Assembly (NCBI GenBank): GCA_945860415.1 | Contig: CAMAQA010000005.1 | Span: 507-64,506, forward strand | Reading direction: 5' to 3' | Length of the DNA stretch: 64,000 nt | Origin: Bacteriovorax stolpii | Lineage (GTDB): Bacteria > Bdellovibrionota > UBA1018 | In this document: positions 1 to 64,000 of the stretch, piece by piece | Layout of the letters: each line of letters opens with the position of its first letter | Numbering within the stretch: position 1 is the stretch's first letter | Program-made: the position numbers and the translations under genes | The notes under the pieces: generated by a model | What the model saw: the letters and a program-made list of their open reading frames with translations, nothing else | Databases searched by the model: none | What the model was told of the DNA's origin: nothing

Positions 1-597
1 AATACCAAGAAAAAGCAGCATCGGCAGAGTGATGAAGATTCCGGAGGAGTAGACGCTACCTGAAAAGAAGCCCCAAAGAATCGCTCGTCGATACTGCTCT
101 CGATGCACGGCATTCCAGGTTTCCAGAATTCCGAGCGAGAACAGCGAGAGCGGAAATATGGACCACCGATAGCTGATTCCCGGAAAGACCACCGCAAGCG
201 CCATCAGGATCCATCGACGTCTTTCCGGGATGCCGGCGATCTGCGACAGTATCGTCGAGAGCCGGAGAGCGAGGAAAAGCGAAGCGATGAGCGAAATCAT
301 CCAACCCGCCCACGGCAGGGGCACTCCGGTCCAGGAGACGATTCGAACGAGTGCGGGATAAGTGAACATCCACCCTGCATTACCGCAGGCCAGGACGGCG
401 GAGGCACCTGAACACTTTTCGAGAATCGGGCCGCGCTCCGCGAGCGAGAGATAATGTCCTGAATCCCACCGATGGAAGGTCTGAGGAACCAGTGGCAGGC
501 CGTGGGCAGCTGCTACGACCAGGGCGATGAAAACGACGCCGAGCAGATACGCCAGGATTCCGCGTCCGTGCCGCTTGAGGAAACTTCCGGGTTGCAC
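1..597 (-). CDS. Membrane GT-C-fold glycosyltransferase (PIG-V/mannosyltransferase-like), partial, runs off left edge
   Basis: Not in the ORF track. Manual translation from GTG at 597 (SD-like GGTGGAG upstream) gives MQPGSFLKRHGRGILAYLLGVVFIALVVAAA...FHRWDSGHYLSLAERG...GWMFTYPALVR. The RWDSxHYLxxA motif after a TM helix is typical of GT-C mannosyltransferases. Confidence 0.6.
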   Translation of the reverse strand, partial: MQPGSFLKRHGRGILAYLLGVVFIALVVAAAHGLPLVPQTFHRWDSGHYLSLAERGPILEKCSGASAVLACGNAGWMFTYPALVRIVSWTGVPLPWAGWMISLIASLFLALRLSTILSQIAGIPERRRWILMALAVVFPGISYRWSIFPLSLFSLGILETWNAVHREQYRRAILWGFFSGSVYSSGIFITLPMLLFLGI

Positions 598-641
598 TGC
601 TCCACCTTGTCGTGCCGGTGATCCGCCGTCAATGGTCGCGG

Positions 642-1871
642 TCAGAGCTTTCCGAGATCCAGCGCCCGAAGCTTCGGCGCCCTGCGTCCCGTGATCGCCA
701 CCACGAACAGCGTCATCGCCCCGCCGAAGACCACGGCGGGAACCGTGCCCAGCAGCCGCGCTGCCACGCCCGACTCGAAAGCGCCCAACTCGTTCGAAGA
801 ACCGATGAAAATCGAATTCACGGACGCGATTCGGCCACGCATGTGATCGGGCGAGCTCAAGGTCACGATTGCCCCACGCACGATCATGCTGACGCTGTCG
901 AGGGCTCCGCTGAGCCCCAGAAGCACCAACGAAAACCAGAAGCTCGTCGACAGTCCGAAGCCGATGATGCAAAGCCCGTATCCCGCCACGCAGGCCAGCA
1001 GGATCCTGCCCGCATGCCTGCCGACCGGACGACGGATCAGCATCACTCCAGTCACCAGCGCGCCGACTGCGGGGGCGGCACGAAGCCAGCCGAGTCCCTG
1101 CGGTCCCACGCTGAGAATTTCCGAGGCGAATACCGGCAGGAGCGCCGTTGCTCCCCCGAAGAGCACGGCGAACATGTCGAGCGCCAGCGCTGACAAAAGC
1201 AGCTCATGCCGCCACACATACTTGAGGCCCGAGAGCAGGTCCTCTCGAAAGCTCACGCCTTCGCGTGGCTCGTTCACCTTTGGCTTGAAGTGCAGCATAA
1301 AAAGAATCGTCTGGGATGACGCGAGAAGAACCAGCTCGGTGCCAAACGCCAGGCGTCCCCCACCCCAGGCAAAGAGCAGTCCTCCGATTGCCGGCCCGCT
1401 GATCGCCGCCACCTGGAAGGCCGAGGTGAGCCACGCCGAAGACACCGCCAGCGCCTCGCGCGGAACGAGCTGTGGCATGAGCGAATACATCGAGGGCGCG
1501 GCAAAGCCCCGGGCGAGGCCCGTCAGAAATGCAGCCCCATAGATGCAAAGAAGCTTCGTCGCTTCGCTCAGTGCATCTCCCTGCCAGCTGACCCAGAACA
1601 GAAGAAGCGCCGACGTAAAACTCACGCGCTGGACATTGCGGTAGACCCGAAGCGGGTTGCTGCGGTCGACGAGGTATCCCGCATAGAGTGCGAGGCCGAT
1701 CGCAGGCACCGCTTCGACCAGGCCGATAAGCCCCAGGTAGAGCGGATCGCGCTTGATCTCGAAGACCATCCAACCCATCACCACGGCCTGCATCTGGACC
1801 GAGATCGAGAACAGGAATCTTGCAGCAACGAGCTTCCGGAAGCTGGGGAAGGAAAAGGCGGAACGGGGCAT
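642..1871 (-). CDS. MFS transporter (MFS_3/macrolide-efflux-like)
   Basis: 409 aa, ~12 hydrophobic segments, AGYLVDRSN loop motif. Confidence 0.9.
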   Translation of the reverse strand: MPRSAFSFPSFRKLVAARFLFSISVQMQAVVMGWMVFEIKRDPLYLGLIGLVEAVPAIGLALYAGYLVDRSNPLRVYRNVQRVSFTSALLLFWVSWQGDALSEATKLLCIYGAAFLTGLARGFAAPSMYSLMPQLVPREALAVSSAWLTSAFQVAAISGPAIGGLLFAWGGGRLAFGTELVLLASSQTILFMLHFKPKVNEPREGVSFREDLLSGLKYVWRHELLLSALALDMFAVLFGGATALLPVFASEILSVGPQGLGWLRAAPAVGALVTGVMLIRRPVGRHAGRILLACVAGYGLCIIGFGLSTSFWFSLVLLGLSGALDSVSMIVRGAIVTLSSPDHMRGRIASVNSIFIGSSNELGAFESGVAARLLGTVPAVVFGGAMTLFVVAITGRRAPKLRALDLGKL

Positions 1872-2014
1872 GGAACCGCACTACCACAACGGCAAGGGGT
1901 TATTCAGTTGAATGAACCTTGAACAGGTTCCAGGCATCGGTCTTCGTTCGGTTGGCTCACCGTATTGATCGCCGCGTGGCGCACTTCATGCTTTTCGGTA
2001 CCTTGGGGTGCTTC

Positions 2015-2779
2015 ATGATCAGAAAAAAACTTCGCTCTGTATGCCTCATTTTGCCGCTGATCGGAGGCGTTCTTGGATTCGCAGCAAGCTCAGAGGCGGC
2101 TTCGCCGAGCTTCGTCTACGCCATCAATGGTACCGCAGCCGACAAGTACGCCGTAAATACGATCTTCGTCGATTTGTTCGATGCCAGTAGCTCTCGAATC
2201 GCAAGACTCAAGAGACAGAAAAAGCAGGTGATCTGCTACTTCAGTGCGGGAAGCGCCGAAAACTGGCGGACGGATTATAACAAATTTCCGAGCTCCGCCC
2301 TCGGCAGGCCTCTCGATGGCTGGGCGGGCGAACGCTGGATCGACTACCGCAACGCAACCGTGGTCAAGATCATGAAGGACCGGATCGCACTGGCCAGGTC
2401 GAAGGGCTGTCAGGGCGTCGACCCCGACAACATCGATGGCCACCTCAATCGCACCGGATTTTCACTGCATTCGCGCCATCAGCTGGATTTCATCGAGAAA
2501 CTTTCGGCGGCAGCCCGCTCTGCCGGGCTGAAGATCGGCATGAAGAATTCGGCGGAAACTGCCTGGGATCTCGAGCGTCTCACCGACTTCGCAGTGGTCG
2601 AGGAGTGCGCAAAATACAAGGAGTGCCAAAGCTATCGAGCATTCCAGAACAACCGAAAGCCCATCTACCAGATCGAATATCGCTCCAGGAGTACCTCGCT
2701 CTGCTCGGATGCGTCTCGACGTGGCGCCAGCCTGATCTTCTCGAACCTCGATTTGACGACTTTCCAGTTCTGCCAGTAA
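2015..2779 (+). CDS. Secreted GH114 endo-alpha-1,4-polygalactosaminidase
   Basis: Motifs VICYFSAGSAENWR.D, GWAGERWID, GCQGVDPDNIDG, KN and AVVEEC; signal peptide from ATG 2015. Confidence 0.85.
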   Translation: MIRKKLRSVCLILPLIGGVLGFAASSEAASPSFVYAINGTAADKYAVNTIFVDLFDASSSRIARLKRQKKQVICYFSAGSAENWRTDYNKFPSSALGRPLDGWAGERWIDYRNATVVKIMKDRIALARSKGCQGVDPDNIDGHLNRTGFSLHSRHQLDFIEKLSAAARSAGLKIGMKNSAETAWDLERLTDFAVVEECAKYKECQSYRAFQNNRKPIYQIEYRSRSTSLCSDASRRGASLIFSNLDLTTFQFCQ

Positions 2780-2904
2780 CGCTCGACCGTACAAAGACTC
2801 GACACCCGCACAAGAGCTGTTCAAATCCGGCCCCTGTGTCATGTTTTCGATTTTCCCACCTAAAGGCCATGAAAGTGCTCGCCTTTCTCCACATCGAAAG
2901 CACT

Positions 2905-2920
2905 TGGCATCGTCCGTGCT
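2905..2920 (+). promoter_or_regulatory. Putative sigma54 -24/-12 promoter
   Basis: TGGCATCGTCCGTGCT = GG-N10-GC, 12 nt before ATG 2933. Confidence 0.5.
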
Positions 2921-2932
2921 CTACTTCAGGGC

Positions 2933-3724
2933 ATGAAGAACACGATCAAAATCGCAGTCCTGATGGTTTCACTGGCCCTTCCCCTCTCCGGCGTCCGCGC
3001 CGAGGAGCATCCGCTTCACGTCACCGCAGAGAAGGTTCGTGAAGGAACCCGAATCAAGGAAAACACCGACAGGCAGATCGGCCAGCTCCGAGCGCAGATC
3101 CGCGCGAAAAAAGAAATCATCAGCCAGCGCGAGAGTCTCATCTCGAAGCTCGACTCCGACCAGCACGCAGAAAACAAGCTGGCCTCGCGAGATCAGGGAG
3201 CGGGAGAGGAGGCACGCCGGGCTCGCCAGATCACGGGGCGTGACCGGTACGAGCGTCGGCAGGCCCAGGCCTCGGCGCTCCAGGTCGACAAGCAGAGCCT
3301 GGCCCAGCTCCAGGCCAACCTCCAGCAATTGGAAAACTACGTGAGGCAGACCGAAAAAACTCGCGCCCAGTACATGGAGCAGCTCCGCCAGCAGGCCGAA
3401 CAGTACCGCTACGCCGCCTACTGCCAGGCGGGCATGCAGCAGCAGTACAGGCCGGCCTCGACCTTCGGCGGCTTTTTCAAGAATGTGGGCAAGTCTGACG
3501 CAGAAAAGAGCGAAGCCGAGATCCAGCAGATTCTCGCGAATGCCCACTGCGTGCCCTCGCAGGCCGTCAGCCAGCGTCGCGCCCCCAAGGAGCGTACGAT
3601 CGAGCGGGTTGCACAGGCTCCAGCCCCAGCCCCAGCTCCAGTGCCGGCTGCAATTCCTGTTTCCGAGCCACGCTCATCAGACGCGAACTTCGAAGACCCG
3701 TACAGCGCCTCTGCTGCACGCTGA
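2933..3724 (+). CDS. Secreted coiled-coil hypothetical protein
   Basis: Signal peptide ending VRA; Q/E/R-rich helical body; AP-rich tail. Confidence 0.7.
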   Translation: MKNTIKIAVLMVSLALPLSGVRAEEHPLHVTAEKVREGTRIKENTDRQIGQLRAQIRAKKEIISQRESLISKLDSDQHAENKLASRDQGAGEEARRARQITGRDRYERRQAQASALQVDKQSLAQLQANLQQLENYVRQTEKTRAQYMEQLRQQAEQYRYAAYCQAGMQQQYRPASTFGGFFKNVGKSDAEKSEAEIQQILANAHCVPSQAVSQRRAPKERTIERVAQAPAPAPAPVPAAIPVSEPRSSDANFEDPYSASAAR

Positions 3725-3726
3725 GG

Positions 3727-4761
3727 TCACAAGAGCGTGCAACTCAGGACTCGATGAAGATTGCTTCCGGTGGAGTTCTGGAACGGACCAAAGTGGTTGT
3801 AGGACTTCGAGTTGAAAAATGGCGAGACGCAACGTTCGGATGGATACTTCGCTCCGGTGACCTTCCCTCCGGCATCACGAATGAGGTTTGAAGCATGCGT
3901 CCTCGCCCGTGCAGTCGTGTTTGCCTGGATGACGTACGACTGCAGGAGCTTGTTCACTCCACAATAGGCATTGAAGCGCTGCGAAACGTCTCCGAGGGCA
4001 TGAATCAGCAGGGATCCGCTGATCGGCGACGTGAACCTAAAACCTGGATGACGCGCGTTCCAGCTCCTCACGCAGGACAGGACGTTGCCGCCGGGATCCG
4101 GCGAGAACTGGTACAGGCCGATATTCAGCTTGCTCGCGGCGTTTGATTGCAAAGGATCGCGGTAGAACAGAACGCCTCCAGGTCTGGAATATCCCTTCGG
4201 GCCCACGCTCCTGGCCACCGCATCCGAAGATGGGAGGTCAGCCGTGGTGAGCGACTCGGTGTACGCGAGACAACCCATCAGCTTGCTATAAAGGTGCATG
4301 GCCCTGTCCCAGCCTTCGAGTCGAACGGAGGCAGATGGGGAAAAGAGCGCCATTTCACGCGCCTGGTTGATCTGGCGTGAGAACTCGTTGGCAAGATCCA
4401 CGGTCCGCTGCGCTGGAGAAGATCCGATCGATTCACGAAGCGAAACCTGCGAGACGGAACATTGAGGATGGCTGAGGAGCGAGACTTTTCGTGGCACACT
4501 GATGACCGAAAAGAGCCGACCGTTTCCACCGAGACTCGGCACCTGCAATCCCGCATGGTCACGAAGCGCACTCTCGATGGACATGGCGAAGCTGGTTTTT
4601 CCGCGCAGCCGGGTCAGCTCACGCGCGCCGATCTGCTGGTCGACCTGGGTAAAGGAATCAGTAAACCGCGGGAATTCGCGAGGATCGCGGGGAAGTGCAG
4701 CCGACGAGAGCTGCGGAAGGATAGCCAAAAGCATCCATAGATGTGGAAAGGCACTGCGCAT
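3727..4761 (-). CDS. Secreted protein with possible lytic transglycosylase/lysozyme-like motifs
   Basis: SD GAGGAG before ATG 4761; signal peptide; motifs LAYTES, IGLYQF and FNAYCGVNKL in SLT-like order. Confidence 0.5.
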   Translation of the reverse strand: MRSAFPHLWMLLAILPQLSSAALPRDPREFPRFTDSFTQVDQQIGARELTRLRGKTSFAMSIESALRDHAGLQVPSLGGNGRLFSVISVPRKVSLLSHPQCSVSQVSLRESIGSSPAQRTVDLANEFSRQINQAREMALFSPSASVRLEGWDRAMHLYSKLMGCLAYTESLTTADLPSSDAVARSVGPKGYSRPGGVLFYRDPLQSNAASKLNIGLYQFSPDPGGNVLSCVRSWNARHPGFRFTSPISGSLLIHALGDVSQRFNAYCGVNKLLQSYVIQANTTARARTHASNLIRDAGGKVTGAKYPSERCVSPFFNSKSYNHFGPFQNSTGSNLHRVLSCTLL

Positions 4762-4837
4762 CGGAGTTCTCCTCATGACTGCGCGCGAACCTATCATGAT
4801 TAATGCGTTGCGTCATTTATAAAATAATACCATTGTT

Positions 4838-5212
4838 TCAACCAGATAGAGCAGAACAGACCCCCTCCAGCTGCGGCCACTGAAACGGCCGGAAGATGCG
4901 CTGATCTCTCTCCGCCAACGGCAGGCGCTCGAGTTCCTCGCGCGATCCGATGACGATGAGCGGAACTCCGGAGGTGAGCGGGTCCTGCTTCAAAATCGTC
5001 ACTGCCTCGGCCGGGGTGACGTCCTCAAAAACCAGATCGAGCAGGATCGCACTCCAGCCCCCCTCACGGGCACGGTGCAGTCCTTCCTTGGCCATGGGCC
5101 AGCCCTCGACCATGGTGAATCGCGGTGAAAGCCTTTCTTCGTACCGCTCGAGCGCCTCCCAGTCGTCGACGATCAGCAGCAGCGAATGCTTCGTGTCGCC
5201 CGAGCGGGTCAC
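4838..5212 (-). CDS. Single-domain response regulator (CheY-like receiver)
   Basis: LLIVDD, ILLDL and VPLIVIGS motifs; conserved KP replaced by RP. Confidence 0.75.
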   Translation of the reverse strand: MTRSGDTKHSLLLIVDDWEALERYEERLSPRFTMVEGWPMAKEGLHRAREGGWSAILLDLVFEDVTPAEAVTILKQDPLTSGVPLIVIGSREELERLPLAERDQRIFRPFQWPQLEGVCSALSG

Positions 5213-5652
5213 GCGAACACCTTTCCGAACGAGTACTCGTGCCAGCCCGGTCGTTCATGGTCGGGATGAAACCCTTCGAAGCGATATCCCTGGCGCAGCT
5301 TGATCATGATCATCGGAAGGTTGTCGATGTAGACCGTGGTCATCACTTTCTTGAAACCGTCGCCCCGAACCTGGTCCTCGATGGCCTGCGAGAGCATCTC
5401 TCCGTATCGCTTTCCTCGATGGGCGGGATCAATGACCGTCTTCACGGTTTCCGCCAGGGTCGGAGTGCGCTCGACATAGGCGCTCGCACCCACGCGCGCT
5501 CCCTCCACGACAGCCCAGAAAAACCTCGTTCGTCCGGATGCGACGGAAGCCTCCGTGAGAGGAACCGCTGCGCGATAGTGGGCGTTGATGAATTCGACCA
5601 GCTGAAGCATTTCGCCCCGGTCCGAGAGGTTGAGCGGCTGAAGGGTCATCAT
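5209..5652 (-). CDS. GNAT N-acetyltransferase
   Basis: Acetyl-CoA motif VIDPAHRGKRYG; N...GY motif; overlaps the receiver gene by 4 nt. Confidence 0.8.
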   Translation of the reverse strand: MMTLQPLNLSDRGEMLQLVEFINAHYRAAVPLTEASVASGRTRFFWAVVEGARVGASAYVERTPTLAETVKTVIDPAHRGKRYGEMLSQAIEDQVRGDGFKKVMTTVYIDNLPMIMIKLRQGYRFEGFHPDHERPGWHEYSFGKVFA

Positions 5653-5686
5653 GCGCAAAACCTACCAGTCCGGGGCGAAGGAGGCA

Positions 5687-6511
5687 CTACTGAAGTCGCA
5701 GGCGCTGGCGACGGTCTCCGAGCTTCGACATGAACTGATTGAGGCGATAGGCCTGCATCGTGCTCATGCCGGTCTGTGAACGGAACGAGGCCGATGCGGA
5801 CTTTTGCGTCACGGACTTTGCAGCCACCGAGGCAAGGGCACGATTCATCGATTTTTCCGAAATGCCCTTCACGGCCTGCGAAGCATCGACGAATATCGCC
5901 AGGCCGCTTTGTCCTGGCTGATTCGAGCTGAAGAGCCCGGCCACTCCGGAGATTCCGTTTGATCCCTGGAATGGAAAGAAGATGTCGATGGCTCCCACGG
6001 AGGAGCTGATCTTGTCGAATTCCGGAATGACCACGGCCGCACCGACGACCGCGGTTCCTTCCGAAAAGGCAAAATAGGCCCGGCTGTTCTTCTGGATTGA
6101 AATGGAAATCGGCTTCGTTCCGTTGGCCAGAAAAACCGGCACTGCCTTGCCGTTCGGAAGCAGCGATCCATCCGCTCCTTCCAGTCCGGAAATCTCGCTC
6201 AGATTGAAGGAGAGTCCGAGTTGCGTTCCGGCAGAAAGTGCATCGCGCATCGAGATCGTTCCATAGATGGCTCCCGGATTCTTCGGATTCAGAATCGGCA
6301 GCTCGAATGCCGGAAGCAGGACATTGCCCGTGTTGAGCAGCACATCCACCTTGCCGTAGAGATCTCCGTTTTCTTCGATGGTGGAGAACTGGGCGCCGGT
6401 CACGAGTCCACCGCCGCTTCCTTTCTTGCCGCATGCTGCTCCGGTGGTGACCAGTGCTGCAAGGGTGATGGGCAGGATCAGGAACTGGGGAATCCGAGAC
6501 AAGACGTTCAT
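5687..6511 (-). CDS. Lipoprotein, hypothetical
   Basis: Strong SD (AAAGGAG) before ATG 6511; hydrophobic leader ending GAA-C. Confidence 0.7.
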   Translation of the reverse strand: MNVLSRIPQFLILPITLAALVTTGAACGKKGSGGGLVTGAQFSTIEENGDLYGKVDVLLNTGNVLLPAFELPILNPKNPGAIYGTISMRDALSAGTQLGLSFNLSEISGLEGADGSLLPNGKAVPVFLANGTKPISISIQKNSRAYFAFSEGTAVVGAAVVIPEFDKISSSVGAIDIFFPFQGSNGISGVAGLFSSNQPGQSGLAIFVDASQAVKGISEKSMNRALASVAAKSVTQKSASASFRSQTGMSTMQAYRLNQFMSKLGDRRQRLRLQ

Positions 6512-6550
6512 GAGATACTCCTTTCGAAACTGCTGAGAGGAAGCCTCAAC

Positions 6551-6578
6551 TGTACTGTTAAATAATCTTAACAGTACA
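6551..6578. promoter_or_regulatory. Perfect 11-bp inverted repeat (operator or leader hairpin)
   Basis: TGTACTGTTAA-ataatc-TTAACAGTACA in an AT-rich divergent intergenic region. Confidence 0.55.
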
Positions 6579-6632
6579 TTCACTTTTTAGCAGACGACCA
6601 AAAGAGTCAAGATTTAAATTCCCCAAAGCGGT

Positions 6633-6649
6633 CGGGACATATTATCCCG
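6633..6649. promoter_or_regulatory. Candidate upstream activator site for a sigma54 activator
   Basis: Near-palindrome CGGGACATATTATCCCG ~85-100 bp upstream of a -24/-12 box; related copy at 18022-18038. Confidence 0.4.
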
Positions 6650-6731
6650 CCCGCGCTCGGCCACGAGCCCTTTTGAGTCGCGCCGAAACCCCGGGGAATG
6701 AAAAATTCCAATTTTTTCAAATAGATATCGA

Positions 6732-6747
6732 GGGCACAACCGTTGCT
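6732..6747 (+). promoter_or_regulatory. Putative sigma54 promoter of the cco operon
   Basis: GGGCACAACCGTTGCT = GG-N10-GC with GGCAC and TTGC cores. Confidence 0.55.
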
Positions 6748-6762
6748 CCATGCATCAGGTTC

Positions 6763-9141
6763 ATGGATTTCTTGGCATGCCGTCATTGCACGTCACCCGT
6801 TCCTGCACGGGCTGGATCAGACTTCTGCTGCCACGGCTGCGAGACCGTGTTCGGACTGCTCCAGAGCACGGGTCTTTCGCGCTACTACTCCATCCTCGAG
6901 AAGACTGGCGAGAAGGCTCGGCCCATCGCGAACGCCGAAACCCCGAGCGCCGCCTACCGGTGGCTCGACCAGGTTGAGGCACGACGCGATTACGAAACGC
7001 CGCACGGACTTCGCTTTTATCTGGAAGGCGTTCACTGCGCGGCGTGCGTCTGGCTCGTCGAAAAACTTCCACAGCTCGTTCCCGGCGTGACGTCGGTGCG
7101 GCTCGACCTGGGCAGCGCAGTGGCGACGGTCACGATCAGCCCGGAAGGATCTTACGCTGCTGCAGCAGAAGGATTGCTCCGCGTTGGATATCGACCGCAC
7201 GCCATTCGCGCTCGCGAGGCGGGAGACCTGGTCCAGAAGGAAGACCGCAGGCTGCTGATGCAGCTCGGGGTTTCAGCAGCTGCGGCCGGAAACATCATGC
7301 TGCTGGCGATCTCACTTTATGCCGGCGCCGATGGCGCGTTTGCGCGACAGTTCAGTTGGATCAGCTTCGGACTCAGCATTCCCGTGATGTTCTACAGCGC
7401 CCTTCCGTTCTATCAGTCCACGTGGAAGGCGCTTCGCGCACGACAGCTTTCGATCGACGTTCCGGTCGCACTGGGTCTTCAGGTGTCGTTCTGGGTCAGT
7501 GTCGCCAACCTCTTTCGGGGCGATGACCGCATTTACTTCGACTCCGTCACCACGCTCGTTTTCCTTCTGCTCTCGAGCCGCTACTTGCTTCGCCGCGTGC
7601 AGCGAAAGGCGCTCAACGCCTCGAGCCTCGCCCACTTCCTCATGCCTGCCGAAGCACGTCGAGAGCTCGTGGATGGAAGCTTCGAAACCGTGGCACTTTC
7701 CGAACTTCGTTCGGGCGATGTCGTCGAAGTCCTTCCTGGCGATCTGCTTCCGGCCGATGGGGTAGTCCTTTCGGGAACAGGCTCGATCAACTGCGCACTC
7801 CTGACCGGCGAATCGCTGCCGGAGAAGGTCGCCCCCGGATCCGAGGCCTTCGGCGGAACGCAGAACATCAGCTCGCCGCTTCGCCTGCGCATCACGTCTT
7901 CGGGCACGGAATCGCGCGTGGGGCGGATCATCGAGTCGATGCAGGCCAGCCTCGACTCTCGGGCGCAGATCGTCACTTTTTCTGACCAGGTATCGCGCGG
8001 GTTCATCGCCATCACCCTCGTTCTCGTTCCTGTGGTGTTCATCGGGGCCCTCGAGGGCGGTTGGCATGAAGCCCTCCAGCGCGCACTTGCGCTGGCGCTC
8101 GTGACCTGCCCTTGCGCCTTCGCGCTGGCGACTCCTTTGAGTTTCGCATCAGTGCTCGCGAAGGCCGCGCGCGCCGGAATTCTGATCAAGGGCGCCGAAG
8201 TGCTCGAACGCCTCTCGCGCGTCGAGCATGCCTTCTTCGACAAGACCGGAACCCTCACCGAGGGACGCTTCCAGGTCCTCGACTGGAAACAGCACCGAGA
8301 GCCTGCCGCTCCGGCGGCGTCGCTCATCTGCGCACTGGAGTCTTTCTCGCGTCACCCGATTGCACGGGCTCTGCGGGAACATTTTTCGGTCGAAGCATCC
8401 GCGCGACCCGCAGTCGCCATGGAAAACATCGAGGAGAATGCTGGACGGGGTATTTCCGGCCTTTTCCAGGGTCGTTGCTACTTCATCGGAGCAGCCCGCA
8501 GCACAACGACCTTCGAGTCCGAGGAAAAGTCCGTCACTTCCATCTCGCTTTATGAAAATGACCTCGAAATCGGAACGGCGACTCTCGGTGACCCGATCCG
8601 CACGGAAGCCCGTGACGTCATGCATCAGCTTCGCGGACTTGGAATCACTCCCAGAATTCTTTCCGGCGACTCCGCCCAGGCCGTACGTTCCGTTGCTCGC
8701 GCGCTCGAAATTTCCGAAACTCAGGCGCTCTCACGCGCCACTCCGGAGCAGAAGCATGCCGCGCTGGAAGGAACTCCGCGCTCATTGATGATCGGGGATG
8801 GCGCCAATGACGCGATTGCCCTCGCCACTGCGTCCGTCGGAGTGGCGGTCCATGGCGGACTCGAAGCCAGCATCCGGGCTTCCGACCTCTACCTGTCGCG
8901 GCCGGGGCTCCACCAGATTCCACGCCTCGTGATCATCGGTCGCGAGACCCTCCGTACAGTGAAGCGCAATTTTGCAGTTTCTCTTGGCTACAATGCCGTC
9001 GCGGCGACTGCCGCGATCCTGGGCATGATCAGCCCGCTGCTGGCGGCAATCCTCATGCCCGTGAGCGCATTCGTCGTGATCCTCTCCGCAACCCGCGGAA
9101 CGCAGGCACTACGAAGGGCGCTCGAGGAGGCCTCACCATGA
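6763..9141 (+). CDS. ccoI: cbb3 assembly heavy-metal (Cu) P1B-type ATPase
   Basis: N-terminal CxHC...FCCxGC, HMA CAAC, TGES, CPC, DKTGTLT, HP and GDGAND motifs; cco context. Confidence 0.92.
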   Translation: MDFLACRHCTSPVPARAGSDFCCHGCETVFGLLQSTGLSRYYSILEKTGEKARPIANAETPSAAYRWLDQVEARRDYETPHGLRFYLEGVHCAACVWLVEKLPQLVPGVTSVRLDLGSAVATVTISPEGSYAAAAEGLLRVGYRPHAIRAREAGDLVQKEDRRLLMQLGVSAAAAGNIMLLAISLYAGADGAFARQFSWISFGLSIPVMFYSALPFYQSTWKALRARQLSIDVPVALGLQVSFWVSVANLFRGDDRIYFDSVTTLVFLLLSSRYLLRRVQRKALNASSLAHFLMPAEARRELVDGSFETVALSELRSGDVVEVLPGDLLPADGVVLSGTGSINCALLTGESLPEKVAPGSEAFGGTQNISSPLRLRITSSGTESRVGRIIESMQASLDSRAQIVTFSDQVSRGFIAITLVLVPVVFIGALEGGWHEALQRALALALVTCPCAFALATPLSFASVLAKAARAGILIKGAEVLERLSRVEHAFFDKTGTLTEGRFQVLDWKQHREPAAPAASLICALESFSRHPIARALREHFSVEASARPAVAMENIEENAGRGISGLFQGRCYFIGAARSTTTFESEEKSVTSISLYENDLEIGTATLGDPIRTEARDVMHQLRGLGITPRILSGDSAQAVRSVARALEISETQALSRATPEQKHAALEGTPRSLMIGDGANDAIALATASVGVAVHGGLEASIRASDLYLSRPGLHQIPRLVIIGRETLRTVKRNFAVSLGYNAVAATAAILGMISPLLAAILMPVSAFVVILSATRGTQALRRALEEASP

Positions 9142-9281
9142 ACATCATTTCACTGCTTCTGCCATTGGCGCTCCTGCTCGGAGGATCCTTCCTCGTGGGC
9201 TTCATCTGGATGGTGCGCCAGGGGCAATACGACGACCTCGAGACTCCGGCCCACCGGATCCTGCTCGAAGACGAAAACTGA
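9138..9281 (+). CDS. ccoS: cbb3 oxidase maturation protein CcoS (47 aa)
   Basis: Manual translation MNIISLLLPLALLLGGSFLVGFIWMVRQGQYDDLETPAHRILLEDEN; GQYDD motif. Confidence 0.9.
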   Translation: MNIISLLLPLALLLGGSFLVGFIWMVRQGQYDDLETPAHRILLEDEN

Positions 9282-9301
9282 ACGGAGGAGAGAGAGAGAA
9301 T

Positions 9302-11467
9302 ATGAGCACAACAACCGCAAACTCGACGCCGACGGGCGAGCTCGAGAAATTTCAATACGACGACGGAATCGTCAAAAAATTCGTCGTCGTGACCCTGATC
9401 TGGGCCGCCGTGGCCTTTCTGCTGGGAATCCTCGTGGCCCTGCAGCTTTCGGACTGGCGCCTGAACTTCGACCTGCCCTGGCTGACCTACGGTCGCCTGC
9501 GTCCGCTGCACACCAATGCGGCGATTTTCGCCTTTGCGGGCAACGCCATCTTCGCCGGCATCTACTACTCCACGCAGCGACTGCTGAAGACCCGGATGTT
9601 CTCGGACAAGCTCAGCAGCATTCATTTTTGGGGCTGGCAGGCCATCATCGTTGCCGCAGCGATCACTCTTCCACTCGGCATTTCAGTGAGCAAGGAATAC
9701 GCCGAGCTGGAGTGGCCGATCGACATCGCCATCGCCGGAATCTGGGTCGTCTTCGCGATCAACTTCTTCGGCACGATCGTGAAGCGCCGCGAGAAGCACA
9801 TGTACGTGGCGATCTGGTTCTACATCGCCACGATCGTCACCGTGGCCCTGCTTCACATCGTGAACTCGATCAATATTCCGGTGAGCCTCTGGAAGAGCTA
9901 TCCGGTCTTTGCGGGCGCACAGGACGCCCTCGTCCAGTGGTGGTACGGCCACAATGCCGTCGCCTTCTTCCTGACGACGCCGTTCCTCGGCCTCATGTAC
10001 TACTACCTGCCGAAGGCCGCGAATCGGCCGGTGTACAGCTACCGCCTGTCAATCGTGCACTTCTGGTCGCTGGTGTTCATCTACATCTGGGCCGGACCGC
10101 ACCACCTGCTCTACACGGCACTGCCGGAGTGGGCGCAGACCCTCGGCATGATCTTCTCGGTGATGCTGCTCGCCCCCAGCTGGGGCGGCATGATCAACGG
10201 CCTGCTCACGCTCCGTGGAGCCTGGGACAAGGTTCGCGTCGATCCGATCCTGAAGATGTTCGTCGCTGCCCTGACCTTCTACGGCATGTCGACGTTCGAA
10301 GGTCCGCTGCTGTCGATCAAGTCGGTCAACCTGCTCGGACACTACACGGACTGGATTATTGGTCACGTCCACGGCGGCACCCTGGGCTGGAACGGGTTCA
10401 TGTCGTTTGCCATGATCTACTGGCTCGTGCCGAAGCTCTGGCGCACGACGCTTTACAGCGTGCAGCTGGCCAACTGGCACTTCTGGACCGGACTGCTCGG
10501 CACCCTGGCCTACTACATCTCGATGGTCAGCGCGGGCATCACGCAGGGCCTGATGCTTCGCGCGATCGACTCGACCGGACGCCTGCAATATCCGGATTTC
10601 ATCGAGACGGTCACGAAGATCGTTCCGCTCTACTGGGTTCGCGCGCTTGCCGGAGTTCTGTACCTCGGCGGATTCCTGGTCATGGCCTACAACATCTGGA
10701 TGACGGTCAAGAGCGCCCCGGCCGAACAGAAGGACGAAGAGGCCGTTGCTCCGAGGCTCGTGCTCGGCTCCTCGACTCTGACGACGACGGTGGACAAGTT
10801 TCACCGCCAGCTCGAAGGAATGGGCGGCGCCTTCACAGCGCTGACGGTCGTTTCGGTGATGGTCGGTGGCGCAATCGAGATCATCCCGACCTGGTTCGTG
10901 GGTGGTTACCTTGAGGCCCCCCCGAGCGTGACACCGTACACGGCACTGCAGCTTCACGGGCGCGACATTTACGTCCGCGAGGGCTGCTACACCTGCCACT
11001 CACAGATGGTCCGACCGATTCCGGCCGAGACGCTCCGCTATGGAGCCTACTCGCGCGCCGAAGAATCGGCCTACGATCGTCCGTTTCAGTGGGGCTCGAA
11101 GCGCACCGGACCGGACCTTGCCCGCCTCGCAGGCAAGTATCCCGATCTGTGGCACTTCCGTCACATGCTGAATCCGCGCGACGTGGTCGCCGGCTCACTG
11201 ATGCCGTCTTATCCGTGGCTCTTCGAGGATAGAACGAACTTCAAGGTGATGAGCAAGAAGATGGCCGTCATGAAGCAGCTCGGCGTGCCCTACACGGACG
11301 AACAGGTCGAGAAGGCTTCGGTCGATGCGCAGGCGGAGGCCGAACGCATTGCCGCAGGCCTGACCGAACAGGGCGCGCCGCCAAAGGTGGCCGACAAGGA
11401 GATCATCGCGCTGATCGCCTACCTGCAGAAGCTGGGCGCCGACTTCAAGAAAGGCGGAATCCAGTAA
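9302..11467 (+). CDS. ccoNO: cbb3-type cytochrome c oxidase, fused subunits I/II
   Basis: RLRPLHTN, WWYGHNAV, GPHH and GHVH motifs, followed in frame by CcoO GCYTCHSQMVRP and WGSKRTGPDL. Confidence 0.97.
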   Translation: MSTTTANSTPTGELEKFQYDDGIVKKFVVVTLIWAAVAFLLGILVALQLSDWRLNFDLPWLTYGRLRPLHTNAAIFAFAGNAIFAGIYYSTQRLLKTRMFSDKLSSIHFWGWQAIIVAAAITLPLGISVSKEYAELEWPIDIAIAGIWVVFAINFFGTIVKRREKHMYVAIWFYIATIVTVALLHIVNSINIPVSLWKSYPVFAGAQDALVQWWYGHNAVAFFLTTPFLGLMYYYLPKAANRPVYSYRLSIVHFWSLVFIYIWAGPHHLLYTALPEWAQTLGMIFSVMLLAPSWGGMINGLLTLRGAWDKVRVDPILKMFVAALTFYGMSTFEGPLLSIKSVNLLGHYTDWIIGHVHGGTLGWNGFMSFAMIYWLVPKLWRTTLYSVQLANWHFWTGLLGTLAYYISMVSAGITQGLMLRAIDSTGRLQYPDFIETVTKIVPLYWVRALAGVLYLGGFLVMAYNIWMTVKSAPAEQKDEEAVAPRLVLGSSTLTTTVDKFHRQLEGMGGAFTALTVVSVMVGGAIEIIPTWFVGGYLEAPPSVTPYTALQLHGRDIYVREGCYTCHSQMVRPIPAETLRYGAYSRAEESAYDRPFQWGSKRTGPDLARLAGKYPDLWHFRHMLNPRDVVAGSLMPSYPWLFEDRTNFKVMSKKMAVMKQLGVPYTDEQVEKASVDAQAEAERIAAGLTEQGAPPKVADKEIIALIAYLQKLGADFKKGGIQ

Positions 11468-11652
11468 TGCTGTCACAGGTGGCATCTCAATTTCCGATGA
11501 TCTGGCTGACGTGCCTGGCCCTGCTGATCTTTCTCGGGGTCTTCCTCGGGGTGGTCGCCTGGGTCTTCCGTCGCGGCAGCACTGAACTCTACCAACACCT
11601 CGCGGACACCCCGTTTTCGGGCGAGCCGACGAAAGGAGTACCGCTCCGATGA
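11467..11652 (+). CDS. ccoQ: cbb3 oxidase small subunit CcoQ
   Basis: 61 aa, single TM helix, between ccoNO and ccoP. Confidence 0.75.
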   Translation: MLSQVASQFPMIWLTCLALLIFLGVFLGVVAWVFRRGSTELYQHLADTPFSGEPTKGVPLR

Positions 11653-12248
11653 GCACCGACAACAAGCAAAACGAATTCGCACCGCCGCCGGGCATGGAAG
11701 TGCACGTGTATGACGGAATCGAGGAGCACGACAACTTCCTGCCTCGCTGGTGGCTCTGGCTCCTCTACGGCTCGATTGTCTTTTCGGCGGGCTACTATGC
11801 GCACTACACGTTTGGTCCCGGTCCGACCCTGCGTGACGAGTACGCGGTGGCCATGCAGCAGCTCGAAACCGTGCGGGCAGCCCATGCTCCGAAGCCGGGC
11901 CAGCCCGGTGGCGACACCGAAGACAGCCTGAAACTCTGGGCCGCTTCGGATACCCACCGTGAAAAGGGCAAAGAAGCTTACGTCGCCAAGTGCGCCGTCT
12001 GCCACGGCCAGAAGGGAGAAGGCGGAATCGGCCCCAACCTCGCGGATGACTACTGGATCCACGGTGCCCAATACGTGCAGCTTGCCAAGGTCATCGCCAA
12101 TGGCGTGACCGACAAGGGCATGCCCCCCTGGGGCGCACTAGTCTCGCCAGACGAGCTGAAGTCGCTGGTGGCCTACGTCCGCGCGCTTCACGGCACGAAC
12201 CCTCCGAATGCCAAGGGCCCGCAGGGCGAGAAGGTCGTGATGGAATAA
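11649..12248 (+). CDS. ccoP: cbb3 oxidase subunit III (mono-haem CcoP)
   Basis: HVYDGIEEHDNFLPRWW, a single CAVCH, GPNLADDYW, GMPPW. Confidence 0.92.
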   Translation: MSTDNKQNEFAPPPGMEVHVYDGIEEHDNFLPRWWLWLLYGSIVFSAGYYAHYTFGPGPTLRDEYAVAMQQLETVRAAHAPKPGQPGGDTEDSLKLWAASDTHREKGKEAYVAKCAVCHGQKGEGGIGPNLADDYWIHGAQYVQLAKVIANGVTDKGMPPWGALVSPDELKSLVAYVRALHGTNPPNAKGPQGEKVVME

Positions 12249-12252
12249 ACTG

Positions 12253-13653
12253 ATGAGCAATCCTCGCGAGCTTCCCACCGATCATCTGGCCACGACAACC
12301 AAGGACGGACACCGGGTCTATCTCTACCCGGCTGACGTGCGAGGCTTCTTCAGGACCCTCAGGAATTTCCTGAACGTGATCCTGATCGCCTTCTTCCTGG
12401 CGCTGCCGTGGATCCGGATCGGTGGGAGGCCCGCGATCCTGCTCCATCTTCCGGAGCGCAAGTTCGCCATCCTCGGAATCCAGTTCTGGGCGCATGATGC
12501 CCCGATGCTGTTTTTCGTGATCGCGGGAGCCGTGCTGACGATCTTTTTCATCACGGCAGTATGGGGAAGAATCTGGTGCGGCTACGCGTGTCCGCAGACG
12601 GTCTTCGTGGACGGCGTCTTCCGAAAGATCGAGCGCTGGATCGAGGGAGATTCGATTGCACGCAGGAGGCTCGATGAAGGACCGTGGACGTCCGACAAGG
12701 TCTTCAAGAAGGCTGCGAAGTGGGGCGTCTTTGTCGCGGTTTCTCTCGTGATTGGCCACAGCTTTCTCGCCACCTTCACCGGAACCGAAGCGCTGGCGGA
12801 GATGATGAAGCAGTCTCCGCTCCAGAGCCCGGGCGCATTCGGAGTGATGGCCTTCATCTCGGGGCTCGTGCTCTTTGACTTCGGCTGGTTTCGCGAGCAG
12901 TTCTGCCTCATCGCCTGCCCTTACGGTCGCTTCCAGTCGGTGCTGATGGATGATCGCTCGATGGTCGTCGGCTACGACGTCAAGCGCGGTGAACCCCGGC
13001 GTGGCGTCGCCCCGCCGAACCCGCCCACCGGCGACTGCGTCAACTGCTACCGCTGCGTGGCCGTCTGTCCGACCGGCATCGACATTCGTCGCGGCACGCA
13101 GATGGAGTGCATTGCCTGCACGGCCTGCATGGACGCGTGCGACCGAGTCATGGAAAAGATCGGAAAACCGACCGGCCTCATTCGCTACAAGACCTTTGCC
13201 GGCGACCGAGACCAGGTTTCGCCCTTCCGTCCGCGCAGCATCCTCTACGCCGTGCTGCTGGCACTCGTGGCGAGCGCGCTCGTCGTCAAGATCAGAAATC
13301 ACCAGCTCGTCTCGGCGGATTTCGTTCGCGCCACCGAAGCACCGTACCAGGTCGTTCCGAACGCCGATGGCGGCGCAACCGTGACGAACCACTTCAAGCT
13401 CGATATTCGAAACCAGGATTTCGATCCGTCGCAGGTGCGGGTGCGTCTTGCCGAAGAGTCGAAGGCTCGGGGCGTGGAGCTCGTCACCGTCCATCCGGAG
13501 CTGGAACTGCGGGCGGGCGAGCTTCGCAGGCTCGACGTGTTCTTTCGCTTTCCGAAGTCGATCGTCGAAAAAGGTCGTGTCCAGGCCTTTGTCGAAATCG
13601 CGGGCAAGGATCTCATCCGCCAGGAGGTGAGGCTTGTCGGCCCTCTCTTCTGA
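12253..13653 (+). CDS. ccoG: cbb3 accessory Fe-S membrane protein CcoG/FixG
   Basis: GRIWCGYACPQTVF, FCLIACPYGRFQ and two CxxCxxCxxxC motifs. Confidence 0.95.
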   Translation: MSNPRELPTDHLATTTKDGHRVYLYPADVRGFFRTLRNFLNVILIAFFLALPWIRIGGRPAILLHLPERKFAILGIQFWAHDAPMLFFVIAGAVLTIFFITAVWGRIWCGYACPQTVFVDGVFRKIERWIEGDSIARRRLDEGPWTSDKVFKKAAKWGVFVAVSLVIGHSFLATFTGTEALAEMMKQSPLQSPGAFGVMAFISGLVLFDFGWFREQFCLIACPYGRFQSVLMDDRSMVVGYDVKRGEPRRGVAPPNPPTGDCVNCYRCVAVCPTGIDIRRGTQMECIACTACMDACDRVMEKIGKPTGLIRYKTFAGDRDQVSPFRPRSILYAVLLALVASALVVKIRNHQLVSADFVRATEAPYQVVPNADGGATVTNHFKLDIRNQDFDPSQVRVRLAEESKARGVELVTVHPELELRAGELRRLDVFFRFPKSIVEKGRVQAFVEIAGKDLIRQEVRLVGPLF

Positions 13654-14329
13654 CCTCATACCGATCGCCGTTCTTGGTGCAAGCCTGCTCGGCAGCGGCC
13701 ACTGCGTCGGAATGTGCGGAGGACTCGTGCTTGCCGTGGGACGTGGGCCCACCAAGGTGGGAGCGTATCACGTCGGAAGACTCCTCGGATACCTCACTCT
13801 CGGAGTGGTGGCGGGATGGCTCGGTGCCGCCACGATCGGCTCGGAGAAGTTCGGCTGGATCTCGTGGATCGCATCGCTGCTGCTGGCAGCCGCCTTCATC
13901 CAGATGGGCGTGAGTCTCTGGCGTGGCCGTGGAAACCACCTCTTTGCGCTTCCTCAGTCGTGGATCAGAAGACTTCACCAGGTCTCGCGCGGCAATGCCT
14001 TCGGTGTGGGCCTGCTTTCAGCGCTCCTGCCCTGCGGCTGGCTGCACGGATTCGTCCTCGCGGCAGTCGCCACGCAGAACCCGCTGAAGGGTGCCGCCTT
14101 ATTGTTTTTCTTCTGGCTGGGCACCGTGCCCGCACTCAGTGCTGCACCATGGCTCATGAAACAGGTGCTGGCTCCGCTGGGGCGGCGAACACCGCGGATG
14201 GCGGCCGTGCTCCTGATCGCTGCAGGCTTTGCGAGCCTCGGCGTGCGTGCAGCACCGCTCCTCGGCTGGAATCTTCACGCGCACGATGCATCAGCGCACT
14301 CCGCCCACGAGCAGATGATTTGCCGTTGA
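13634..14329 (+). CDS. DsbD_2 / TauE-SafE-like membrane protein of cco clusters
   Basis: HCVGMCGG and LLPCGWL motifs. Confidence 0.85.
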   Translation: MSALSSDLIPIAVLGASLLGSGHCVGMCGGLVLAVGRGPTKVGAYHVGRLLGYLTLGVVAGWLGAATIGSEKFGWISWIASLLLAAAFIQMGVSLWRGRGNHLFALPQSWIRRLHQVSRGNAFGVGLLSALLPCGWLHGFVLAAVATQNPLKGAALLFFFWLGTVPALSAAPWLMKQVLAPLGRRTPRMAAVLLIAAGFASLGVRAAPLLGWNLHAHDASAHSAHEQMICR

Positions 14330-14335
14330 TTGCAA

Positions 14336-14818
14336 CTACCGAGAGGTGGAGCGGCGCTCATCACGACTTTCGCGCTGGAGCTCGACAATCGCCATCGGCA
14401 GGCTCGAGGCAAGGATGCCCACCAGCCAGCCGATCATCACGAAAAGCTTCGAGCCGAGCGCGCGAGTTCCGCCAGTGCCGACAGGAATTCCACTGAAGAT
14501 CCAGGCAAAGACCGCAGCACCCAGCACGACGGACGCCACCAGGCCCGAGACGATCATCCAGGCAAAGCGGTCCATTGAAGATGCCGCCCGCCCCGTTCGG
14601 TCGAGCCACGCCAGCACTCCGCGTAGAACGGCATGCCCGGCAAGGCCACCGGCCGCTCCACCCGAGATGATGCCCGTCCAGTCCATCTGCTGGCCGAGCT
14701 TCCTCATCGCAAAGAGCGAAAGACCGGAGATCAGGATCGCCGCAATGGCGCCTGCCACGGCTCCGAAGAGCGGAGACTGCCAATACGAACGGGCACGCGA
14801 CGAGTGAGTTTCAGGCAT
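14336..14818 (-). CDS. Hypothetical membrane protein (~4 TM)
   Basis: Hydrophobic ORF from ATG 14818. Confidence 0.55.
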   Translation of the reverse strand: MPETHSSRARSYWQSPLFGAVAGAIAAILISGLSLFAMRKLGQQMDWTGIISGGAAGGLAGHAVLRGVLAWLDRTGRAASSMDRFAWMIVSGLVASVVLGAAVFAWIFSGIPVGTGGTRALGSKLFVMIGWLVGILASSLPMAIVELQRESRDERRSTSR

Positions 14819-14875
14819 GATCTCAACTTCGGCCACGGCTTTGATTTTCGCAAGGGGCGCGGTACATCCCGAGGC

Positions 14876-16000
14876 ATGGAAATGCGGATTGACCCCCAAA
14901 ATGCGTTTTTTCGATGCGTCGAGGACTCGAGCGAAGCCATCATGATCAGCGACCGCTCAGGCACGCTGCTCTATGTGAACCCCGCGTGGCAGCGCATTTA
15001 CGGATTCTCGGCCAACGAGGCGATCGGCAAGACGCCCGGACTCCTGCACTCCGGACTCCATTCGAAGCTCTTTTACGACAAAATGTGGGAGCAGATTCGC
15101 GACCCCAAGGTCGGCCACTGGAAAGGAGAGCTCATCAACCGGTGCAAGGACGGAAGCCTCGTGCCCGTGCTGCTCACGATCACGCCGGTTCGATCGACCC
15201 ACGGTGAGATCACCGGGTACATGGGAGTTGCCGTCGATGTTCGATTTCGGAAGGATCTCGAAGCCAAGGTGGCGCACCAGGATCGCCTGGCTTCAGTGGG
15301 CCTGTTGGCCAGCGGCATCGCGCATGAGATTGGTACTCCTCTGGGCGTGATTCGAGGACGTGCCGAAATCATTGCCGGAAACCTGGATGCGGCTGGAGGA
15401 GATCCAGCCACGATTGCCAGGATTCAAAAGAGCCTGGAAGTGATCGTCGGCCAGGCCGATCGCATCTCGCGCCTGATCCAGTCGCTTCTTGGCATGAGCC
15501 GCAGCTTCGGCGAGCTGCAGCTCCGGACTTTTGAAGCGAAGCAGGTCATCGACGAAGTCCTGGCGCTCGTCGGCCAGAACCTTCGCACCGATCGCGTCTC
15601 GATCCATCTCGATATCGAACCCGGGCTCGAGGTGATCGCCGACTCTTCGAGACTCCAGCAGATCATCCTGAACCTGCTGACCAACTCCACTCATGCCATC
15701 CGCAAGGCGATGCGCCTGGGCCGCACCAGCGGGCACGAGGTCACCATTCGACTGAAGAGCTATGGAGACCGTGTTCTGCTTTCCGTGACGGATTCTGGCT
15801 GCGGAATTCCGGAGCAGATGCTGAACGAAATCTTCAAGCCCTTCTTCACGACCAAGGATGTTGGAGAAGGCACCGGGCTCGGGCTTTCCATCGTGACCCA
15901 GCTCGTGAAGGAGATCGATGCGGAGATTGAAGTCAGGAGCACGGAAGGCGTGGGCACGACGTTCACCATCGCGCTGAGAAAGCCCCAAGCGCAGGCCTAG
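14876..16000 (+). CDS. Cytoplasmic PAS sensor histidine kinase
   Basis: PAS/PAC domain, H-box AHEIGTPL, N-box, DSGCG, FFTTK, GTGLGL. Confidence 0.93.
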   Translation: MEMRIDPQNAFFRCVEDSSEAIMISDRSGTLLYVNPAWQRIYGFSANEAIGKTPGLLHSGLHSKLFYDKMWEQIRDPKVGHWKGELINRCKDGSLVPVLLTITPVRSTHGEITGYMGVAVDVRFRKDLEAKVAHQDRLASVGLLASGIAHEIGTPLGVIRGRAEIIAGNLDAAGGDPATIARIQKSLEVIVGQADRISRLIQSLLGMSRSFGELQLRTFEAKQVIDEVLALVGQNLRTDRVSIHLDIEPGLEVIADSSRLQQIILNLLTNSTHAIRKAMRLGRTSGHEVTIRLKSYGDRVLLSVTDSGCGIPEQMLNEIFKPFFTTKDVGEGTGLGLSIVTQLVKEIDAEIEVRSTEGVGTTFTIALRKPQAQA

Positions 16001-17442
16001 ACCTCGGACTCCTCGCCCTCATTCTCGTCAGCGACGACCCATCCTGCTTCGCGTTCCTTGCGGTACAGCGTGCGGCGGTTGATGCCCAGGATCTGCGCGG
16101 CCTGTTCCTTCTTGCCACCGGTCTTCTCGAGGACCAGTCGCATGTAGCGGCGTTCGAGCTGCTCGAGCGTCGGAAAATCTCCGGTCGTGGTCGTGAAGAA
16201 TTCCTCTGCGCTGACGGTCACGCCGTCCGGCAGGTCCGCTTCGTCGATGAGGTGTCCCTGCGTGAGGACGACTGCACGTTCGACGAGATTCTCGAGCTCA
16301 CGCACGTTGCCTTCCCATCGCATGGCCATGAGCTTGCCCATCGCCCGACGCGTGAAACCATCCACTTTCGAGGCATTCGCGGACGAGTACTTGCGCAGGA
16401 AGTGCTCGGCCAGGACCGGAATGTCCTCTCGGCGCTGGCGAAGCGGCGGAATGACGATCGGAATCACGGAGAGGCGATAAAACAGGTCTTCGCGGAAGAG
16501 CCCTTCCTTGATGGCCTGCTTGAGGTCCTTGTGGGTCGCCGCGATGATGCGGACATCCACCGTCTTGCCGACGTTCTCGCCGACCGCGCGCACCTTGCGT
16601 TCCTGGATCACGCGCAGGAGCTTCGACTGGAGCCCCACGTTCATGTCGCCGATTTCATCCAGAAAAAGTGTTCCGCCCTCGGCCTCCTCGAAAAGGCCAC
16701 GCTTGCGCGTGTAAGCGCCAGTGAACGACCCCTTGGCGTGCCCGAAGAGTTCGGACTCGAGCAGCGTCTCCGGAATGGCCGTGCAGTTGATGGCCACGAA
16801 AGGCTTGTTCGAGCGGGGGCCGGTATTGTGGATCGCGCGAGCGACCATCTCTTTGCCCGTGCCGCTCTCGCCCGTGATCAGGACGTTCGCGGTGGCCTGC
16901 GACACGCGGCTGACGAGGTCGAAGACCTGCTTCATCGCCGGGCTCTTGCCGATGACGTCGCCGAGCGCCCAGCTTTTGCGGAGCTCGCGCACCAGGGCGG
17001 AGTTGTCTCGAGCAAGATTGCGGTGCTCGAGCGCCTTCTTCACGCTCACCGAAATCTCGGCGAGCTTGAACGGCTTCATGACGTAATGAAACGCGCCTCG
17101 CCTCATGGCTTCGAGGGCCGTCTCGACACTGCCGAACGCAGTGATCAGGATGATGGGAATTTCCGGACGGATTTCCTTCAGCCGGGCGGTGAACTCGAGC
17201 CCGTCCATCTGCGGCATCTTGATGTCCGAGATGAGGAGATCGATGTCGCCCTCCACATGTTCGACCGAAAGAGGACCTGATCGGCCGAGGGCTTCCAGCG
17301 CGGCGACAGCATTCGGAAACACCGTGACGTGGTAGCCTTCGGCCGAGAGCGAATCCTCGAGAAGCGAGCGCATCTCATGATCATCATCCACGACGACGAT
17401 CCGCGACTGGCGAGAACTGGTGGCGCTCTGCTTCGTGCTCAT
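15997..17442 (-). CDS. NtrC-family sigma54-dependent response regulator
   Basis: Receiver domain, GESGTGKE, GSFTGA, LFLDEIG, WEGNVREL, Fis-type HTH. Confidence 0.95.
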   Translation of the reverse strand: MSTKQSATSSRQSRIVVVDDDHEMRSLLEDSLSAEGYHVTVFPNAVAALEALGRSGPLSVEHVEGDIDLLISDIKMPQMDGLEFTARLKEIRPEIPIILITAFGSVETALEAMRRGAFHYVMKPFKLAEISVSVKKALEHRNLARDNSALVRELRKSWALGDVIGKSPAMKQVFDLVSRVSQATANVLITGESGTGKEMVARAIHNTGPRSNKPFVAINCTAIPETLLESELFGHAKGSFTGAYTRKRGLFEEAEGGTLFLDEIGDMNVGLQSKLLRVIQERKVRAVGENVGKTVDVRIIAATHKDLKQAIKEGLFREDLFYRLSVIPIVIPPLRQRREDIPVLAEHFLRKYSSANASKVDGFTRRAMGKLMAMRWEGNVRELENLVERAVVLTQGHLIDEADLPDGVTVSAEEFFTTTTGDFPTLEQLERRYMRLVLEKTGGKKEQAAQILGINRRTLYRKEREAGWVVADENEGEESEV

Positions 17443-17451
17443 GAGGGGTCC

Positions 17452-17856
17452 TTAATGCTTGTAGTTGGCGTCGAGCATCTCTGCCAGGACGCGCATGCCG
17501 TCCACGGCGGTGAAAATGCCCACTACTTTTCCGTTGGACTGCTGCACGATAGCACAACCCCACTTGTGCTCGGCCATCTCTTTGGCCACGACATCGGCCG
17601 GCGTTTCCGGAGCGACCGTGTACGGATCGGGGGTCATCACCTCTTCGGCGACCAGGTCGGCGGAACCTTCGAACGAGGCGGCCAGCTTGATGTCACGATC
17701 GGTGAGCACGCCGATCAGCTTTCCACCGTCCTGGACCGGAAGGTGCCGGATGCGGTGTTCGCGCATCATCGTGACGGCGGTTTTAATCGGAATGTCTCGA
17801 CCCACGGTGTGGGGCATCGGGGTCATGAATTTCTGGATCATCGGCATGGCTTTCAT
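17452..17856 (-). CDS. CBS-pair protein
   Basis: RIRHLPV...GVLTDRD and VVGIFT.VD; SD CAGGAG before ATG 17856. Confidence 0.9.
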   Translation of the reverse strand: MKAMPMIQKFMTPMPHTVGRDIPIKTAVTMMREHRIRHLPVQDGGKLIGVLTDRDIKLAASFEGSADLVAEEVMTPDPYTVAPETPADVVAKEMAEHKWGCAIVQQSNGKVVGIFTAVDGMRVLAEMLDANYKH

Positions 17857-17887
17857 CGGAAAAATCTCCTGTTGGAGACCCTTCAAC

Positions 17888-17903
17888 AGCAACCCGAATG
17901 CCG
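17888..17903 (-). promoter_or_regulatory. Putative sigma54 promoter of the CBS-NtrC operon
   Basis: Minus strand CGGCATTCGGGTTGCT = GG-N10-GC. Confidence 0.6.
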
Positions 17904-18062
17904 CAGGCGCAGAGCCCTCGGAAAATCTTGGATTTTATTAAATATCCCAGAATTTCCATGAACTTAGCAAGTGAACATCATCCAAAATCAACGGTCGCTC
18001 GCCCGTCCGGAACATCCATCACGGGACATTTTGGCCCACAATTGCGACGAACCGGGACAGGA

Positions 18063-18746
18063 TCAGAAGGCGGAGTCTGCCTCGGAATCTCGTCTCAGGG
18101 GAGCAGGAATGCGATTGGACGAGCCTTCGTCTTCCTTGTGGGTTCGTGAAGTCAATCCACGGCTGTAGACGGCACCGATCTCTCCGTCCCGATCCCAGGC
18201 AGGAAGGAGCGACTCGTCGATCCAGGCCTGGACCCTCTGCGAAGCTGAGGCATTGACTGGCGAGACATCGCTGATTCCGCGAGAGTGTGCCGTCATCCGC
18301 AACTGGTTGAAATCCTGGTGATGCTGATCGCGAAGCACCCAGCGGCCGCCTTCCCTGACGAGATCCATTCGAAATTCGCCATAAACATTGGAGCCAATCA
18401 ACTTGAACTGCTTCAGGTACCGCAGCGTGAGCGGTCCTCCGGACTTCAGATTGAATCCTTTACCGGCAGTCAATCGAACCGTCTCGATGCCGCTCGTGCG
18501 ATTCAGCACGAAGCCTTTCTGGAGCTGCTCGAGGGTCACCGGAGATTTTTCGAGCGAAACCCCGAGGTTGACGAGGTTACCGTCATCATCCAGGTTCAGG
18601 CTGATCTCGTTCAGGAACTTCGGGTCATCGGTTCGAGTGACTTTGAGCAGGGGCTGGTTCTGCAATGCAGCCCAGACCAGACCGACAGAAAATGAAAGAC
18701 CGAGAACAAGTGCGACCGAGGAACGGTATCTGGCAAAAAAACGCAT
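18063..18746 (-). CDS. Secreted hypothetical protein
   Basis: 227 aa with signal peptide ending VWA. Confidence 0.65.
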   Translation of the reverse strand: MRFFARYRSSVALVLGLSFSVGLVWAALQNQPLLKVTRTDDPKFLNEISLNLDDDGNLVNLGVSLEKSPVTLEQLQKGFVLNRTSGIETVRLTAGKGFNLKSGGPLTLRYLKQFKLIGSNVYGEFRMDLVREGGRWVLRDQHHQDFNQLRMTAHSRGISDVSPVNASASQRVQAWIDESLLPAWDRDGEIGAVYSRGLTSRTHKEDEGSSNRIPAPLRRDSEADSAF

Positions 18747-18776
18747 GTCGGCGACCCCTTTGGCAGAGTCCTAGAG

Positions 18777-18792
18777 AGCAAGCGACATACCG
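18777..18792 (-). promoter_or_regulatory. Putative sigma54 promoter
   Basis: Minus strand CGGTATGTCGCTTGCT = GG-N10-GC, 30 nt before ATG 18746. Confidence 0.45.
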
Positions 18793-18875
18793 CAGGTTTT
18801 CGGCTCCAGGGGCGATTTAGCGGGGAATCACTGTCCAACCATTGAGCAGCTGCCCAGGATCTGGACAACCAGAAA

Positions 18876-18910
18876 GCAAAAAACCCGCCTTTTCAGGCGG
18901 GTTTTTGTTT
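18876..18910. terminator. Intrinsic (bidirectional) terminator after tRNA-Asp
   Basis: AAAAAACCCGCCT-tttc-AGGCGGGTTTTT. Confidence 0.9.
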
Positions 18911-18915
18911 CGAAA

Positions 18916-18992
18916 TGGCGGGAGTGACGGGACTCGAACCCGCGGCCTTCGCCGTGACAGGGCGACGTTGTAACCAACTCAACTACACCCCC
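18916..18992 (-). tRNA. tRNA-Asp (GTC)
   Basis: GGGGGTGTAGTTGAGTTGGTTACAACGTCGCCCTGTCACGGCGAAGGCCGCGGGTTCGAGTCCCGTCACTCCCGCCA; anticodon loop CT-GTC-AC; encoded CCA. Confidence 0.97.
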
Positions 18993-19067
18993 GCGTCTCG
19001 ATTGGTTTCCGACAACTAAACGAGCCGGAAATCCAAGTCAACCATTTCCTCGGATCGAATCCGGGCC

Positions 19068-20205
19068 TTAGACGTCGTCGGACCCGCCGCGGGCCCACTC
19101 ACCCGTCAGTCGGCAGGTCAGGTAGGCCTTGATGAATCCTTCGAGATCGCCGTCGAGAACCGGATCGGCCTGGTTCATCACGAACCCCGTGCGGTGGTCC
19201 TTCACCATCTTGTAGGGGTGCAGGACGTAGGACCGGATCTGGCTTCCCCAGGCGATATCCTTCTTCGCATCTTCGATGGCGGACTGTTTCTTGCGCTCGT
19301 CTTCCAAGTGGCGCTCATAAATTCGCGAACGAAGGACCTTCATGGCGAGGTCCTTGTTCTTGATCTGCGAGCGTTCCTGCTGACAGGCGACCACGATGCC
19401 GGTTGGCAAGTGGGTCAGGCGCACGGCGGAGTCGGTCGTGTTGACGCCCTGTCCGCCCTTTCCGCCGGCTCGGTAGACATCGACACGGAGGTCATCAGGC
19501 TTGATGACCACTTCAAAATTGTCGTCGATTTCCGGGCTGATGAAAACGGACGTGAAGGATGTATGGCGACGGGCGTTCGAATCGAACGGCGAAATGCGCA
19601 CCAGACGGTGCACACCGGCTTCAGACTTGAGCCGACCGTAGGCGTACTCGCCCACGATCTGGGCCGTCACGTTCTTGAGGCCGGCCTCTTCGCCGGGCAG
19701 CACATCGAGCACGTTGAACTTAAAGCCGTTCTTCTCCGCCCAGCGCTGGTACATGCGAAAAAGCATCGAAGCCCAGTCCTGCGACTCGGTTCCGCCCGCT
19801 CCGGCGTTGATGGTCAGGATGGCGTTGAGCGGGTCCTGCTCCTCGGAGAGCATCTTCTGGAACTCCGCCTGATCGAACTGGCTGGCCAGTCCGGCGATCA
19901 TTTCGCCCGCTTCGTTCAGGGTCGAGTCATCGGCCATTTCCTGGGCGAGCTCGAACATGGTGAGCGCGTCGGAGTACCCCTGCTCGAGCGTCTGGAACTG
20001 ACTCACCTCGCGTTCGAGGCGCGCCTTTTCCTGCGTCAGGCTTCGAGCCTTCCGGTTGTCGCTCCAAAAATCCGGCTGCTGCGAGAGATCGTCGAGTTCG
20101 GCAATGCGTCGCGATTTGACCGGCAGGTCAAAGCGACCCCCTAAGGAAATCGAGCTTTTCCTTCATCTCGGCCAGGCGAGTGCGAATTTCATGGGGTTGA
20201 AGCAT
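19068..20205 (-). CDS. prfB: Peptide chain release factor 2, two frames joined by a +1 programmed frameshift (20205-20131 + 20129-19068)
   Basis: SPF and GGQ motifs; upstream 25-codon ORF MLQPHEIRTRLAEMKEKLDFLRGSL ending in CTT TGA C. Confidence 0.96.
20127..20142 (-). promoter_or_regulatory. RF2 autoregulatory frameshift site
   Basis: Minus strand AGGGGG-tcg-CTTTGAC, the canonical internal SD plus slippery stop. Confidence 0.95.
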
Positions 20206-20267
20206 GGATCTGGTTTTAGGGGAACCGCGCTCGATTTGCAATCTTGGGGACGGGCGGCTCTCGCGCG

Positions 20268-20783
20268 CTATTTGCGAATTCGAGCTTCGAAGGCGCGGAT
20301 CGACAGCACATTGCCCCAGGTCTCCACCGACTCGGTCGGCACGGAGATCTTTCCCTTCTCGATTTTCAGGAACGGAGCCGAGCAGTATCCGGTCAGCACT
20401 CCGTGGTTCTCGGGCGTGGACTCTCCGATGAAAAAAATCGCTCGGTCGCCGGATTTCGGAAGTGCGGGACGCCCCAAGCAGATGCCATCCCAGCGGATCC
20501 GTAGCGGTACTTTTCTTCCCTTTTTCGCGGCCTGTTTGGACGGCTTTTTCAGCCAACGCTCGACGCGCACCTCGATCGCCGCCTCGCCTGCACCGCGCTT
20601 TTCGGCGCTCTGGGGATACTCCGAAACCAGCGCCACTTTTCCGAGGAGGACCGCCTGCGCCCGGCTGAGTGAAGTGTCGATCGGATCACCGAGGCAGGGC
20701 TTGCAGGCGTGGGCCGGGTGGAGCGGGAAGGCCGAAATCAGGGCCGCAGAAAGGAACAGAGTGAATCGGAACCGGAGCTTCAT
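20268..20783 (-). CDS. Secreted Cys-containing protein, possibly TIMP/NTR-like
   Basis: Signal peptide ending AHA, then CKPC and AQAVLLGKV. Confidence 0.5.
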   Translation of the reverse strand: MKLRFRFTLFLSAALISAFPLHPAHACKPCLGDPIDTSLSRAQAVLLGKVALVSEYPQSAEKRGAGEAAIEVRVERWLKKPSKQAAKKGRKVPLRIRWDGICLGRPALPKSGDRAIFFIGESTPENHGVLTGYCSAPFLKIEKGKISVPTESVETWGNVLSIRAFEARIRK

Positions 20784-20857
20784 GCTCCTCATTATTACAG
20801 GTGCTTAGCTGGCCTTAGAAGAGCTTAGTCGCCTGACCCAGCCCCTCGCGCTAGATT

Positions 20858-21955
20858 GTGCGCCAGAAACGCACTGCTCTTCTCGCGGCCTTCGCCACCC
20901 TGACCACGCTTGCCTCGCTGGCTTCGGCTCACGCGCGCGAGGCGGCGATCCATACTCTCGAGATCCAGAAGATGCCTCGGGCATTGGTCATACTCGACCA
21001 CGTTGAAATCTTCACTCCGTTGCAGAAGCTGGAAACCGTCACGGTCGGCATCGCCACGATCACCAGAACGACCGGATCCGACTGGGACATCCTGGTGGGA
21101 GGCCGAGGACTCCAGGTCGAGGTCACCCGCACCTTGCGCGATGACGCCCTGGTTTCTGCCCTGAAGAAATGGAAGCGACTCCTTCCTGGAAAACAGCTCC
21201 AGCCGTTTCAGCATCTGGATGATGCGGGAAGGCCCGGAACCGCAGTTTCAGTGCATACCTCCCGCAGAATGGTCGTGTCGGCTTTGTTTCCATTTTTGCT
21301 GCGCCAAGGAGACGGCAATGCTTTCGCAGTTCCGACTCAGCTGACGACGCAGGAGCTCGAGGCCTTTTTGTCCGTGAATCCAGAGCTTCAGCAAAAGCTG
21401 TCGGGATTGGGCGCCGACCAGATTCGATTCGCTCCGCGCACACTCGCTCCAGCAGAACTTGAAATCATTCCGGACCCCCAGGATCTGGTCGACTATCGGC
21501 CTTCGGCAGTCATGGGCGTCGTGAAGACCGAAAAGGAAAAGCAGGAGCTGGCCAGCTGCCGCCAGGCGGCGCGCGATCTTCTTCAGAATGCTGCGAATCC
21601 GATTCCGGCGGGCGTTCCGCTGAATATCGTGCTGGCTCCGGTGAATCTCAACTGCGCGGTGCTGATCCTGCAACAGGAACTCGGCACCAGCCTGAGCGGG
21701 TACCAACTTCGCCTTTCAGCAGAGGGCTCGACGCCGTATCGGCGCACCGTGCCCGTGGAACTCATGGCCACCGGAGTGGGTAGCCTCTTTGACGCCGGCT
21801 CCGTCGGCCTCGACTCTGCCGAACTCTCCGGAGTGACCGTTTCGCTCGACGCCGTCATTCACCAGGACCAGTGCTTCATTCCCGAAGCATCGCTGGTTGA
21901 GCCGGTATTGAAGCAGGCCGAGCAGCTCGTCCTCCGCAAGCTGCATCAAAAATGA
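20858..21955 (+). CDS. Secreted hypothetical protein
   Basis: 365 aa with signal peptide ending AHA. Confidence 0.65.
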   Translation: MRQKRTALLAAFATLTTLASLASAHAREAAIHTLEIQKMPRALVILDHVEIFTPLQKLETVTVGIATITRTTGSDWDILVGGRGLQVEVTRTLRDDALVSALKKWKRLLPGKQLQPFQHLDDAGRPGTAVSVHTSRRMVVSALFPFLLRQGDGNAFAVPTQLTTQELEAFLSVNPELQQKLSGLGADQIRFAPRTLAPAELEIIPDPQDLVDYRPSAVMGVVKTEKEKQELASCRQAARDLLQNAANPIPAGVPLNIVLAPVNLNCAVLILQQELGTSLSGYQLRLSAEGSTPYRRTVPVELMATGVGSLFDAGSVGLDSAELSGVTVSLDAVIHQDQCFIPEASLVEPVLKQAEQLVLRKLHQK

Positions 21956-21984
21956 CGCAGATCTGAACCAAAAGGTGGGCCCGA

Positions 21985-22518
21985 CTATTTCGCGCGGCCG
22001 ATCAGGCTGCGCTCGTGCGGAATGTCGGTGAAGGCCAGCAGGCGCGCCTCCCAGGTGTGCTGTTCCTTTGCCGCCTTGGCACTCTCTTCGTGATCCATCC
22101 CGAGCAGGTGCAGGAGTCCGTGCGTGAGCAGGATCCAGAGCTCCGCTTCGGCCGAGTGATGATGCTCGCGCGCCTGGCGCTTGAGCACCGGAAGCGCGAT
22201 GGCGAGTTCACCGAGGTATCCCATGCTCCGGAACGGCTCGGGCGAGGTGAAGCTGAGCACGTCGGTGGCGTAGTCCTTCTTGCGGTAGTGGGCGTTGAGC
22301 TTCTTCATCTCGGCATTTCCAACGAGGCGGACACCGACGCGCCACTCGCCGGTCTTGGGTCCGCGCTTTCTCAGTGCCGGAAAATGAAGCGCAAAATCGA
22401 TGAGGTCTTCGATCGCGCGCTCGGCCTTGCGGTTCCAGGTGGCGAGGTCGCGGGAGACGGCTGGATTTTTTGGGGATTTCTTTGGGGAGAGCTTCTTCGA
22501 CGCGGTTTTTCGGGCCAT
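21985..22518 (-). CDS. ybeY: rRNA maturation endoribonuclease YbeY
   Basis: LNAHYRKKDYATDVLSF and HGLLHLLGMDH motifs. Confidence 0.95.
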   Translation of the reverse strand: MARKTASKKLSPKKSPKNPAVSRDLATWNRKAERAIEDLIDFALHFPALRKRGPKTGEWRVGVRLVGNAEMKKLNAHYRKKDYATDVLSFTSPEPFRSMGYLGELAIALPVLKRQAREHHHSAEAELWILLTHGLLHLLGMDHEESAKAAKEQHTWEARLLAFTDIPHERSLIGRAK

Positions 22519-22629
22519 GGGCGGAGCCTATCACAGGGCATCGCGAAAGGAACCAGACCGGGCAGCCCTCATCCTGAGAGACTCCGAGTTCAATGCTGTA
22601 CCCGGGCCCTCCTCAGTCTGCGGTGGTCG

Positions 22630-22761
22630 TCAACAATGAGGGATCAGTGCCGTGAGAAGAACCAGAACCCTGACGAAAACGACCAGTCGCCATTTGATGG
22701 ATTCAAGTTTTCTCTCGGCCTTCCGATGAGAACAACAGTTTCTTGGTCTGTTGTTTTTCAT
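22630..22761 (-). CDS. 43-aa basic/hydrophobic peptide, candidate type I toxin
   Basis: MKNNRPRNCCSHRKAERKLESIKWRLVVFVRVLVLLTALIPHC, preceded by the extended SD AGAAAGGAGGTGATCC. Confidence 0.6.
   Translation of the reverse strand: MKNNRPRNCCSHRKAERKLESIKWRLVVFVRVLVLLTALIPHC
22703..22729 (+). promoter_or_regulatory. Putative sigma28 (FliA) promoter antisense to the small ORF
   Basis: TCAAGTTT-N11-TCCGATGA versus consensus TAAAGTTT-N11-GCCGATAA. Confidence 0.6.
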
Positions 22762-22800
22762 AGGATCACCTCCTTTCTGTCTGGGAAAGGAGGTCCACCC
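22736..22800 (+). ncRNA. Candidate antisense antitoxin RNA (ends approximate)
   Basis: Would start just after the sigma28 -10 box and cover the peptide's ATG and the SD hairpin (22768-22794). Confidence 0.4.
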
Positions 22801-22834
22801 ATCTACTCTGCCTGGTCTGGCCGGGCGCTCCAAA

Positions 22835-22850
22835 AGCAAGGTCGATACCA
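22835..22850 (-). promoter_or_regulatory. Putative sigma54 promoter of the structured mRNA
   Basis: Minus strand TGGTATCGACCTTGCT = GG-N10-GC; predicted +1 (~22824-22822) coincides with the 5' stem arm. Confidence 0.65.
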
Positions 22851-22978
22851 CTTGAAACCCTGAAAAGACCGCTCTGTGCGATCAGGTGCGGCACTCTCTC
22901 TGTTGTCCCGGACTCCACGTCGTGGTTCCGGACCAAAAACCGGCTGCATCCCCCCCTTCCCTGCGCTACATCCAAGGC

Positions 22979-24001
22979 ATGCCCGACACGACGAAGACCC
23001 CGGCCGCTCCGCTTCCGATCTCACCGCAGCAGATCGAGGCGCTGACCCACATGATCCAGACCGTGCACCGGCTTCGTGCTCCGGGTGGATGCCCGTGGGA
23101 CATGAAACAAACCCATCAGTCGCTTCGCCAGTACGTCATTGAGGAAGCGTACGAGGTGCTCGACGTCCTCGACCGCATCGAGTCTTCCGAGAAGCTCAAG
23201 TCCGACCCCGCTCTTGCGGCCACCTTCCAGGAAGAACTGGGCGACCTGCTCCTACAGGTGGTGCTGCATTCCGAAATCGCCTCCGAAACCGGAACGCTCG
23301 ATATTTTCAGCGTGGCGCAGGGCTTGGCCGACAAGCTGATCCGCCGCCATCCGCATGTGTTCGGCGAAGTCAAAGTCGAGGGCGCCGAGGGCGTGCTTCA
23401 GAACTGGGAAAAACAGAAGGCTGCCGAAAAGGCGGCAAAGAGCGCCGAAGCGAGCGTGCTCGATGGCCTGCCTCGGAGCATGCCCGCGCTCCAGCGCACC
23501 ACACGCCTGATCGACAAGGTCACGCGCGTCGGTTTCCAGTGGAACGATCTGAACGGTCCGCTCGACAAGCTGGCGGAGGAACTGGGCGAATTCCAGCACG
23601 AGGTGCGCGAGCTCGAGGCAGCGCAAAAGGCCGCCGCAGGCCAGCCCGCTTCGGGCAGCCCAACCGCTGAAGATCTGCGAAGGAAGGCACAGGCGGAGCT
23701 CGGTGACCTGCTCTTCAGTCTTTGCAATATCGGCTTCCTGCTGAAGCTCGATCCGGAAGATGCGCTCCGCGGAACACTCCACCGTTTTGAGGGCCGCTTT
23801 CGCCATGTCGAGAAGCGCTTGCGCGAGAACGGCAAAAAACCGGAAGAGTCCACCCTGGAGGAAATGGATCGCTACTGGGATGAAGCCAAGCGACTCGATC
23901 GCTCCGGCGCCGAAGCTCCACCGGCACGCCCCGCCGGAGAACAACCGGCCCGCGCCGGTTCGGGAGACCAGGCCCGCGCCGGTTCGGGAGACCCCAAGTG
24001 A
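22979..24001 (+). CDS. mazG: Nucleoside triphosphate pyrophosphohydrolase MazG
   Basis: LRAPGGCPWD, EEAYEV, EELGDLL, KLIRRHPHVF and a second EELGE/ELGDLLF module. Confidence 0.95.
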   Translation: MPDTTKTPAAPLPISPQQIEALTHMIQTVHRLRAPGGCPWDMKQTHQSLRQYVIEEAYEVLDVLDRIESSEKLKSDPALAATFQEELGDLLLQVVLHSEIASETGTLDIFSVAQGLADKLIRRHPHVFGEVKVEGAEGVLQNWEKQKAAEKAAKSAEASVLDGLPRSMPALQRTTRLIDKVTRVGFQWNDLNGPLDKLAEELGEFQHEVRELEAAQKAAAGQPASGSPTAEDLRRKAQAELGDLLFSLCNIGFLLKLDPEDALRGTLHRFEGRFRHVEKRLRENGKKPEESTLEEMDRYWDEAKRLDRSGAEAPPARPAGEQPARAGSGDQARAGSGDPK

Positions 24002-24606
24002 GCTCGCCGTTTCCGATTCCGGTCATCGGTCTCACGGGCGGAATCGCCTCGGGCAAGTCGCTCGTCGCGAAGATCCTTCGCGAGAGAGCGAACATTCCGG
24101 TGCTCGACGCCGACCAGATTTCGCGCGACCTGTCGTCTCCGGATGGAGCCGCCGCAAGCGCGATCCTGCAGGCCTTCGGCACGCTCGACCGTGCGCAGCT
24201 TCGGAAAAAGATTTTCGGCGACGCGGCGGCGCGCGCGCAGCTTGAAGCCATCCTGCATCCGCTGATTCGTGCTGAGAGCATCCGAGAAATTTCGGACCTG
24301 GCGCGTGCCGGAGCACGGCTCGCGTTCTATGAAGCCACCCTGCTCGTCGAAACGGGGCGCTACCGCGACTTCGACGGGCTCCTCGTGGTCGAGGCCCCCC
24401 TCGAAACACGAATCGATCGCGTGAGCGCCCGCGACGGCATCTCTCGCACGCAGGCACTGTCGATCATCCAGGCCCAGGCCAGGGATGATGCCCGCCGCAA
24501 GGCGGCCACTTGGACCATCGAAAATTCAGGTGCGATCGCCGAACTCGAAGCACGCGTGCTCGAACTCCTGTCCGAGATCATCGCCCACGTCGGCAGCGGT
24601 CGCTGA
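23998..24606 (+). CDS. coaE: Dephospho-CoA kinase
   Basis: IGLTGGIASGKS, DADQISR, LEAILHPLIR. Confidence 0.95.
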   Translation: MSSPFPIPVIGLTGGIASGKSLVAKILRERANIPVLDADQISRDLSSPDGAAASAILQAFGTLDRAQLRKKIFGDAAARAQLEAILHPLIRAESIREISDLARAGARLAFYEATLLVETGRYRDFDGLLVVEAPLETRIDRVSARDGISRTQALSIIQAQARDDARRKAATWTIENSGAIAELEARVLELLSEIIAHVGSGR

Positions 24607-24630
24607 GCGGGTCACGCCCATCGGGGCGTC

Positions 24631-26328
24631 TCAGGCGGTGACAGCTGCCCGAAGCAGGCGTCCCCAGTGCTGCGGCGAAAGCCACGCGAACTGGCCGATC
24701 AGGTGCCAGCAGCTCGGAGCCTTCACGCGCGCCTTCGAGGTCAGGACGAACCGGCCATTCGAGCTCTGGATCGCGCTGCCGTAATGCTTGAAGAAGAACG
24801 ACGTCTGCCGGGCCAGATGCTTCTCCGGCATCGCACCGACGAAGCCGCTCCATACCTTGAGCCCTCGATTGAGCTTCGCCAGGCCGCCGGAGAGCTCGTC
24901 AGCCTTCTTCTCCAGAAGCTCGGTCACCTTCGCCGCGAACGTGGGCGACTGCATCGCTGCCGCGACGTCTCCCCCACTCTGCTCAACCGCCTCGCGGAGC
25001 ACGCTGCGATAGCCCTCGGCGCCACCCACCTGGGCGAGAATCGCCTCCGGAAGCATCTGCTCATTTTCCATGAACAGAAGTTCCGTCGCGGTGCGCTCGC
25101 GCAGGATCTTCAGATCCTCGTCCGAAATCGCGCCGTAGCGCTCAAGATCACGGTACGAGATGATTCCGAAGTCGAGCTCGCTCCGTGCGCGTTCAATCTT
25201 TTTCAGCGTGGAATCACTGAGCCCCAGCACCCGGAGCTCGGAGTCGGCAGCAGAGTTCAGGAGCACTCGCGCGATATCCTGGTCACGCGCCTGCCGGATC
25301 GTCGTCTGATAGACTTCCTGGAAGACCTTTTCGTAATCCGCAGTGATGCCGTATTCCTTCTTCAGATTGTCGGTTGCCCGCTTGAGCACGTTGCCGAAGG
25401 ACTTTGCCTGAGAGTCGGCGTCGCGAGCCGTGTAGCTGAACGGGTCATAAGACCCTTCGCCAAAGTCGACCATTTCGCCGATTCCGATATTGCTCTCCGT
25501 CTGCGAGCCGTGCTTGAAGCCGACATATTCCTTGAGCGCGATCGCGCGAGCGGTTCGACGCACGAGCCAATCTGAGAATTCTTCGGGCGACATCTTCTTG
25601 CCCACTTCGTCCTGGAGCAGCAATGAGAGGTGATCGACCGTCTGCCGCAGCTGCGGCCCCTTGCGATCAATCAGATCGTTCATGCGATGCGCCGTTCGAC
25701 TGATCCGGATGAAATTGGCCTGCTTTCCCGGGCGCTCGAAAGTGATCGCGCCGACGTACGAGTCGACGCCCTTCTCATTCAGCACCGACGACATCAGCGT
25801 GTCGCGAAGCGCCTCGGAAAGCTCCAGGCTTCCCTTTGGCTGGTGCTGCTTTCCAGAAATCGTGTTGCCGCCGTAGCCTTTCAGGGTGAGGCCCTTCATC
25901 GGCCTGCCGTTGTAAACCAGGAACGCCTGGCCGGGCTCGGTGGCCTCCCAGATTCCGGCGCGGCCGACTCCCTGAGAGACATAGAAAAATGGCCCATGGG
26001 CAGGCGCGGCCTTTGGGTCGGCCACGGTGCGGACTGCAAACGTATCGAGGAGCTTTTGCATGTCGCTCTTCGACGGATCAGCATCGTTCCAACCCGGCAG
26101 ATTGACCTTTTGTCCGGCAAGACTGGTGTTCGGATGAACCACCCACTGTTCCACTTTCGTGTCCACCTTCTCCACGGGCTGGACCACGGTGCCGGGCACT
26201 GATCGAAGATCATGCAGCGTCGGCAGGTCGGCTGCCGATGCGGTGGACGTGACCGCAAGCAGGGCACTGACGAATGCGGCACCCCAGAGATGCCAGTTGG
26301 GCCGAACGGCGATGAGCGACTTTTTCAT
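24631..26328 (-). CDS. Secreted SelO/YdiU-like kinase-fold protein with a ComEA-like HhH domain
   Basis: SD CAGGAGG; signal peptide ending ASA; motifs GVGRA, LTLKGYG, GSLELSEALRD.LMS..L...GV and GFKHGSQTESNIGIGEMVDFG; later LLNSAADSEL..LGLS...SYRDLERYGAIS. Confidence 0.55.
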   Translation of the reverse strand: MKKSLIAVRPNWHLWGAAFVSALLAVTSTASAADLPTLHDLRSVPGTVVQPVEKVDTKVEQWVVHPNTSLAGQKVNLPGWNDADPSKSDMQKLLDTFAVRTVADPKAAPAHGPFFYVSQGVGRAGIWEATEPGQAFLVYNGRPMKGLTLKGYGGNTISGKQHQPKGSLELSEALRDTLMSSVLNEKGVDSYVGAITFERPGKQANFIRISRTAHRMNDLIDRKGPQLRQTVDHLSLLLQDEVGKKMSPEEFSDWLVRRTARAIALKEYVGFKHGSQTESNIGIGEMVDFGEGSYDPFSYTARDADSQAKSFGNVLKRATDNLKKEYGITADYEKVFQEVYQTTIRQARDQDIARVLLNSAADSELRVLGLSDSTLKKIERARSELDFGIISYRDLERYGAISDEDLKILRERTATELLFMENEQMLPEAILAQVGGAEGYRSVLREAVEQSGGDVAAAMQSPTFAAKVTELLEKKADELSGGLAKLNRGLKVWSGFVGAMPEKHLARQTSFFFKHYGSAIQSSNGRFVLTSKARVKAPSCWHLIGQFAWLSPQHWGRLLRAAVTA

Positions 26329-26346
26329 CCGAAGAACCTCCTGCAC

Positions 26347-27897
26347 TTAGAATCCAAAACTGATGACCGAAAACGCGCCCGGGCAATGCAGCTGAGGCTT
26401 GCCATCAGCGAGGTAACCCTGTGCCTGCAGCACGCTGCGAAGCTCCTTGCGAAGGGACGCATCGTCCTGATGTTTCGCGAACGCTTCCAGCATCGCCTTG
26501 CGCGCGGCATCGTTGAGCACTGCCACGCGCTGGGGCTTGTAAACCGCCAGCGGACCTTTTGCGCCGAGCTCACCAGAAACCTCGGAAAGCGTTCGGTGCG
26601 AGGCCACTCCGAGCACGGCGCGATTGGCGTTGAGCGGAAAGGGGTTCAGCGAATCTCCGACATCCATGAGCGAGAAATAATCCGGGGTCACTCCGTAGTC
26701 CGCCCAGCCCGGATCGGAGATGCCGACGAAGTTGTTCACCTTCCACTCGGTACCGGCAAACTTCACCTCCCTCTTCGGAATCGAATCCGACCAGCCGTTC
26801 TTTTCGAGATAATCATACGAGACGACCTGGTCGTAGATCACCGACTGAGGATTTCCTTTGATGTCGACGCGAACGAAACCGTGACCACCCTGCGGGTTGA
26901 CGGTGGTTCCGTTGAGATTCATTGCCTTGAGGCCCGAAGGCGTGCCGACGCCCTGGACCGCGAAGGTCAGAACCAGCGCCTGATCAAAGCACACGCCTCC
27001 ACCCGAGCACCTGAGGCCAATGCCCTGCCCGGACTTGGATGCCGCATTCCGGTTCATCTTGAAAAAACCGAAGATCGACTTCATCAGGGTCTTCTGCCTG
27101 GCCTCGATCTGTTCCGGCGAGGCGGTCCAGTCGATCTCGAAGTTCTTCCTGGCCATCTGATCCTTGAAGGAAGCCAGCTTCGCACGCCAGATCTCGTCCT
27201 TCGACCAGTCGAGCTTTTCTCCGAGCTGGTCCACCGGCTTGGAAGTCGTCGGGCTGTTCAGCCGATCCAGTTCCGCGCGCGTGAACACCCTTTGCACCGT
27301 CCGGTGCTGATACGTGTCCTTGTAGTAGTTGATGGTTCCTTTTTTTCCGTCGTACAGGGTGCCCTGGCGGTTCTCCATCTGCGACGGACCGTCATCGAGC
27401 GTCTCGACGACGAAGAACTCGGTATCGTTTTCGGTAATCGACTTCACGATGCGAGCGCGGTGGTTCACCTTGGCAACTCCGTATGGCATCTCGTCCTTGG
27501 CCTGAGCGGGAACCCAAACCACATCACCAGCGTCATAGCGAAACGCGCGCTCGAGGTACTTGAACTGCGCCTGGAGCTGCTTCTCGAGCTGTCCCGAGAG
27601 CTTGAAAGGTCCCGCAGTCGATCCGCGGGTCGTCTTCCAGTAGCCCATGTCATCCAGAAGCTGCCAGGCCGCCTCGGTTTCCTTGAGGGGCTTGCCTTCG
27701 GCCTGCTTGAGCAGGGCCAGTGCCTCATCCACGGTGTACTTGAACCGGGCAAAGTAATCGGATTCCGGTAGTCCTTGCTGGGGTTCCGGAAAATTGTACT
27801 TCGGCGGATTCGCTGATGCCGTGAGGGCTGTTGATGCCACCGACAAGGCCAATGCGCTCACGAACGCGTGCGACTTGAAAAATCGATCCACTCTCAT
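26347..27897 (-). CDS. Secreted transglutaminase-like (Cys-His-Asp) enzyme
   Basis: Signal peptide ending ASA; GGVCFDQA, GGHGFV and ISDPGW in catalytic order. Confidence 0.65.
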   Translation of the reverse strand: MRVDRFFKSHAFVSALALSVASTALTASANPPKYNFPEPQQGLPESDYFARFKYTVDEALALLKQAEGKPLKETEAAWQLLDDMGYWKTTRGSTAGPFKLSGQLEKQLQAQFKYLERAFRYDAGDVVWVPAQAKDEMPYGVAKVNHRARIVKSITENDTEFFVVETLDDGPSQMENRQGTLYDGKKGTINYYKDTYQHRTVQRVFTRAELDRLNSPTTSKPVDQLGEKLDWSKDEIWRAKLASFKDQMARKNFEIDWTASPEQIEARQKTLMKSIFGFFKMNRNAASKSGQGIGLRCSGGGVCFDQALVLTFAVQGVGTPSGLKAMNLNGTTVNPQGGHGFVRVDIKGNPQSVIYDQVVSYDYLEKNGWSDSIPKREVKFAGTEWKVNNFVGISDPGWADYGVTPDYFSLMDVGDSLNPFPLNANRAVLGVASHRTLSEVSGELGAKGPLAVYKPQRVAVLNDAARKAMLEAFAKHQDDASLRKELRSVLQAQGYLADGKPQLHCPGAFSVISFGF

Positions 27898-27919
27898 CCC
27901 AACCTCCAGGTCTGGAAGC

Positions 27920-27947
27920 GTATCGGCGGAAATTTGACGGAACTTGA
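27920..27947 (-). promoter_or_regulatory. Putative sigma28 (FliA) promoter
   Basis: Minus strand TCAAGTTC-N12-GCCGATAC, followed by SD GGAGG and ATG 27897. Confidence 0.65.
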
Positions 27948-28005
27948 ACGTCTTGTGGAAAACCCGCGTGATTTCAGCGAGTCAGGCGAGTCCGCTCAGC
28001 TCAGT

Positions 28006-29148
28006 TCAGCTCCGCGCCATGCGGACAGCGCTGGAGATCGCCTCCAGCCCCGCCCGGAGTTCGGATTCCTTCGGCCATGCGTAACCCACTCGCATGTAGC
28101 GGCGATCCATCTCGAACCAGTGCCCGGGCCCGACGAAGGTGCCGAACTCTCCGTTCAGGATCTGGTAGAACTTCTCGACCGACACGTTCTGGGTGTCTCG
28201 GATGCGCGGAAAGCAGACGACTCCCGCCTGCGGCTCGACCCATTCCAGGCCGTCCTGGCCGGCGAACCAGTCCTTGAGGATTTTCCGCATGGACAGGATC
28301 TCGTTTTGGATTCGAGGCAGGTGAATGTCGCGCTTGCGGTAAAACTGAGTGCCGATCTCCTCGTCGACGACGGATCCGCAGATCACGATCTGCTCCTTGG
28401 CGGCGAGGAACTTCTCCTGAAGCTCCGTGTTCTGCGTGATCACCCATCCGAGTCGTATTCCCGGAAGTCCGTACGTCTTCGAGAAGCTCGAGACGCTCAT
28501 GACATGATCGCCAAGGCTCGCGGCCACCGGAAGCTGATTGCCGAAAGCCATGTCGCGGTAGGTCTCGTCGACGAGGAGCCACGCTCCGGCCTTGCTGGTC
28601 ATAGCGACGATCGCCTGCAGATCCTCGAGTGGAAGCTGCACTCCGGTGGGATTGTGCGGAGTCGTGATGCTGACGACCTTCGGTTTCGCTTTTTGAATGG
28701 CGGCGTCAAGCTTCGCGAGGTCTGGTCGGAAGCCCTCTTCGAAGGTGAGCCTGAAAAGCTCGACGTTTGCACCGAGCGCACGCGGAGTCTCGATGTTCGT
28801 GCCGTAGTTGGGGTGCTCGACCAGCAGCGTGTCGCCCTTTTCCAGCAGAGTCGTGTTGATGATGAAGAGAGCACCGGCCGCGCCCGGGGTGAGGAGGATG
28901 TCCTGGGCCGAGATCGGCGTGGTGCCCGCGATATTGCGGGCGTGCTGGTTTGCCTCGGCGGCGATGAGGCTTCTGAGCTCCGGGTTGCCGACGTGGTCGC
29001 CGTAGCAGAGCAGCAGGCGCTTCAGGTCGAGTTCGAACTGATCGGTGCGGATGTCGGAGAAGGAGCTTTCCGTCAGGTTGTTTCGGATGTTGCCATAGCC
29101 CATCTGCTCGGGAGACTCGATTTCAATCGGCATTCTGGTGTAGCGCAT
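28006..29148 (-). CDS. PLP-dependent aminotransferase class I/II
   Basis: TPHNPTG, LVDETY, SSFSKTYGLPGIRLGW; true start ATG 29148 (MRYTRMP) lies directly after a promoter. Confidence 0.92.
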   Translation of the reverse strand: MRYTRMPIEIESPEQMGYGNIRNNLTESSFSDIRTDQFELDLKRLLLCYGDHVGNPELRSLIAAEANQHARNIAGTTPISAQDILLTPGAAGALFIINTTLLEKGDTLLVEHPNYGTNIETPRALGANVELFRLTFEEGFRPDLAKLDAAIQKAKPKVVSITTPHNPTGVQLPLEDLQAIVAMTSKAGAWLLVDETYRDMAFGNQLPVAASLGDHVMSVSSFSKTYGLPGIRLGWVITQNTELQEKFLAAKEQIVICGSVVDEEIGTQFYRKRDIHLPRIQNEILSMRKILKDWFAGQDGLEWVEPQAGVVCFPRIRDTQNVSVEKFYQILNGEFGTFVGPGHWFEMDRRYMRVGYAWPKESELRAGLEAISSAVRMARS

Positions 29149-29155
29149 GACGCCG

Positions 29156-29184
29156 ATTGTGTTGGGGCCCGAGCGGGATTGCAA
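29156..29184 (-). promoter_or_regulatory. sigma70-type promoter giving a leaderless aminotransferase mRNA
   Basis: TTGCAA-N17-CACAAT-N7-ATG. Confidence 0.6.
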
Positions 29185-29190
29185 GCGGGA

Positions 29191-29376
29191 GCTGCGAGTG
29201 CTTCGGCGCGGGAGTGAACTGCGAGTGCTTCGGCGCGGGAGTGAACTGCGAGTGCTTCGGCGCGGGAGTGAACTGCGAGTGCTTCGGCGCGGGAGTGAAC
29301 TGCGAGTGCTTCGGCGCGGGAGTGAGCTGCGAGTGCTTCGGCGCGGGAGTGAGCTGCGAGTGCTTCGGCGCGGGAG
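29191..29376. repeat. Tandem array of ~7 copies of a 27-bp unit
   Basis: (G/A)CTGCGAGTGCTTCGGCGCGGGAGTGA x6 plus a 24-bp seventh copy; no spacers. Confidence 0.97.
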
Positions 29377-29613
29377 CAGCAAAAACAAGTTCGTTAAAGC
29401 GATTTTTAAGACATTTTATTTGACACGTTTTAGCGATGATCGAGCCTGCGCGCTCAACACAGCACTGAAAACTTCCCATTACCTCCCAGAACTGGCTCAG
29501 CTCGAAATATCGACTGATCGGCGCGAAAACAGAGCAATTTCCACAATGAGTCCAATAGAGTCGATCCTCGCGCGAAAATTCACACCTGAAAAACACATGT
29601 TAGTGATTCCTCC

Positions 29614-30639
29614 ATGCTTTCACTACAGACCCTTTCGTCGGCCGAACTCCTGCAGAAAACCAAGAACACCGCTCTCGAGGAGAGGCGGCTCGGAATCGAA
29701 CTCCTGCATTGCCTTGAAGAAATCGAAAGGCGAAAACTCTTTGCTCCGGACTTCAGCTCACTCCATGAGTACGTGGTCCGCGAGCTCGGTTACTCCGATG
29801 GCGCTGCTCATCGCCGCATCTCAGCGATGCGATTGATGCGGGATGTTCCGGAGGTCGAACAAAAACTATCGTCAGGCTCTCTGACATTATCCACTGCAAG
29901 CCAGGTTCAGAGTTTCCTGATCGCCGAGAAGCGGACCGCCGGAGCCGTCTATAGCTCATCAGAAAAGCGCAAGCTGATCTCTTCCATCGAAAACAAGTCC
30001 ACTCGAGATACCGAGGCGTTTCTCACCGCTCAATCGCCTCGAACCGCAGCACTGGTTCGCGAGCGCCCTCGCTCGATCGATGGCCACAACGTCCAGGTCA
30101 CTGTGGTTCTGAGTCCGGCCCTGCAGGAGAAGCTCGAGCGGCTCAAGAATCTGATGTCGCATCAGCACCCTCACCCCTCGCTTTCGGAGCAGCTCGAAAT
30201 GTTGGCCGACTTGGCCCTGAGAAAGCTGGATCCTTCGGCGCTGCCTTCGCGAAAGGCACCCGCAACCTCCGTAACTCGAGAAGCCGCTCGTGATGCATCG
30301 ACGACAGCGCACCGGAGTCGGTTCATCCCGGCAGCCACTCGAAGAGCGGTTTGGCAACGGGCTGACTATCGGTGTGAGTTTCGCTCGACCGAGTCCGCAA
30401 ACCGCTGCTCGCGGCGCCACCTGCTTCAAGTGGATCACCGCGCCCCCTTCTCTCGAGGCGGCGGCAATCAACTCGAGAATCTTCAGCTCCTCTGCGCCAC
30501 CCACAATCAATGGAAAGGAGCGAGAGTCGTCAACTCGTTGACACCTTTTGTGAGGAGGACCGAATCACCTGAAGTGCGCCCATTTACTTCGGCGCCGGAG
30601 CTCTGGATGTCTGCTGGGTCCTCCGATGGGCGCGATTGA
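29614..30639 (+). CDS. HNH endonuclease with DUF222-like helical N-terminus
   Basis: RFIPAATRRAVWQR..YRCEF...C...LQVDHRAPFSRGG.NQLENLQLLCATHNQWK; N-terminal SSLHEYVVRELGYSDGAAHRRISAMR. Confidence 0.9.
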   Translation: MLSLQTLSSAELLQKTKNTALEERRLGIELLHCLEEIERRKLFAPDFSSLHEYVVRELGYSDGAAHRRISAMRLMRDVPEVEQKLSSGSLTLSTASQVQSFLIAEKRTAGAVYSSSEKRKLISSIENKSTRDTEAFLTAQSPRTAALVRERPRSIDGHNVQVTVVLSPALQEKLERLKNLMSHQHPHPSLSEQLEMLADLALRKLDPSALPSRKAPATSVTREAARDASTTAHRSRFIPAATRRAVWQRADYRCEFRSTESANRCSRRHLLQVDHRAPFSRGGGNQLENLQLLCATHNQWKGARVVNSLTPFVRRTESPEVRPFTSAPELWMSAGSSDGRD

Positions 30640-30754
30640 TCTCTAGACGGAATCAACGGGCTGAACTGATCGCTCTGGCGAGAGTCGTCGTCCGGAGTCC
30701 ATTTTGACCATTTTTTCTTTTTACAAGCCGGCCTCGGCTCTTTAGCCTTCTTGC

Positions 30755-31594
30755 ATGAGAAACTTTTCACTGAAGCAAAAGGCCCTTTTAACGTTCGGAA
30801 TAGCGGCACTCTCGACCGCGCTCCTCGCCGGTTGTAACGTCTTTTCGATCGTGGACAAGCCGTCTGGCGACGAGCAGATCCTTTCCAAGGCGCGGGCATG
30901 CTTCGACCAGGCCGACTATGATTGTGCGAGGGAGTATTATGCGCAGCTCTCGTCGAGCTACGCCGACGTTCGGGCGAGCGAAGAGGCTTTCATGATCCTC
31001 GCCGAGAATGGCGCGACGATGGCGGACTTCATGGAAACCTTCGGGAGTGGGGGGAGCGGGCAGGCTCTGACCGAGCTTGCAGAGAGAATGGCTCCGGGAA
31101 GCGAAGTGAAACGACTGAAGATCCATGAGGCGTTCAAGAAATATGGCTCCATCAGTGCAGCTGACAATCCGAGCCTCAGGGCACTTGTTCGCTTCGTCGG
31201 GTCTGTAGCATTGGCCGCGGAATTCCTATCTGAAGAGATTTCTAGTTCCGGTGGACAGCTTCTGAAAACAAGAATTTCCTCATTGGGCGGCGCCTGTCCC
31301 AGTACGATTCAAGCATGTGCCAACTGCACTGCCCCGACGGACCCTATTCTCAAGAACGGAATTTCCAACCCGGACTTCCTGAGTTCGAGTCTCAATGGTC
31401 AAATCGACCTCGGTCATTTCAAAAAGGCGATGGTGGAAATGAGCGCGGCCTTGAATGAACTGAGCGCCGCTGGCGGCTTTAGTGACGGGGCAGGCGGATT
31501 ATCTCAAGATATTCTTAGCCAAGACCTCGATAACAACTTGGGAACACAGGAGTGCTTCCGCTCCAACATGCTTTCACTAGGCATCGGCCGCTAA
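30755..31594 (+). CDS. Lipoprotein, hypothetical (Cys-rich)
   Basis: Lipobox LLAG-C; TPR-like helix after it. Confidence 0.75.
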   Translation: MRNFSLKQKALLTFGIAALSTALLAGCNVFSIVDKPSGDEQILSKARACFDQADYDCAREYYAQLSSSYADVRASEEAFMILAENGATMADFMETFGSGGSGQALTELAERMAPGSEVKRLKIHEAFKKYGSISAADNPSLRALVRFVGSVALAAEFLSEEISSSGGQLLKTRISSLGGACPSTIQACANCTAPTDPILKNGISNPDFLSSSLNGQIDLGHFKKAMVEMSAALNELSAAGGFSDGAGGLSQDILSQDLDNNLGTQECFRSNMLSLGIGR

Positions 31595-31621
31595 ACCCGG
31601 CCACACCAGAGGATCAGAACC

Positions 31622-32764
31622 ATGTTTCACAAGACTCAAAAGCGAAGCAAAATGGCGGCCACCCTCTCGCTCGCGTCCATCGCGTTCGGGGCCTTATCGT
31701 CCACCCCCGCCCACGCCCTCAACCAGATCATCAAGCCCTACCAGAGCGTGCGCAGCTCCGGCATGGGCGGCCTGAAGCTGACTACCGGCCTGTATGACGA
31801 CAACTTTTTCGGAAATCCCGCACGGGTGCTTGCGAATCCGACCTGGCGAGTGACGCTGCTGGATCCGATGGTCGAGACGAGCCGCTCGACGATCACCAAC
31901 ATGGGCGACATCGCTTCTGCTGACGGCAACACGCTGTCCGGAATCGGTGGAACGGCAGGCCGGAACAACCACGGCAGGCTCCAGTTCTCCGCGCCCGCTG
32001 TCTATGTCGCCAAGGGCGAGCGGAAATGGGCACTGGCACTCGGGCTCCTGACGAGCGTGCAGTTCGACGTCGCACTTCGGAACAACTACCAGATCGCCCC
32101 GGGCGCAGTCGTCGACGTGGGCCCCGCACTCACCTTCGGTCGCACCTTCTTCGCCGACGAGCGCCTTGGCGTCGGCATCACACCGCACATCACCAGCCGC
32201 GTGGCCACCACCTCCGACATCACGCTGGCCCAGATCATCGGCGGCCAGTCGCTGAAACCCCAGGACTCCGGCGGAGCCGGCACGCACGTGGATGCCGACG
32301 TCGGCGCCACCTACAAGCTTCCGTTCACCTGGAAAGAATTCGACTTCGACACGGCTTTTGCGGTGAACAATGTCCTGGGCGGAAAGTACTCGAACCTCAA
32401 GAGCCTCAAGATCGGCGACGGAGCAACCCTCCCTCCCACCCAGCCCCGAACCTATGGATTCGGCTTTGCGGCACGCAGGGACATCTGGGGCAAGTTCCGG
32501 AAATCCGTGTTCGCGCTGGAGTTCCAGAACCTCGGCAACAATCCCAACGGCAGCATCTTTCGCACGATCCACCTCGGTGGCGAAACCAACTGGCGTCGTG
32601 TCGCCCTACGAGCAGGCCTGAACCAGGGCTACTGGGCGGCCGGCGTCGGCTTTGATCTCTGGGTGCTGAACCTCGATGTCTCGAGCTATGGCGAAGAGCT
32701 CAGCCTCAACGCCGGAGGCCTCGAAGACCGTCGTTATGCGCTGAAAGTGGCGTTCCAGATCTGA
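31622..32764 (+). CDS. Outer-membrane beta-barrel (TraF_2/FadL-like)
   Basis: Signal peptide, RSSGMGG...FGNPA plug-like motif, LRAGLNQGY, amphipathic C-terminal strand. Confidence 0.75.
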   Translation: MFHKTQKRSKMAATLSLASIAFGALSSTPAHALNQIIKPYQSVRSSGMGGLKLTTGLYDDNFFGNPARVLANPTWRVTLLDPMVETSRSTITNMGDIASADGNTLSGIGGTAGRNNHGRLQFSAPAVYVAKGERKWALALGLLTSVQFDVALRNNYQIAPGAVVDVGPALTFGRTFFADERLGVGITPHITSRVATTSDITLAQIIGGQSLKPQDSGGAGTHVDADVGATYKLPFTWKEFDFDTAFAVNNVLGGKYSNLKSLKIGDGATLPPTQPRTYGFGFAARRDIWGKFRKSVFALEFQNLGNNPNGSIFRTIHLGGETNWRRVALRAGLNQGYWAAGVGFDLWVLNLDVSSYGEELSLNAGGLEDRRYALKVAFQI

Positions 32765-32860
32765 CCTGGAAAACTCCAAGTCCTTGATCGCGAAGCACTG
32801 TTAAGCCGCTCAAGTCTGAGTGTTTGCAGGACCGTTTTCCGAACGGCTATCCTGAAGGGG

Positions 32861-33316
32861 ATGTGGCAGTCCAATTCACGAAAGCGTTCTGACGGAAATC
32901 GGGTCCATGGCGTCGAGCTCAGGTCGTCCAGCGGTTTTCACCTCAAGCGGGTGACCTGCAGGATCACGAGCCTCGAGGCAACGGCCGGAGCTGCAGCCAT
33001 AGAAGGCCGGCTCCTTCTCAACGATGTCAGTTCGCAGGGACTTGCTTTCTACTCGCCTGAGATCCTCCCGCTCGGCAGCCTGGTCAGCATCGAGTTCGAG
33101 TACCCCGAAAAAACGAGCCTCAGGGCAAAAGTGGGCTGGTGCCAGCAGCTGACCGGAGTGGGAAAAATCATCACGGAGAAATCACGAAGCTTCCGGATCG
33201 GACTCGTCTTCGAGCACGAAAAGCCGGAGGACGAGGAACGACTCAAGGCTTTCTGCGATCGTCTGGCTGAGATCTACCCGGGAATCGACCTCACCCGGGC
33301 GCCCTACGCCGCTTGA
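32861..33316 (+). CDS. PilZ-domain protein
   Basis: Arg-rich N-terminus, NDVSSQG (D/NxSxxG), AKVGWC, IGLVF. Confidence 0.7.
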   Translation: MWQSNSRKRSDGNRVHGVELRSSSGFHLKRVTCRITSLEATAGAAAIEGRLLLNDVSSQGLAFYSPEILPLGSLVSIEFEYPEKTSLRAKVGWCQQLTGVGKIITEKSRSFRIGLVFEHEKPEDEERLKAFCDRLAEIYPGIDLTRAPYAA

Positions 33317-33331
33317 GTGCAGGCCGCGCGA

Positions 33332-34351
33332 TCAACCGAACAGGGCGACGAAGTCATCCCAGTGGTTGCGCAGGCGTCCCTTGAGTCTAAGGATGGCCTG
33401 CGTGTGCAGCTGGCTGACTCGTGACTCGGTCACATCCAGCACGCGGCCGATTTCCTTCAGGTTCAGGTCTTCGTAATAATACAGCGAGAGCACCAGGCGC
33501 TGCTTTTCAGGAAGGTCGTTGATGCAGTCGGCGACCATCTTCTTGAAATGCGCCATGTTCACTTCGGCGAAGGGCGTAGCCGACTTGCTGGGAGACTCAC
33601 CGTACCCGTGCAGGGCCCGCTTGTCCTGCTTGGAGAAGTTCGTGATGTCGTCGTAGGAAAGCAGCGACACGCTCCGCACCTGGTTGAGCATGTCATGATA
33701 CTCTTCCTGCGAAATATTCAGCTCGGCGCAGATCTCCTCGTCCGTGGCCTGCCTGCCCTTCTGCTGCTCGATCTTCGAGTAGCAGCGCTCCAGCTGCTTG
33801 GCCTTTTCGCGGACCGATCGCGGCACCCAGTCCTGTGCGCGAAGCTCGTCGAGGATCGCCCCACGGATGCGGAATTCCGCATAGGTCTTGAACTTGTTGT
33901 CGCGGGTGGCGTCGTACTTGTCGATGGCATCCATGAGCCCGATCACTCCGGAGGAGATCAGGTCGTCGAGCTCGATGTTTGCTGGAAGTCGCGCAGCGAT
34001 CTTCTGGGCGATATACTTGATGAGCGGCGCAAACTCGATGATCAGCTTGTCGCGCGTGCTGTTGTTGGGCGTGAAGTCTTCGCGCACGAGGCTGGAGGTG
34101 TGCGCCGCTTCGGCGACGATCTCACGCTCCAACTCGCGCTGGAGGGCCTCCTCCTCTTTCCGGGCGCGCTCGGCGTCTGCAAGGTCATCAACAGCCTGGC
34201 CGACGGATTGTGCGACCGGAGCAGCCTCGCCCGGCTTCACTCCAGAGGATTTTGCCGCGCGTCCCGCGGCACGCTGACGGGCCTTTTCGGCCGCCGTCTT
34301 GTCTTCGCCCGCGTTCTTCCGGTACCGCTGAAGTCCTGCATTCACGCTCAT
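33332..34351 (-). CDS. fliA: Flagellar sigma factor sigma28 with N-terminal extension
   Basis: DDLISSGVIGL, RIRGAILDELRAQDWVPRSVR, TESRVSQLH. Confidence 0.95.
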   Translation of the reverse strand: MSVNAGLQRYRKNAGEDKTAAEKARQRAAGRAAKSSGVKPGEAAPVAQSVGQAVDDLADAERARKEEEALQRELEREIVAEAAHTSSLVREDFTPNNSTRDKLIIEFAPLIKYIAQKIAARLPANIELDDLISSGVIGLMDAIDKYDATRDNKFKTYAEFRIRGAILDELRAQDWVPRSVREKAKQLERCYSKIEQQKGRQATDEEICAELNISQEEYHDMLNQVRSVSLLSYDDITNFSKQDKRALHGYGESPSKSATPFAEVNMAHFKKMVADCINDLPEKQRLVLSLYYYEDLNLKEIGRVLDVTESRVSQLHTQAILRLKGRLRNHWDDFVALFG

Positions 34352-34430
34352 GATGTGCACCCCGTCCTAGGTCTACTCAGTCTATCCATCCCCTGCGCTC
34401 CGCGCAGCCGGCAAAATTTTCCAGTTCAGC

Positions 34431-35828
34431 TCAAAGATCCATCACGAGCGCGGCCACGCGGTCACGTGTGGCCTCCTCGATGTCATCAGGAATTTTCTGG
34501 CCCGTGGTGAAGTAGAGAAGCGGCAGCCTCACCTTCTGTGGAACGTTGTAGAGAACGCCGTAAAGCGTGGTTTCATCGAGCTTGGAGAAAACGAGCCCCT
34601 GCGGCCGGAACATCGAGAACCGGCTCGCCATGTCGTAAAGCTCCGCATCCCGGGTCGTCGCCGACAGCACCAGTACGGTCTTCATCGTCGGCACCGTGTC
34701 GAGCATCGACTGGATTTCCTTCAACGACTCCGGATCCCGCTGTGATCGGCCAGTGGTGTCCACCAGCACGAGGTCCAAGGCCTGGAAATCACGGATGGCG
34801 AAGGTCAGGTCATCCACCGATTGCGCCGAACGAAACGGCACGTTCAACAGCTTCGAGAAGGTCGCCAGCTGGTCGAAGGCCGATGCCTTGACGTGATCGA
34901 GATTGATCAATCCCACGCGAAGTCCCCTGCGGATCGCCTGCGAGGCAATCTTGGCGAGGGTCGTGGTCTTGCCCACTCCGGTGGGTCCGACGAGTGCAAT
35001 CACTGAGGGAATGCCGGTTCCCGGCTTGATTCCTTCGAGTGGCGACGCAACCTCGATATTGCGGATGATCTCCTCGGCAATCTGATCCTGGACCGACTCG
35101 AGGCTTCGTGATCCCTCCGGGCCCAGCTCGAATGCTGCCTGGCGAATCAATCCGAGCGCGAAGCGCTTGTCGACGCCGTTGACGACGATCTGGTCGAAGG
35201 CCTCCTGCAGCGCCGGTGTCGAGAATGCCCCGACTTCGGCGGCCTGAGCGCCGGATGAAGCTGCCGCCTGATGGCGAATCTCGTCCTGCTGGGCCTTCAA
35301 TTCCTCGATCATCCGGCGGAGCGCGCGCACCTCATCACTGGAGACCGATGCCGTGGAAATCGGTGCACCGGAATTCTGCGCAGATGCATCCCCAGCGATC
35401 GAATCCCTGCGGACCGGCGCCCGCATCACAGGAGCCGGGGCGGGAACAGTATCCGCATCGATCTCTGCGTAACGGATTGCGGTCTTCGGCCGGGGTGCCG
35501 AGCTGAGCTGCACCGAATCGCGCGTGCCGGTGGCTGCGCGCTCCAATGCCTTCTCCATCACTTGCTCCTGCATGTCCGCCTGGCGGCTCGCCGGCATCTT
35601 CGTGTATTTTCCAACCGTGTCGGCGGGAAGCTTCGACTCGGTCACTTTTTTCCTGGCCATGGAGCGATCAGAAACCGCAGCGGTCACCTCGACCGATGCC
35701 TTCGACATCAGGCCGAAGCCTCTCTTGTTCTTCTTGGTCTGGAGGATGATGGCCTCGGGACCAAGCTCGCGCTTCACGGTCTCCAGGGCTTCCTGCAGCG
35801 TCGGGGCCTCGAATTTCTTCACTTCCAT
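34431..35828 (-). CDS. flhF: SRP-family GTPase FlhF
   Basis: VKRELGPEAII N-terminus, GPTGVGKTTT, DTTGRS, SKLDE, GQKIPDD. Confidence 0.95.
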   Translation of the reverse strand: MEVKKFEAPTLQEALETVKRELGPEAIILQTKKNKRGFGLMSKASVEVTAAVSDRSMARKKVTESKLPADTVGKYTKMPASRQADMQEQVMEKALERAATGTRDSVQLSSAPRPKTAIRYAEIDADTVPAPAPVMRAPVRRDSIAGDASAQNSGAPISTASVSSDEVRALRRMIEELKAQQDEIRHQAAASSGAQAAEVGAFSTPALQEAFDQIVVNGVDKRFALGLIRQAAFELGPEGSRSLESVQDQIAEEIIRNIEVASPLEGIKPGTGIPSVIALVGPTGVGKTTTLAKIASQAIRRGLRVGLINLDHVKASAFDQLATFSKLLNVPFRSAQSVDDLTFAIRDFQALDLVLVDTTGRSQRDPESLKEIQSMLDTVPTMKTVLVLSATTRDAELYDMASRFSMFRPQGLVFSKLDETTLYGVLYNVPQKVRLPLLYFTTGQKIPDDIEEATRDRVAALVMDL

Positions 35829-35829
35829 A

Positions 35830-37902
35830 CTATGCCAACCTCACTGTTCCGAAGGCTCTCACAGGCACGTTCGGGCTGATCTCATTGTGCGAAAGAACGA
35901 CGATGTTCGGGATGAATCGATCCACCAGCTGCTTCACCTGGGCGCGGATGAGGGGTGAACACAGCACCACGGCCTGGCTGGTTTCGGCCACGACGGCCTG
36001 TGCCTGCTCGTTGAGCTGGGCGACGAAACGTCGGACAAAGTCGGGATCCGCCGACAGCTGTGGTCCCTGGTCCGTCTGGATGATGCTTCCAGCGAAGGTC
36101 TCCTCGATCTGCCGGTCGAGCGTCAGCAGCGTGAGCTGGCCGTCCTGGCCGACGAGCTTCTTCGTGATCGATCGTCCGAGCGCGGCTCGGACGTGTTCGG
36201 TGAGGATGCCCGGATCCTTGGTGATCGGAGCATTGTCGGCAAGGGTCTCGAGGATGGTCCGGAAATCTCGGATCGAGACTCCTTCCTTCAAGAGGCTCCT
36301 TGCCACCTTGAGCACCGATCCGATCGGCAGGAGATTGGGAATGAGATCCTCGACGACCTTGGGAGCGGTCTGTTTGAACGAGTCGAGGAGGGTTTGGAGT
36401 TCCTGGCGTCCGAGCAGCTCGGACGAGTTGAGGCGGATGACCTCGGTGAGGTGCGTTGCGATGACGGTCGAGAGATCGACGACCGTGTATCCGGCCATCG
36501 TCGCCTCTTCCTTCATGCGCTGCGGAATCCAGATCGCATCCAGACCAAATGCCGGCTCCTTTGTCGGAACACCCGCGATCGGATTGAACACGTTTCCTGG
36601 ATCCATCGCGAGGAGGTGTCCCACCATGAGCGAACCCTGCGCGATCTGGACGCCCTTGAGCAGCACCTGGTAATCGCCAGGCTTGAGCTCGAGGTTGTCG
36701 CGAATCCGCAGCGGCGGGACGATGATGCCCATGTCGAGCGCGAACTGCTTGCGAATGTTGGTGATGCGCTCCAGCAGGTCGCCATTCTGCGACGCATCCA
36801 CGATGCTGATCAGCCCATAGCCCACTTCGAGTTCCAGCAGGTCCACGGGCAGCAGGCTCTCGAGCTTCTCGGCGGCCGGCTTCAGCTTCTCGGCTTCTTC
36901 CTTCTTCATCTTGTCGGACTCTTGGCGCACACGCTTCACCGTGAGCTGGCGCGCGAACGAACCCAGGACTCCGGCCATCAGGAAGAACGGAATGGCGGGC
37001 ATGCCAGGGACGATTCCCATGAAGCCCAGGACGCCGGCGGCAACTCCCAGCGCCTTCGGATGCATGAGCAGCTGTCTCGAAAACTCCTGCCCGATGTTCG
37101 TGCCCGACGTGGTGCGGGTGACGACCATGCCGGCTGCAGTCGAGATGATCAGCGCAGGAATCTGTCCTACGAGACCATCACCGATGGTCAGGAGAGTGAA
37201 GACTTCGGCTGCCTGGCCGATGGGCATTCCACGCTGGAGCGTTCCGACGAGGATTCCACCGACGATGTTCACGATGACGATGAGGATGCCTGCAATGGCA
37301 TCGCCGCGGACGAACTTCGAGGCACCGTCCATGGCTCCGTAAAAATCCGCCTCCTGCGAGATCTCGGTACGGCGACGCTTGGCCTCCTGCTCGTTGATGA
37401 CGCCGGCATTCAGGTCGGCGTCGATTGCCATCTGCTTTCCGGGCATGGCATCCAACGTGAATCGCGCGGCCACTTCCGCCACGCGACCGGCGCCCTTCGT
37501 GATGACGATGAAGTTGATGATCACGAGGATGATGAAGATCACGATACCGACGGCGTAGTTTCCGCCGACGACGAAGTTTCCGAAGCTCTCGATCACATGC
37601 CCTGCGGCGGCGGTTCCCTTCTCAGGACCGTTCAGCAGGATCACGCGCGTCGTCGCGACGTTCAGCGACAGCCGAAACAGCGTGGTGAGCAGGAGCACCG
37701 AAGGAAAGATGCTGAAATCGAGTGCGCGAACCGTATAGATCGCGGTGAGCAGCAGCACGACGGATCCGCCGATGGCGAGCACCAGGCAGAGGTCGATCAG
37801 GAAGATCGGCATCGGAATGACCATCACGGCCAGGATGCCAACGAGCCCGATCGCCAGCGCGAGATCCGAATTTTTTGTCAGACGGTTGAGGATTCCTTCC
37901 AT
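35830..37902 (-). CDS. flhA: Flagellar export gate FlhA
   Basis: RVAEVAARFTLDAMPGKQMAIDADL; FYGAMDGASKFVRGD. Confidence 0.97.
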   Translation of the reverse strand: MEGILNRLTKNSDLALAIGLVGILAVMVIPMPIFLIDLCLVLAIGGSVVLLLTAIYTVRALDFSIFPSVLLLTTLFRLSLNVATTRVILLNGPEKGTAAAGHVIESFGNFVVGGNYAVGIVIFIILVIINFIVITKGAGRVAEVAARFTLDAMPGKQMAIDADLNAGVINEQEAKRRRTEISQEADFYGAMDGASKFVRGDAIAGILIVIVNIVGGILVGTLQRGMPIGQAAEVFTLLTIGDGLVGQIPALIISTAAGMVVTRTTSGTNIGQEFSRQLLMHPKALGVAAGVLGFMGIVPGMPAIPFFLMAGVLGSFARQLTVKRVRQESDKMKKEEAEKLKPAAEKLESLLPVDLLELEVGYGLISIVDASQNGDLLERITNIRKQFALDMGIIVPPLRIRDNLELKPGDYQVLLKGVQIAQGSLMVGHLLAMDPGNVFNPIAGVPTKEPAFGLDAIWIPQRMKEEATMAGYTVVDLSTVIATHLTEVIRLNSSELLGRQELQTLLDSFKQTAPKVVEDLIPNLLPIGSVLKVARSLLKEGVSIRDFRTILETLADNAPITKDPGILTEHVRAALGRSITKKLVGQDGQLTLLTLDRQIEETFAGSIIQTDQGPQLSADPDFVRRFVAQLNEQAQAVVAETSQAVVLCSPLIRAQVKQLVDRFIPNIVVLSHNEISPNVPVRAFGTVRLA

Positions 37903-37934
37903 GGAACCAGTTCTCCCCCTGTTTCAAGTATGCA

Positions 37935-39020
37935 TCAGAATCTGTGGTTTTTAAGACGATAAACGTACGCCAAAACTTCGGCGACAGCCTGGTAGAGCGA
38001 TCGTGGAACGGCCTGCCCCACCTTGACGTTCTTGTAGAGGGCTCGCGCGAGGGGCACGTTCTCGACCAGTGGAATTCCGGACTCGGCCGCCACTTTTTTG
38101 ATCCTTTGCGCCAGAAAATCGGCGCCCTTGGCCACTACCCTCGGTGCTGACATCTTGTCCTTCTCGTAGACCAGCGCGACGGCAAAGTGGGTGGGGTTCG
38201 TGACGATGACGTCGGCCTTGCGCACGGCCTGCATCATGCGCTTCCTTGCCATCTCGCGCTGGATGCTCCGGATGCGGGCCTTGATCATCGGATCCCCGTC
38301 CCGCTCCTTCGACTCCTGCTTGGCTTCCTGCTTCGTCAGGCGCAGACCCTTGGTGAACTCGCGCTTCTGCATGAAGAAGTCGATCGCCGCGAAGATCAGC
38401 AGGCTGACCGTCAGGCTGAGGAGGATTCGCCAAGCCGTGCTGCCGAGAATGGAGAGCTCGGTTCCCGGATCGAGGAGAAAGTGCGAGGAGGCATCGAGTA
38501 CCTGCGACTTCACCAGGAAGTACGCGAGCGTGATGACCACCGCCACCTTGGCTGAAAGTCGCAGGGCCTCGACGGCCATCTTGGCGCTGAACAGTCGCTG
38601 GAATCCCTGGATCGGATTGATCTTCGAGAGGTCCGGTGAAAGCGGCTCGAAGGTGAAGATGGGGCCTACCTGCGAGAAGCTGGTGATCGCTGAAACCACG
38701 AATCCAGTGATCGCCACGGGTAGACCGACTGCAGCCAGCACTTTCAGGGCCCTCATCAGGGTGGACGATAGGACGTGGGTGCCCGTGAGGTCGATCCGAG
38801 AGGTCAGGTCGGTGCGAAAGACCTCGCGCATGAGTTCTGCCAGGCTCTGGACCATCGACGGGCCCATCGCATAGATCACTGTTGCCGCTGCCAGGAAGGC
38901 CACCAATCCGGTCAGCTCGCGGCTCTGGGAGACCTGGCCCTTCTTTTTCGCCTCTTCCAGGCGATACTGGGATATCTCTTCGCCCAGGTCTTCTGATGAC
39001 CGGTCTTCATTGTCAGCCAT
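37935..39020 (-). CDS. flhB: Flagellar export switch FlhB
   Basis: NPTH autocleavage motif, DGDP. Confidence 0.96.
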   Translation of the reverse strand: MADNEDRSSEDLGEEISQYRLEEAKKKGQVSQSRELTGLVAFLAAATVIYAMGPSMVQSLAELMREVFRTDLTSRIDLTGTHVLSSTLMRALKVLAAVGLPVAITGFVVSAITSFSQVGPIFTFEPLSPDLSKINPIQGFQRLFSAKMAVEALRLSAKVAVVITLAYFLVKSQVLDASSHFLLDPGTELSILGSTAWRILLSLTVSLLIFAAIDFFMQKREFTKGLRLTKQEAKQESKERDGDPMIKARIRSIQREMARKRMMQAVRKADVIVTNPTHFAVALVYEKDKMSAPRVVAKGADFLAQRIKKVAAESGIPLVENVPLARALYKNVKVGQAVPRSLYQAVAEVLAYVYRLKNHRF

Positions 39021-39819
39021 TGCCGACGACCCTCGCGATTTCGATCATCCAATCGCCCATCTTCGACAGGATCTGCGCCATGGCGCCGGAGAAGTCGCTG
39101 ATCGTGACCAGCATGACGATGAGTCCGACGATCGCCGTCACGGCAAATGACAAAACCAGGATATTGACCTGGGGCATGGCTCGCGCAACGACTCCGAACG
39201 CGACGTTAACTGCAAAAATGGCCACGCCCACGGGAGCGGCAAGCTGCAGGCCGTAGCGGATCACGCTTCCGGTCAGCTCGAGCATCCGATCACCAAATGC
39301 CCCCGAGATGCTCACCTGCCCCAGCGATACCCAGCGATAGCTTTCGAGCGCCGCCCGGAGCATCAGGTGGTGCCCGTCGAGCGCCAGGAAGACCAGCATC
39401 GCGAGCGCCAGGTAGAACTCGGCAACCACCTGGCTCTGCGACTCATGGTGCGGATCGAACATCGTTGCGGATGAAAATCCCATGAACGTGCCGATCAGGT
39501 TCGAACCAAACGCAATGCCATCGAAGACCAGCTTTGCGGTGTAGCCCATCAGCACCCCGAAGAGCGCCTCCAATCCAACCACCTGCGCGATTCCGGTTGC
39601 AGTCTGTGACCACACGGCAGCCTGCGCAGGAACGACAAGCCCGCTGCTGACCAGCGCCGGAAAGAGCACGAGCGTGACTGCGACTGAAAACAGCACCTTC
39701 ACGGGCATCGGAATCGTCTTGTCTCCGAGGAACGGCAGGACGGAGACGAGCACGCTGTAGCGGACCAGCACCGCAAAGAACGTCATCATCTCGTTCTGGT
39801 CGAAGTCGAAAGGGGTCAC
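39013..39819 (-). CDS. fliR: Flagellar export FliR
   Basis: LDGHHLML, RAMPQVNI; GTG start overlapping the fliQ stop. Confidence 0.93.
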   Translation of the reverse strand: MTPFDFDQNEMMTFFAVLVRYSVLVSVLPFLGDKTIPMPVKVLFSVAVTLVLFPALVSSGLVVPAQAAVWSQTATGIAQVVGLEALFGVLMGYTAKLVFDGIAFGSNLIGTFMGFSSATMFDPHHESQSQVVAEFYLALAMLVFLALDGHHLMLRAALESYRWVSLGQVSISGAFGDRMLELTGSVIRYGLQLAAPVGVAIFAVNVAFGVVARAMPQVNILVLSFAVTAIVGLIVMLVTISDFSGAMAQILSKMGDWMIEIARVVGNG

Positions 39820-40085
39820 CTGGACCACTCCTGGACGTTGCCCAGGATGTCGGCCGTGTACTGCTTGAGGATCTCGAGCATCCACGGTGCCATCACCATC
39901 AGCACCACGATGATCGCGATGATCTTCGGAATGAAGGTCAGGGTTGCTTCATTGATCTGCGTGATCGCCTGGATCACGCTCACCACGATACCGATCGCCA
40001 TGGCGGCCAGCAGGAGCGGGCCTGCGATGTAGATCATCACCTTCACCGCTTCAGCACCCAGGCTCATCACCATGTCTTCGGTCAT
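39816..40085 (-). CDS. fliQ: Flagellar export FliQ
   Basis: QAITQINEATLTFIPK. Confidence 0.96.
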   Translation of the reverse strand: MTEDMVMSLGAEAVKVMIYIAGPLLLAAMAIGIVVSVIQAITQINEATLTFIPKIIAIIVVLMVMAPWMLEILKQYTADILGNVQEWSR

Positions 40086-40097
40086 CGTGAACCTCCG

Positions 40098-40913
40098 TTA
40101 TCCGAAACTCTTGACGAGGCTGCCCACCACGAGCTGCCAGCCGTCCACCAGCACGAACAGCAGCAGCTTGAAAGGAAGCGAGATGATCGCCGGCGGAAGC
40201 ATCATCATCCCCATGGCCATCAGGACGCTGGCCACGATCATGTCGAGCACCAGGAAGGGCAGGTAGAGCATGAAGCCGATCTGGAAGGCCGTCTTGAGCT
40301 CGCTCGTCACGAAGGAGGGAATCAGCACGTAGGTCGGCACGTCGGCGCGATTCGCGGGCTTCGGCTCCTTGGAGAGTGACAGGAAGAGCTCGAGGTCCTT
40401 TTCGCGCGTCTGGGCGAACATGAATTCGCGAAGGGGCGCCTCGGCATTCTCGAAGGCGGTCTTCTGGTCAATCTTCTCAGCCATGAAGGGTTCGACCGAG
40501 TTGGCCGAAATCTGCTTGAACGTCGGAGCCATCACGAAGAATGACAGGAAGAGCGAGAGTCCCACGATGAGCTGGTTGGGCGGCATCTGCTGGGTTCCGA
40601 GCGCCTGGCGGAGGAAGCTCAGCACGACCACGATGCGGGTGAACGAGGTCATCATGATCAGGATCGCCGGTGCCAGAGAAAGCACCGTGAGCATCATGAT
40701 GATGCGGATGACCGAGACGATGTCCTGCGGCTTCTGGCCCTGCGTATTGCCGAACGAGAGGCTCAATGATGGCAGGGTCACTCCTGAGGAGCCGGGCACA
40801 TACGATCCCGCCCTGCCGCCGCCCTCGGCGTGTGCAACAGTCGCCGTTGGCGTGATGGCCAGGCATCCCAGCACGAGGCATCCGCTGGCGACCAGGCGAC
40901 GAAACGCGGTCAT
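40098..40913 (-). CDS. fliP: Flagellar export FliP
   Basis: TSFTRI, QQMPPNQ, MGMMMLPP, LVDGW. Confidence 0.97.
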   Translation of the reverse strand: MTAFRRLVASGCLVLGCLAITPTATVAHAEGGGRAGSYVPGSSGVTLPSLSLSFGNTQGQKPQDIVSVIRIIMMLTVLSLAPAILIMMTSFTRIVVVLSFLRQALGTQQMPPNQLIVGLSLFLSFFVMAPTFKQISANSVEPFMAEKIDQKTAFENAEAPLREFMFAQTREKDLELFLSLSKEPKPANRADVPTYVLIPSFVTSELKTAFQIGFMLYLPFLVLDMIVASVLMAMGMMMLPPAIISLPFKLLLFVLVDGWQLVVGSLVKSFG

Positions 40914-42079
40914 AGCTGCTTCATCCCCTCGAGGCGGCTGCGGATCCGATCACGCGTTCCGGCTGCAGCCGTGGGGCGCGGAGCCTGGTAGCTGGCCGGC
41001 CCGGCAGCCGTGGCACCAAGCCCCGCAACTGGGGTACGGCCCGAATCCTGCGCGATCTGCTCGCCCAGGGCACTCAAGAAGTCTTCATCTCCGCCGGAGA
41101 CCGCTCCAGCCGAAGCACTCCCGGCAGTGAAGGCCGCCGATGCGCCGTTCAGTTCAGTGATCAGGTTGATCGAGTCATCGGCGACTCCGAGCACCAGCGT
41201 GCGCCCCGCAACCTTCACCATGTGGATGCTCTTCTTGGGGCCTAGATGGTGAGTAGCGACGACCTCGATCATCTTCTCGGTACGTCCGAGGCTCTTCCGC
41301 ACCCAGCGGCCTACAGCGCCCTGCCGATTGCGCGAGTTCGCAAGCTTCCTGAGACCGAGCAGTGCCGCGCCAAGAAGCAGGACGACGCCCAGAAGGCTGA
41401 CCATCATCCGAAGCGGTGAAAAGGACTCCTTGCGTCCCGTGAGCTGTTCACCCTTGGATTCGCGGCGCTTTGCCGATTTCTGCAGAACATTGCCTGTCGA
41501 TGATCCTTCGGCCGCAGCCACCTTCTCGGCAGGAGGTTCGGCTGCCTTCGCCACAGGCGCCTTCAGCACCTTGTCGAGAAGCGCACGTTCCTCGGCATCG
41601 ACATTCAAAGACGGGGCCGGAGCGGCCTCTTTTTTTGCCTGCGCGGCGCTGGAAACCACCTTGTCGGCGGCAGCCCCACCATCCAGGCGGATGGTCAGCA
41701 TCTTGCCGGAGGGCTTGACCTGAACCTTGCCCTGGAAGGCCTCGGCCTTTCCCTTGACGGTCAGTCGCACGCGAACGAGGCGGGGTGCGTACTGATAGAT
41801 GAAGATCTTGCTCAGGTCCTTGCCTGAGACCGATGAAATCTTTGCTGGATAAACGGATGCGTCCGAGACGCTGAGCTGGACGATGTCGTTCAGGAACTCG
41901 GTCCGAATCTGCGAAGGGTCCAGTTTTCCATCCAGCAGGATGTCCACCCGGTCATTCTCGGATACCTGGACCTGCTTGATGTTGATGAGCGACTTGTCCG
42001 CGGCGATCGATGTCGACGGAAGCATCGCCGCCATGGCAATGAAAAGACGAAGCTGAAAAGACCCTGTGTTCGAGAACAT
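40910..42079 (-). CDS. fliO: FliO with large N-terminal periplasmic (AMIN-like) extension
   Basis: TM helix followed by HHLGPKKSIHMVKVAG..LVLGV; lies between fliN and fliP. Confidence 0.8.
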   Translation of the reverse strand: MFSNTGSFQLRLFIAMAAMLPSTSIAADKSLINIKQVQVSENDRVDILLDGKLDPSQIRTEFLNDIVQLSVSDASVYPAKISSVSGKDLSKIFIYQYAPRLVRVRLTVKGKAEAFQGKVQVKPSGKMLTIRLDGGAAADKVVSSAAQAKKEAAPAPSLNVDAEERALLDKVLKAPVAKAAEPPAEKVAAAEGSSTGNVLQKSAKRRESKGEQLTGRKESFSPLRMMVSLLGVVLLLGAALLGLRKLANSRNRQGAVGRWVRKSLGRTEKMIEVVATHHLGPKKSIHMVKVAGRTLVLGVADDSINLITELNGASAAFTAGSASAGAVSGGDEDFLSALGEQIAQDSGRTPVAGLGATAAGPASYQAPRPTAAAGTRDRIRSRLEGMKQL

Positions 42080-42155
42080 CCTGTTCTCCTTCCTTGTCTC
42101 CCGGCCAGCCGGGCAATCCGATCGGCATCCTGCCGATCTCTCGCTTACCCTACTC

Positions 42156-42521
42156 TCAGCGCAGCTGCTCGATGCGCTCAACCGGAGAAATGATGTCGGT
42201 CAGGCGGATTCCAAACTTCTCGTTCACGACCACCACCTCGCCACGGGCAATGAGCCGATCGTTGACCAGGACCTCGAGAGGTTCGCCGGCAAACTTCGAA
42301 AGCTCCACGACCGAACCCTGCGAAAGCTGGAGGATGTCGCGGATCGGCAGGCGGGTGCGTCCCAGCTCGACGCTGACCTTCAGCGGAATGTCGAGAATGA
42401 AGTCCAGTGACTGGACCGTGGACTGCGACCTTGCAGCGGCCGCTGCCTGCACTCCGTCGCCTAACGGTGCCGACTGCCCCGGGCTTGCGCCTGCTTCCAT
42501 CGATGCTGCCTGCTCACTCAT
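42156..42521 (-). CDS. fliN: C-ring FliN
   Basis: LDIPLKVSVELG, GEVVVVNEKFGIR. Confidence 0.96.
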   Translation of the reverse strand: MSEQAASMEAGASPGQSAPLGDGVQAAAAARSQSTVQSLDFILDIPLKVSVELGRTRLPIRDILQLSQGSVVELSKFAGEPLEVLVNDRLIARGEVVVVNEKFGIRLTDIISPVERIEQLR

Positions 42522-42530
42522 GTCTTCACC

Positions 42531-43547
42531 TCACGCGTTTCCTAGAACCTTGGTGACCTGTACGGCGCGATTTCCACGCGAAACGCCGAACAGGCACTTG
42601 TATTTTTCGACCCCTTCAACCGTCATGACGAGCTCGCCGTCCGCATCCTGCGAGAGCGGAATGACATCGCCGATGTTCAGGTTTACCAGGTCGCCCACAC
42701 TGATCTCGGCGGCCCCCAGACGCACCACCACCTCGGCCGTGGACTGGCCAAGATGGGTCTGGAGCTTTCCGACCCATTCATGGTCCGTCTCTCCGGACTC
42801 GGTCTGGTAGTACGAGTTGAGCTTTCCTTTGATCGGTTCGATCGTCGAATACGGCATGACGATCGCGATCGTGCCGCTGGCATTCTCGAGCTCCACCTCG
42901 AAAGTCGTTGAGATGATCACGTCCGATGGAGGCACGATGCCGACGAACTGGGGATTCGTCTCCGTCCGGATATAACTGATGTCGGGCTTGTGGACCGGCG
43001 CCCAGGCATCCTCGAGGTCCTTCACGGCCATGCTGATGACCTTCTGCAGGATCGACAGTTCGATCTTCGTGAACTCCTTGCCTTCGATCTTCGTGAACGG
43101 TCGGTCGGTGCCGCCGAAGAAGCTGTCCACCAGTGCGTAGGCCAGCTTCGCCTCCACGACGAAAATCGCCGGTCCTCGAAGGGTCTCGAAGCGAAGAATC
43201 GACATGCAGCTCGGAATGGGAAGCGTGTTCACGAACTCACCAAACTTCAGGATGTCCGTGGAAATGATGCTGATCGTGGCGATCTTGCGAAGCGAGTTCG
43301 ACAGCGACATCCGGAAGAGCCGCACAAAGCGCTCGTAGATGATGTCGAGCGTGGGCATGCGGCCGCGGATCACGCGGTCCTGGTTCGTCAGGTCGTAGGG
43401 AACGATCTCGGAGGGCTGGGTAGACACTGCACCCAAAGCCGGTGTCGATGCAGCATCGACGGATGCCGCTCCGGAGGGCTCGGCGCCGCCTGCTGCAACC
43501 GCGCTCAGCAGGGCATCTACTTCGGCTTGTGAAAGCACCTGGTTCAT
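42531..43547 (-). CDS. fliM: C-ring FliM
   Basis: LSQAEVDALL CheY-binding motif, ETNPQF. Confidence 0.96.
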   Translation of the reverse strand: MNQVLSQAEVDALLSAVAAGGAEPSGAASVDAASTPALGAVSTQPSEIVPYDLTNQDRVIRGRMPTLDIIYERFVRLFRMSLSNSLRKIATISIISTDILKFGEFVNTLPIPSCMSILRFETLRGPAIFVVEAKLAYALVDSFFGGTDRPFTKIEGKEFTKIELSILQKVISMAVKDLEDAWAPVHKPDISYIRTETNPQFVGIVPPSDVIISTTFEVELENASGTIAIVMPYSTIEPIKGKLNSYYQTESGETDHEWVGKLQTHLGQSTAEVVVRLGAAEISVGDLVNLNIGDVIPLSQDADGELVMTVEGVEKYKCLFGVSRGNRAVQVTKVLGNA

Positions 43548-43600
43548 CGATTCGCCGTCCTAGCTCTTTCGCTCAAGCTTCGCGGAATGAGGCTTGCGCC

Positions 43601-44239
43601 TCAGCCGCTCAGCGCAAAGTTGGTGAAGAAGACTCCCTTCACCTTTCCTGAAACCATGAATCCGTTGAGGGCGCTGCGGATCTCTTCCTTGAGATATTGA
43701 CGCCCTTCCTCGCTCACCACGTCCGAAGGACGCTTGCTGTTGAAAAGGTCGATGATGGCGTTCCGAACCTGCGGCATTCGCTGGGTGAGCTCGGTTTCGA
43801 CTTCATCACCCGGAACTTCGAGCGAAATATTCACTCGCACGTACTTCGGAGTGGTGCTTCCGGGTGTCGTCAGGTTCACGGTAAACTGCTCGAGGGTCAC
43901 CATCTTGCCAAAGCCGGCAAGCTTCTTCGCTCCGTGCCCGCCAGCCGGCGCGCCGTGACCGCCTGCTGCAGGCGCAGGCGCACCATGGCCTCCAGCTGCA
44001 GCTGCGGGCGCGCCATGGCCACCACCGCCTCCACCACCGTGATCGCCTTCCTCGGCGACGATGTCCTCAATGCGCTGGGTCTTCTTTTCCTTTTGAAGTG
44101 AAGTAAACAGGAGGCCAATCACGGCCACGCTGACCACCGTGTTCACGATGGTCAGGATCATGGTGAGCTTGTTGCCGCCTGCGCCGCCGGAGGCGGACTC
44201 CGGCGCAGCTGCTGCGGGTTCTTTCTTGTCTTCGGACAT
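43601..44239 (-). CDS. fliL: FliL with GGHGA-repeat linker
   Basis: TM helix, FTVNL, QVRNAII, VFFTNF. Confidence 0.9.
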   Translation of the reverse strand: MSEDKKEPAAAAPESASGGAGGNKLTMILTIVNTVVSVAVIGLLFTSLQKEKKTQRIEDIVAEEGDHGGGGGGGHGAPAAAAGGHGAPAPAAGGHGAPAGGHGAKKLAGFGKMVTLEQFTVNLTTPGSTTPKYVRVNISLEVPGDEVETELTQRMPQVRNAIIDLFNSKRPSDVVSEEGRQYLKEEIRSALNGFMVSGKVKGVFFTNFALSG

Positions 44240-44326
44240 CTGGCGCTCACCCTCCCTCGACCTCAAGTATGGCCGTGCGAAGAGGGGGCTGCAAGTCGGC
44301 AGAAATTTCCGCGGAAAAATACGACG

Positions 44327-44370
44327 AAAAGCGCCGGCCGGACGCCATCACTTTGACAGCATCCGGCCGG
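44327..44370 (-). terminator. Long-stem terminator after flgE
   Basis: Minus strand CCGGCCGGATGCTGTCA-aag-TGATGGCGTCCGGCCGG then gcTTTT. Confidence 0.65.
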
Positions 44371-44399
44371 AACGTTCAGGCTACGTCAAGCCCCTGACA

Positions 44400-45683
44400 T
44401 TATGAGCGCTTCAGGTTCAGCACTTCCTGCATCAGGTCATCGGCAACGCGGATCACGCGGCTGTTGGCCTGGAAGTTATGCTGGGCCGACATCAGGTTGA
44501 TGAATTCGTTGGCGATGTCGGTCGTCGAGCTTTCGAGCGACTTCGAGCTGACCTTGCCACGACCCCCGAGCTCCGGAGCACCGACGGTCGGGACACCCGA
44601 GTTGCGGCTTTCGCGGTACAGGTTCTGACCCATCTTGAAGAGGCCTTCCGGATTTTCGAACTTCGCCAGGGCCACCTGGGAGAGCGCGATCGTCTGGCCG
44701 TTCGAGTAGACGCCGGTCAGCGTGCCATCGTCGTTGAAGGTCATTCCCGAGAGCGTGCCTGTCGAAAATCCGTCCTGGACCGTCTTGTAGGCCTCGGAAG
44801 AAGTTCCATACTGGGTGCACTGGGTTCCGTCTCCTCCCTTCACCTTGGTCTTCCCAAAGTTGAACTCAATCTCCTGGTCCTTCAAGGCACCCTTGTTGAA
44901 GCTGAACCTGTTCTTGTCGGTCACCACTTCGTTCAGGCGTCCATCCACGTCGAACAGCAGCTTGCCGCTGGCCTGTTCCACCATCGTTCCAGGCTTTCCA
45001 TCAAGAAGGTCCTCTCCCTTGGCCATGACCCTCCACGTCCACTCGCCATCGCCCGTCTTGTTGAAGAACATGCTGACCGTGCGCGGAGTTCCGGCAGAGT
45101 CATAGACGGTGACGCCGGTGGCGAACTGCGAGGTAGCCTCCGGCTTGAGCGGATTGAAGTCGACGTTCTTGTCCGCTCGAAGGTCGAGGTTCACGAACAT
45201 GTCAACCTTATTGGTCGGACGCGCATCGATGACCGTGCGATCCACGGTGATGTCGGTGAGCTTCGAAGTGATCCGCCCCGTCTCATCGGCCTTGAAGCCC
45301 TGGACATGGTAGCCATCGGTGTTGACGAGCTTTCCTTCGCGGTCGAAATGGAAATTACCGGCGCGCGTGAAGGTCTGTCCTTCGCGGCCCATCAGCACGA
45401 ACATGCCATCACCGGAAACTGCAAGGTCGGTGGGAGAGTCCGAAGAAACAATTGCACCTTGTGCCATCAGCGGCGTGACTGCAGAAAGGCGGGTTCCACG
45501 ACCGACCTGGTTTCCACCCAGCGGGTTCTTCAGTGACGCGGCAACAAGATCCTGGAACTCCGGGCGGCTCGTCTTGAATCCGGAAGTATTGGCGTTGGCG
45601 ATATTATCACCGTAGATCGAAAGCGCTTCGCCTGATCCACGCATGCCCGAGATACCGGTGTACATCGATGAAAGAATACCCAT
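44400..45683 (-). CDS. flgE: Flagellar hook protein FlgE
   Basis: GDNIANANTSGFK, FTRAGNF, LESSTTDIANE, QHNFQANS. Confidence 0.95.
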   Translation of the reverse strand: MGILSSMYTGISGMRGSGEALSIYGDNIANANTSGFKTSRPEFQDLVAASLKNPLGGNQVGRGTRLSAVTPLMAQGAIVSSDSPTDLAVSGDGMFVLMGREGQTFTRAGNFHFDREGKLVNTDGYHVQGFKADETGRITSKLTDITVDRTVIDARPTNKVDMFVNLDLRADKNVDFNPLKPEATSQFATGVTVYDSAGTPRTVSMFFNKTGDGEWTWRVMAKGEDLLDGKPGTMVEQASGKLLFDVDGRLNEVVTDKNRFSFNKGALKDQEIEFNFGKTKVKGGDGTQCTQYGTSSEAYKTVQDGFSTGTLSGMTFNDDGTLTGVYSNGQTIALSQVALAKFENPEGLFKMGQNLYRESRNSGVPTVGAPELGGRGKVSSKSLESSTTDIANEFINLMSAQHNFQANSRVIRVADDLMQEVLNLKRS

Positions 45684-45822
45684 AGGGACGCCTCCTGCGT
45701 CGTTCGTGGTGAGGAACCGATCCTTCCGTCATGGATGGGGCAGGCACTTCTGTCCTGCCCAGGATCGGCTAGGCTTCCCAAATGGGTCCAGCCTATGACT
45801 GCTCGCTTCAGTTGCACTTCAT

Positions 45823-46263
45823 TCAGATCACTACTGCGCCATCAATATTCGTGAATACGTTTCCCTGGAGCTGCGACCGATCCATCGCCGTGATCACGGT
45901 GCGACTGCTCGCACTGACGATCAGGGCTGCGTTCGGAGTCAGCACCAGCGTATCCTCCAGGCCCTTGGCTGCCGCCTTGTCGATGGCCTCGTTGACCTTC
46001 GCCATCGTGGCCGGATCGAGCTGGATCTTCCGCTCCGCAAGCCGCTGGCTGGCGTGAGTGGAAAACTTCAGCGGGTTTCGGACCTGTGAAAGGTCCGGAG
46101 ATCCGGTCGGCGCATCCTGATCCAGCACCTTCTTCAAGGCGCTGTCGAATTCACCGGGCGCTCCCCGCTCGCTCCGTTTCGCAGGTTCGGAAGAACCTAC
46201 TCCGGACTGGCCGGGGATGCTCGTGACATTCGGATACAGAAACTGGCTGTTTTGAATGCCCAT
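45823..46263 (-). CDS. Flagellar operon protein (TIGR02530-type)
   Basis: LKFSTHASQRL...VITAMD...VFTNIDGAV. Confidence 0.9.
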   Translation of the reverse strand: MGIQNSQFLYPNVTSIPGQSGVGSSEPAKRSERGAPGEFDSALKKVLDQDAPTGSPDLSQVRNPLKFSTHASQRLAERKIQLDPATMAKVNEAIDKAAAKGLEDTLVLTPNAALIVSASSRTVITAMDRSQLQGNVFTNIDGAVVI

Positions 46264-46327
46264 ACTTTTTCACCTCCTCTCTTTTGAAATCGTAACCAGA
46301 ATTTTCAACCGAAAAAATCGGTAAAAT

Positions 46328-47470
46328 TTACTCCTTCGAGTTCAACCCATTCGGAAAACCCTGCCCGGCATCGGCTGCCGTCTCGCGCTGGAGATTCGCC
46401 ATGGCCTGCGCACGAAAACTTGCGATGGCCTTCTGGTCCTCTGCGGACAATGACGCCGCATCAAGGGCCTTCGATCCTTCGCCCTTGGTGAACTGGAAGA
46501 AGTTTCCAGGCGGCGGCGATGCCGGTGGTGGCGAAGCCTGCTGCGCAGCGGAAGGCGCCGATCCTCCGGCAACCGCGGAAGAAAGAGACCTGGCTCCAGG
46601 AATGGACGCCGACGCCGAGGCAAGCCCACCGTCATCCACGACCCTGGAGATGTTCTCCATGAAGACCTTCTCCGGATTCGCCGAGTCCCCGACAAGGAGC
46701 ACCGGCTTCTGTCCTTCGAAGCTGACCCCGACCACACGGCCGCTTCCGCTGTTCGGGATTTTTATTTCTGCTCCTGCCGAATCGAACGCCTTCACCTGGT
46801 AGGTGTAGTTGCCGGATTTTGCCGGAAGCGTGTTGGCCTTCCTGCCATCCCACACCCAGGTCTGCTCGCCCTTCTTCTGGGGCCCCAGATCCTGCTCGAT
46901 GAGCGGAGCTCCCATGCCGTCGATGACCGTCACGCTCACGCGTGCGGCATCCGCCGGAAGTCCAAACTTGAGGGCATTGCTTTCGCCTTCGGTGTGCGGA
47001 AATCGTGCACGGTCCACCGAGACGAGCTTGCCGATCATTCCGGTCATCGCCATGCGCTCGACCGGCTGGTCACGATTCGCGAACTGCTTCATGGTCTGGT
47101 TCAGGTTCTGCAGCTGTTCCATGCTGGAGAGCTGGGCCATTTCCGCACCCATCTTCTCCATCTCGAACGGCTTCTGCGGATCCTGGTACTTCATCTGCGT
47201 GATCATCAGCTTCAGGAAGTCATCCTTGCCGAGGGTCTTCTTGATCTCGCGCGGCTTTTCGGCCTTTGCGCCGAACTGGGCCTGGAGATTTTTCCAGACA
47301 TCGCTGAACTTCGGCTCGGTGGACGGGGCGGAGCCGTCGGGAGAACCCACCTTGACGGAGGTTCCCACTTCGATTCCGGTCTTCTGGAAATCCATGCCGT
47401 TGGCCATCGAATCTCCAGCCTTCGGCGCATTCATCATCGGGCTTCCGCCCTGTCCTACCTTGCCAAGCAT
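46328..47470 (-). CDS. flgD: Hook-capping protein FlgD
   Basis: LGKDDFLKLMITQMKYQDP; WDGR in the Ig-like domain. Confidence 0.92.
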   Translation of the reverse strand: MLGKVGQGGSPMMNAPKAGDSMANGMDFQKTGIEVGTSVKVGSPDGSAPSTEPKFSDVWKNLQAQFGAKAEKPREIKKTLGKDDFLKLMITQMKYQDPQKPFEMEKMGAEMAQLSSMEQLQNLNQTMKQFANRDQPVERMAMTGMIGKLVSVDRARFPHTEGESNALKFGLPADAARVSVTVIDGMGAPLIEQDLGPQKKGEQTWVWDGRKANTLPAKSGNYTYQVKAFDSAGAEIKIPNSGSGRVVGVSFEGQKPVLLVGDSANPEKVFMENISRVVDDGGLASASASIPGARSLSSAVAGGSAPSAAQQASPPPASPPPGNFFQFTKGEGSKALDAASLSAEDQKAIASFRAQAMANLQRETAADAGQGFPNGLNSKE

Positions 47471-47491
47471 TCTACACTCCGATCCTGCTCA

Positions 47492-48889
47492 TCATGCGAT
47501 CACGTCCAACCGGCTTGAGGCTACGGCTCGCGCCGATCCTCCACCGCCAAAGGCTGCAGCCTGCCGCGGATTGACCTTCACTGCGCCGCCCGCCGAAGCG
47601 GTATCGGAGCCGGAAGACCCATCCTGGGCCGAATTTCCGCGATTTCCGTCACCGGAATTCGACGAGAAGTTCTGCTGGCCGGCGAGTCCGGGACGATCCT
47701 GGTTCGAGTCGCTGCCGAGGTTTGCGGAGCTCGAAGGCTGCGCAACCTGGACATCGACGTTGGTGAGGCTGAGATTCTGAGAAGCCAGGCTCTCGCGCAG
47801 GCTTCCCAGGCTTTCCTCGAGGATCTTCTTCGCCTGGTCATCGCTGGCGTGGATCTGCAGCCCCACTTCGGAGCCCGATTTTCCGCCCGTCATGACCTTG
47901 AGATGGAGTTCGCCCAGGTGATCCGGCTTGAGGCGAATGCGGACTTCTCCGCCATTGCCCAGCTGCCGGATGCTCTGCGCGATTCCACCGATCGACTCGC
48001 TGTTGAGGCGATTCTGGCTCATGGATCCTGCCACGACCGAACCATCCATTTTCATGGCCGTCATGCCGGCGGAGAACGGAAGGACGTTCGAGCCTTCGTT
48101 CTTGCCAGTCTGGGGATGGATCAGGCCCAGGGTGTCGGGCAGCTTGGCCTTCTTTTCCTTGAGCTCCGCGCCGGGCTCGGCGGCATTCGGAGCCTTCAAC
48201 CCCGATCCGGGCATGGCAATCGCCTGCTCGGTACCGACCGCTCCTTTTACCTGCTTGGCCATGGCTGACGCCTGTCGGACGTTCACGAAGTCATCGCTGC
48301 CGAGGGGCTTCGCCCCGGGAAGTGCCTTCGCGTTCATCGCTCCCATCTGCGTGGAGCCTTCAAGCGCCCTCTGCCCATCCGGAGAACCGGCCATGGTCGC
48401 ACCCGCGCTCTGGAGCAGCTGCTCCAGGCTTTCGAGTGCGCCGGCGGATCCACCCCTCGCCGGATCCTCGACCAAGGTCTTCTGCGAAGGATGCTTGTTC
48501 AAGCCGCCTTCGAAGACCCAATCGGGGCTCCAGGGTTTGAGTCCAGCGATATCCACGCCAGTGTTCGAACTGACGGCCATCTTCTGGATGAGCGATGCGT
48601 TTTCGGCGCTGCCACCTGCGTTGCCGGGAACTGCCTTGTCGAGCTTTCCCGACGCCGCAGCCTGGATGTTTCCAGACAATCCCGCAACCTGCTGACCCGG
48701 GTGGGGAACACCTGGCTTTACAGAATCCACGGGCTTCTGCCCTGACTGGGCAGCAACCAGGTCCGCCGCAGCCACGGCTCCGGAAAACTCCTCTCCTCCG
48801 GACTCGTCCGTGCCCTTCGGCGCCTCAGTTCCGCTGTAATCCGCTACCGACGCTGATCCAATGCTGTTGATCGTCATGATGTTCCTCAC
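47492..48889 (-). CDS. fliK: Hook-length control protein FliK
   Basis: Low-complexity N-terminus; IRLKPDHLGEL C-terminal domain. Confidence 0.88.
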   Translation of the reverse strand: MRNIMTINSIGSASVADYSGTEAPKGTDESGGEEFSGAVAAADLVAAQSGQKPVDSVKPGVPHPGQQVAGLSGNIQAAASGKLDKAVPGNAGGSAENASLIQKMAVSSNTGVDIAGLKPWSPDWVFEGGLNKHPSQKTLVEDPARGGSAGALESLEQLLQSAGATMAGSPDGQRALEGSTQMGAMNAKALPGAKPLGSDDFVNVRQASAMAKQVKGAVGTEQAIAMPGSGLKAPNAAEPGAELKEKKAKLPDTLGLIHPQTGKNEGSNVLPFSAGMTAMKMDGSVVAGSMSQNRLNSESIGGIAQSIRQLGNGGEVRIRLKPDHLGELHLKVMTGGKSGSEVGLQIHASDDQAKKILEESLGSLRESLASQNLSLTNVDVQVAQPSSSANLGSDSNQDRPGLAGQQNFSSNSGDGNRGNSAQDGSSGSDTASAGGAVKVNPRQAAAFGGGGSARAVASSRLDVIA

Positions 48890-48913
48890 CCCCTCTCCAC
48901 TTTTGAATTCCCA

Positions 48914-49597
48914 TTAGAGTTTCTCCTCTGTCTTGGGGTTGGTTTCAGGAACCGACTTCGCAACATCCGCGACCGGGGTTCCTTTTCCGGCCAGCAGTTC
49001 CATGAGCCGCACCGAACGCTTCGGCTCCATGATGTTCATGATCTTCGAAAGTTTCGCGGTCGCCATGCGCGACATCGCCTCGACGGCAAGCTGCTCATCG
49101 CTCGATGCCACCAGCTGCGAGGCGGCCTTCGGGTTCATCGACTCCAGCAGCTCCACCGTGCGGGCGATCTTCTCCTCGAATTCCTTCTTCTTCGCGACGT
49201 CCATCTTCGCCGCCTCGTCGCGGAAGGCCTGGAGCTGGCGAATGCGCTCCTCAATGGCTTTTTCGCGCAGGGCAAGCTCCTGGTCGCGGGCCTGGAGCGC
49301 AGCCTCGCGGTCATCCAGGGTCTTCCGGCGCTGGTTCAGGTCGGAGAGGGCCTGTGCAGGAATGCAGGCCGGCTCCGACGTGGCAGGCTTCACTTCCTCG
49401 GTTTTCGACTCCACCTTCGGCGCCTCGGTGGCTGGCGCGCCTTCGGCAGGCTTTTCGGCCTGGGCCTGGGTCAGCACGATACGGTCGGCGGAGAGTTCCG
49501 CATTCCGCTCGAGTCCATTCTCGACATCCGGGCTAACACCGAGCCAGACCATGAAGAATCCGATGATTGCCACCAGCGGAATCGTGACTCGCTTCAT
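48914..49597 (-). CDS. MotE/MgtE_N-like flagellar protein
   Basis: Coiled coil followed by ESMNPKAA...IMNIMEP. Confidence 0.75.
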   Translation of the reverse strand: MKRVTIPLVAIIGFFMVWLGVSPDVENGLERNAELSADRIVLTQAQAEKPAEGAPATEAPKVESKTEEVKPATSEPACIPAQALSDLNQRRKTLDDREAALQARDQELALREKAIEERIRQLQAFRDEAAKMDVAKKKEFEEKIARTVELLESMNPKAASQLVASSDEQLAVEAMSRMATAKLSKIMNIMEPKRSVRLMELLAGKGTPVADVAKSVPETNPKTEEKL

Positions 49598-50046
49598 GCC
49601 TCGCTCCTTTCGCGTGCCGCGCGGATGGAGGACAGATCGTCCATTTCCTTCATCTCTGCCCGTGCCCGTTCCTTGCGGAAATCCTGCAGGTCGGACTCGC
49701 GGATCGTGTCGATCACCATGCAGTCGCGCCGCGCATGCATGTATCCTCGCGTGGCACGCTCCACGACCCGAAGCGCCCTTGCCGACTGTTGTTCGGCTTG
49801 GCGAACTCGAACCCGAATGCCAGCGATGAACTGCTCGAGTATCGCGAATTCGTGCGAATGCGCCGTGACGTTCGCAAGGTTTTCACGACGAAGCAGCGCA
49901 TCGGCGAGCGTCGCCTCAAGCTGCGACTTTCGCGCTACGATTAGCTGGAGCTCCTGGCGCGCGCGTCCGAGGACCTGCAGCGCGTCCTGCTCCTTCCGCT
50001 TCCGGATCGTTTCGACTGCCTCTAGGCGAAACTTGAATCGCTTCAT
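49594..50046 (-). CDS. fliJ: Export chaperone FliJ
   Basis: FKFRLEAV..IR N-terminus, EMKEMDD C-terminus; follows fliI. Confidence 0.88.
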   Translation of the reverse strand: MKRFKFRLEAVETIRKRKEQDALQVLGRARQELQLIVARKSQLEATLADALLRRENLANVTAHSHEFAILEQFIAGIRVRVRQAEQQSARALRVVERATRGYMHARRDCMVIDTIRESDLQDFRKERARAEMKEMDDLSSIRAARERSEA

Positions 50047-50133
50047 CACTTTCAGTTTCACAGTTTGGAAATGAGGAACCTAGACTGAATGTTTTTCCAC
50101 GGGGAAGGATCTCGCCGGAACGTTGTTGCCGGG

Positions 50134-51459
50134 TCAGGAGCCGGCTTCGGCGGCCCGGATGATCGAATGGAGCTGGGCCATCGTGGCGTCAAATCCACCA
50201 CGATCGTCCACTCCCTGCCGAAGGAGTGCATTGATGCGCTCATGGACTGAAATGGCCGTGTCGATCTTCGGATTGGCGCCGCGCTGGTAGGCGCCGAGAT
50301 TCAGGAGATCCTCGACCTGCTTGTAGAGCGCCATCCACTCCTTCACCTGCGCAGCCCACTGCCGATGCTCAGGAGTGATGACCGAACCCATCACGCGGCT
50401 CGCGCTCGCGAGCACATCGATGGCCGGAAAGTGGTTCCGCTGGGCAATCTTCCGCGACAGGACGATGTGACCGTCGAGGATGGACCGTGCGGAGTCGGCT
50501 ATCGGATCATCCATGTCGTCGCCCTCGACGAGCACGGTGTACAGGCCGGTGATGCTGCCGCCACCAGGGCCCGTGCCCGCACGCTCGAGGAGCTTCGGAA
50601 GGGTCGAGAACACGCTCGGAGTGTAGCCCTTGGATGCCGGCGGCTCGCCCATGGAAAGCCCGATCTCGCGCTGGGCCATGCAGAAACGGGTTACCGAATC
50701 CATCAGGAGCAGCACATCCTTCCGCTGGTCACGGAAGTGCTCGGCGATCGTGGATGCGAGGAATGCCCCGCGCATCCGGAGCAGTGGCGACTGGTCGGAA
50801 GTGGCGACGATAACCACCGAGCGCTTGAGGCCCTCCGGCCCGAGGTCACGCTCGATGAACTCGCGGACCTCGCGACCGCGCTCGCCGATCAGCGCGATCA
50901 CGTTCACGTCCGCAGTCGTATGGCGGGCCATCATGCCGAGAAGCACGGACTTGCCCACGCCGGATCCGGCCATGATTCCAATGCGCTGTCCACGCCCGCA
51001 GGTCAGGAGTGCGTTGATCGCCCGCACACCAAGGTCCAGCGGCTTTCGAATGACCTCTCGTTCGAGCGGATGCGCAGGGCGTTGGTAGAGGCTGCGAGGC
51101 ACCATTCCTTCGGACGGAAGGATCGGCCCTTTTCCATCGATGGGTTCGCCCCGGGCGTTCAGGATCCGCCCGAGGAGCTCGTTGCCCACCAGGATCTGCG
51201 AAACCTCCTGGTCGAGCCGGACGAGGCTGTCGCTGTGGATTCCGGTGGCGTCGTCGAAGGCCATCAGTAGGGCGCGCTTTTCGCGAAAGCCGACGACCTC
51301 GGCCTGCACTCCGGAGTCGATCCTGCAGATGCTTCCCACCCTGGCGCCGGGAAGGTGCGCCTCGAAAATCATTCCGACGGACTTCAGGATCTTGCCTGCC
51401 TCGTTGTAAAGGGGTGCCTGGTCGAGCTTCGTCAGGTATTTTCGGTGGTCGAATTCCAT
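50134..51459 (-). CDS. fliI: Flagellar export ATPase FliI
   Basis: AGSGVGKS, GERGREV, MDSVTRF, LDGHIVLSR. Confidence 0.96.
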   Translation of the reverse strand: MEFDHRKYLTKLDQAPLYNEAGKILKSVGMIFEAHLPGARVGSICRIDSGVQAEVVGFREKRALLMAFDDATGIHSDSLVRLDQEVSQILVGNELLGRILNARGEPIDGKGPILPSEGMVPRSLYQRPAHPLEREVIRKPLDLGVRAINALLTCGRGQRIGIMAGSGVGKSVLLGMMARHTTADVNVIALIGERGREVREFIERDLGPEGLKRSVVIVATSDQSPLLRMRGAFLASTIAEHFRDQRKDVLLLMDSVTRFCMAQREIGLSMGEPPASKGYTPSVFSTLPKLLERAGTGPGGGSITGLYTVLVEGDDMDDPIADSARSILDGHIVLSRKIAQRNHFPAIDVLASASRVMGSVITPEHRQWAAQVKEWMALYKQVEDLLNLGAYQRGANPKIDTAISVHERINALLRQGVDDRGGFDATMAQLHSIIRAAEAGS

Positions 51460-51467
51460 GGGTGAGC

Positions 51468-52250
51468 TCAGCCCTTCACCATCGAATCGTGGATCGCGTC
51501 GAGCTGGCTATCGACCGAAGCCTTCATGCTGCTGAAGTCGGTTTCCACCGCGCAGCCGCCCTCAGGAACATCGGCCGATACCTCGACCTGCAGGTTCCGG
51601 AGCTCGCCCAGCGATCCGGAAAGATCGGCTCGAAGTCCGGCGATCGCATCGACCTGGGCCGGATTGAGGCGCACCCGAATGTTCTCGCGAGCCCCGGACT
51701 GCTCAATCATCGATCGAGCGAGCTTCCGGATGTAGTCGCCGTCACCGGCAACCTCCTTGAGGCACACTTTCCGGGCGATCCGAAGCACGAGCTCCGTCAG
51801 GAAGCGCTCATTGGCCTCGTACATCACCGCTTTGATTCCCTCGAACTCGGTGGCAAGGGCCTGAAGGCCATCGAGCATCGGAGCTGCAGCAGCTGCCACT
51901 TCGTCGCGCGCCTGCCGGCTGCCGATCTCGCGCCCTTCCTGGAGCCCTCGGGCCAGCGCGGCTTCGTAGGTTTCCTTGGCGATGGCATCGACCTGGGCGC
52001 GCACGCGCGACTCGAACTCGCGCTGCTCTTCGGCATGGATCGGAAGATAGGGACGCGCCAGGTCCGATACCTGGAATCGAGAGTCCTTCACCGCCGGCTG
52101 CGGATCCGAAGCCATGGGAACGCGCTCGCGCACGAAGCCCGTTTCCTGGATCGGCCTCTGCTCATAGGGCTTCACCACGCGCCCCGTTGCTGGTTCCACC
52201 CTCGCCCGGGCGAGCTGGTCCTTGGTCATGATGCGGAAGGAATCCGACAT
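51468..52250 (-). CDS. fliH: FliH
   Basis: GxxxG repeats, RLNP, GGCAVET. Confidence 0.88.
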   Translation of the reverse strand: MSDSFRIMTKDQLARARVEPATGRVVKPYEQRPIQETGFVRERVPMASDPQPAVKDSRFQVSDLARPYLPIHAEEQREFESRVRAQVDAIAKETYEAALARGLQEGREIGSRQARDEVAAAAAPMLDGLQALATEFEGIKAVMYEANERFLTELVLRIARKVCLKEVAGDGDYIRKLARSMIEQSGARENIRVRLNPAQVDAIAGLRADLSGSLGELRNLQVEVSADVPEGGCAVETDFSSMKASVDSQLDAIHDSMVKG

Positions 52251-52265
52251 AGTGCTGTCCTCTCG

Positions 52266-53279
52266 TTACACCAATGCGTCGGAATCGCCGCCGCGACTGA
52301 TAATCACCTTGCCCTCCGCCTCGAGGCGCTTGGCGACGTTGACGATCTCCTGCTGCGCGGCTTCGACATCCGACAGCTTGACCGGACCGAGGCTATCCAA
52401 GTCATCCTTGAGGAGATCGCCGGCGCGCTTGGAGATGTTCTTGAAGATCTTCTCCTTGATCTCGTCCGGAGCGGTCTTCAGGGCAATGACCAGCTTGTCG
52501 TTCGGAACCTCCTTGAGCAGCGACTGCATGCCGCGGTCGTCGATGAAGACGATGTCCTCGAACACGAACATGAGCTTGCGGATTTCCTCGGCAAGCTGCG
52601 GATCCTTCTCCTCGACCCGCGCCATGATGTTCTGCTCGCTCGACTTGTCCATGACGTTGAGCATGTCGGCGATGGGCTGCACGCCGCCAAGCTGCTGGGT
52701 ATCGATCGAACCCAGGGTGGCAAGCTCCTGCTTGAGGACTTCGTCCACCTGGGCAATCAGGCTTGGCGAGATGAAGTCGAGGTTTGCGATTCGCAGCACG
52801 ACCTCGGTCTGCACGTTTTCAGGCAGCCGCTTGAGAACATCGCACTTCTTGTTCGGCTCGAGGTGGGCAAGCACGAGCGCGATCGTCTGGGGGTGTTCGC
52901 TGATCAGGAAGTTCGCGAGCGTGCGCGAGTCGACGAGTTCCAGCGCCTCGAGCGTCCGGCTTCCTTCCACCACCGAAAGCTGGCCGAGCACGGTTCGTGC
53001 TCGATCCTCTCCCAGTGTCTCGAGGATGAAATCACGGCCCGTGGCATGACCGAAGATGATCTTTTCCTCTTCGGCGATCTCGGAATAAAAGTCCTCGAGG
53101 ACCTGCTTCACCACCGGAATCGGCACCTTCTGGACCTGGCCCATGACGTTCACGAGGCGCTTGACGTCATTGTCCTTCATCTTCTGGAAGATCTTGGCTG
53201 TGACATTATTGCCAAGGACATTGAGAAGCAGAGCGGTCTTTTCGATTCCTGACATCTCGTCGTAATTTTCAAACGGCAT
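52266..53279 (-). CDS. fliG: Motor switch FliG
   Basis: EHPQTIA, MFVFEDI, NISKRA. Confidence 0.96.
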   Translation of the reverse strand: MPFENYDEMSGIEKTALLLNVLGNNVTAKIFQKMKDNDVKRLVNVMGQVQKVPIPVVKQVLEDFYSEIAEEEKIIFGHATGRDFILETLGEDRARTVLGQLSVVEGSRTLEALELVDSRTLANFLISEHPQTIALVLAHLEPNKKCDVLKRLPENVQTEVVLRIANLDFISPSLIAQVDEVLKQELATLGSIDTQQLGGVQPIADMLNVMDKSSEQNIMARVEEKDPQLAEEIRKLMFVFEDIVFIDDRGMQSLLKEVPNDKLVIALKTAPDEIKEKIFKNISKRAGDLLKDDLDSLGPVKLSDVEAAQQEIVNVAKRLEAEGKVIISRGGDSDALV

Positions 53280-53312
53280 CGTGGACCTCCATGTCCATCA
53301 TCCAGGCGGCGA

Positions 53313-55010
53313 TCAACCCGCGGTCTTCGACTTCTCTGCGTCGCCTTTTTCCTGCTTCCTGCCGCCAGGATCCTGGCCGGCAAGCCAGTCCTTGAGGATC
53401 AATGCGGCTTTCTGCGGATTTCCCTCGACCATGCTGATGACCTTCTCGCGGATCATTTCTCCCTCGATACGGTCAGGGTCGACCCGTTCAGGCATCTCCG
53501 GAACGACTACCTCGAGGCCGGAGAGCGCCGTGCCCTTCTGAAGCTTCTCGAGCTCCTCGATCGTCTGGGGCAGGAAGGTATCGACGCTGTCGATCGTGTT
53601 CTCGGTCATCCATTTGATGTACGGCCGGACCACGAACCAGAAGAATGCCAGGAACAGGATTGCCATGCCGACGTAAGGAATCAGCTGGCGGACATAGCGC
53701 TGGCGCTCGGCAGCCTCGAGCATCCGCTGGGCGGAGTCGAGGTCTTCGCGCGTGAACTCCATGGTCTTGATCTCGAGCGTATCGCCGCGCTTTCGATCCA
53801 GTGCCACGGCGCTCGCCACGACTGTCTCGAACTCCTGGAGCTTCTCAGCGGGCCATGCCTCGGTTTTCGTGACCACCTCGCCGTCCTTGCCCGTTTCACG
53901 AACCGGCTTGCCGTCGACCACGACGGCGATCGAAAGCTTCTTCAAAAGCCCCGGTTGCCGGGTGGTGGTGCGGACCGTCTGCGGAACCGCATAGTTCACG
54001 ACTTCGTTGGTGCGGCTCGTGTTGTTCTTGATCTCCGAAACGACGGGTCCGGTCTGCCCGGGAGTATTCGAAGCAGCACCCGCTGCTCCTCCGGGATTGG
54101 GACGAGAGCCTTCCATCGACTGGGTGTTCTTGTCGATGGACCGAATGGCCGAACCTTCCTGGTCATAGATGGTCTGGGTCTCCGCCACCTGCGAGAAATC
54201 GAGGTCGGCCGAGACTCGGGCCACCACGTGCCCTTCGCCCACTACGCGCGAGAGCATTCCTTCGATGCTGGCCTCGAGATCGCGCTCGTATTTCTGGCGT
54301 GTTTCCATCTGCGTAGCGGTCAGGCCTGCGGCGGTATCGGTGGCGTTGCGCGAGATCATCTTGCCGTTGGAGTCCACGATGACGACGTCATTGGAGTCCA
54401 TGCCCTCGACGGCCCGGGCGACGAGGTTGGAGATGCCGAAGATCTGCTTCTCGTTCAGGACGACGCCAGGCTCGAGATCCAGGACGACTGATGCCGTCGA
54501 TTTTTTCTGGTCTTCGACGAAGGTGCTGCGTTCAGGAATGGCCAGGTGGACTCGCGACCGCTTCACGCCACGGATCGAATTGATCGTCCGCATCAGCTCG
54601 CCTTCCCGGGCCCGCTTCTGGTTGAGCTTCTGGACGAAGCTCGTCGTCCCGAGTGACTGCTTGTCGAAGACCTCGTAGCCCACGACGCTGGACTGGGGCA
54701 TGCCGAGAGTCGAGAGTTGCAGGCGGGTTTCGTGGACCGTCTCGCTAGGAACGGAGATGTTCCGGCCGCTGCCGTCCACGACGAACGGAATGCCTTTTTC
54801 GCGCAGCGTCCGCATGATGTTCGCCGCGTCCTCCGGGTTCAGATTCGTCATGAGCGGAGAATAGGTGGTACGGCCCGCCCAGATGAACAGGGCGGCAATG
54901 GCCGAGACGATTCCGATGCCGGTCACGGCCAGCGCCAGCTTCCGCGGACCCGAGAGGGTTCCGAAAAACTCGGCGATCTGCTTGCCTACTTTTGAAAGAT
55001 AATCACCCAC
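53313..55010 (-). CDS. fliF: MS-ring FliF
   Basis: GYEVFD, EGELMRTI, ASVVL, LSIAVVVDG. Confidence 0.96.
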   Translation of the reverse strand: MGDYLSKVGKQIAEFFGTLSGPRKLALAVTGIGIVSAIAALFIWAGRTTYSPLMTNLNPEDAANIMRTLREKGIPFVVDGSGRNISVPSETVHETRLQLSTLGMPQSSVVGYEVFDKQSLGTTSFVQKLNQKRAREGELMRTINSIRGVKRSRVHLAIPERSTFVEDQKKSTASVVLDLEPGVVLNEKQIFGISNLVARAVEGMDSNDVVIVDSNGKMISRNATDTAAGLTATQMETRQKYERDLEASIEGMLSRVVGEGHVVARVSADLDFSQVAETQTIYDQEGSAIRSIDKNTQSMEGSRPNPGGAAGAASNTPGQTGPVVSEIKNNTSRTNEVVNYAVPQTVRTTTRQPGLLKKLSIAVVVDGKPVRETGKDGEVVTKTEAWPAEKLQEFETVVASAVALDRKRGDTLEIKTMEFTREDLDSAQRMLEAAERQRYVRQLIPYVGMAILFLAFFWFVVRPYIKWMTENTIDSVDTFLPQTIEELEKLQKGTALSGLEVVVPEMPERVDPDRIEGEMIREKVISMVEGNPQKAALILKDWLAGQDPGGRKQEKGDAEKSKTAG

Positions 55011-55029
55011 GTGTCATTCCCCCGGAGTA

Positions 55030-55380
55030 CTAGACCTGCATGCGCATGATTTCGCGATAGGCGTCGAGCACCTTGTTGCGAACCTGCATCATCAGCTTGA
55101 GAGACGAATCAGCCCGCTCCACTGCGAGCATCGTCTCATGGATGTTCTTGTTCCGGCCTGCGACCATTTCACCGATCGCCTGGTCGGCCTGAAGCTGGTG
55201 CTCATTCACCTGCTCGAGCGAATTTTTGAGGATATCCGCAAACGAAGAGCCTCCGCCCTGAACCCCGGCAGCTCCGGCCTGGCCAGGGGCGACGCGCTCG
55301 ATCTTCGACGCTCCACCCAACTGCTGCGCATCACCGATCTGGATCGTCCGCGACAGATTTTCAATCGAGAGGTTGTTCAT
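55030..55380 (-). CDS. fliE: FliE
   Basis: VRNKVLDAYREIMRMQV. Confidence 0.95.
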   Translation of the reverse strand: MNNLSIENLSRTIQIGDAQQLGGASKIERVAPGQAGAAGVQGGGSSFADILKNSLEQVNEHQLQADQAIGEMVAGRNKNIHETMLAVERADSSLKLMMQVRNKVLDAYREIMRMQV

Positions 55381-55407
55381 CGTTTAGCCCCCCTGGCATC
55401 CCTTCGG

Positions 55408-55845
55408 TCAGCGACCGATCTCGAGCGATTTCGCGGCCATGGCCTTCGCCGCTCCCATTGCCGTCACATTGGCTTCATAAGAACGCTGGGCGCTGATCAT
55501 GTTGGCCATCTCATGGACGGTGTTCACGTTCGGCATGGCCACGTATCCGTCGGCATTCGCATCCGGATGCGACGGATTGTAGACCATGCGCGGCGGCGCC
55601 GTATCCTCGTGGATGTCGCTGACGAGGACGCCCTGGACCTGCTCGTCCAGCTTGTCGGCAAGGATCTCGCCGAAGCTTTCACGGTCCGCCGTGGCCTCGA
55701 AGATCGCGTCCTTGCGGCGATAGGGTCCGCCGTCAGGTCCACGGGTGGTCTCGGCATTGGCGATATTGCTCGAGATGGTGTTCATCCGCTTCATCTGGGC
55801 TTCAAGCCCGCTGGCGCTCACGCGCATTGACGAAAAAAAGTCCAT
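55408..55845 (-). CDS. flgC: Proximal rod FlgC
   Basis: NIANAETT, YNPSHPDA, YEANV. Confidence 0.96.
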   Translation of the reverse strand: MDFFSSMRVSASGLEAQMKRMNTISSNIANAETTRGPDGGPYRRKDAIFEATADRESFGEILADKLDEQVQGVLVSDIHEDTAPPRMVYNPSHPDANADGYVAMPNVNTVHEMANMISAQRSYEANVTAMGAAKAMAAKSLEIGR

Positions 55846-56273
55846 TAGCGGTTACCTCCCCCTTCTCCGATGGCGTATTTGACCATGCCGATCTTGCGTT
55901 TCATGAGTTCCGCAGCGGCATCGAACATGAGCTGGTTTTCGCTGAGGCGGGCCATTTCTTCGGCGCGATTGACGGTGTTTCCATCGAGCGACTCGACACC
56001 GTTCGGATCGTCGTAGATCTCGGGATTCACCGGATCGGTGGGACGTCGTCCGACGTGCCCGGGATGGTCGGCCTCGGCCTTCAGGCCCTGGCCCACGCCC
56101 AGCGCCTGCCGAAGTGCGCCCTCGAACTCGAGGCGCTTGGCCTTGTACTCGGGCGTATCCGCGTTCGCGATGTTCGAGGAGATCACATTCTGGTTGATCA
56201 GCCTCAAGTTCATCGCGGTGTTCAACGCGCCGATGGTGGGATCAAACCCTCCGTCACCCAAACCGTTGACCAT
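55845..56273 (-). CDS. flgB: Proximal rod FlgB
   Basis: NIANADTP.YKA, DGNTV. Confidence 0.95.
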   Translation of the reverse strand: MVNGLGDGGFDPTIGALNTAMNLRLINQNVISSNIANADTPEYKAKRLEFEGALRQALGVGQGLKAEADHPGHVGRRPTDPVNPEIYDDPNGVESLDGNTVNRAEEMARLSENQLMFDAAAELMKRKIGMVKYAIGEGGGNR

Positions 56274-56364
56274 GGCTAAACCTCCGCCTCGTTAAACGAT
56301 CTCACGCCGCGGCATCGCCCGCAGCCGGCAAAAACTTCCCCTCTGCCGCCCAGCAAGGGTGCAC

Positions 56365-57348
56365 TCAGACGTCGAGTCCGTCGCGACGATAGTCCGCCAG
56401 CTTGTTTCGGAGCGTGCGGATCGAGATTCCGAGCGCGCGCGCCGTGTGGGTGCGGTTTCCTTCGTGGTGCTTGAGCGCATCGAGGATGACGTTCTTCTCG
56501 ATCTGGTCGAGCGTGCGTCCGGGAACCCAGCCCGAAAGGTCGATCTGGGCGCCGAGTCCGGCCTCCGCCCCGATTCCATTCGTTCCGAGAGGACGACGAT
56601 ACTCGATGCGGATATCGGTGGGCTCGATCAGGCCGCCATCACTAGCCGTCAGGACGGCGCCTTCAATGACGTTCTCGAGCTCGCGGATATTGCCGTTCCA
56701 GGAATGTGATTCCAGCACGGCAAGCGCCGCCGGAGACACTCCGGCGATCCGCCGCTGGTTCTTCCGGGCAAAACCTTCGACGAAATTCCGGGCCAGAAGG
56801 GTGACATCTCCGGTGCGCTCGCGGAGCGACGGAATGGTCAGGTTCACGACATTGAGGCGATAGAACAGATCTTCGCGGAAGCTGCCTTCGCGCACACAGT
56901 CGGCGAGGTTGCGATTCGTCGTCGCGATGATGCGGACATCGACCGAGATCGGCTTTCGGCCGCCGAGGCGATCCACTTCGCCCTCCTGGATCACCCGCAG
57001 GAGCTTGGCCTGGAGGCGAATGTCCATTTCCGAAATTTCATCGAGAAGCAGCGTGCCGCCATTCGCGAATTCAAACTTTCCGGCCTTGCTGTTCACGGCA
57101 CCGGTGAATGCCCCGCGCTCGTAGCCGAACAGCTCGCTCTCCAGGAGGTTCTCCGGAATTGCAGCGCAGTTGATCGCGACAAAGGGCTTCGAGGCCCGCG
57201 ACGAACTTTCATGGATCAGCGAAGCCATCAGTTCCTTGCCAGTACCGCTTTCTCCCTGGATCAGGATCGTGGCCTTGCTCTGCGCCACCGTCCTTGCAAG
57301 CTGGATCAGGTCCTTCATCCTACGATCGGCTGTGATGATCTCCGTCAT
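56365..57348 (-). CDS. sigma54 enhancer-binding protein lacking an N-terminal regulatory domain (AAA+ and HTH only)
   Basis: Starts directly at the AAA+ domain; GESGTGKE, GAFTGA, WNGNIREL; HTH GISIRTLRNKL of FlgR/FleR type. Confidence 0.92.
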   Translation of the reverse strand: MTEIITADRRMKDLIQLARTVAQSKATILIQGESGTGKELMASLIHESSSRASKPFVAINCAAIPENLLESELFGYERGAFTGAVNSKAGKFEFANGGTLLLDEISEMDIRLQAKLLRVIQEGEVDRLGGRKPISVDVRIIATTNRNLADCVREGSFREDLFYRLNVVNLTIPSLRERTGDVTLLARNFVEGFARKNQRRIAGVSPAALAVLESHSWNGNIRELENVIEGAVLTASDGGLIEPTDIRIEYRRPLGTNGIGAEAGLGAQIDLSGWVPGRTLDQIEKNVILDALKHHEGNRTHTARALGISIRTLRNKLADYRRDGLDV

Positions 57349-60110
57349 GGTCTGCCCTCCTTGGCATTCGGTTTCACGGTTTCCAGCGCTTCTTGCGCCA
57401 TCCTTTTCCAGAACTGCTCGGGTGCGTCCTTGGCGAGGACCTCGAGCAGTGCCTGGGATTTCTTCAGATCTTCGGACTTGCCGGTTTTTCGCAGCACCTG
57501 CGCATATTGGTAGCGCAGTGGTGAGTCGAGCGCCCCCGGCTCATCGGCCTTGGAATCCCCCATGATCGCTGCGGCCTCGCCCCAGCTTCCCAGGCTCGAG
57601 AGCAGATCGATTTCGGCAAGGAGCAGCGACTGGCGTGATGGAACAGGGGCAACGCCGATGGTGGCAAGCCTGCCCGAGTCCAGCTGCTGTCCCTGGCGAA
57701 GCTCGCGGTATGCCTGAACGGCTCCAAGGATGTTTCCAGACTCCTTGTTGAGGCGAGCGATCCAGTGCAGCAATCGGGGCTGATCACGCTCGGCGCCGGG
57801 AGCGAGCATTCGGGCCTTCAGCGCACGTTGAAGTGCGGACGCCGGCCGCCCACCACGGTGCTCGAGCATCGAAAACAGCACCTCGCGCTCGTAAGAGTAA
57901 GGCGACTCCTCGATGATCTGCTGGAGAAGAGCCGTGATCTTCGAATCCGGTTCTCCGGCAACCCAGAGGGCACGCGCCTCGGTGAACGAACGTTCCGATG
58001 CAGCCAGCCTCTGGTCGATTTCATCCTCGTCGGCCGAAGCGAGCTTGCGCTCTCCCGCGATGGCCTTCTGGTATTGCTGCGCCAGCTGCTGTCCCCACTG
58101 CGGCATGCCGAGGTCGACTGCGGCCTGCGAGAGCTTCAGGATGTAATCTCCATCCACCACGCCTGCGGAATGCGGAAGCTTGGGCGACATCTCGTGGTAG
58201 TAGCTCAGCGCAGAAATACGGCTCGTATCCGTGGGCGACTGGCCGAGTTTCTTGAGGATGATCTTGCGAAACAGGTGGCCCATGAGCCGCGATACTGCCG
58301 CCCGGGTGGACTCTTCCATGAGGCTGGTGGCCGTCGAGAACGAGTCGATCCGGGCGATTGCCAGCTGGATCGCCTTCTCCTCTTCTCCAGCGGCAAGAAG
58401 CGCGCGGACATGGGCGAGTCCCCGGTAGTCGCCCAGGCGTTCCGTGAAGAGCTCCTGCACCGGATCAAAGCCCTCGAGTTCGCGCGAAAAGAAATTTTCA
58501 ACCGTCGACACTGCGGTCTCGCCGTCGAGCCCTCGGCCGCAGGACATCAGTCGCATGCGGCTCAGCCGTGCACCCGTGGAGTAAGGATAGCGATTCACGG
58601 TTTCGAGCAGGAGTTCATCGGCCTTCTCGATTTTTCCAGAACGCCCGGCAAGCTCGGCCAGCCGATAGGTCGCACGCCAGCCATTGCCGGAAGCAGGATG
58701 AGTCGAGAGAAATTCCGAAAAGACTTCCTGTGCGCGATCGTGCTGCCCGAGCCAGTACAACGACTCTCCACGATTCACGAGAAATGCAGGGTACTTCCTG
58801 ACTTCATTCGGGAAGCTCTGGACTGCAAGGAAGTAGCTCGCGAGCGCCTGGTCGTACTGCCGACGCTCCAGGAAGAGGTCACCCAGGCGGATTGCTCCCA
58901 GGGCCTGGAATTCCGGCTTGGGCGCGTTTTCCATCACCCAGCGGAATTCTGCCGCGGCCCTCTGGGTCTGCTTGAGCGAGGCCAGCGACTCCGCAGCCCC
59001 GAAATGGAAAAGCCACGCATCGGGGCTTTTCGAATGGTACTGGACCAGCCATAGGAACTGCTCGAGCGAGCCCAGCGAATCCTTCGCCTCGAGCGCCCTG
59101 AACGCCAGGAGACTTGCCGCATGATACGCGGCCTTCGAACTGCGGCCCTCGGTCAGCACCAGCTTGAGCTGTGCCATCGCGGGCTCGTCATATCCCAGCT
59201 CGATCAGGGCATTGGCCTTCAAGAACCTCGCCTCGATCTTGATCTCGGGCTGGCTTGCACGCGACTCGAGAAAATCCAGCGTCTTGAGCACGAGCGCGGG
59301 CTTGCCCGACCTGTGAAGCTTGACTGCGAGGCGAAACAGGCTCGCCTCCTCGGACTCGCCGGCGGCCTTCAGGTACTCGTGATTCTTGTCGGCTGACTTT
59401 GCGGGCAGCACCTTGGAAAAATCAAATTCCGTCTGCAGCGGACGAAACGGCAGGAAGATTTCTCGCTTCTCGTTCCAGGGCTCACGGCAGAAACGGAGAT
59501 TGTCATCCAGCTCGGCGCGAAGCTTTTCATTCGCGATCCGACGCTCCTGGCGTCCCTTCATCTTCTTCCGCGCGGCTGCAAGCCGGGCATCGCGGGCCTT
59601 GCGCTCCGCCGCCGCCTTCACTTCTCCGACAGTCGGACCCGGCTTGGGCCAGAAATCGATGACGTAATCCGAAGTGTCAGTCTTGCGATAATGGAACGTC
59701 TCCATTTTCGGATCCGCGGGAGCGGCCGAACCGGGAGCAAACTTCCATTTTCCGGAGACCACGACGCCATCCTCGCGCTCTGTGAGAGTCAGCTTCGAAA
59801 GCCGGCTTTCTCGGACCGCCACGGCCTCGACCTCGCGCGCCCACTGCTGCTCGGCGCCGAAGGGCGCCCCGAGATCAGAGAGCACCAGGCCCTTGAGCAG
59901 GAGCACGAATCCCTGCGACGGCTCCGGGGCGCTCAGAGCCTGCACCTCGACCGAAGGGTCCACGCGTAGGCTGACCCGGCCATGGGTCTTGAAGGATTGG
60001 AGGCGAATGAAGTTGGATAGGTTTTCAGCGAGAACGGAAGGAGACACCGTGAGGGCAACCAGGGCCGCCATCATGGCGCCTCGAAGGCTGTTTTTTCGTG
60101 ATTCGAGCAT
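57345..60110 (-). CDS. Large exported TPR-repeat protein
   Basis: Signal peptide ending VLA; many TPR-like helical repeats; overlaps the activator start. Confidence 0.8.
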   Translation of the reverse strand: MLESRKNSLRGAMMAALVALTVSPSVLAENLSNFIRLQSFKTHGRVSLRVDPSVEVQALSAPEPSQGFVLLLKGLVLSDLGAPFGAEQQWAREVEAVAVRESRLSKLTLTEREDGVVVSGKWKFAPGSAAPADPKMETFHYRKTDTSDYVIDFWPKPGPTVGEVKAAAERKARDARLAAARKKMKGRQERRIANEKLRAELDDNLRFCREPWNEKREIFLPFRPLQTEFDFSKVLPAKSADKNHEYLKAAGESEEASLFRLAVKLHRSGKPALVLKTLDFLESRASQPEIKIEARFLKANALIELGYDEPAMAQLKLVLTEGRSSKAAYHAASLLAFRALEAKDSLGSLEQFLWLVQYHSKSPDAWLFHFGAAESLASLKQTQRAAAEFRWVMENAPKPEFQALGAIRLGDLFLERRQYDQALASYFLAVQSFPNEVRKYPAFLVNRGESLYWLGQHDRAQEVFSEFLSTHPASGNGWRATYRLAELAGRSGKIEKADELLLETVNRYPYSTGARLSRMRLMSCGRGLDGETAVSTVENFFSRELEGFDPVQELFTERLGDYRGLAHVRALLAAGEEEKAIQLAIARIDSFSTATSLMEESTRAAVSRLMGHLFRKIILKKLGQSPTDTSRISALSYYHEMSPKLPHSAGVVDGDYILKLSQAAVDLGMPQWGQQLAQQYQKAIAGERKLASADEDEIDQRLAASERSFTEARALWVAGEPDSKITALLQQIIEESPYSYEREVLFSMLEHRGGRPASALQRALKARMLAPGAERDQPRLLHWIARLNKESGNILGAVQAYRELRQGQQLDSGRLATIGVAPVPSRQSLLLAEIDLLSSLGSWGEAAAIMGDSKADEPGALDSPLRYQYAQVLRKTGKSEDLKKSQALLEVLAKDAPEQFWKRMAQEALETVKPNAKEGRP

Positions 60111-60175
60111 CCTGCCCAAGCCGCTTCTCCCTGAAGTCGATTCCGCATCCTGCGGGTCGCTTCCAGATTTAATAG

Positions 60176-60192
60176 AGCAAGCGCAGTGCCAA
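60176..60192 (-). promoter_or_regulatory. sigma54 promoter heading the flagellar cluster
   Basis: Minus strand TTGGCACTGCGCTTGCT, near-perfect TGGCAC-N5-TTGC. Confidence 0.85.
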
Positions 60193-60407
60193 GTTTTGCC
60201 GGTCCTCGGAAGCCTTTGCCCGGACCGCCGGGAACTCCTCGCCGATGGGCAAAGCTCTCCAACTTGCTGGGGAATTTTTTTCCGTGCCGATCGAGCCAGG
60301 AATTCCCGGAAGAACGACGCCATTTTACCGGCGGCAAAATGCCGCCAGCTTCCGTCAAGGCGGACCACAGTTGTCGACGCCGACTTGACGGTTTATCCTC
60401 AGTCGAA

Positions 60408-61007
60408 ATGACCGACTCCACGAGCTTTTCGCGATCCGGATTTCGCGGCCTGGCAATCTTCATGACTGCAACCGCCCTCTCGGGGTGCTCCGTCCTGATC
60501 GGCAATGTCCGACCGGTGGAGGAGCCCGCCCCGCTTCATGAAAGTGAGTCAAAAGCCACGGGCTCCATGTCTCCGCTGGCAGCGCCCTGGAAGTCTCTGG
60601 AGCTGCCGACCTCCAGGAAGGAACGCGGCTCTGCGCAGGCCGGCTCGATTGTTCCCGGGCTCAGCTTCCAGAATGGAGAAACCGGAAGCACGCTGGCCTA
60701 CACTTCCGGCTGTCGAAAGTCGTACCAGAAGGGTGCTCCTGCGCTGAGAAGGGTCGCCCAGTCGCTGGGAAGCGGACTCTCGCGCATCCAGAAGCAGGAA
60801 CACATCGATACCATGGTCGCAGGCATTCCCGCCCTGCGCAGCCTGGTCCACGGCTGGGCGGCCGGCTCGCAGGTCGTCATTGAAAGCATCATCTTCGCAC
60901 GGGATGGCTGCGTCTTTGACCTGACGCTGGTGTCACTCGAACGTCACCACGAACAGGACCGTCCGGCTTTCGATAAAGTCCTCGCCACGCTTCCTCTTTC
61001 GAAGTGA
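60408..61007 (+). CDS. Lipoprotein upstream of the Mla/Mce ABC operon
   Basis: Lipobox LSG-C; GCVFDLTL motif. Confidence 0.7.
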   Translation: MTDSTSFSRSGFRGLAIFMTATALSGCSVLIGNVRPVEEPAPLHESESKATGSMSPLAAPWKSLELPTSRKERGSAQAGSIVPGLSFQNGETGSTLAYTSGCRKSYQKGAPALRRVAQSLGSGLSRIQKQEHIDTMVAGIPALRSLVHGWAAGSQVVIESIIFARDGCVFDLTLVSLERHHEQDRPAFDKVLATLPLSK

Positions 61008-61028
61008 TTTCATGTTAGCCTAGGAGTC

Positions 61029-61805
61029 ATGGTTTCCGCCCAGTACTGGCGATCAACGATTGAGATCGCAGGAGGAGTCGTGCATCTCGGCATCCAGGCC
61101 GCGCGCGAGCTCTTCAGGCGCCCCTTTTACCACTCGTTGATCATCCAGCAGATCTACCGCATCGGTGTCGAGTCACTCGGGCTCGTTCTCGTCACGGCGC
61201 TGGCCACCGGCTCCGTCATGGCGCTCCAGTTCGGCTACGGCATGGCAAAGTTCGGGGCGAAGCTTTACGTGCCGAAGGTGGTCGCGCTGACCATCGCGCG
61301 CGAAATGGGTCCGGTCTTCACCAGCCTCCTGGTTGCAGGTCGGATCGGATCAGGAATCGCCTCCGAAGTGGCCTCCATGAAGGTGACCCAGCAGATCGAT
61401 GCGATGCGCGCGCTGGGCACGAGCCCGATCAAGCGGATCGTCATTCCACGGCTGCTGGCGGCGCTGATCGCCCTTCCGATCCTGACCCTCATTGCCGATT
61501 ACGTCAGCCTTTTTGGAGCCATGCTGGTGGGACGCACCGAGCTCGGAATCAACTCGGAATTCTACTGGGCCAAGACGCTGGAAACCCTGCGCCTGTATGA
61601 CCTGACGACCGGAATGGCCAAGACCGCGATCTTTGCGGTCTTCATCTCGCTGGCCGCCTGCTGGAAGGGACTCAACACGGAAGGCGGCACGCAGGGAGTG
61701 GGCAACAGCACGACCTGGGTGGTGGTGGTATCGAGCGTGTTCATCATGATCTCGGACTTCTTCCTCACCAAGCTCTTCATCCTGACGGTGTATCCAAGAA
61801 TATGA
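61029..61805 (+). CDS. mlaE: MlaE-family ABC permease
   Basis: REMGPV, AGRIGS, MKVTQQIDAM, GVGNSTT. Confidence 0.93.
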   Translation: MVSAQYWRSTIEIAGGVVHLGIQAARELFRRPFYHSLIIQQIYRIGVESLGLVLVTALATGSVMALQFGYGMAKFGAKLYVPKVVALTIAREMGPVFTSLLVAGRIGSGIASEVASMKVTQQIDAMRALGTSPIKRIVIPRLLAALIALPILTLIADYVSLFGAMLVGRTELGINSEFYWAKTLETLRLYDLTTGMAKTAIFAVFISLAACWKGLNTEGGTQGVGNSTTWVVVVSSVFIMISDFFLTKLFILTVYPRI

Positions 61806-62551
61806 CCATCACCGCAGATTGCGTCCTCGAACTCCGGGGCCTCAGACGCAGGTTTGGAAGCAAGATCGTCCACGAGGGCATCGACCTCCAGCTGCGCGGC
61901 CAGGAGCTGCTTGCCCTTTTCGGCGGATCAGGAACGGGCAAGAGCCTGATCCTGCGCTCAATCATCGGGCTCGAGGAGCCCGATGCCGGCGAGATTCTCT
62001 GGCATGGAAGGACGATCTCGGGACTTCACGAACGGGACTGGATCGACGTTCGAAAGAAGATCGCCTATGTCTTCCAGAATGGCGCGCTATTCGATTCGCT
62101 CACGGTCTACGAAAACCTCGCCTACCCGCTCCGAGAGCATACGAAGCTGAAGGAACCGGAAATTCGAGCCCGCGTGGCCGAGATGCTCACCCTCGTCGAC
62201 ATGCCCGGATCCGAGAACCTGCTTCCGGGCGAGCTTTCCGGCGGAATGCAAAAGCGGGCGGGCCTTGCCCGCGCCATGATCCTGGGCCCGGAAATTCTGC
62301 TCTTTGACGAACCGACGGCAGGACTCGATCCGGTCAACACGACCCGCTTCGTGCAGAACATCCTCGACCTGAAGAGACGCGGCCTGACCGGAATCTTCGT
62401 CACCCATGACATCGCCAGCGCGCTCGCCGTGGCCGATCGAATCGCGATCCTGCACCAGGGTCGGATCCATTGCATTGAAACCGTCGAGTCGATCCGGTCC
62501 TCCCGTGATCCGGTTGTCCGAAAATTCCTGTTCCCAGAGGAGAGCACATGA
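61802..62551 (+). CDS. mlaF: MlaF-family ABC ATPase
   Basis: GGSGTGKS, FQNGALFDSL, LSGGMQKR, DEPTAGLDP. Confidence 0.93.
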   Translation: MTITADCVLELRGLRRRFGSKIVHEGIDLQLRGQELLALFGGSGTGKSLILRSIIGLEEPDAGEILWHGRTISGLHERDWIDVRKKIAYVFQNGALFDSLTVYENLAYPLREHTKLKEPEIRARVAEMLTLVDMPGSENLLPGELSGGMQKRAGLARAMILGPEILLFDEPTAGLDPVNTTRFVQNILDLKRRGLTGIFVTHDIASALAVADRIAILHQGRIHCIETVESIRSSRDPVVRKFLFPEEST

Positions 62552-63345
62552 ACCAGAGGGGTTTTGAATTCAAGACGGGGCTTTTTGCCATCACTGGCGT
62601 CGCCCTCTTTGCCACGGCCGTCATGCTGCTCGGAGGAGGATCGGGCCTGCTCAGCCGCAGAAACATCTATTTCGCCCATTTCGATTCAGTCGATGGCCTG
62701 ATTCCAGGAGCCAAGGTCGTGCTGAGCGGGCTGCAGGTCGGCACCGTGGACGACATCTCGATCGATCCGAAGACCCGCGATGTCGCGGTGAAGCTCGGAG
62801 TCGAGAGAAAGTTCCGAGAGTGGATCCGACAAGGAACCACTGCAGAAATCTCGACCATGGGCGTGCTCGGAGACAAATTCATCCGGCTGACTCCGGGCGA
62901 TCTCGACTCAGTGATGATCCAGGACTACGCCATCATCGACGTCCGGACCGGCAAGGACTTCAACCAGGTCCTGAACCGTGGCGACCAGCTCCTGATCACG
63001 CTCAACAGCATCGCCGGAAGCATGGAACGCATGCTGAAGGGCTTTGAAAAAGGAAATCGAGCCGACCAGCTTGCAGAGGGCCTCGCTGCGACGGCCAAGA
63101 ATCTCGCGGCAGCGAGCTCGAAGCTCAACCGCGACCTGGATGACCTGCAGCTCAAGGAGGCCGTGAAGAACCTGAACTCCATCCTGGAAAAGATCAATAA
63201 CGGCCACGGCAGCCTGGGCGCCCTGATCAATGATCCAACGCTCTATGACGATGCCAAGGCGCTTGTCGGCGGCACCAATCGCAATCGCATCGTCCGCAAC
63301 CTCGTGCGCCAGACCATCCAGAAGGCTGAAGGCGAAAACAAGTAG
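62548..63345 (+). CDS. mlaD: MlaD/MCE protein
   Basis: TM anchor, GL..GAKV...G..VG.V, GVLGDKFI. Confidence 0.92.
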   Translation: MNQRGFEFKTGLFAITGVALFATAVMLLGGGSGLLSRRNIYFAHFDSVDGLIPGAKVVLSGLQVGTVDDISIDPKTRDVAVKLGVERKFREWIRQGTTAEISTMGVLGDKFIRLTPGDLDSVMIQDYAIIDVRTGKDFNQVLNRGDQLLITLNSIAGSMERMLKGFEKGNRADQLAEGLAATAKNLAAASSKLNRDLDDLQLKEAVKNLNSILEKINNGHGSLGALINDPTLYDDAKALVGGTNRNRIVRNLVRQTIQKAEGENK

Positions 63346-63367
63346 GAGCATGCCTCCCATAGACCAA

Positions 63368-63405
63368 CGGCCGCCCCCGGAAATCCGAGGGCGGCCGCTG
63401 CTTTG
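63368..63405 (+). terminator. Hairpin terminator after mlaD
   Basis: CGGCCGCCCCCGGA-aa-TCCGAGGGCGGCCG followed by ctgcttt. Confidence 0.6.
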
Positions 63406-63438
63406 TCTTCAACTCACGACCCCGTCAGGGGCCGATCA

Positions 63439-64000
63439 TCACAGATCGATTCCGGTGCCGGAGTTGCGACCGTTGTTCGCGCCATTGTTGTTGATGGCGT
63501 TGGTCGTGTTGCCGGAATTTCCGTTCACGTTCTTGTTGCCGTTGTTGCCGTTGTTGTTGTTGTTGTTCGCGTTCGAGCTGAGCAGAACCGCATCATTCAT
63601 CTGTCCGGCTGCAACGGCCGCGTCTTCCCTCATGCGGTTGCGGCTACCGACCGTCTGGATCATGCCGCGCTTGCGGAGCTTTTCAACCAGAGTGGTGCGG
63701 TTCATCTGCAGGAGCTCGCTTGCACGGTTCTTGTTGTTGCCGGTGCGGGCGAGAGCCTGGTCGACCAGGTGGTTTTCGAAAGCCTCCACGATGGCCTTGA
63801 GGTCGAGGCCCGAGGTCGGCAGCACCATGCGTGGAAATTCCCACTCCGACATGGCGCCCGTTCCTGCAGGACGGCCTTCCGCGAACTTCTGGAAGATCCG
63901 ATGCGGGAGATCACCGAGGTCCACGCTGCCCTGACCCTTGAGGATCACGAGGCGCTCGATCAGATTCTCGAGCTCGCGGACGTTGCCCGGCCAGTCATAG
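63439..64000 (-). CDS. sigma54-dependent activator, C-terminal part (partial), with Asn-rich tail
   Basis: YDWPGNVRELENLIERL; Fis HTH NRTTLVEKLRK; tail NANNNNNNGNNGNKN. Confidence 0.9.
   Translation of the reverse strand, partial: YDWPGNVRELENLIERLVILKGQGSVDLGDLPHRIFQKFAEGRPAGTGAMSEWEFPRMVLPTSGLDLKAIVEAFENHLVDQALARTGNNKNRASELLQMNRTTLVEKLRKRGMIQTVGSRNRMREDAAVAAGQMNDAVLLSSNANNNNNNGNNGNKNVNGNSGNTTNAINNNGANNGRNSGTGIDL

Follow-up and report, generated by a model that had tools for sequence, protein, structure and literature searches.

A putative multi-copy type I toxin-antitoxin-like family of Bdellovibrionota with predicted sense and antisense promoters of two alternative sigma factors

The gap between ybeY and mazG on a Bacteriovorax stolpii contig (the window, the whole stretch of DNA analysed, comprises 64,000 nucleotides) contains a unit of about 290 nt, at 22551-22850 on the minus strand, which is probably a member of an undescribed, multi-copy type I toxin-antitoxin-like family. 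In this reading, which is drawn from sequence comparison and to which we assign a probability of roughly 55%, a hok/AapA-style mRNA would be accompanied by sense and antisense promoters belonging to two alternative sigma factors. The original prediction had described five elements in this gap, each of which was found in its place when the sequence was read; they are given here together with the other features of the unit.

22835-22850, minus: sigma54-type -24/-12 box TGGTATCGACCTTGCT, read from the sequence, predicted +1 near 22824
22808-22822, minus: 5' arm of the closing (5'-3') helix, GGCCAGACCAGGCAG, in the minimum-energy fold and in the RNAalifold consensus
22768-22794, minus: anti-SD/SD (Shine-Dalgarno) hairpin ACCTCCTTTC-ccagaca-GAAAGGAGGT, a perfect 10 bp with a 7-nt loop, GGAGG buried
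22763-22778, minus: extended SD AGAAAGGAGGTGATCC, a 16-nt perfect complement to the host 16S rRNA 3' tail
22630-22761, minus: ORF of 43 codons plus stop, MKNNRPRNCCSHRKAERKLESIKWRLVVFVRVLVLLTALIPHC, with ATG at 22761 and the stop at 22632-22630
22731-22755, minus: post-start-codon hairpin AACAACAG / CTGTTGTT, in the minimum-energy fold, consensus pairs covarying
22703-22729, plus: antisense sigma28 (FliA)-type promoter TCAAGTTT-N11-TCCGATGA, predicted +1 near 22736-22738
22581-22610, minus: 3'-UTR hairpin with conserved loop GGGTACAGCA, a local hairpin also predicted in relatives
22566-22642, minus: outer 3' stems CCCTCAT/ATGAGGG and CTGAG/CTCAG, spanning the ORF end and the 3' UTR, in the minimum-energy fold
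22551-22565, minus: 3' arm of the closing helix, CTGCCCGGTCTGGTT, in the minimum-energy fold; homology between copies ends here

Copies of the unit and their RNA fold

The genome from which the window comes carries eight copies or fragments of the unit, five of them full, one split by an insertion sequence (IS) and two lying at contig ends. This multi-copy nature had been overlooked in the original prediction, and the family comparison is the strongest evidence available. A profile of the peptide found matches in 21 of the 75 genomes of the window's family, with up to 24 matches per genome and tandem arrays, and in 22 of 401 genomes sampled across the phylum, every one of them within the window's order, the carriers being uncultured relatives of predatory bacteria; the sampled families outside that order gave none, the largest being represented by 0/100, 0/53 and 0/34 genomes. 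The same profile matched 84 representative small proteins among 1.84 billion, and plasmids and phages returned no match to the family. Further units were gathered by a DNA pattern scan, in which three of 18 stretches were false positives (in records titled Desulfosarcina, Omnitrophota and Nitrospinota), and a metagenome scan gave 24 stretches, 27 distinct units and one false positive. The family set comprises 56 units from genomes and metagenomes, 50 of them intact; in the other six the ORF is frameshifted, truncated or IS-split. The ybeY-mazG site is occupied in G000 and G003 and unoccupied in G002, G005 and G001, in which the intergenic regions are too diverged for insertion borders or target duplications to be defined, and no neighbouring gene is conserved among the copies. 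The degraded ORFs and the patchy occupancy of this site may reflect a toxin-like turnover. A restricted range and a frequent tandem arrangement are also reported for known type I families (PMC5367252 and PMC2887945). No description of the family was found in the literature searched; the supplementary tables of PMC3627812 and PMC2887945 may list related loci.

Folding of 22545-22825 (minus strand) with RNAfold, as had been proposed with the original prediction, gave a minimum-energy structure of -116.9 kcal/mol (z -4.17), a stability equalled by none of 200 shuffles. The closing helix is part of this structure, and the 15-nt pairing claimed for the two RNA ends, with one mismatch (A-C) and two G-U pairs, is exact. 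The comparison with homologous regions and other genomic copies, suggested at the same time, revealed an anatomy conserved across genera, with compensatory changes in the closing helix, the SD-locking hairpin and the hairpin after the start codon. In an alignment of 26 sequences 94.8% of the cells are paired and 17 of 33 pairs have changed on both sides, the slid controls being paired in 36-52% of cells. None of 500 shuffles reached any of five fold measures; on this result and on the eight copies and fragments in the genome the elements were judged to lie beyond chance, and a chance reading was rejected.

The closing helix is the best preserved of these structures in the alignment, where ten of its 14 pairs show two-sided changes and 98.4% of the cells are paired. 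It is kept, at 14-15 bp, in 49 of the 50 intact units, and was found in 19 of the 20 evaluable metagenome units that had been picked solely by the SD-hairpin pattern; its 3' arm lies 43-67 nt past the stop codon among relatives. The alignment of this helix contains 48 G-U cells and just six non-standard ones, and since G-U is tolerated on the ORF strand only, the pairing acts in the RNA.

The SD site lies within a hairpin that had been described as a perfect 10-bp stem, which it is in the window copy, where GGAGG has a probability of being unpaired of 0.00. One of its pairs shows a compensatory change in the family, U-A in 19 sequences having become C-G in six, so that GGAGG turns into GGGGG with the anti-SD changing from CCTCC to CCCCC. 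The complement of this site to the 3' tail of the 16S rRNA (3' end GGATCACCTCCTTTCT in the host, located in G000:C36) extends over 14-16 nt in the family, GAAAGG-GGTGATC does not vary among the 26 aligned sequences, and GTGATCC is kept despite its position outside the hairpin stem. The spacing from GGAGG to AUG, 7 nt, is ordinary. In thermodynamic predictions the SD is fully paired in 3'-truncated as well as nascent folds, without unmasking by 3' trimming, and no activation route is therefore evident. Downstream of the start codon all five consensus pairs of the next hairpin carry two-sided changes, among them a synonymous AAC-to-AAT change (Asn) that is paired with TGT to TAT (Cys to Tyr).

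The nested stems claimed for the 3' region fared unevenly: all three (CCCTCAT/ATGAGGG, CTGAG/CTCAG and CCGGGT/ACTCGG) occur in the minimum-energy fold, and the latter two have counterparts with covarying stems in relatives when these are read by eye, but CCCTCAT/ATGAGGG was not confirmed there. By the same reading, the pair flanking CTGAG/CTCAG appears in relatives as C-G, G-U, G-C, A-U and U-A. MAFFT with RNAalifold gave no consensus structure for the 3' UTR, and these stems are based on folds of individual sequences and on reading by eye. A loop of sequence GGGT[AG]CAGC hardly changes across the 26-sequence alignment, and each of the 25 sequences folded is predicted to hold it in a local hairpin whose stem varies; genome-wide, GGGTRCAGC is not enriched (20 observed, about 38 expected).

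The encoded peptide and the two predicted promoters

The ORF had been described as having a basic N-terminal half and a hydrophobic C-terminal helix, and in the window copy the former carries a net charge of +7 and the latter is hydrophobic. An ORF of 42-51 aa is retained in 50 of the 56 units; across the family its length, frame and hydrophobic pattern persist, and insertions and deletions stay in frame. All 30 family peptides compared have an N-terminal net charge of +4 to +9, and their most hydrophobic 15-residue window has a median Kyte-Doolittle value of 2.63; AlphaFold2 predicts one helix at residues 8-42, with a mean pLDDT of 76.5. The median dN/dS of the ORF is about 0.45-0.5, which would correspond to moderate constraint only. 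Second codon positions are conserved in the hydrophobic half, and peptide positions 9-10 track the RNA pairing and not residue identity. The window peptide has no Pfam match at E<=10, nothing relevant was found there for 30 members at E<=1, NCBIfam held no matching family and a word-based protein search produced no candidate. The nearest named cluster in a protein atlas is TisB (score 0.77), a weak lead of a kind that often arises by chance. Rfam did not identify the region as a known RNA, which by the original prediction's own terms would have refuted it, the best match being CC2171 (E 2.1), to the SD only. The unit combines a small (<70 aa), conserved ORF having a hydrophobic segment with a highly structured mRNA in which the ribosome-binding site is occluded, as is expected of type I toxin-antitoxin loci.

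For the sense promoter, the minus-strand GG-N10-GC box claimed at 22850-22835 fits the sigma54 pattern, with TTGC at -12, and its geometry presumably places the +1 near 22824. In 48 of 50 intact units the 5' arm is preceded by the pattern (G/A)G-N10-GC, with T before GC, the -24 element being GG in 40 and AG in eight more. Genome-wide, the strict pattern is not enriched (40 observed against about 34 expected from base composition). Homology between copies begins at the box, at about -26, and the copies therefore bring no common enhancer site with them. The marks by which a sigma54 promoter was judged are present: GG and GC stand exactly 10 nt apart, and the host genome contains rpoN together with at least 15 full-length enhancer-binding proteins. 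No conserved enhancer or upstream activator site was found for the box. The 15 enhancer-binding proteins examined each have 146-230 residues beyond the AAA+ domain, and their length therefore does not point to an activator lacking a DNA-binding domain.

A sigma28-type box on the opposite strand had also been claimed, and it is present in 45 of the 50 intact units, with constraint at synonymous sites. In the window it consists of TCAAGTTT at 22703-22710, N11 and TCCGATGA at 22722-22729 on the plus strand, and it is embedded in codons 15-23 of the ORF. The family consensus is cTTAAGTTTTTCCAGC...ATCCGATGAG, that is, TTAAG-N15-CCGAT, the -10 core being CCGAT in 33 of 50 units and CCGAC or CCGAG in 12 more. 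TCGG within the box is invariant, synonymous positions included: in all 30 ORFs neither the Arg codon CGG nor the third-position T of the codon before it varies, although the residue to which that T belongs may be H, Y, C, D or S. The boxes employ codons that the host does not prefer (CGG, 18.7% of Arg; CTT, 20.8% of Leu; AAA, 21.7% of Lys), and of eight matches to a loose sigma28 motif in the genome five lie inside family copies. By eye, the host flagellin promoters share the layout of the box, and the host genome carries fliA. With fliA in 71 of 75 genomes a cross-tabulation against the family is uninformative; fliA was not matched at E<=1e-40 in the family-positive genomes G059 (95% complete) and G073 (75% complete). 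No conserved intrinsic antisense terminator was noticed within the unit in a non-systematic inspection by eye. In B. bacteriovorus, PMC3627812 gives the consensus TTAAG-N16-CCGATA for 92 of 140 attack-phase promoters, including those of three small RNAs; this motif matches that of the cassette family, with a spacing of N16 and CCGATA instead of N15 and CCGAT. The peptide family is unseen in the families of the phylum sampled outside the window's order, and the published RNA maps of B. bacteriovorus may therefore not cover it.

Other readings and relation to known systems

The same anatomy could also serve a harmless small membrane protein, for example a regulator of motility or predation complexes, tightly gated by sigma54, mRNA structure and a FliA-driven antisense RNA and without toxin-antitoxin logic, a reading that is possible, if doubtful. 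Many small membrane proteins are nontoxic, the structural and promoter evidence would fit equally well, the constraint on the peptide is only moderate, and in silico trimming of the 3' end leaves the SD locked. However, the number of matches per genome, tandem arrays, patchiness within the genus and broken copies typify selfish or dispensable modules and not a housekeeping regulator, and the copies lack a conserved neighbouring gene. It is improbable that the RNA is the main product, acting on ribosomes or SD sites through its 16-nt complement to the 16S tail or through an antisense copy of that tail, with the ORF secondary. That the most conserved parts are non-coding (GAAAGG-GGTGATC and the 3'-UTR loop GGGTRCAGC), that GTGATCC persists beyond the hairpin stem and that codons yield to RNA pairing would all agree with such a role, but the ORF keeps its length, frame, indel phase and hydrophobic pattern in 50 of 56 units and stands at an ordinary distance from GGAGG. 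A miniature inverted-repeat mobile element, in which the 5'-3' pairing would amount to terminal inverted repeats and the ORF and promoter motifs would be incidental, is very improbable and was rejected, for in spite of the multiple patchy copies, the inverted repeats near both ends and the gain and loss at ybeY-mazG, the repeats are not at the very ends of the unit (which reaches about 27 nt past the 5' repeat), the G-U cells on one strand, with almost no A-C, indicate strand-specific selection on RNA, the ORF is under purifying selection, no target-site duplication is definable, and plasmids and phages hold no match.

The type I toxin-antitoxin reading can be compared with several known systems. 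In hok mRNA a long-range 5'-3' fold-back closes the silent message, and 3' trimming unmasks the SD and gives the translatable form. The cassette resembles hok/Sok in its predicted 5'-3' fold-back helix, its predicted structured and silent mRNA for a small membrane peptide, its predicted cis-antisense RNA aimed at the translation-initiation region, a layout given for hok/Sok in T1TAdb, and its multiple chromosomal copies. It differs in having no Hok match in Pfam and no Sok match in Rfam, no mok-like leader ORF, an antisense start inside the ORF, promoters of sigma54 and sigma28 types, another phylum as host, and an SD that stays shut in silico after 3' trimming. The original reading of an undescribed type I family is partly supported: the anatomy is conserved across genera and matches no known family. 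The release of the SD by trimming in the hok/AapA manner was not reproduced in silico. The toxin mRNAs of TisB/IstR-1 and DinQ/AgrB respond to LexA/SOS. These share with the cassette, as predicted, a signal-dependent toxin mRNA that is inactive as first transcribed; unlike TisB/IstR-1, the peptide has no TisB match in Pfam, and the signal would be sigma54 with an enhancer-binding protein. AapA1/IsoA1 of Helicobacter pylori (PMC6733600) shares the sequestration of the SD by an anti-SD from transcription onward and the 5'-3' closing interaction, together with an antisense RNA (predicted in the cassette) that overlaps the 5' part of the ORF and with several chromosomal copies; going by T1TAdb, the likeness to the AapA/IsoA family of Helicobacter and Campylobacter is one of gene layout only. 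The cassette peptide, at 42-51 aa, exceeds AapA1 in length and has an extended basic N-terminal half, the complementarity of the SD spans 14-16 nt, and the boxes are those of alternative sigma factors and not housekeeping promoters.

The sigma54-type promoter precedes a predicted mRNA of about 275 nt, whose first 15 nt or so pair with its last 15 and whose SD is locked in its predicted hairpin upon transcription. It is proposed that the sense RNA persists untranslated, as a stable reserve from which a membrane-active peptide could be made. The FliA promoter would give rise to a cis-antisense RNA starting about 25 nt inside the ORF and running across the start codon, the SD and the 5' leader, which may block translation and/or trigger decay; because the two predicted starts converge across about 88 bp, antisense transcription may also collide with sigma54 transcription. 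Production of the peptide would be expected whenever an enhancer-binding protein activates the sigma54 promoter during low FliA activity. FliA is the attack-phase sigma factor of B. bacteriovorus. A module coupled to the life cycle is a speculative and rather unlikely extension: FliA would keep the antisense RNA on in motile cells, a sigma54 activator would load the clamped, inert toxin mRNA, and a drop in FliA activity, such as on entering prey or on turning to growth, would lead to synthesis of the peptide, the 16-nt anti-16S SD capturing ribosomes by displacing the hairpin. If this is true, it would be the first case of a toxin-antitoxin pair in which each RNA is assigned to an alternative sigma factor of its own; a pairing of sigma54 sense with sigma28 antisense promoters was not found described in the literature searched.

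T1TAdb counts 24 type I toxin-antitoxin families, and a 2025 abstract (PMC12390103) states that such families are reported only from Proteobacteria, Firmicutes and Tenericutes. Type I families are few and mostly missed by annotation. Here the coding sequence appears to be under three overlapping constraints, those of the peptide, of an RNA hairpin and of an antisense promoter, and the cassette carries a 16-nt Shine-Dalgarno complement within a hairpin. If the toxin-antitoxin reading is true, the cassette would be a Bdellovibrionota addition to the type I families, with an RNA fold that has unusually clean comparative support.

Anatomy and predicted fold of the ybeY-mazG unit

The elements from which a type I toxin-antitoxin locus had been predicted are all present, as read from the sequence, on the minus strand of the gap between ybeY and mazG in the window (G000:C5:507-64506):

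21985-22518: ybeY, flanking the unit
22565-22551 (-): 3' arm CTGCCCGGTCTGGTT, pairing with the 5' arm
3' part of the unit (-): nested 3' stems
22761-22630 (-): 43-codon ORF, stop included
22794-22768 (-): perfect 10-bp hairpin of the Shine-Dalgarno sequence (SD), ACCTCCTTTC/GAAAGGAGGT
22822-22808 (-): 5' arm GGCCAGACCAGGCAG, pairing with the 3' arm
22850-22835 (-): GG-N10-GC box TGGTATCGACCTTGCT
start at 22886 or 22980: mazG, flanking the unit on the other side

The duplex of the two arms contains two G-U pairs and one mismatch. As had been anticipated, the minimum-energy RNAfold structure of 22545-22825 (-) contains the 5'-3' helix, the SD hairpin and the 3' stems; its energy is -116.9 kcal/mol, compared with -93.7 +/- 5.6 kcal/mol for shuffled sequences (z = -4.17; 0 of 200 shuffles as stable). 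It had been allowed that the region might prove to be a known RNA, and an Rfam scan of the unit returned no match, the best being CC2171 (E 2.1), which covers the SD only.

The 16S rRNA gene of this genome (G000) has the 3' end GGATCACCTCCTTTCT (G000:C36:22424-22440), and an exact 16-nt complement of this tail lies in the mRNA at 22778-22763 (-), far longer than the usual Shine-Dalgarno site. RNA transcribed from the opposite strand across 22763-22778 would reproduce 16 nt of the 16S tail. The stretch GAAAGG-GGTGATC is invariant in the alignment of 26 family units (A2), though GTGATCC falls outside the hairpin stem. Predicted folds leave the SD entirely paired in the full-length RNA, in 3'-trimmed RNAs and in 5' segments of 75 or 110 nt; the last of these suggests that the lock would form before the ORF is transcribed, as it does in type I toxin mRNAs. 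In hok mRNA, 3' trimming releases the SD; such release was not reproduced in folds of the window RNA.

RNA pairing across the family

The RNAalifold consensus of A2, in which each unit extends from the predicted mRNA start through the 3' arm, consists of the closing helix formed by the arms, the SD hairpin and a hairpin directly after the start codon. On a 33-pair structure 94.8% of cells are paired, a percentage biased by the choice of the 26 units from 35 by duplex energy (<= -20 kcal/mol), compared with 87.6% in shuffled alignments and 36-52% when the partners are slid by 1-3 columns. Both-side changes occur at 17 of the 33 pairs against 8.5 in shuffles, and none of five pairing measures was reached by any of 500 shuffles. 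Because of this bias, separate unbiased checks were made. In a metagenome set of 27 units picked by the SD-hairpin pattern alone (one unrelated, 20 evaluable), a closing helix of <= -26.7 kcal/mol was found 52-67 nt past the stop in 19 of the 20, the lone unit without it having a frameshifted ORF. In the set of all 59 distinct units having complete flanks, 56 are family members and 50 have an intact ORF, 49 of these with the closing helix.

The closing helix has both-side changes at 10 of its 14 pairs (e.g. A-U 13 / G-C 11, G-C 11 / A-U 10), and its cells in A2 include 48 G-U and only six non-standard pairs. Since the 48 G-U cells would be A-C mismatches on the other strand, the helix is expected to act in the ORF-strand RNA; this strand-specific tolerance led to the rejection of the arms as a transposon inverted-repeat pair. 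At one pair of the SD hairpin the change is compensatory, GGAGG/CCTCC being replaced by GGGGG/CCCCC in six sequences. The post-start hairpin (22731-22755 (-); A2 columns 89-117) shows both-side changes at all five pairs, AAC AAC AG with C TGT TGT T becoming AAT AAT AG with C TAT TAT T, so that keeping the pairing couples a silent Asn change to Cys-to-Tyr in the peptide. Residues 9 and 10 are both Cys when the Asn codons opposite them are AAC and both Tyr when these are AAT; judging from these substitutions, the amino-acid identity there is dictated by the RNA hairpin.

Within the 3' UTR is a hairpin whose stem is variable and whose loop, GGGT(A/G)CAGC, is almost invariant; the motif on its own shows no enrichment in G000 (20 seen, ~38 expected). 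A hairpin resembling the 3'-UTR hairpin (GAGGAGGGCCCGGGTACAGCA) occurs in a flagellin-gene 5' leader (G000:C25:20270-20330) as GGCAGG-GGTACAGCAAATT-CCTGCC preceded by GGGAGGGCCCGG, and two other loci, G000:C20:15801(-) and G000:C31:4853(+), share GAGGAGGG...GGGTACAGCA.

Predicted promoters on the two strands

On the ORF strand, a -24/-12 box of the sigma54 type, typically GGCACCAAAGTTGCT or GGCATTGAACTTGCT, lies at a fixed distance upstream of the 5' arm in 48 of the 50 intact units, 40 of which have GG at -24; from sigma54 geometry we take the +1 to fall 2-4 nt ahead of the 5' arm. The bare pattern is not enriched genome-wide in G000 (40 seen, ~34 expected), and the weight of the box therefore comes from its conservation within the family. 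A search of 22000-23400 for sigma70-like promoters gave none. A single rpoN is present in G000, along with no fewer than 15 full-length enhancer-binding proteins. Two sigma54 enhancer-binding proteins are encoded in the window, at 16000-17442 (-) and 56368-57348 (-); one of them, of 327 aa, is without the N-terminal regulatory domain, as are four genome-wide. In four metagenome contigs (L117, L119, L122, L124) an inverted repeat, CCTGAAAAATCAGG, absent from the window copy, lies ~45-60 nt upstream of the -24 box; it could be a binding site for an activator or IHF, or else mark where an upstream tandem copy ends.

The opposite strand carries the family consensus cTTAAGTTTTTCCAGC...ATCCGATGAG, i.e. 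TTAAGTTT-N11-TCCGATGA; the E. coli sigma28 consensus is TAAAGTTT-N11-GCCGATAA. By eye, two G000 flagellin genes carry TCAAGGAT-N11-TCCGATCA and TTAAGCCG-N11-ACCGATGA, and fliA itself lies in the window at 33371-34042 (-). The family motif is similar to TTAAG-N16-CCGATA, reported in 92 of 140 B. bacteriovorus attack-phase promoters (PMC3627812). The box is found in 45 of the 50 intact units (CCGAT in 33), and five of the eight G000 matches to a loose version are inside family copies. It overlaps ORF codons 15-23, where a CGG Arg codon and the T just before it are kept in 30 of 30 ORFs, the preceding residue being H, Y, C, D or S. Indels are absent between the two boxes and common on either side, and the box codons are non-preferred over 1031 long ORFs of G000 (CGG 18.7% of Arg, CTT 20.8% of Leu, AAA 21.7% of Lys). 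An antisense RNA with its 5' end near 22736-22738(+) would span the leader, the SD, the start codon and ~25 nt at the 5' end of the ORF, and it would run towards the sigma54 start, ~88 bp away.

Distribution, peptide and interpretation

A BLAST search of G000 (query 22519-22900, E<=1e-3) gave nine places corresponding to eight loci, the window copy included.

Other copies in G000, with identity to the window copy
C107:3030-3318: 90%
C81:3638-3931: 90%
C87:4614-4881: 79%
C10:50086-50365: 68%
C81:4139-4296 plus 5548-5695: split copy, 1.25-kb insertion between halves
C2: 5' half, at contig end
C25: 3' fragment, at contig end

Similarity between copies begins exactly at the GG-N10-GC box and ends with the 3' arm, and every full copy has a 42-44 aa ORF preceded by GGAGGTGA(T/C)CCTATG. 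The insertion in the split copy (L026, G000:C81:4297-5547) interrupts the ORF after ...CCATGGCGAC and contains a single 363-aa ORF with HTH_32 and an rve integrase core, a DDE transposase. The differently diverged copy at the C2 end (G000:C2:76626-76907) has the same junction and insert sequence, which suggests that the insertion sequence prefers this junction as a target. The orthologous ybeY-mazG copy of a relative (L097, G003:C310) is near-identical to the window copy in leader, SD hairpin and both arms, and differs in ORF subtype (SHRKAERKLES vs SCRIRLEKLKQK); this mosaic similarity points to recombination or gene conversion between paralogues.

At the DNA level the unit is matched in 9 of 41 relatives' genomes, and the peptide profile (A1), read in six frames, hits 21 of 75 family genomes, G000 counted in both, with up to 24 A1 matches in one genome and tandem arrays (e.g. 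G083:C5 at 62312, 62741 and 63180). In a phylum sample, 22 of 401 genomes matched at E<=1e-5, every one in the window's order. By family, matches were 14/57 (f1), 4/7 (f2), 1/1 (f9), 1/1 (f6) and 1/17 (f10), with none in the remaining families sampled (e.g. 0/100, 0/53, 0/34). A 30-peptide profile retrieved 84 representative small proteins among 1.84 billion, 24 at E<=1e-10. Of the 18 stretches picked out of species genomes by a DNA pattern scan, 15 hold family units, under record titles of Bdellovibrionia, Oligoflexia, Bacteriovoracaceae or Bacteriovorax MAGs, and three are unrelated. The plasmid and phage sequences searched gave no match. The ybeY-mazG site holds a unit in G000 and G003, and none was seen there in G001, G002 or G005, G002 carrying copies elsewhere; neighbours vary between copies (SDR, glutathione peroxidase, TPR, MFS, NFACT, NUDIX).

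The 30 distinct peptides (42-51 aa) have a net charge of +4 to +9 before a hydrophobic segment (median Kyte-Doolittle 2.63 for the most hydrophobic 15 residues), within which most members carry an Arg or Lys. The ORFs have a median dN/dS of 0.45-0.51; in the hydrophobic half, conservation is highest at second codon positions. AlphaFold2 with the alignment predicts a single helix over residues 8-42 (pLDDT 90 over 21-40). Pfam and NCBIfam searches gave no family, and the nearest named cluster in the protein atlas, TisB (0.77), is a weak lead only.

The small hydrophobic ORF, the predicted stable, closed mRNA with occluded SD, the putative cis-antisense promoter over the initiation region, the tandem and patchy copies and the decayed and IS-split ones together fit a type I toxin-antitoxin module. 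The original prediction of such a family holds as to anatomy, and as a whole this sequence-derived reading is given a probability of roughly 0.55. A less probable reading is that this control serves a small membrane protein that is not toxic, a function centred on the RNA is unlikely, and a mobile repeat is very improbable, since G-U tolerance of the closing helix on the ORF strand only indicates pairing at the RNA level. Full-text literature on type I toxins with Bdellovibrio/Bdellovibrionota, or with sigma54 and antisense RNA, yielded no description of such a locus, and 'Bdellovibrio' is absent from the main texts of T1TAdb, Fozo 2010 and Coray 2017. What is new is the candidate family itself, together with the predicted sigma54 and sigma28 promoters for its two putative RNAs and the 16-nt SD complement.
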